Positions 1-15,089 of a stretch of 15,089 nt of DNA are shown here, piece after piece; positions within the stretch are counted from its first letter, which is position 1; each line of letters opens with the position of its first letter. The stretch covers positions 1 through 15,089 of the forward strand of contig JBKPAK010000029.1 in the NCBI GenBank assembly GCA_046726415.1, read 5' to 3'. The stretch comes from Candidatus Methylomirabilota bacterium. GTDB taxonomy: Bacteria; Methylomirabilota; Methylomirabilia; Rokubacteriales; CSP1-6. The notes beneath the pieces are model-generated. The model ran no database searches, was not told where the DNA came from, and saw only the letters and a list, made by a program, of their open reading frames with translations. The position numbers and the translations under genes are program-made.

Positions 1-1256
1 GGACGGCCGTGGCGATAGATCGAGCGGCCCCAGTTCGGGAAGGGTCCGCGCTCCTCGGCCAGCTTCGCGCACTGGTCGTGGGAAATCTCCTTCACGAACG
101 CCATGAGCTGGTCGGCGAGCTCGATAGCCTCCTGGCTGTCATACGGAATACCGAGGAGGAAGAGCAGATCGGCCCAGCCCATGATGCCGAGCCCGATGCG
201 CCGGTTGGCCTTGACCGTCGCGTCGATGTCCGGAAGCGGATAGGGGTTCATCTCGATGACATCGTCGAGGAAGCGCACGGCGAGCCGAATCACCCGCTCC
301 ATCTCCGTCCAGTCGATCGCGGATTCGTCGTTCCCCGAACGGACGAACCGCGACACGTTGAGGGATCCGAGATTGCACGCCTCGTTCGGCAACAGCGGTT
401 GCTCGCCACATGGGTTCGTCGCCTCCACCACGCCGATGTCGGGCGTGGGGTTGGCCGGGCTGGCGTTGATGCGGTCGATGAACACCATACCCGGATCGCC
501 CGTCCGCCAGGCCGCGCGGACGATGCGCGTGAAGACCTCCTTGGCCGGGAGGCGTCCGGCCACCGCCCGCGTGTGCGGGTTGATCAGATCGTAGTCGGCG
601 TCCCTGGCAAGGGCCTCCATGAAGGCCTCGGTCGCCGCCACCGAGATGTTGAAATTGGTGATGCCGCCGTCGAGCTTGCAGTCGATGAACTCGAGGATAT
701 CGGGGTGGTCGACCCGCAGGATGCCCATGTTGGCGCCTCGGCGCGTTCCGCCCTGCTTCACGGCCTCGGTGGCCCCGTTGAAGACGCGTAGAAAGGATAC
801 GGGCCCGGACGCTCGGCCCCCGGTCGACTTCACCAGGTCGTCCTTGGGCCGGAGGCGAGAGAAGGCGAATCCCGTGCCCCCGCCGGACTTGTGGATGATG
901 GCCGCCGCTTTGACGGAGTCGAAGATCTCCTCCATGGAATCGCCCACGGGGAGGACATAGCACGCCGAGTACTGGAGCCGGTTTCCCTTGCCGGCGTTCA
1001 TGAGGGTGGGCGAGTTGGGAACGAAGGCGCCCTCGACGATGATGTCGTAGAAGGCGCTGGCGATCTCCCGCACGGCGGCGGCGCTGCGCCCGTACCGCTC
1101 CTCGCCCACGGCTATGGAGAGGGCGACCCGCCAGCACATTTCCTCCGGCGTCTCAATCACCTCGCCGTCGCGACGCGTGAGGTAGCGCTCTCGAAGGACG
1201 CGAAGGGCCGGGTCGGTCCATTTCCCCACTTTGCTCGGGCGAGTCTCGGACAGCAT
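1..1256 (-). CDS. nrdJ: Class II (adenosylcobalamin-dependent) ribonucleotide reductase, 5' part; runs off the left edge
   Basis: Missing from the ORF track because there is no stop in the window. Hand translation from ATG 1256 gives MLSETRPSKVGKWTDPALRVLRERYL..PNSPTLMNAG..SACYVLP..SGGGTGF..KQGGTRRGANMG..NFNISV..TNPCGEQPL..EACNLGS..NRRIGLGIMG. These are the RNR catalytic motifs in a class II-like context, with no N-terminal ATP cone. RBS AAGGAG lies upstream. Confidence 0.93.
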   Translation of the reverse strand, partial: MLSETRPSKVGKWTDPALRVLRERYLTRRDGEVIETPEEMCWRVALSIAVGEERYGRSAAAVREIASAFYDIIVEGAFVPNSPTLMNAGKGNRLQYSACYVLPVGDSMEEIFDSVKAAAIIHKSGGGTGFAFSRLRPKDDLVKSTGGRASGPVSFLRVFNGATEAVKQGGTRRGANMGILRVDHPDILEFIDCKLDGGITNFNISVAATEAFMEALARDADYDLINPHTRAVAGRLPAKEVFTRIVRAAWRTGDPGMVFIDRINASPANPTPDIGVVEATNPCGEQPLLPNEACNLGSLNVSRFVRSGNDESAIDWTEMERVIRLAVRFLDDVIEMNPYPLPDIDATVKANRRIGLGIMGWADLLFLLGIPYDSQEAIELADQLMAFVKEISHDQCAKLAEERGPFPNWGRSIYRHGR

Positions 1257-1354
1257 GCACCTCTCTCCTTTCCCCGGTCCGCGAACACCGGTACGGCGCG
1301 CTCAGCGAGACCGAAGGCCAGCACTTCATGATACCGCTTCATCGAGGTCCTGAA

Positions 1355-1402
1355 CACCAACATCTTGTGGTGCGGGAGAATCTAGCACCCTGGATGTAGC
1401 GG
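1355..1402. promoter_or_regulatory. Tandem NrdR boxes upstream of nrdJ
   Basis: cacCAACATCTTGtgg (1355-1370) and accCTGGATGTAGcgg (1387-1402) resemble the NrdR consensus acaCwAtATaTwGtgt. They are 32 bp apart, the usual tandem spacing, and directly upstream of an RNR gene. Confidence 0.8.
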
Positions 1403-1409
1403 GCGTCAA
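1379..1409 (-). promoter_or_regulatory. Putative sigma70 promoter of nrdJ
   Basis: Minus strand TTGACG (1409-1404), a long 19-nt spacer, then extended -10 TGcTAGATT (1387-1379). The second NrdR box lies in the spacer. Confidence 0.5.
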
Positions 1410-1577
1410 GAAAAAAGGTATCCACTTCTCATCCACCTTCCATGCACATGGCGGCTGATCGTTGACGCGCAGAATCGCTCGGCCGCGCGCGTCGTTGGCG
1501 CGAATCTGCGTGATATCCTCCGAGGGCGCCCGCGACCTGAAACCGCCCGCCACCACGCGGGCAGGAGGGAATCGGCG

Positions 1578-2978
1578 ATGACGACACACCGGAGGATGGC
1601 CCGCCTCGCCGCTGTTCCGCTGCTCGCCATCCTCGCCAGTAGCGTTCTGAGGACGGCGGCCTGGGGCCAGCCGAGCATGACGCTTCAAGCCACGCCACCG
1701 CCGGCCACGCTGTCACCCATCGGCCCCTCGAAAGCGCCGCCGCCCGACTTGGCCGGCCAAACGGTGAGTCTGGAGGAAGCGCTCGCCATTGCGCTCCAGG
1801 CGCAGCCGCAAATTCAGGCGCGTCTGTACGACTATGCCGCCGCGCGCTTCCGCGTCGACCAAGCCTTCTCGCCTCTGCTGCCCCAACTCACGGCGCAGCT
1901 GTCGGGGCAGCACTCATCGTCGACGGTGCTGACCACCTCGCCGCTTACCGGCTCCTCCGTCCCGGTGCAGGTATCGCGAAGCCTCGAGGATACGTTGATC
2001 GCCCAGGTGCAGCTCTCGCAGCTCCTGTTCGACTTCGGTAAGTCTGTGGCGTCGGTCGATGCCGCCCGCAAGCTGGCCGAGGTCTCCCGGTACGACATCG
2101 AGCTCCAACGCCAGCTGGTGACCCTGGCCGTGAAGGAGGCCTATACCAATACCCTCTTCGCGCAACGTCTCATCCGCGTGCAGCGGCAAGCGCTGGAGCG
2201 GGCCGAGCTGAACCTCAAGTCCGTCCGCGGCTTCTACGACGTGGGCACGCGGCCAAAGTCCGACGTTGTCCGGGCCGAGGTCGACGTGGCCAATGCCCGG
2301 GTCGACAATATCCGCGCCGACAACGCCGAGCGCCTCGCCCGCGTCGCGCTCAACACCTCGATGGGTGTCGCCGCCACCACCAAGTTCGACCTCGTGGACA
2401 ACCTCGTCTACGTCAAGGTCTCGGATTCCGCCGAAGATCTGGTATCGGAGGCTCTCAAGCGCCGGCCCGAGTACGCGCAGGCGAAGCTCCGGATCGAGAG
2501 CTCGGAGAGCCTGCTCAAGCGTTCGTTCCGCGACTTCTTCCCCGACGTGGTCGGCACCGGCTCCTACGGGGCGGTCCGGACTGATTTCAACGAGTCGTGG
2601 ACGGCCGGCATCAGCCTCAACTGGTCCATCTTCGACGGCGGCAACCGGCTGGCGCGCTACCGGGAGGCCAAAGCCAATCTGGAGGCGAGCCAGCAGCGGC
2701 TGAAGGCCACGGAGCTCGACATTTCGCGGGAGGTCGAGCAGGCCCGCTCCACCGTGGTGGAGACCGACGAGCGGATCCTCGCCGCCCAGGCCGCGGTGGC
2801 CTCGGCCCAAGAGAATTTCCGCCTCGTCCAAGGGCGATTCGATGCCGGCGTCGGGACGATCCTCGATCTCACCGACGCCCAGCTCGCCCTGACTCAGGCG
2901 CAGAACGCCGAGGCCCAAGCGCTCGCCGACTTCCGCATCGCCTTGGCCCGGCTGGATCGGGCCCTCGGCCGCAGGTAA
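1578..2978 (+). CDS. TolC-family outer membrane efflux protein
   Basis: 466 aa with a signal peptide and two OEP-like repeats (SLEEALAIALQAQPQI; QLLFDFGK; SLNWSIFDGG; RFDAGVGTILDLTDAQ; ARLDRALG). RBS AGGAGG at 1563-1568. Confidence 0.93.
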   Translation: MTTHRRMARLAAVPLLAILASSVLRTAAWGQPSMTLQATPPPATLSPIGPSKAPPPDLAGQTVSLEEALAIALQAQPQIQARLYDYAAARFRVDQAFSPLLPQLTAQLSGQHSSSTVLTTSPLTGSSVPVQVSRSLEDTLIAQVQLSQLLFDFGKSVASVDAARKLAEVSRYDIELQRQLVTLAVKEAYTNTLFAQRLIRVQRQALERAELNLKSVRGFYDVGTRPKSDVVRAEVDVANARVDNIRADNAERLARVALNTSMGVAATTKFDLVDNLVYVKVSDSAEDLVSEALKRRPEYAQAKLRIESSESLLKRSFRDFFPDVVGTGSYGAVRTDFNESWTAGISLNWSIFDGGNRLARYREAKANLEASQQRLKATELDISREVEQARSTVVETDERILAAQAAVASAQENFRLVQGRFDAGVGTILDLTDAQLALTQAQNAEAQALADFRIALARLDRALGRR

Positions 2979-3008
2979 ATACCTGTTACCCTGAGGACGT
3001 CGTAGCGG

Positions 3009-4682
3009 ATGATGAAGCGCGTCGTCTCGCTGGTGATCGTGGCGGCGCTGGTCGGCGCCGGAGTCTGGGCGTATTTCTACGCCCAGAGCCGCGGCAACGC
3101 GCCTCGATACCGACTGGCGGCCGTGGAGCGGGGCCCCTTGGTCGCCACCGTCTCCGCCAGCGGCAACCTCAACGCCGTCACCACCGTCCAGGTGGGAAGT
3201 CAGATCTCGGGTCAGATCAAGGAGTTGCGCGTCGACTTCAACTCGGTCGTTCGCAAGGACCAGGTGATCGCCCGCATCGACCCGGAGACATTCGAGGCCA
3301 AGGTCGGTCAGGCCCGAGCCGAATTGGAGTCGGCCCGAGCGGTGGTGATGAATCAGCAGGCGCAGATCGAACGAGCGCGTGCCGACGTGGAGAACGCCAA
3401 GGCCGCCCTCGTGGAGGCTCAGGCGCAGACGGCGAAGGCGCGCGTCGCCGTCCTCGATGCGCGGCGCGATTTCGACCGCAAGACCGAGCTGTACCGCCGG
3501 GAGCTGATCGCCAAGAGCGAGATGGATACGTCGCAGGCCACCTTCGATTCGGCCGGCGCTCAGGTCGATTCGCTCCGCGCCAAGGAGCAGGCGCTCGCGG
3601 CGGCCATCAAGTCGTCCGAGGCGCAGCTCAGGGTCGCGGAGGCCACCCTCGAGTCGACACGGGCTCAGGTCAAGCAGAAAGAGGCCGCGCTGGTCCAGGC
3701 GCAGGTCGACCTCGACCGCACGGTGATCCGAGCGCCGGTGAATGGCGTGGTCGTCTCTCGCGCCGTCGACGTCGGTCAGACAGTGGCCGCCAGCCTCCAG
3801 GCGCCCACACTCTTCACCATCGCCCAGGATCTCACCAAGATGCAGGTGGAGACCAGCGTGGACGAGGCGGATATCGGCCGGATCAAGGTCGAGGACCGGG
3901 CCACGTTCACCGTCGACGCCTTCCCCGGCGAGACGTTTGCCGGCACGGTCACCCAGATCCGGAAGGCCGCCCAGGTCGTTCAGAACGTCGTGACCTACAC
4001 GGTGGTCATCGGCGTCGACAACCCCGGCGGTCGCCTGCTGCCCGGGATGACGGCAAACGTCAAGCTCGTGGTGGCGGAAAAGCCGAGCGTGCTGAAGATC
4101 TCCAATGCCGCCCTGCGATTCCGCCCTGCCGGCGACACGACCCCTGGTTCGGGGCCGGCGGCCCGGGGCCAGCCGGCTGGCGGACCCCCAGCTGCGTCCG
4201 GGGGTCCGCAGACCCTCGAGAAGATCCGCGAACGCCTGGTGCAGGGGCTCAAGCTCACCGAAGGGCAGCAGCGAAAGCTCGATCCGATCCTCGAGGACAG
4301 CCGTGCGCAGATGCGCGCTCTGGCCGGCCTGCCCGAGCAGGAGCGCCAGGCCCGCGCCGAGAGGATCCGTGAGGCGACGCGCGCGCGCATCCGGGAGATC
4401 CTGACGCCAGAGCAGCAGGCGCGCTACGACCAGGAAGAGGGGTCGGGACGGCGTGCCGGCGCGACCCCCGGGCGCGCGTGGACCGTAGGCGCCGACGGCA
4501 ACCCGATGGCGGTCTCCCTGATGCTGGGCTTGAGCGACGGCACGGCGACGCAGATCGTCCAGGGCGACCTCAAAGAGGGCCAGGAAGTCATCGTGGGAAC
4601 CGCCGCCGCGGCGACCTCTCCTTCCTCCCGTCCCGGCCCCGCGGCTCCGGGTCCAGCGTCCGGGCCGCGGTTCCGTCCGTGA
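3009..4682 (+). CDS. MacA-like periplasmic adaptor (efflux membrane fusion protein) with an extra C-terminal helical domain
   Basis: 557 aa. N-terminal TM anchor, [11 protein letters not shown] lipoyl half, long coiled-coil hairpin, [31 protein letters not shown] and LLPGMTANV. Confidence 0.92.
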
Positions 4683-5431
4683 TTGTCACCGAGGGCCTGG
4701 CGAAGGACTACCGTCTGGGGCCGTACACGGTGCACGCCCTTCGAGGGGTGTCGACCACCATCGCCGCAGGGGAGTTCGTCGCGGTGATGGGACCATCGGG
4801 GTCCGGCAAGTCGACGTTCATGAATCTTCTCGGCTGTCTCGACACGCCCACCGCGGGCCGCTACATCCTGGACGACGCCGACGTGGCGCGGCTGTCGCGC
4901 GACGAGCTGGCCCGGATCCGCAACGCAAAGATCGGCTTTGTCTTCCAGCAATTCAACTTGCTGCCGCGCACGACGGCGCTGGAAAACGTCGAGCTGCCAC
5001 TCTTCTATTCGAGCCTCCCCGCTCGGGACCGGGGAGCTCGGGCGCACGAGAAGCTGGCTGCGGTAGGCCTGGCCGATCGGGAGCTCCACCACCCGAGTCA
5101 GCTTTCCGGGGGACAGCAACAGCGGGTGGCCATCGCGAGGGCCCTCGTCAATGAACCGGCCGTCATGCTCGCCGACGAGCCCACCGGAAATCTCGACACA
5201 CGGACCAGCGTGGAAATCATGGCGCTCCTCCAACGCCTGAACCGCGAGGGCCTCACCATCATCCTGGTGACCCATGAGCCGGACATCGCGGCCTACGCCA
5301 GCCGCGTCCTCTCCTTCCGCGATGGGCGCCTCCTCGGCGATGCGAACGTGCCGACCCCGGCCGATGCGGCGGGTGCCCTCGCTACCCTCACCGAGGCACG
5401 CGACGAGGAGGTTGCCGAGACGGTGACATGA
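4679..5431 (+). CDS. ABC transporter ATP-binding protein (MacB/LolD-like ATPase)
   Basis: Start reassigned to GTG 4679, which overlaps the adaptor stop as GTGA. Walker [11 protein letters not shown]-loop FQQFNLL, signature [15 protein letters not shown], Walker B/D-loop [11 protein letters not shown] and H-loop VTHE. Confidence 0.95.
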
Positions 5432-6660
5432 ACGTCGCCCAGAGCGTCAAGATCGCGGTGCGCTCGCTTCGGGTGAACAAACTCCGGAGCGCGCTGACCA
5501 TGCTCGGGATCATCATCGGCGTTGGGGCGGTCATCGCCATGGTCGCTGTGGGAGCAGGCGCCCAAGCGCGGGTGGCCGAGCAGATCCAGAGCCTCGGCTC
5601 CAATCTCATCATTGTGCTTTCCGGCAGCGTCACCTCGAGTGGGATCCGCCTCGGACAGGGGAGCCAGCTCACCATCTCTGAAGACGACGCCGCGGCGATC
5701 GCCCGCGAGATCCCCGCCGTCCAGGTGGCGGCCCCCGCCGTACGGGGCACGGCGCAGGTGATCTATGGAAACCTGAACTGGAGCACGGTGATCCAGGGCA
5801 TCACCCCGGACTATCTGGAAGCACGTGACTGGGCGCTTACCAGCGGACGGCCCTTCGCGCAGGAGGAAATCGACGGCGCGGCGAAGGTCGCGCTCGTCGG
5901 GCAAACGACCGCCCTGAACCTCTTCGGAGAGTCCGACCCCGTGGGGCAGATTATCCGCATCCGCAAGGTGCCGTTCACCGTGGTGGGGACACTGGGGCGG
6001 AAGGGCCAGAATTCGTGGGGTCAGGATCAGGACGACGTGATCTTGATTCCGATCTCGACCGCCAAGAAAAAAGTCCTCGGCGCGAGCCAGTCGAATCCGC
6101 GCGCGGTGGGGTCGATCTCGATCAAAGTGCGACCGGGTGAGGACATGCCCGAGGCGGAATCACAGATCCGAGCATTGCTCCGCCAGCGCCATCGCCTCCA
6201 GCCCTACCAGGACGACGACTTCTGGCTGCGGAATCTGGCCGATGTGCTCCAGACGCAGGAGGAATCGTCCCGGGTCATGACCTATCTACTCGCGGCCATC
6301 GCGTCCGTGTCGCTCCTGGTGGGTGGCATCGGCATCATGAACATCATGCTCGTTTCCGTTACCGAGCGGACCCGGGAGATCGGGCTGCGCATGGCGGTGG
6401 GCGCGCGAGGTCGGGACATTCTCGCGCAGTTCCTCATCGAGGCGATCACCCTCTCGCTCATCGGCGGTGTGATCGGAATCGCGGTGGGGTTGGGCGGCTC
6501 GCGCGCGATCAGTTACTTGGCCGAGTGGCGGACGTTCGTGGCCCCCCAGTCCATCGCCGTCGCCTTCGCTTTCGCCGCGGCCGTGGGAGTCTTCTTTGGT
6601 TACTACCCTGCGCGGAAGGCGGCGCGGCTCGATCCGATCGAAGCCCTTCGCTTCGAGTGA
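5428..6660 (+). CDS. ABC transporter permease (MacB/FtsX family)
   Basis: 410 aa. [16 protein letters not shown], a large periplasmic domain, [28 protein letters not shown] and [21 protein letters not shown] overlap with the ATPase gene. Confidence 0.95.
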
Positions 6661-7259
6661 GAGCGTCTTCGTCCCGCTCCCGCAAGGCTCGCTCTCGGCC
6701 GCGGGCCCGCTCCCGCAAGGCTGGCTCTCAGCCGCGGGCCGGCTCCCGCAAAGCCGGCTCCCAGCCGCGAGCCGGCTCCCGCACAGCTGGCTCCCAGCCG
6801 CGAGGGCGCTCCCGCAAGGCCAAGCGGCCGGCCGCCCCCGCCCAGCGCCCCCGCCGTCCGTCGCCGGCCGAAGGGGGTCTGCTGGATCTCGCCCGATCAC
6901 TCACCGAGGCCCCTACCGCTGCTGCCCTGACCGACGGACTAACAGAGGCCCTCGCGCGGCTCGAGGGCGCGTTCGGCGAAGGCGCTTTCCTGCCGCGTCA
7001 GCTCGCCCAGAGTTGGCTCCGGATCCGCGGCGACAAGACGGCCATGCTCGCGCTGGGCTGGGCGCGGGAGCAAGTGCGCCGCGCGCTTTTCGAGGTTATC
7101 CAGCGCGAGTGCCAGCGCGGCGTAATCCGAACCGATGCCCCCGAGGTGCTGGCTTGGCTCCTCCTCGCCGCCGCCGAGGTGTCGGCTCACGAGCCGGGAG
7201 CGACGGTCGGCGATCGCCTGGCGATAGTGCGCGACCTGCTGTGCAGACCGGGTCGGTGA
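6657..7259 (+). CDS. Hypothetical protein: basic repeat N-terminus plus TetR C-terminal-like helical domain
   Basis: GTG 6657 overlaps the permease stop (GTGA) and is in frame with track ORF 6525..7259, giving 200 aa. The N-terminus has (SRKAGSQPRAG)-type repeats. The C-terminal LFEVIQRECQRGVIRTDAPEVLAWLLLAAAE resembles TetR ligand/dimerisation helices. Confidence 0.62.
   Translation: MRASSSRSRKARSRPRARSRKAGSQPRAGSRKAGSQPRAGSRTAGSQPRGRSRKAKRPAAPAQRPRRPSPAEGGLLDLARSLTEAPTAAALTDGLTEALARLEGAFGEGAFLPRQLAQSWLRIRGDKTAMLALGWAREQVRRALFEVIQRECQRGVIRTDAPEVLAWLLLAAAEVSAHEPGATVGDRLAIVRDLLCRPGR
6676..6820 (+). repeat. 33-bp tandem repeat, about 4.4 copies, coding
   Basis: GCTCCCGCA recurs at 6676, 6709, 6742, 6775 and 6808, an exact 33-nt (11-codon) period. 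Unit is approximately GCTCCCGCAAGGCTGGCTCYCAGCCGCGRGCCG. Confidence 0.93.
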
Positions 7260-7449
7260 TGCCACCTCGGTTACGGTGGCGTCGGCACCTCGGCGCGCAG
7301 CCATGCGCCCGACGGGACGGCGCCCGTGTAGCGGTCCGTCGCGGCCGACGGCAAGGATCCGTCCGGCTCGCGCCTCTCGAAGGCGCGCGCTGGGGGCGAT
7401 ACTGCCCCAGCGATGTGGACCGGCGACACCGATCGCTGGAGTCCAGGGC

Positions 7450-8436
7450 TCAGAACAGACCGCGCTGGCCCGTCTGGTTGCGCCGTCTCGTGGCCACGTT
7501 GTGCCGGCCCATCGGAGTGGCGCGCGTTCCCTGAGGCGCCGGCCTCACGGCGATTGGCGATCGGAGCCGGCGGAGGGTGACGAGGTTCCGCCGATCGGCC
7601 AGCGGTTCGGGCTCCTTCGGAGTCTCCAGCACCTTGGGCACATGGGCCAAGCGCGGGTCGTTCAGGATCGCGCGGAACGGGCCGAGGCCGAGATACCCCC
7701 GGCCGATGTGTTCGTGACGGTCGAGCCCGGACCCCAGCGGAGTGCGGGCGTCGTTGAGGTGGAAGGCCAGCAGGGTGCGAAGGCCCACCGTGGCCTCGAC
7801 CTCCTCCATCAGCCGCTCGTGGATGGCCGCCTCTCGAAGGTCCACGCCGGCGGCAAACAGATGACAGGTATCGAGACAGACGCCGAGCCGCTCCGAGTCC
7901 CGCGTCCGGCCGACCATCGCCGCGAGCTCCTCCATGGTTCGTCCGAGGGTATGGCGGCCGCCGGCGGTGTTCTCGAGGGCCACCTTCACCCGGTAGCCGG
8001 CCGTACGGCGGAGCACCTCGTCCAGAGCTGCTGTCACGCGACGCATTCCGGCTGAGCATCCGGCGCCCAGATGCGACCCTGGATGCACGACGACGAACGA
8101 CAACCCGAGCGCCTCCGCTCGCTCCAGCTCGTCGGTCAAGGCGGCCACCGATCGGTGCCACGCCGCGGGAGCGGGGGAGCCCAGGTTGAGCAGGTAGCTG
8201 GCGTGCGCGAACACCGTACCGATTCGGGTGCGTCGCCGCGCCTCCCGGAACAGGTCCACCGCCTCCCGATGGAGAGGAGCGGCCGCCCACTGGAGCTGGT
8301 TCTTGACGAAGAGCTGTATCGCCCCGCAGCGGAGAGCCTGCCCGCGCTCCAGGGCTCGGTGGAACCCTCCTGCCACCGACATGTGTGCCCCGAGCTCGTC
8401 GACGGCTGGCCTCAGTCCGGCTCGCGCTGCCTGCAT
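7450..8436 (-). CDS. nfo: Endonuclease IV (deoxyribonuclease IV, AP endonuclease)
   Basis: LGAHMSVAGG, IQLFVKN, FAHASYLLNLGSP, VVHPGSH, LENTAG, VCLDTCHLFAAG, FHLNDA, DRHEHIGRG and VLETPK give the trinuclear Zn ligand set. The start is ATG 8436 or GTG 8448; 8436 is preferred because an extended -10 TGCTACCGT covers 8455-8447. Confidence 0.95.
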   Translation of the reverse strand: MQAARAGLRPAVDELGAHMSVAGGFHRALERGQALRCGAIQLFVKNQLQWAAAPLHREAVDLFREARRRTRIGTVFAHASYLLNLGSPAPAAWHRSVAALTDELERAEALGLSFVVVHPGSHLGAGCSAGMRRVTAALDEVLRRTAGYRVKVALENTAGGRHTLGRTMEELAAMVGRTRDSERLGVCLDTCHLFAAGVDLREAAIHERLMEEVEATVGLRTLLAFHLNDARTPLGSGLDRHEHIGRGYLGLGPFRAILNDPRLAHVPKVLETPKEPEPLADRRNLVTLRRLRSPIAVRPAPQGTRATPMGRHNVATRRRNQTGQRGLF

Positions 8437-8476
8437 CGCCTCCGTCACGGTAGCATGCGCCTGGCCGCCATGGGCG

Positions 8477-8947
8477 TCACCCGGCCGGCGAGCTGACTGG
8501 GCCGATCAGATCGCCGATTCGACGGGCCCGGTGCCGCCATGCGGCGGCCAGCAGCGGTCCCAGCGCGACGGCATGCCCGGCGCGTCCCACCAATCCGAGA
8601 GGCAGCCGATAGACAAGCCGATCCTCCATGAGTGTCCCCTGAGCGGTGGCCAGGAAGCGGTGGCGATGCTCCCAGCGTGCGAAGGGGCCGTCAAGCTGCA
8701 CGTCGAGAAAGCGAAAAGGCGGGTCGAACTCGCGCACGAAGGTTCGCCACCGAACGCGCACGCCCAAACACGTCACATCATAGTCGAGAACGGTCCCCGC
8801 CTGCACCGCGCTCTCGCCGCTCACCAGGGTCACCCGAAGCCAAGGCGGCACGAGACGTCCCACATTTCGAGGGTCGGCGAAGAATGCGAAGACCTCCGGC
8901 CGGGAGCGACCGATCACCGCCCGCTGCTCGATGATGTGATCGACCAT
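8477..8947 (-). CDS. SRPBCC (START-like/polyketide cyclase) family protein
   Basis: From ATG 8947: MVDHIIEQRAVIGRSRPEVFAFFADPRNVGRLVPPW..FDPPFRFLDVQLDGPFARWEHRHRF..GTLMEDRLVYRLPLG. The longer track ORF runs into the integrase gene and is unlikely. Confidence 0.88.
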   Translation of the reverse strand: MVDHIIEQRAVIGRSRPEVFAFFADPRNVGRLVPPWLRVTLVSGESAVQAGTVLDYDVTCLGVRVRWRTFVREFDPPFRFLDVQLDGPFARWEHRHRFLATAQGTLMEDRLVYRLPLGLVGRAGHAVALGPLLAAAWRHRARRIGDLIGPVSSPAG

Positions 8948-8996
8948 CAGGGTATCGCGGCGGGGCTGAGATATCTTGAGCTGCTTCGACAGGTAC

Positions 8997-10220
8997 TTAC
9001 AGAGCAGCGCCCGCAACCGCCCCCACGGCGTCGGGAACAGCGTTGGGAATCGAGCGGGCCCGTTCCAAGCGTACGGCCCACCGTCCATCATCGTCGCCGG
9101 GGATCCACCTTATATAGTGTTGCAGTGTGGTGGTGATCTTCACGTGCCCCATCTGTTTCGCCACGTAGGCGATCGGGGCGGGCGGGACGTCCCTCGCGGG
9201 GTCATCGTCGTGCCGCCCGGCGAGCAGGTGACAAGCATAGGTGTGGCGTAGATCGTAAAGCCGATGCCGCGCCACGCCGGCCCGCACGAGGGAGCGCTTG
9301 AGGCGGTGCGACCACGTCTTGACGTTTGCCGGCCGCTCGCCGAGGCCCTCGGCCATGACCCACGCCACGGGCTCGCGGCCGGCGAGCAGGGCCTCAGCCT
9401 CCACCGCGGTCTGCCGGGCATCGAGGGCCGCCGCGAGCCGGGGCGTCAGTGTCACCCGGCGCGCCTGCCCGGTCTTCGTGCTCTTCACCCGACCATGCGC
9501 GAGTGAACGCCCGACGTTGAGCGTCCGCCCCACGGGGTCGAAGTCGGGCCACTGGAGGGCCAGGCCCTCGCTCGGGCGGAGCCCGGTGTCGGCGAGGAGC
9601 ATGAAGTAGAACCACTCCCGTGGGCGCGCGAAGGCCAGGAGCGCGCCTAGCTCTTCATGTGAGAGCGGACGCACCGCCTTATCCCGGTCGCTCTGTCCGA
9701 CGGTGTCGGGCCCCTTGCGCCCGGGTCGCGTGAGGTTGGCGCAGGGATTCATGGGGAGCAGGCCAGCCTCCACTGCATCGCCAAGCGCTACCGAGAGCGC
9801 GCTCCGGATAAGTCGCACCGTGTTCTTCGAGAGCCCCGCGCCCCGCTTGGCCGCCAAGAACGCCTTAACGCGGTCGCGGGTGATCGCGTCGAGGCGTAGA
9901 GGGCCAAACTCGGGCAGCACGTGCTGTCGGAAGAGGTAGCGATACGAATGGCGCGTGTGCTCGGCGAGGTGGGGGAGGGTCCCGCTCTGCCACTGCTCCA
10001 CCCAGGCCGCGAACATCGGCGCCGTCGCCCTCTTCGGCCCGATGCCGGCCTCGCCTCGGAGAATCTTCGCCCGCGCGACGCCAGCCAGCTCGCGCGCCAC
10101 CGTGCGGCTGATGCCTCGGCCCAACCGGGTTACATGGCGCTGGCCCTGGAACATGAAATCGAGGTACCACGTGCCGCCCTTGCCACCCCGTTGATAGAGT
10201 CCGTCACCGCGTCGCGCCAT
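8997..10220 (-). CDS. Tyrosine recombinase / phage-type integrase
   Basis: 407 aa. Arm-binding-like N-terminus (GLYQRGGKGGTWYLDF), core-binding SAM-like region (HVLPEFGPLRLDAITRDRV), and catalytic R (TGLRPSE), K (TKTG), YDLRH, GH and nucleophile Y (LQHY). RBS GAGGAGG. Confidence 0.95.
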   Translation of the reverse strand: MARRGDGLYQRGGKGGTWYLDFMFQGQRHVTRLGRGISRTVARELAGVARAKILRGEAGIGPKRATAPMFAAWVEQWQSGTLPHLAEHTRHSYRYLFRQHVLPEFGPLRLDAITRDRVKAFLAAKRGAGLSKNTVRLIRSALSVALGDAVEAGLLPMNPCANLTRPGRKGPDTVGQSDRDKAVRPLSHEELGALLAFARPREWFYFMLLADTGLRPSEGLALQWPDFDPVGRTLNVGRSLAHGRVKSTKTGQARRVTLTPRLAAALDARQTAVEAEALLAGREPVAWVMAEGLGERPANVKTWSHRLKRSLVRAGVARHRLYDLRHTYACHLLAGRHDDDPARDVPPAPIAYVAKQMGHVKITTTLQHYIRWIPGDDDGRWAVRLERARSIPNAVPDAVGAVAGAAL

Positions 10221-10316
10221 CAGGTGCCCTCCTCACTCATGAACGCTCTCCCCCCCCCCAGCCTCCGGCCTCGGCGGCAGCGCCACGACGTTGGCGCCAG
10301 TTGGTCCCGTCCTGCA

Positions 10317-10592
10317 CTATCCCTTCATCCAGATCTCGTGGCAGGTTTCGTGAAATCGACGCTCGCCTGATACCCAGTGGGACTCGGCCCGGATTTCCTT
10401 ATCGCACGCACAGCAGATCTTCCCAGCTTCGCGCGCAAAGCGGTCGGGGTCGCGCTGATACCGTGTTATCAGGCCCTGCACGATCCTGTCCCGAACCGTC
10501 GCAGCGATCTCCGCGCATTTCGGACATGCACCCTCGTCGTCGATCTGCCCGGTAGCGCCACAAGCCTCGTACTTGCACGTCCCCATAGCCAT
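10317..10592 (-). CDS. Small Cys/His-rich hypothetical protein (putative double Zn finger)
   Basis: 91 aa with C-x4-C..CxxC and (C)CxC..HxxC. Strong RBS AAGGAG immediately after the XRE stop, so probably co-transcribed. Confidence 0.7.
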   Translation of the reverse strand: MAMGTCKYEACGATGQIDDEGACPKCAEIAATVRDRIVQGLITRYQRDPDRFAREAGKICCACDKEIRAESHWVSGERRFHETCHEIWMKG

Positions 10593-10604
10593 AGCCTTAC
10601 TCCT

Positions 10605-10808
10605 TCACTCCAGCAGATCCGTCACCGGCACGCCGAGGGCGCGGGCGAGCTTCTTCAAGGTCGGAAGGGACGGCTGCTTCCGCGCGCCCGTCTCAAGCAT
10701 CGCGATATAGGCTCCGGTCACTTTCGCCTTCTTCGCGAGGCCGCGCTGGGTCATCCCTTGTTGCTCACGAAGCCGACGAATCATGGCACTCAGCCTCTTG
10801 GGCGACAT
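10605..10808 (-). CDS. XRE/Cro-like helix-turn-helix transcriptional regulator
   Basis: IRRLREQQGMTQRGLAKKAKVTGAYIAMLETGARKQPSLPTLKKLARALGVPVTDLL is a classic HTH_3 pattern. Alternative start ATG 10784, preceded by AAGAGG. Confidence 0.92.
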   Translation of the reverse strand: MSPKRLSAMIRRLREQQGMTQRGLAKKAKVTGAYIAMLETGARKQPSLPTLKKLARALGVPVTDLLE

Positions 10809-10836
10809 GCTAACAACCAGTTAGCACGACAGTCAA
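10807..10836 (-). promoter_or_regulatory. Sigma70 promoter with overlapping palindromic operator
   Basis: Minus strand TTGACT (10836-10831), 18 nt, then TAGCAT (10812-10807) with an extended TG. The perfect inverted repeat TGCTAAC-N5-GTTAGCA at 10808-10826 overlaps the spacer and -10. Confidence 0.72.
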
Positions 10837-10933
10837 GCGCGATTCTCCTGGTAGCGCACTCAGTTCACCAACCGCCGCGCCGTCCACGCCCGGAGGACCA
10901 TCGGCTTGTGTGCGGTGCCGGCTCGCTCTTGCC

Positions 10934-12041
10934 TCAGGCGCCGTCTTGCACGAATTTGAACCCCAGCCGGAGGGAGAGCTCCGCCCGAGTGAGCTCCTTG
11001 CCGAGATACGCGGCGTGGCCCAGCTGCGTGACCCAGCCATTTTTGATGATGGTTGAGTAGATGCTCTTGGCGTCGTGGCCCTCGATGACCCGCAAGAGAC
11101 GGTTGTCGTAGGCATAGTGTTCTACAAGGACTGATCCCTTCGCCGGCTGCTGGAGGATGACGAAGTAGCCCGCCCGGTCCATCTCTACACGGGGATTCCT
11201 GGGCCAGCACGACCGGCGTGACTGACGTAGCCTGTGGCGAAACTTCCTCGACGTGCGGCTCGGCGGAGTCTGGCTTGCGCCCCAGCTCCGTGATGGCATC
11301 GAGGATCTGCGCCGTGTCCTCGCGCCCTATGAGGTCAACGATGCGGACTTGCCGGCGGAAGGACTCGACCTCCTCACGCGTGACGTTCCGCAGGATTGGG
11401 TGCTTGCCGAGGGACCCGATGACACGCATGCGCTTATCGACACCGTTCGCACCGAGCGAGAGCAGTGTCTGGCCGCTTCGGTGTCCTTTTGGCTCTCTCC
11501 CCACGACCAACAGCGTGCGAATCGTGGGATTCATGATCGTGTTCTTGACGATCTTGTCGATCCCGATGTTTTCTGTCTCCGTCTTGCCGACGATGCAGAG
11601 TTCGCGCGGTCGGGCCGCCGCCAGCGCCTCAGCCAGCTCCACACTCGCGAGAGTTGAGACGGCCACCGGGCAGCTCGGGCCGTCACAGAAGGCGGAGTAC
11701 TCGCCGGGCACCGCCGGCCAGGTCTGCTCTTTGAGCTCGAACCCGCACGAGAGGGCCCGATCCTGGTAGGCCTCGGGGAACGCCTCCCGGACTACATTCA
11801 TGGCCACGGCGGGGAAGCAATGCTCGCACCCTAGACAGGCATACTGAATCGGCCGGAGCTGGCGCTGCCACTCCTCAACGAGGTTGACAAGCTCCCTGGC
11901 GGCGGGGACCTCGACTGCTGGGAGTCCGCTGCGGAGCACCTCCAGCGTTTCCTCCATGCACCCGCACTTCTGACACTTCACGAGCCCCATGCCCTCTTGA
12001 AGCGCGGCTCGCACCCGGTCTAGCGCGTCTCGGTCGGTCAT
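10934..12041 (-). pseudogene. Cys-cluster + MtrA-like corrinoid domain + DUF4346-like protein, split by a frameshift near 11190
   Basis: Frame 1 from ATG 12041: CQKCGC..CLGCEHC..WPAVPGEY..VAVSTLAS..IVGKTETENIGIDKIVKNTIMNPTIRTLLVVGREPKGHRSGQTLLSLGANGVD..RVIGSLGKHPILRNV..VESFRRQVRIVDLIG, which follows the MtrA pattern. Frame 2: MDRAGYFVI..VEHY..IEG..HAAYLGKELTRAELSLRLGFKFVQDGA, a DUF4346-like pattern, with stop at 10934. Confidence 0.8.
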
Positions 12042-12269
12042 GTTCCACCCCCATTGCACGTCACTCTCGCCGAGGGGCCCTCCCATCATTCGGGCATCCC
12101 TCGATGGCGCGATGCTACCTGAGAGGCCCCCAGAAGCGCACGGGCGGCTTCTGGCGAGACTTCCGTCGCTCGGAAGGGTGAGGACATCCGCCTACCGTCT
12201 CGGCGTAGCTGCTTTGTGCATGGCCATTCCGGTTGATCCGGCCCGGTCTAGCAGCATAGAAACTCGAGG

Positions 12270-13082
12270 ATGGAATCCTCGAGTGGACGAGGCCCGTTTG
12301 CTGCAGCTGTAGCCGGCGCCGGCGTCGGCATCCTGGGCGGTCTGCTCGGCTTGGGCGGTGCCGAGTTTAGGTTGCCGCTGCTCGTCACGATCTTTCGCTA
12401 CACGCTCCGCCGAGCGGTCTCGCTGAACCTCGCCATCAGCTTCGTGGCCGTCGTAGTGGCCGCTGCCTCCCGATGGGTCCTCGCCGAGCAGGCGCCCCTG
12501 GCGAGCGCGACAACGGTAGCCGTCTGCATGATGGTCGGCGGCATGGCCGGCGCGGCGCTCGGCTCCCGGTGGCTGGCGCGGCTCTCCGACGAGAGGCTTC
12601 ATACCGCGGTCAGGACACTCCTCGTGTCCATCGGTCTGCTCCTCATCATCGAATCGGTCACGCCGTGGACCGCGACCGGCCTGTCGGTCAGTCCTATCGT
12701 GGGCGGCATCGTGGCCGCGCTCGCGGGCGTCATCATCGGCGCGGTAAGCACCATCCTCGGCGTCGCCGGGGGTGAACTGATCATCCCGACACTGGTCCTG
12801 CTGTTCGGCCTGCCAATCAAAACCGCTGGGACGACGAGTCTGCTCATCAGCATCCCGACGATGCTCGTCGGGCTTGCGCGGCATCGGGCACGCGGGGCGT
12901 TTCAGGAGGTTGCCGAAGTTCGGCGCGTCGTGGTGCCGATGGGGATCGGCACGGTCCTCGGGAGTGCGTCAGGCGGCTTGCTGATCGCCTACGCGCCAGC
13001 CGGAGCCCTGAAGCTGCTCCTTGGCGTCGTCCTGATTGCCTCGGCGCTCCGAGTCTTCGAGACGCCGCGGGCCCGGGCTTGA
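12270..13082 (+). CDS. TauE/SafE (TSUP) family membrane transporter
   Basis: 270 aa, about 8 hydrophobic segments in two repeats, carrying GGLLGLGGAEFRLP and LGVAGGELIIPTL motifs. Confidence 0.9.
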   Translation: MESSSGRGPFAAAVAGAGVGILGGLLGLGGAEFRLPLLVTIFRYTLRRAVSLNLAISFVAVVVAAASRWVLAEQAPLASATTVAVCMMVGGMAGAALGSRWLARLSDERLHTAVRTLLVSIGLLLIIESVTPWTATGLSVSPIVGGIVAALAGVIIGAVSTILGVAGGELIIPTLVLLFGLPIKTAGTTSLLISIPTMLVGLARHRARGAFQEVAEVRRVVVPMGIGTVLGSASGGLLIAYAPAGALKLLLGVVLIASALRVFETPRARA

Positions 13083-13519
13083 GCGAGGCGTCGAACCGAC
13101 TGCCTAGGAGGGGCAAGTTGCTGCTGTTGTCGACGAGCATGAACTCTCCGAAATTGTCGAGCTGGACGCCGGGCTGATCTGTGGGTGTCCTGCGAAGATG
13201 TTAGGTCACCTGCCCAGAAAGCACAACGTACAGCGGGTGCGCCGGCTGGCACCCCCTAGCCACGGGGGTTACACCCGCCCGCCCGGCCCTCCGCGGCGCC
13301 GATGGTACACTCAACCCCGATCAAACGCCTGCCCAAGTACGCCGGCCTCTGTCTCGAACACCGCAAGGTCGTCGGGGGCGACAGTTACACTGACGTGTAG
13401 CACTGGGCCGTGTTTCACGCGAAGACGTGGCGCTGCTCGTCGCCGACGGTTGATGAAACTCGGGTCATCCGGCGACTGATCGACGAGCATGGCGGCATCG
13501 ACGTCGTGCTGGGGTCGAA

Positions 13520-13692
13520 ATGACCTGCGGTCAGTGTGTGGACGGCTGGGTCTGCGAGGTCCACCCGGACGCGGACTGCGTGGAGGAGTGCGGTGTAGGG
13601 ATGCCGTGCCCGAACCCCTCGTGTCCACTGTCGTGGGCGACGGAGACGGATCTCGTGACCGGCCTCGTCCGTCCGCATGGGACCGACGGTAC
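13520..13692 (+). pseudogene. N-terminal part of a small Cys-rich protein, truncated by fusion to an ATPase fragment
   Basis: MTCGQCVDGWVCEVHPDADCVEECGVGMPCPNPSCPLSW has 7 Cys and 1 His in 39 aa. After about 13693 the protein-like signal switches to another frame. Confidence 0.45.
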
Positions 13693-14286
13693 GTGGCCGG
13701 GCGCTCCCACGAGAGCGAGCAGATCCTGCCGTTCGGCCCCTGGGTCGACGCGTTGCGGGCCGGGCAGGTGGTGGAGGACCGGCGATGGTTCGCGACCCTG
13801 CCGCTGGCTATCCGGCGCGAGCTGGGACGTCTTCTTCCCGAGCTCGGGTCAGAGGATGGAGAGTCGGCGGCTCCTCCTGACTACCTACAGCTCTTCGAGG
13901 GGGTGGGCCTGCTCCTCGGGCATGTGGTGGAGGGGCAGCCGACAGTCCTGATCCTCGAAGACCTCCACTGGGGCGACGAGATGAGCGTCAGGTTGCTGGC
14001 GTTCATCGGACGTCGTCTTCAGGCGTGGCGGCTCCTCCTGATGGTGACGGTGCGCGGGGAGAACCTGGTCGACGCGCCGATGCTTCAGCGGACGCTCGCC
14101 GAGCTGGAGCGCGAGCCCCACGTGGCAACGTTGGGGCTCGGGCCACTTTCGAAGAGTGATACAGCCGACCTCGTCTAGGCGCTCGCGCGTCCGGGAAGTG
14201 GGGAAGCGGCGGTGGCTCGCCTGAGTGAACAGATATGGCGGACCAGCGGGGGGAATCCCTTCGTCGTGATCGAGGCGATGCGGGCG
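13693..14286 (+). pseudogene. Internal fragment of a STAND/AAA_16 NTPase (SARP/LuxR/cyclase-associated type)
   Basis: GRSHESEQILPFGPWVDAL..LGRLLPEL..LFEGV..VLILEDLHWGD (Walker B)..LGPLS. An in-frame TAG lies at 14176-14178, and the same frame continues as IWRTSGGNPFVVIEAMRA (GxP motif). Walker A and the C-terminal domains are absent. Confidence 0.82.
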
Positions 14287-14648
14287 GGTTCACCAAGCCG
14301 ACGACCGGCGGGCGGATCTTCTACAGTCTGCTGACCGTCTCCCTCGCGGCGGAGACCCTGGTCGAAAGTTTCCACGCCGGCCGTCTCGACGCGGGGTTCC
14401 TGGCGCGCTACGAGCGGCGCTGGCAAAGCATTCTGGTCCCTGAGCTCAGAGTGGCGCGCTGGCTTCGCCACGTTCTCGCCAAGTGCACGGACTTGGAGAT
14501 CGGTCAGCTGCTCGCCGCCTTCGTCAGCCGCGAGGGTCAGAACGCGGTACGGAAGGCGGCCCGCTTCAACTGGCACCGCGATCTGATCCTCACCCTCGCT
14601 CGCCATCGGCCGGTGGCCCTGCTCTTGGTGCGCCTCTTTGGCCGCTGA
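14274..14648 (+). pseudogene. 3' fragment of a geranylgeranyl-reductase-family FAD oxidoreductase
   Basis: GDAGGFTKPTTGGRIFYSL..LARYERRW matches the GDAAG..P.tGgGI FAD-binding motif and C-terminal helices of this family. The N-terminal Rossmann fold is missing. Confidence 0.72.
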
Positions 14649-14688
14649 AAGGAGACCGCCCGCCGCCGACGATTGAGCCCGGATGATC

Positions 14689-15089
14689 TCACCGGCTCGG
14701 TCTTGCCTGCTCCCGCACACACCACACGTTGCCCTTCCAACGGGCGTCGATTTCCCTTCTCGACACCAGCGCGCGCCGCCCTTCGTCGACGAAGTGCACG
14801 TCGAAGCCGAGCTCGTCCAAGTCGTCGAGAAGGCGTTGTCCGCCCGACCGTCCGCCCTCTTCGCTCGCGGTCAGGGCCTCAGGATTCAGCTCGACCATCA
14901 GCGTCACCGAACGGGCACGACGAACGAGTCGCCGCATGCCCCGCAGGACGAGCGGCTCGGCCCCTTCCACGTCGAGCTTGACCACGAACTGCCCTCCCTC
15001 GAACGGGTGGAGCTCGTGGTCCAGCGTGGTCGTCTCGACCCGCACATCCCACGCTCCCCCCAGATCCCACCATCGCCTCGCCATCAGCG
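14689..15089 (-). CDS. FkbM-family SAM methyltransferase, 3' part; begins beyond the right edge
   Basis: VETTTLD..VVKLDVEGAEPLVLRGM..LMVELNP..LDELGF is the FkbM (Methyltransf_21) C-terminal pattern. The frame is open to the window edge. Confidence 0.85.
   Translation of the reverse strand, partial: LMARRWWDLGGAWDVRVETTTLDHELHPFEGGQFVVKLDVEGAEPLVLRGMRRLVRRARSVTLMVELNPEALTASEEGGRSGGQRLLDDLDELGFDVHFVDEGRRALVSRREIDARWKGNVWCVREQARPSR

Follow-up and report, generated by a model that had tools for sequence, protein, structure and literature searches.

The gene under study lies in a stretch of 15,089 nucleotides (the window) from a Candidatus Methylomirabilota bacterium (assembly GCA_046726415.1, contig JBKPAK010000029.1, positions 1 to 15,089). 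It encodes a Cys-rich N-terminal domain, an MtrA-type corrinoid domain and a DUF4346 tail, and stands between a divergent gene for a TauE/SafE-family membrane protein and a group comprising an interspersed repeat, an XRE-family regulator, a small Cys-rich ORF and a phage-type integrase (Table 1). A preliminary description of this DNA had listed the Cys motifs, the MtrA-like domain with E-x-x-G-H-x-x-G-Q, the DUF4346 tail and a head-to-head TauE gene about 230 bp away, with XRE and integrase genes adjoining; Pfam, NCBIfam and the sequence itself bear out each of these. The start of the three-domain gene is placed from the first aligned residues of its homologues, which gives 228 bp to the TauE gene, while an alternative ATG at 12089 gives 180 bp.

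Table 1. Features of the locus, by position in the window
Feature	Position	Strand	Remarks
Tyrosine recombinase (phage-type integrase)	8997..10220	minus	PF00589, E 2.1e-15; phrog_1, E 1.3e-55
91-aa Cys-rich ORF	10317..10592	minus	between XRE and integrase genes
XRE-family HTH regulator	10605..10808	minus	HTH_3, E 8.1e-18; PHROG transcriptional regulators
50-nt interspersed repeat	10860..10909		directly downstream of the stop codon of the three-domain gene
Three-domain gene	12041..10934	minus	Cys-rich N-domain, MtrA domain, DUF4346; frameshifted in the assembly
Likely start and stop codons	ATG 12041; stop 10936..10934	minus	MTDRD...
DUF4346 domain	10943..11182	minus	second frame; PF14251 and NF002128 positions 285-370
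Frameshift site	11191..11194		G4 run on plus strand (C4 on gene strand)
MtrA-type corrinoid domain	11262..11726	minus	Pfam, E 8.3e-37
Putative cobalt-ligand His codon	11483..11481	minus	within E-P-K-G-H-R-S-G-Q
Cys-rich helical N-domain	11715..12041	minus	aa 1-109
Cys motifs	CxxCxC 11975..11958; CxxCxxC 11837..11817	minus	read from sequence; further conserved Cys at aa 99
Divergent intergenic region	12042..12269		228 bp, between three-domain gene and TauE
TauE/SafE-family membrane protein	12270..13082	plus	PF01925, E 2.6e-32, 112.8 bits (gathering cut-off 32.6)

The small Cys-rich ORF has no match in Pfam, NCBIfam or PHROGs. The sole promoter-like site outside coding sequence (10836..10807) precedes the XRE gene; none is called in the divergent intergenic region, and no terminator-like site occurs within 10250-12400. 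The intergenic region varies between strains, with indels of 54 nt at 12080-12133 and of AC at 12183, and holds a short repeat at 12108-12160. The 50-nt repeat has 13 further copies in the genome, and many unrelated metagenome contigs match it alone. Neither of the two short repeats folds better than its shuffles, no tRNA is found in the window, and the att-type repeats flanking the integrase are short, chance-level ones. The contig ends at 15089.

The two frames of the three-domain gene match separate families. PF04208 (MtrA) matches aa 121-274 of ORF 12089..10860, and PF14251 (PterinBD-DUF4346) matches ORF 11299..10934 (E 1.6e-21, 77.3 bits vs. a gathering cut-off of 29.6); DUF4346 is also present in archaeal dihydropteroate-synthase-like proteins (TIGR00284, E 6e-14). 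The same three-part architecture is found in the NCBIfam model NF002128 (PRK00964.1-6, 'tetrahydromethanopterin S-methyltransferase subunit A'), of which the two pieces cover profile positions 8-283 and 285-370 of 390. An intact protein that is 100% identical to the window protein (P0001) covers positions 8-370 in one chain, scoring 415.6 bits, under the curated cut-off of 568. The name 'subunit A' is an inherited label. Proteins of this kind are about 375 aa long, occur in bacteria and archaea of more than 15 phyla, with at least 1240 members from one search, and keep 55-64% identity across domains of life. Judging from its sequence, the window gene belongs to a widespread, unstudied family of predicted B12-binding proteins; with this membership and the curated model, the architecture is not a one-off. 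Searches of the literature outside subscription journals for 'MtrA' with DUF4346, for DUF4346 alone and for MtrA with hgcA found nothing, and a paper found for MtrA-like corrinoid proteins concerns Asgard MtrA/MtrAH, a different group from the three-domain family.

The corrinoid domain shares its Rossmann-type fold with methanogen MtrA and cytoplasmic MtrA homologues (PF04208; 5L8X, 5LAA). The top Foldseek matches are 5l8x and 5laa (E about 1e-12, 40-43% identity, TM 0.76-0.81 by target), the same two entries lead by sequence, and the His of GHRSGQ aligns to His84 of 5laa. The window protein conserves this cobalt ligand of methanogen MtrA together with the nucleotide-tail contacts, and 93-94 of 94 homologues retain the equivalents of His84 and of six contact positions (Tyr18, Thr53, Asn55, Gly57, Val61, and Asn64), the contacts being those of the solved MtrA-cobalamin complex (Wagner 2016). 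Cobamide binding by the window protein, predicted from these residues, is likely. The host encodes CobS, CobD, and NrdJ, which adds to the case for a cobamide site; NrdJ, on which the preliminary description based its suggestion that the host probably uses cobamides, scores 494.6 bits on TIGR02504 against a cut-off of 399.95.

Canonical MtrA differs from the window protein in several respects. The latter carries the additional Cys-rich N-domain and DUF4346 tail, and both sequence and model end in DUF4346 without a C-terminal membrane helix, as had been noted at the outset. No mtr gene adjoins the three-domain gene in a Pfam scan of the window. The host genome, which is 98% complete, holds a single MtrA-family match and no match to MtrH (PF02007), in a search that covered MtrA and MtrH; this agrees with the non-methanogenic setting proposed before. 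The protein also scores only 118 bits on the mtrA equivalog TIGR01111, short of the cut-off of 249.15. The missing anchor, the missing mtr genes and MtrH, and this sub-cut-off score set the protein apart from the MtrA subunit of the canonical Mtr complex.

At least 93 of 94 homologues share the Cys positions of the N-domain; the His and the Cys residues highlighted by the preliminary description are both conserved. The AF2 model of the domain is all-helical (pLDDT 85.9, pTM 0.81). It matches no Pfam family up to E 10 and nothing in the ESM Atlas, reaches a best E of only 1.1 in Foldseek against the PDB, and in a wide VIA-align search a best Z of 5.9, to generic helical bundles and under the noise level for helical models; such failed searches say nothing on whether the fold is new. 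A sequence search of 1.84 billion representatives returns 205 matches at E<=0.001. From the 150 matches listed, 19 longer or odd-length representatives were scanned: 14 carry MtrA, 4 carry no family, and one is a TPR/CHAT protein, which as another architecture of the N-domain is probably a chance match.

The preliminary description had considered that the Cys domain might supply an Fe-S site, and the CxxCxxC segment does have a sub-threshold match to the Fe-S motif of PsaC (E 7.5). However, in 3 of the best 80 of 171 homologous loci the codon for the first Cys of CxxCxxC is an in-frame TGA, and all three have a downstream hairpin as well as a SelB above the curated cut-off in the genome. Also, 5 of 8 fetched short representatives stop just before this position. 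The TGA in these three homologues is probably a selenocysteine codon, a residue that is not expected at an Fe-S ligand position. The motif would therefore be a reactive or metal-binding site rather than an Fe-S ligand. The window gene itself has TGT (Cys) at this codon (11837..11835).

The family is patchily distributed around the host. The three-domain gene is found in 0 of 40 relatives, and the same phylum holds copies in 11 of 250 other genomes, a count that includes the unpublished genome G087; these are only 33-42% identical. In a quick tree, from which 13 of 80 loci were left out for length, archaeal and bacterial rows are intermixed, and the window protein groups with its sister sequence P0003 inside an unresolved mixed group, so that the donor lineage cannot be named. 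Because the gene is absent from the 40 relatives, adjoins an integrase and has only distant copies in its phylum, horizontal acquisition is likely, as first proposed.

The head-to-head arrangement, 228 bp apart, invites the view that TauE and the corrinoid protein form a dedicated two-gene unit for sulfur oxyanions or related anions. Neither gene is found in the 40 relatives (for TauE at E<=1e-20), and a related strain's contig (X2) extends beyond the start of the three-domain gene onto the side of TauE. The homologues speak against such a unit and make it very improbable: TauE occurs at 0 of the best 80 of 171 loci, which span more than 15 phyla (blastp, E<10), and at none of 11 loci from the same phylum (G087 included; short flanks, about 1.5 kb), and no sulfur-metabolism gene recurs beside them. 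Like the three-domain gene, TauE is accessory in the host genome, yet it is no conserved partner of the family, and the recurrent linkage to TauE that the preliminary description set as a check is not seen in these loci.

Genes of a different kind recur in these best 80 of 171 loci. ArsR-family genes are present in 21 of them (25 ORFs), with 24 of the 25 ORFs upstream and 22 on the same strand, in a search space equal on both sides; 16 of the 25 have the CxC motif of a metal site. In 17 of the 80 loci there is a GCCGxP membrane domain, which is fused to the family protein in 9, and 13 loci have an OB-like Cys protein of about 127 aa. Other neighbours include HMA P-type ATPases (P1B) in 10, DUF302 in 8, CzcA-type in 7, ACR3 in 5, ArsC-type LMWP and DsbD in 4 each, MerR and CsoR-type in 3 each, and ArsP in 2. 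By clustering, a metal-type neighbour is absent in 45 of the 80, and in 32 of the 62 surveyed loci of at least 6 kb; parA-parB stands instead at 11 surveyed loci, all from one Nitrospirota lineage. These loci weigh against a metal-related role. The membrane domain has no match in Pfam, and against MerTP NF033556 it reaches E 0.015 (14.9 bits vs. a cut-off of 180). It is joined C-terminally to the family protein in P0263 and N-terminally in P0128, P0136, and P0265, while P0134 fuses the family protein to the 127-aa protein and P0141 joins an ArsR HTH to it.

The last of these fusions, which contains the complete family protein, is what might be expected of a sensor or regulatory module whose Cys domain and cobamide, responding to metal, redox state or B12, would govern transcription or a transporter, TauE for instance; the divergent transporter gene and the adjoining XRE regulator at the window locus would fit as well. 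Such a module is quite unlikely for the family, in which the usual order is a separate arsR first with the family gene as cargo. Furthermore, the fusion is the only one of its type among the 19 scanned longer or odd-length representatives, and 55-64% identity across domains of life is an enzyme-like degree of conservation.

The same neighbourhoods bear on whether the protein is a corrinoid/iron-sulfur-type C1 carrier, in which an Fe-S site of the N-domain would re-reduce cobalt and DUF4346 would dock a pterin methyltransferase in ordinary metabolism, e.g., methionine or cofactor synthesis. MtrA homology, the sharing of DUF4346 with dihydropteroate-synthase-like proteins (TIGR00284) and the PsaC match are consistent with this, and two papers propose methyl funnelling for non-methanogen MtrA/MtrH (PMC9635834, PMC11291895). 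The host genome has no MtrH, however, and no methyl-donor enzyme, whether MtrH or another corrinoid methyltransferase, recurs in the best 80 of 171 loci. The homologues' regulators are metal-sensing ArsR types, mostly with CxC, and the TGA at the motif Cys is, on general expectation, unlike an Fe-S ligand. A C1 carrier is therefore considered unlikely.

The reading preferred here, with a probability of about one half, is that the family comprises soluble or membrane-tethered cobamide proteins that serve a response to thiophilic metal(loid)s and not methanogenesis, and that the window copy is a partner-less, horizontally acquired member. The metal(loid), as such or bound to a thiol, would arrive at the Cys/Sec domain in the cytoplasm; complete systems would deliver it through the small extracytoplasmic Cys protein and the GCCGxP membrane domain, in a MerP/MerT-like manner. 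The Cys/Sec domain would then hand it to the exposed cobalt of a His-on cobamide, which would pass on electrons or a methyl group. Of the two, moving a methyl group onto the bound metal(loid), or off it, would be the most likely chemistry and a functional parallel to HgcAB, although no methyl-donor enzyme that could supply the methyl groups recurs beside the family in the best 80 of 171 loci.

Complete family systems have parts comparable in type to the Mer relay of MerP, MerT, and the N-terminal Cys domain of MerA, with sequence similarity no higher than the sub-threshold MerTP match: an exported Cys protein, a CCxxP-type membrane domain and a Cys domain, in an ArsR-controlled operon or a single polypeptide. 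Whereas the Mer relay ends at a flavin reductase, the proposed end station of the family is a cobamide. It can tentatively be suggested that the family forms the catalytic terminus of a mer counterpart built on cobamides, with cobalt methylating, demethylating or reducing Hg, As, Cd or Pb, though this more specific version is doubtful. If it were true, there would be a second B12-dependent metal(loid) route, unrelated to HgcAB, across bacteria and archaea and with selenoprotein variants.

HgcAB resembles the family in pairing a corrinoid protein with a Cys-rich redox/metal partner and, according to a preprint, in ArsR-type control and horizontal spread (bioRxiv 10.1101/2022.10.17.512643). However, the corrinoid fold of HgcA is of the CFeSP type and that of the window protein is of the MtrA type; Pfam at E<=0.01 gives MtrA and DUF4346 only in the window gene, and neither a CFeSP-type domain nor a transmembrane domain as in HgcA. 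Unlike HgcAB, the window protein is a single polypeptide without a ferredoxin-type 2x[4Fe-4S] motif, and no ferredoxin gene adjoins the three-domain gene.

The link to metals comes from the neighbourhoods of homologues. There the metal(loid) detoxification raised in the preliminary description finds support, but not at the window locus: the window holds no ArsR, no mer or ars gene and no transporter of that type. The window likewise lacks the membrane domain, the 127-aa partner and any other Mer-like part of the complete systems, and single-protein queries of the host genome, run without a positive control, find neither the GCCGxP membrane domain nor the 127-aa protein. The window protein also lacks Cys271, being the only one with Arg at a position where 91 of 94 keep the Cys, and it lacks all linker Cys, which are present in 78 of 94, with 2-3 of them in 73. 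With these residues missing, the copy may have diverged functionally. All remaining conserved residues are retained.

These losses, the missing partners, the adjoining integrase and XRE genes, the broken-looking ORFs downstream, e.g., an AAA_16 fragment at 13489-14178, and the frame break could mean that the gene is decaying, functionless cargo of an integrated element in the host genome. The break itself argues otherwise. Both soil-metagenome contigs that span the site (X1 and X2) read G6 instead of G4, a variant with GG inserted behind 11190 that restores ...QESPRVEMD..., and P0001 is intact and reads QESPRVEMD. Because both covering contigs read intact, either the assembly is in error here or the broken form is a rare variant, and a further 2-nt indel of the window sequence, against 4 of 4 runs, suggests assembly error. 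P0003, the sister sequence at 75% identity, is likewise intact. With its other conserved residues in place, the gene is improbable as decaying cargo.

Should the family prove to act on metal(loid)s by means of a cobamide, it would be a new enzyme class in the cycling of mercury and arsenic. Such an activity would also provide a role for 'methanogenesis-type' MtrA genes of non-methanogens, and explain genes that are annotated as an Mtr subunit or split at the selenocysteine codon. To this the window contributes a mobile, partner-less example, the negative result on TauE and the evidence against a natural frameshift, while the loci with full operons (L037, L042, and L020) are better suited to work on the mechanism.

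The three-domain gene is read here, at a probability of roughly one half, as encoding a cobamide protein of a thiophilic-metal(loid) response, in which the Cys/Sec domain would keep the substrate at cobalt for methyl or electron transfer. The window spans one whole contig (15,089 bases) from a draft genome of 7.6 Mb, and the MtrA and DUF4346 matches fall in two minus-strand ORFs. They are taken as a single frameshifted gene because the two pieces match successive parts, positions 8-283 and then 285-370, of the 390-position NCBIfam profile NF002128 (model name "tetrahydromethanopterin S-methyltransferase subunit A"). Judging from homologue start positions, the start codon is likely the ATG at 12041 (MTDRD...). 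An intact protein of 400 aa from another contig, P0001, is 100% identical and reads ...QESPRVEMD... over the frameshift point. When Logan contigs from four soil-metagenome runs were aligned to the gene, GG was found added behind 11190 (G6 vs the window's G4) in 2/2 runs covering the site, which restores the frame. Therefore the break either arose as an error in assembly or is a rare variant, on the evidence of contigs, not raw reads of the source sample.

Features of the window (forward-strand positions)
Feature	Position	Strand	Remarks
nrdJ	3..1256	minus	
OEP/HlyD/ABC/MacB efflux set	1578..6660		
Xylose-isomerase-like TIM-barrel gene	7450..8448	minus	
Phage-type integrase	10220..8997	minus	downstream of three-domain gene
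91-aa Cys-rich ORF	10317-10592	minus	between XRE and integrase genes; Cys pairs CxxxxC, CxxC, CCxC
XRE regulator	10808..10605	minus	downstream of three-domain gene; own promoter-like site
50-nt interspersed repeat	10860-10909		abuts stop codon of three-domain gene; 13 further copies in genome
DUF4346 (PF14251)	11299..10934	minus	second frame; E 1.6e-21
MtrA domain (PF04208)	12089..10860 (ORF)	minus	E 8.3e-37
TauE (PF01925)	12270..13082	plus	divergent from three-domain gene, 228 bp off; E 2.6e-32

The CxxCxC, CxxCxxC and E-P-K-G-H-R-S-G-Q motifs named in the preliminary description are all found in the gene. For the full-length AF2 model (pLDDT 76.5), the top PDB hits are two MtrA structures, 5l8x and 5laa (40-43% identity at E about 1e-12), and the GHRSGQ His takes the alignment position of His84 in the MtrA-cobalamin complex from M. 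fervidus. The cobalamin contacts that Wagner et al. (2016, PMC4915002) describe for MtrA include Tyr18, Thr53, Asn55, Gly57, Val61, and Asn64; equivalents of these six are conserved in 93-94 of 94 homologues. Cobamide binding by the three-domain protein is strongly predicted. The host genome encodes CobS and CobD, which gives it cobamide synthesis or remodelling capacity, and the host uses NrdJ, from whose gene in the window the preliminary description deduced probable cobamide use.

The N-domain carries nine Cys conserved in 93 or more of the 94 sequences, six of them forming CxxCxC and CxxCxxC and the remaining three corresponding to P0001 residues 130, 150, and 155. Modelled alone, it folds as a confident helical bundle (pLDDT 85.9, pTM 0.81) with no match to a Pfam family or Atlas cluster and no informative fold match. 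At E<=0.001 it is matched by 205 of 1.84 billion representatives, and MtrA is present in 14/19 of the matches scanned; the N-domain is nearly exclusive to the three-domain family. The window copy has Cys at the first CxxCxxC position and lacks both Cys271 (kept in 91/94 homologues) and the linker Cys, of which 73/94 homologues have two or three.

At three of the best 80 of 171 homologue loci (L060:3829, L071:1621, and L081:8259), all Syntrophia/Deltaproteobacteria-type, an in-frame TGA lies exactly at the first CxxCxxC Cys. Each has a conserved hairpin ~15 nt downstream of the TGA and SelB above the curated cut-off in its genome, and 5/8 inspected short representatives terminate just ahead of this Cys. 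Together these observations point to a selenocysteine form, and the three loci are probably selenoproteins split in two by gene callers. By analogy with selenoproteins in general, the selenocysteine form would point to a CxxCxxC site that is reactive or soft-metal-binding more than structural. A C1 carrier with Fe-S re-reduction, another reading of Cys motifs beside an MtrA domain, seems unlikely next to such a site. Separately, in a Caldarchaeum MAG homologue (L025), called as two ORFs, a stop codon (TAA or TAG) takes the place of the third CxxCxC Cys; this is either a broken copy or a sequencing error.

One search, with 8000 candidates scored, returned at least 1240 proteins at E<=0.001, most of 365-395 aa with PF04208 and PF14251; source names, where given, are 'DUF4346 domain-containing protein' or 'MtrA'. 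Scanning one genome per species confirmed 171 loci, and the best 80 come from phyla including Acidobacteriota, Bacteroidota, Cyanobacteriota, Chloroflexota, Nitrospirota, and Thermodesulfobacteriota, and also from Verrucomicrobiota, Omnitrophota, Nitrososphaerota, Thermoplasmatota, Methanoperedenaceae, and others. Proteins of these 80 loci, bacterial and archaeal, share 46-63% identity with the window protein, and sequences from the two domains are mixed together in a quick tree (13/80 loci omitted for length; careful search unfinished). The architecture is thus no singleton but a known, unstudied family. No paper on it was found in the literature searched; the relevant passages of Wagner et al. 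(2016, PMC4915002) and Adam (2022) say only that bacterial or non-methanogen MtrA homologues exist, their role being unclear.

ORFs within 6 kb of the best 80 of 171 loci were clustered by BLASTP, and recurrent clusters were named by Pfam and NCBIfam. ArsR/SmtB metalloregulators occur at 21/80 loci (25 ORFs), 24/25 upstream and 22/25 on the same strand, with equal search space on both sides; 16/25 have a CxC motif, and five more a CmtR-like Cys pattern that is sub-threshold on the CmtR model. Next in frequency come a GCCGxP membrane domain at 17 loci (nine N-terminal fusions, six ORFs directly upstream, one downstream, one weak), a ~127-aa OB-like protein with a signal/TM segment and a pair of Cys (13), HMA P-type ATPase (10), DUF302 (8), CzcA-type pump (7), ACR3 (5), HlyD-type, ArsC-type phosphatase, SAM methyltransferase, and DsbD (4 each), MerR and CsoR-type (3 each), and ArsP (2). 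The parA-parB genes at 11 loci, from one Nitrospirota lineage, are best read as lineage synteny. Before counting the membrane domain, at least one metal-type neighbour is present at 35/80 loci and at 30/62 of those of at least 6 kb. The likeness of the membrane domain to MerT is limited to its CCxxP-type motif; the MerTP model matches sub-threshold (E 0.015).

Fusions strengthen the links to ArsR (an HTH in P0141), the ~127-aa protein (P0134), and the membrane domain (N-terminal in P0128, P0136, and P0265; C-terminal in P0263). A sensor, as which an ArsR-fused form might be read, is decidedly less probable than the metal(loid)-response protein, whose closest functional parallel is HgcAB, of unrelated fold. 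HgcAB is described as likewise under ArsR control (bioRxiv 10.1101/2022.10.17.512643).

The preliminary description paired the corrinoid protein with TauE as one unit. The head-to-head TauE gene is present in the window, yet TauE recurs at 0/80 loci in a blastp search as permissive as E<10, and at none of the same-phylum homologues (flanks ~1.5 kb; unpublished G087 included), so that such a unit is very improbable. Neither the three-domain gene nor TauE was found in any of 40 relatives, of which 2 share the host's genus, 22 its family, and 16 its order. Homologues in 11/250 other genomes of the phylum (unpublished G087 included) have 33-42% identity, less than hits from other phyla; ArsR adjoins 3/7 full-length ones (flanks ~1.5 kb; G087 included). 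The membrane-domain and 127-aa partners have no match in the host genome, both weak negatives. The picture is of a horizontally acquired copy without partners beside an integrase/XRE module, which lies downstream on the same strand. Dead cargo would suit a copy without partners, and is unlikely beside the intact P0001.

The window has neither a tRNA nor a convincing att repeat to mark element borders, and the contig ends at 15089. The 91-aa ORF has no family match in Pfam, NCBIfam, or PHROGs. The 50-nt repeat has many copies in soil-metagenome contigs too and folds no better than shuffled sequence, and a 53-nt piece (12108-12160) has two other copies in the genome. Upstream of the three-domain gene, both the P0001-type strain and contigs from two runs lack a 54-nt stretch (12080-12133) and have one other letter there. 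An extra AC at 12183 is present in 4/4 runs; with GG at 11190 the window thus has two separate 2-nt deficits against metagenome contigs, so that short indels may be systematic in the assembly and other broken-looking ORFs on the contig may be artefacts. Within 13489-15089, AAA_16 is matched right at its gathering threshold (32.7 vs 32.6 bits), and short ORFs without family follow on both strands up to the end; the region may represent decayed cargo of an island or else one large STAND-type gene that indels have broken up. The stretch 1-8448 has ordinary gene content.
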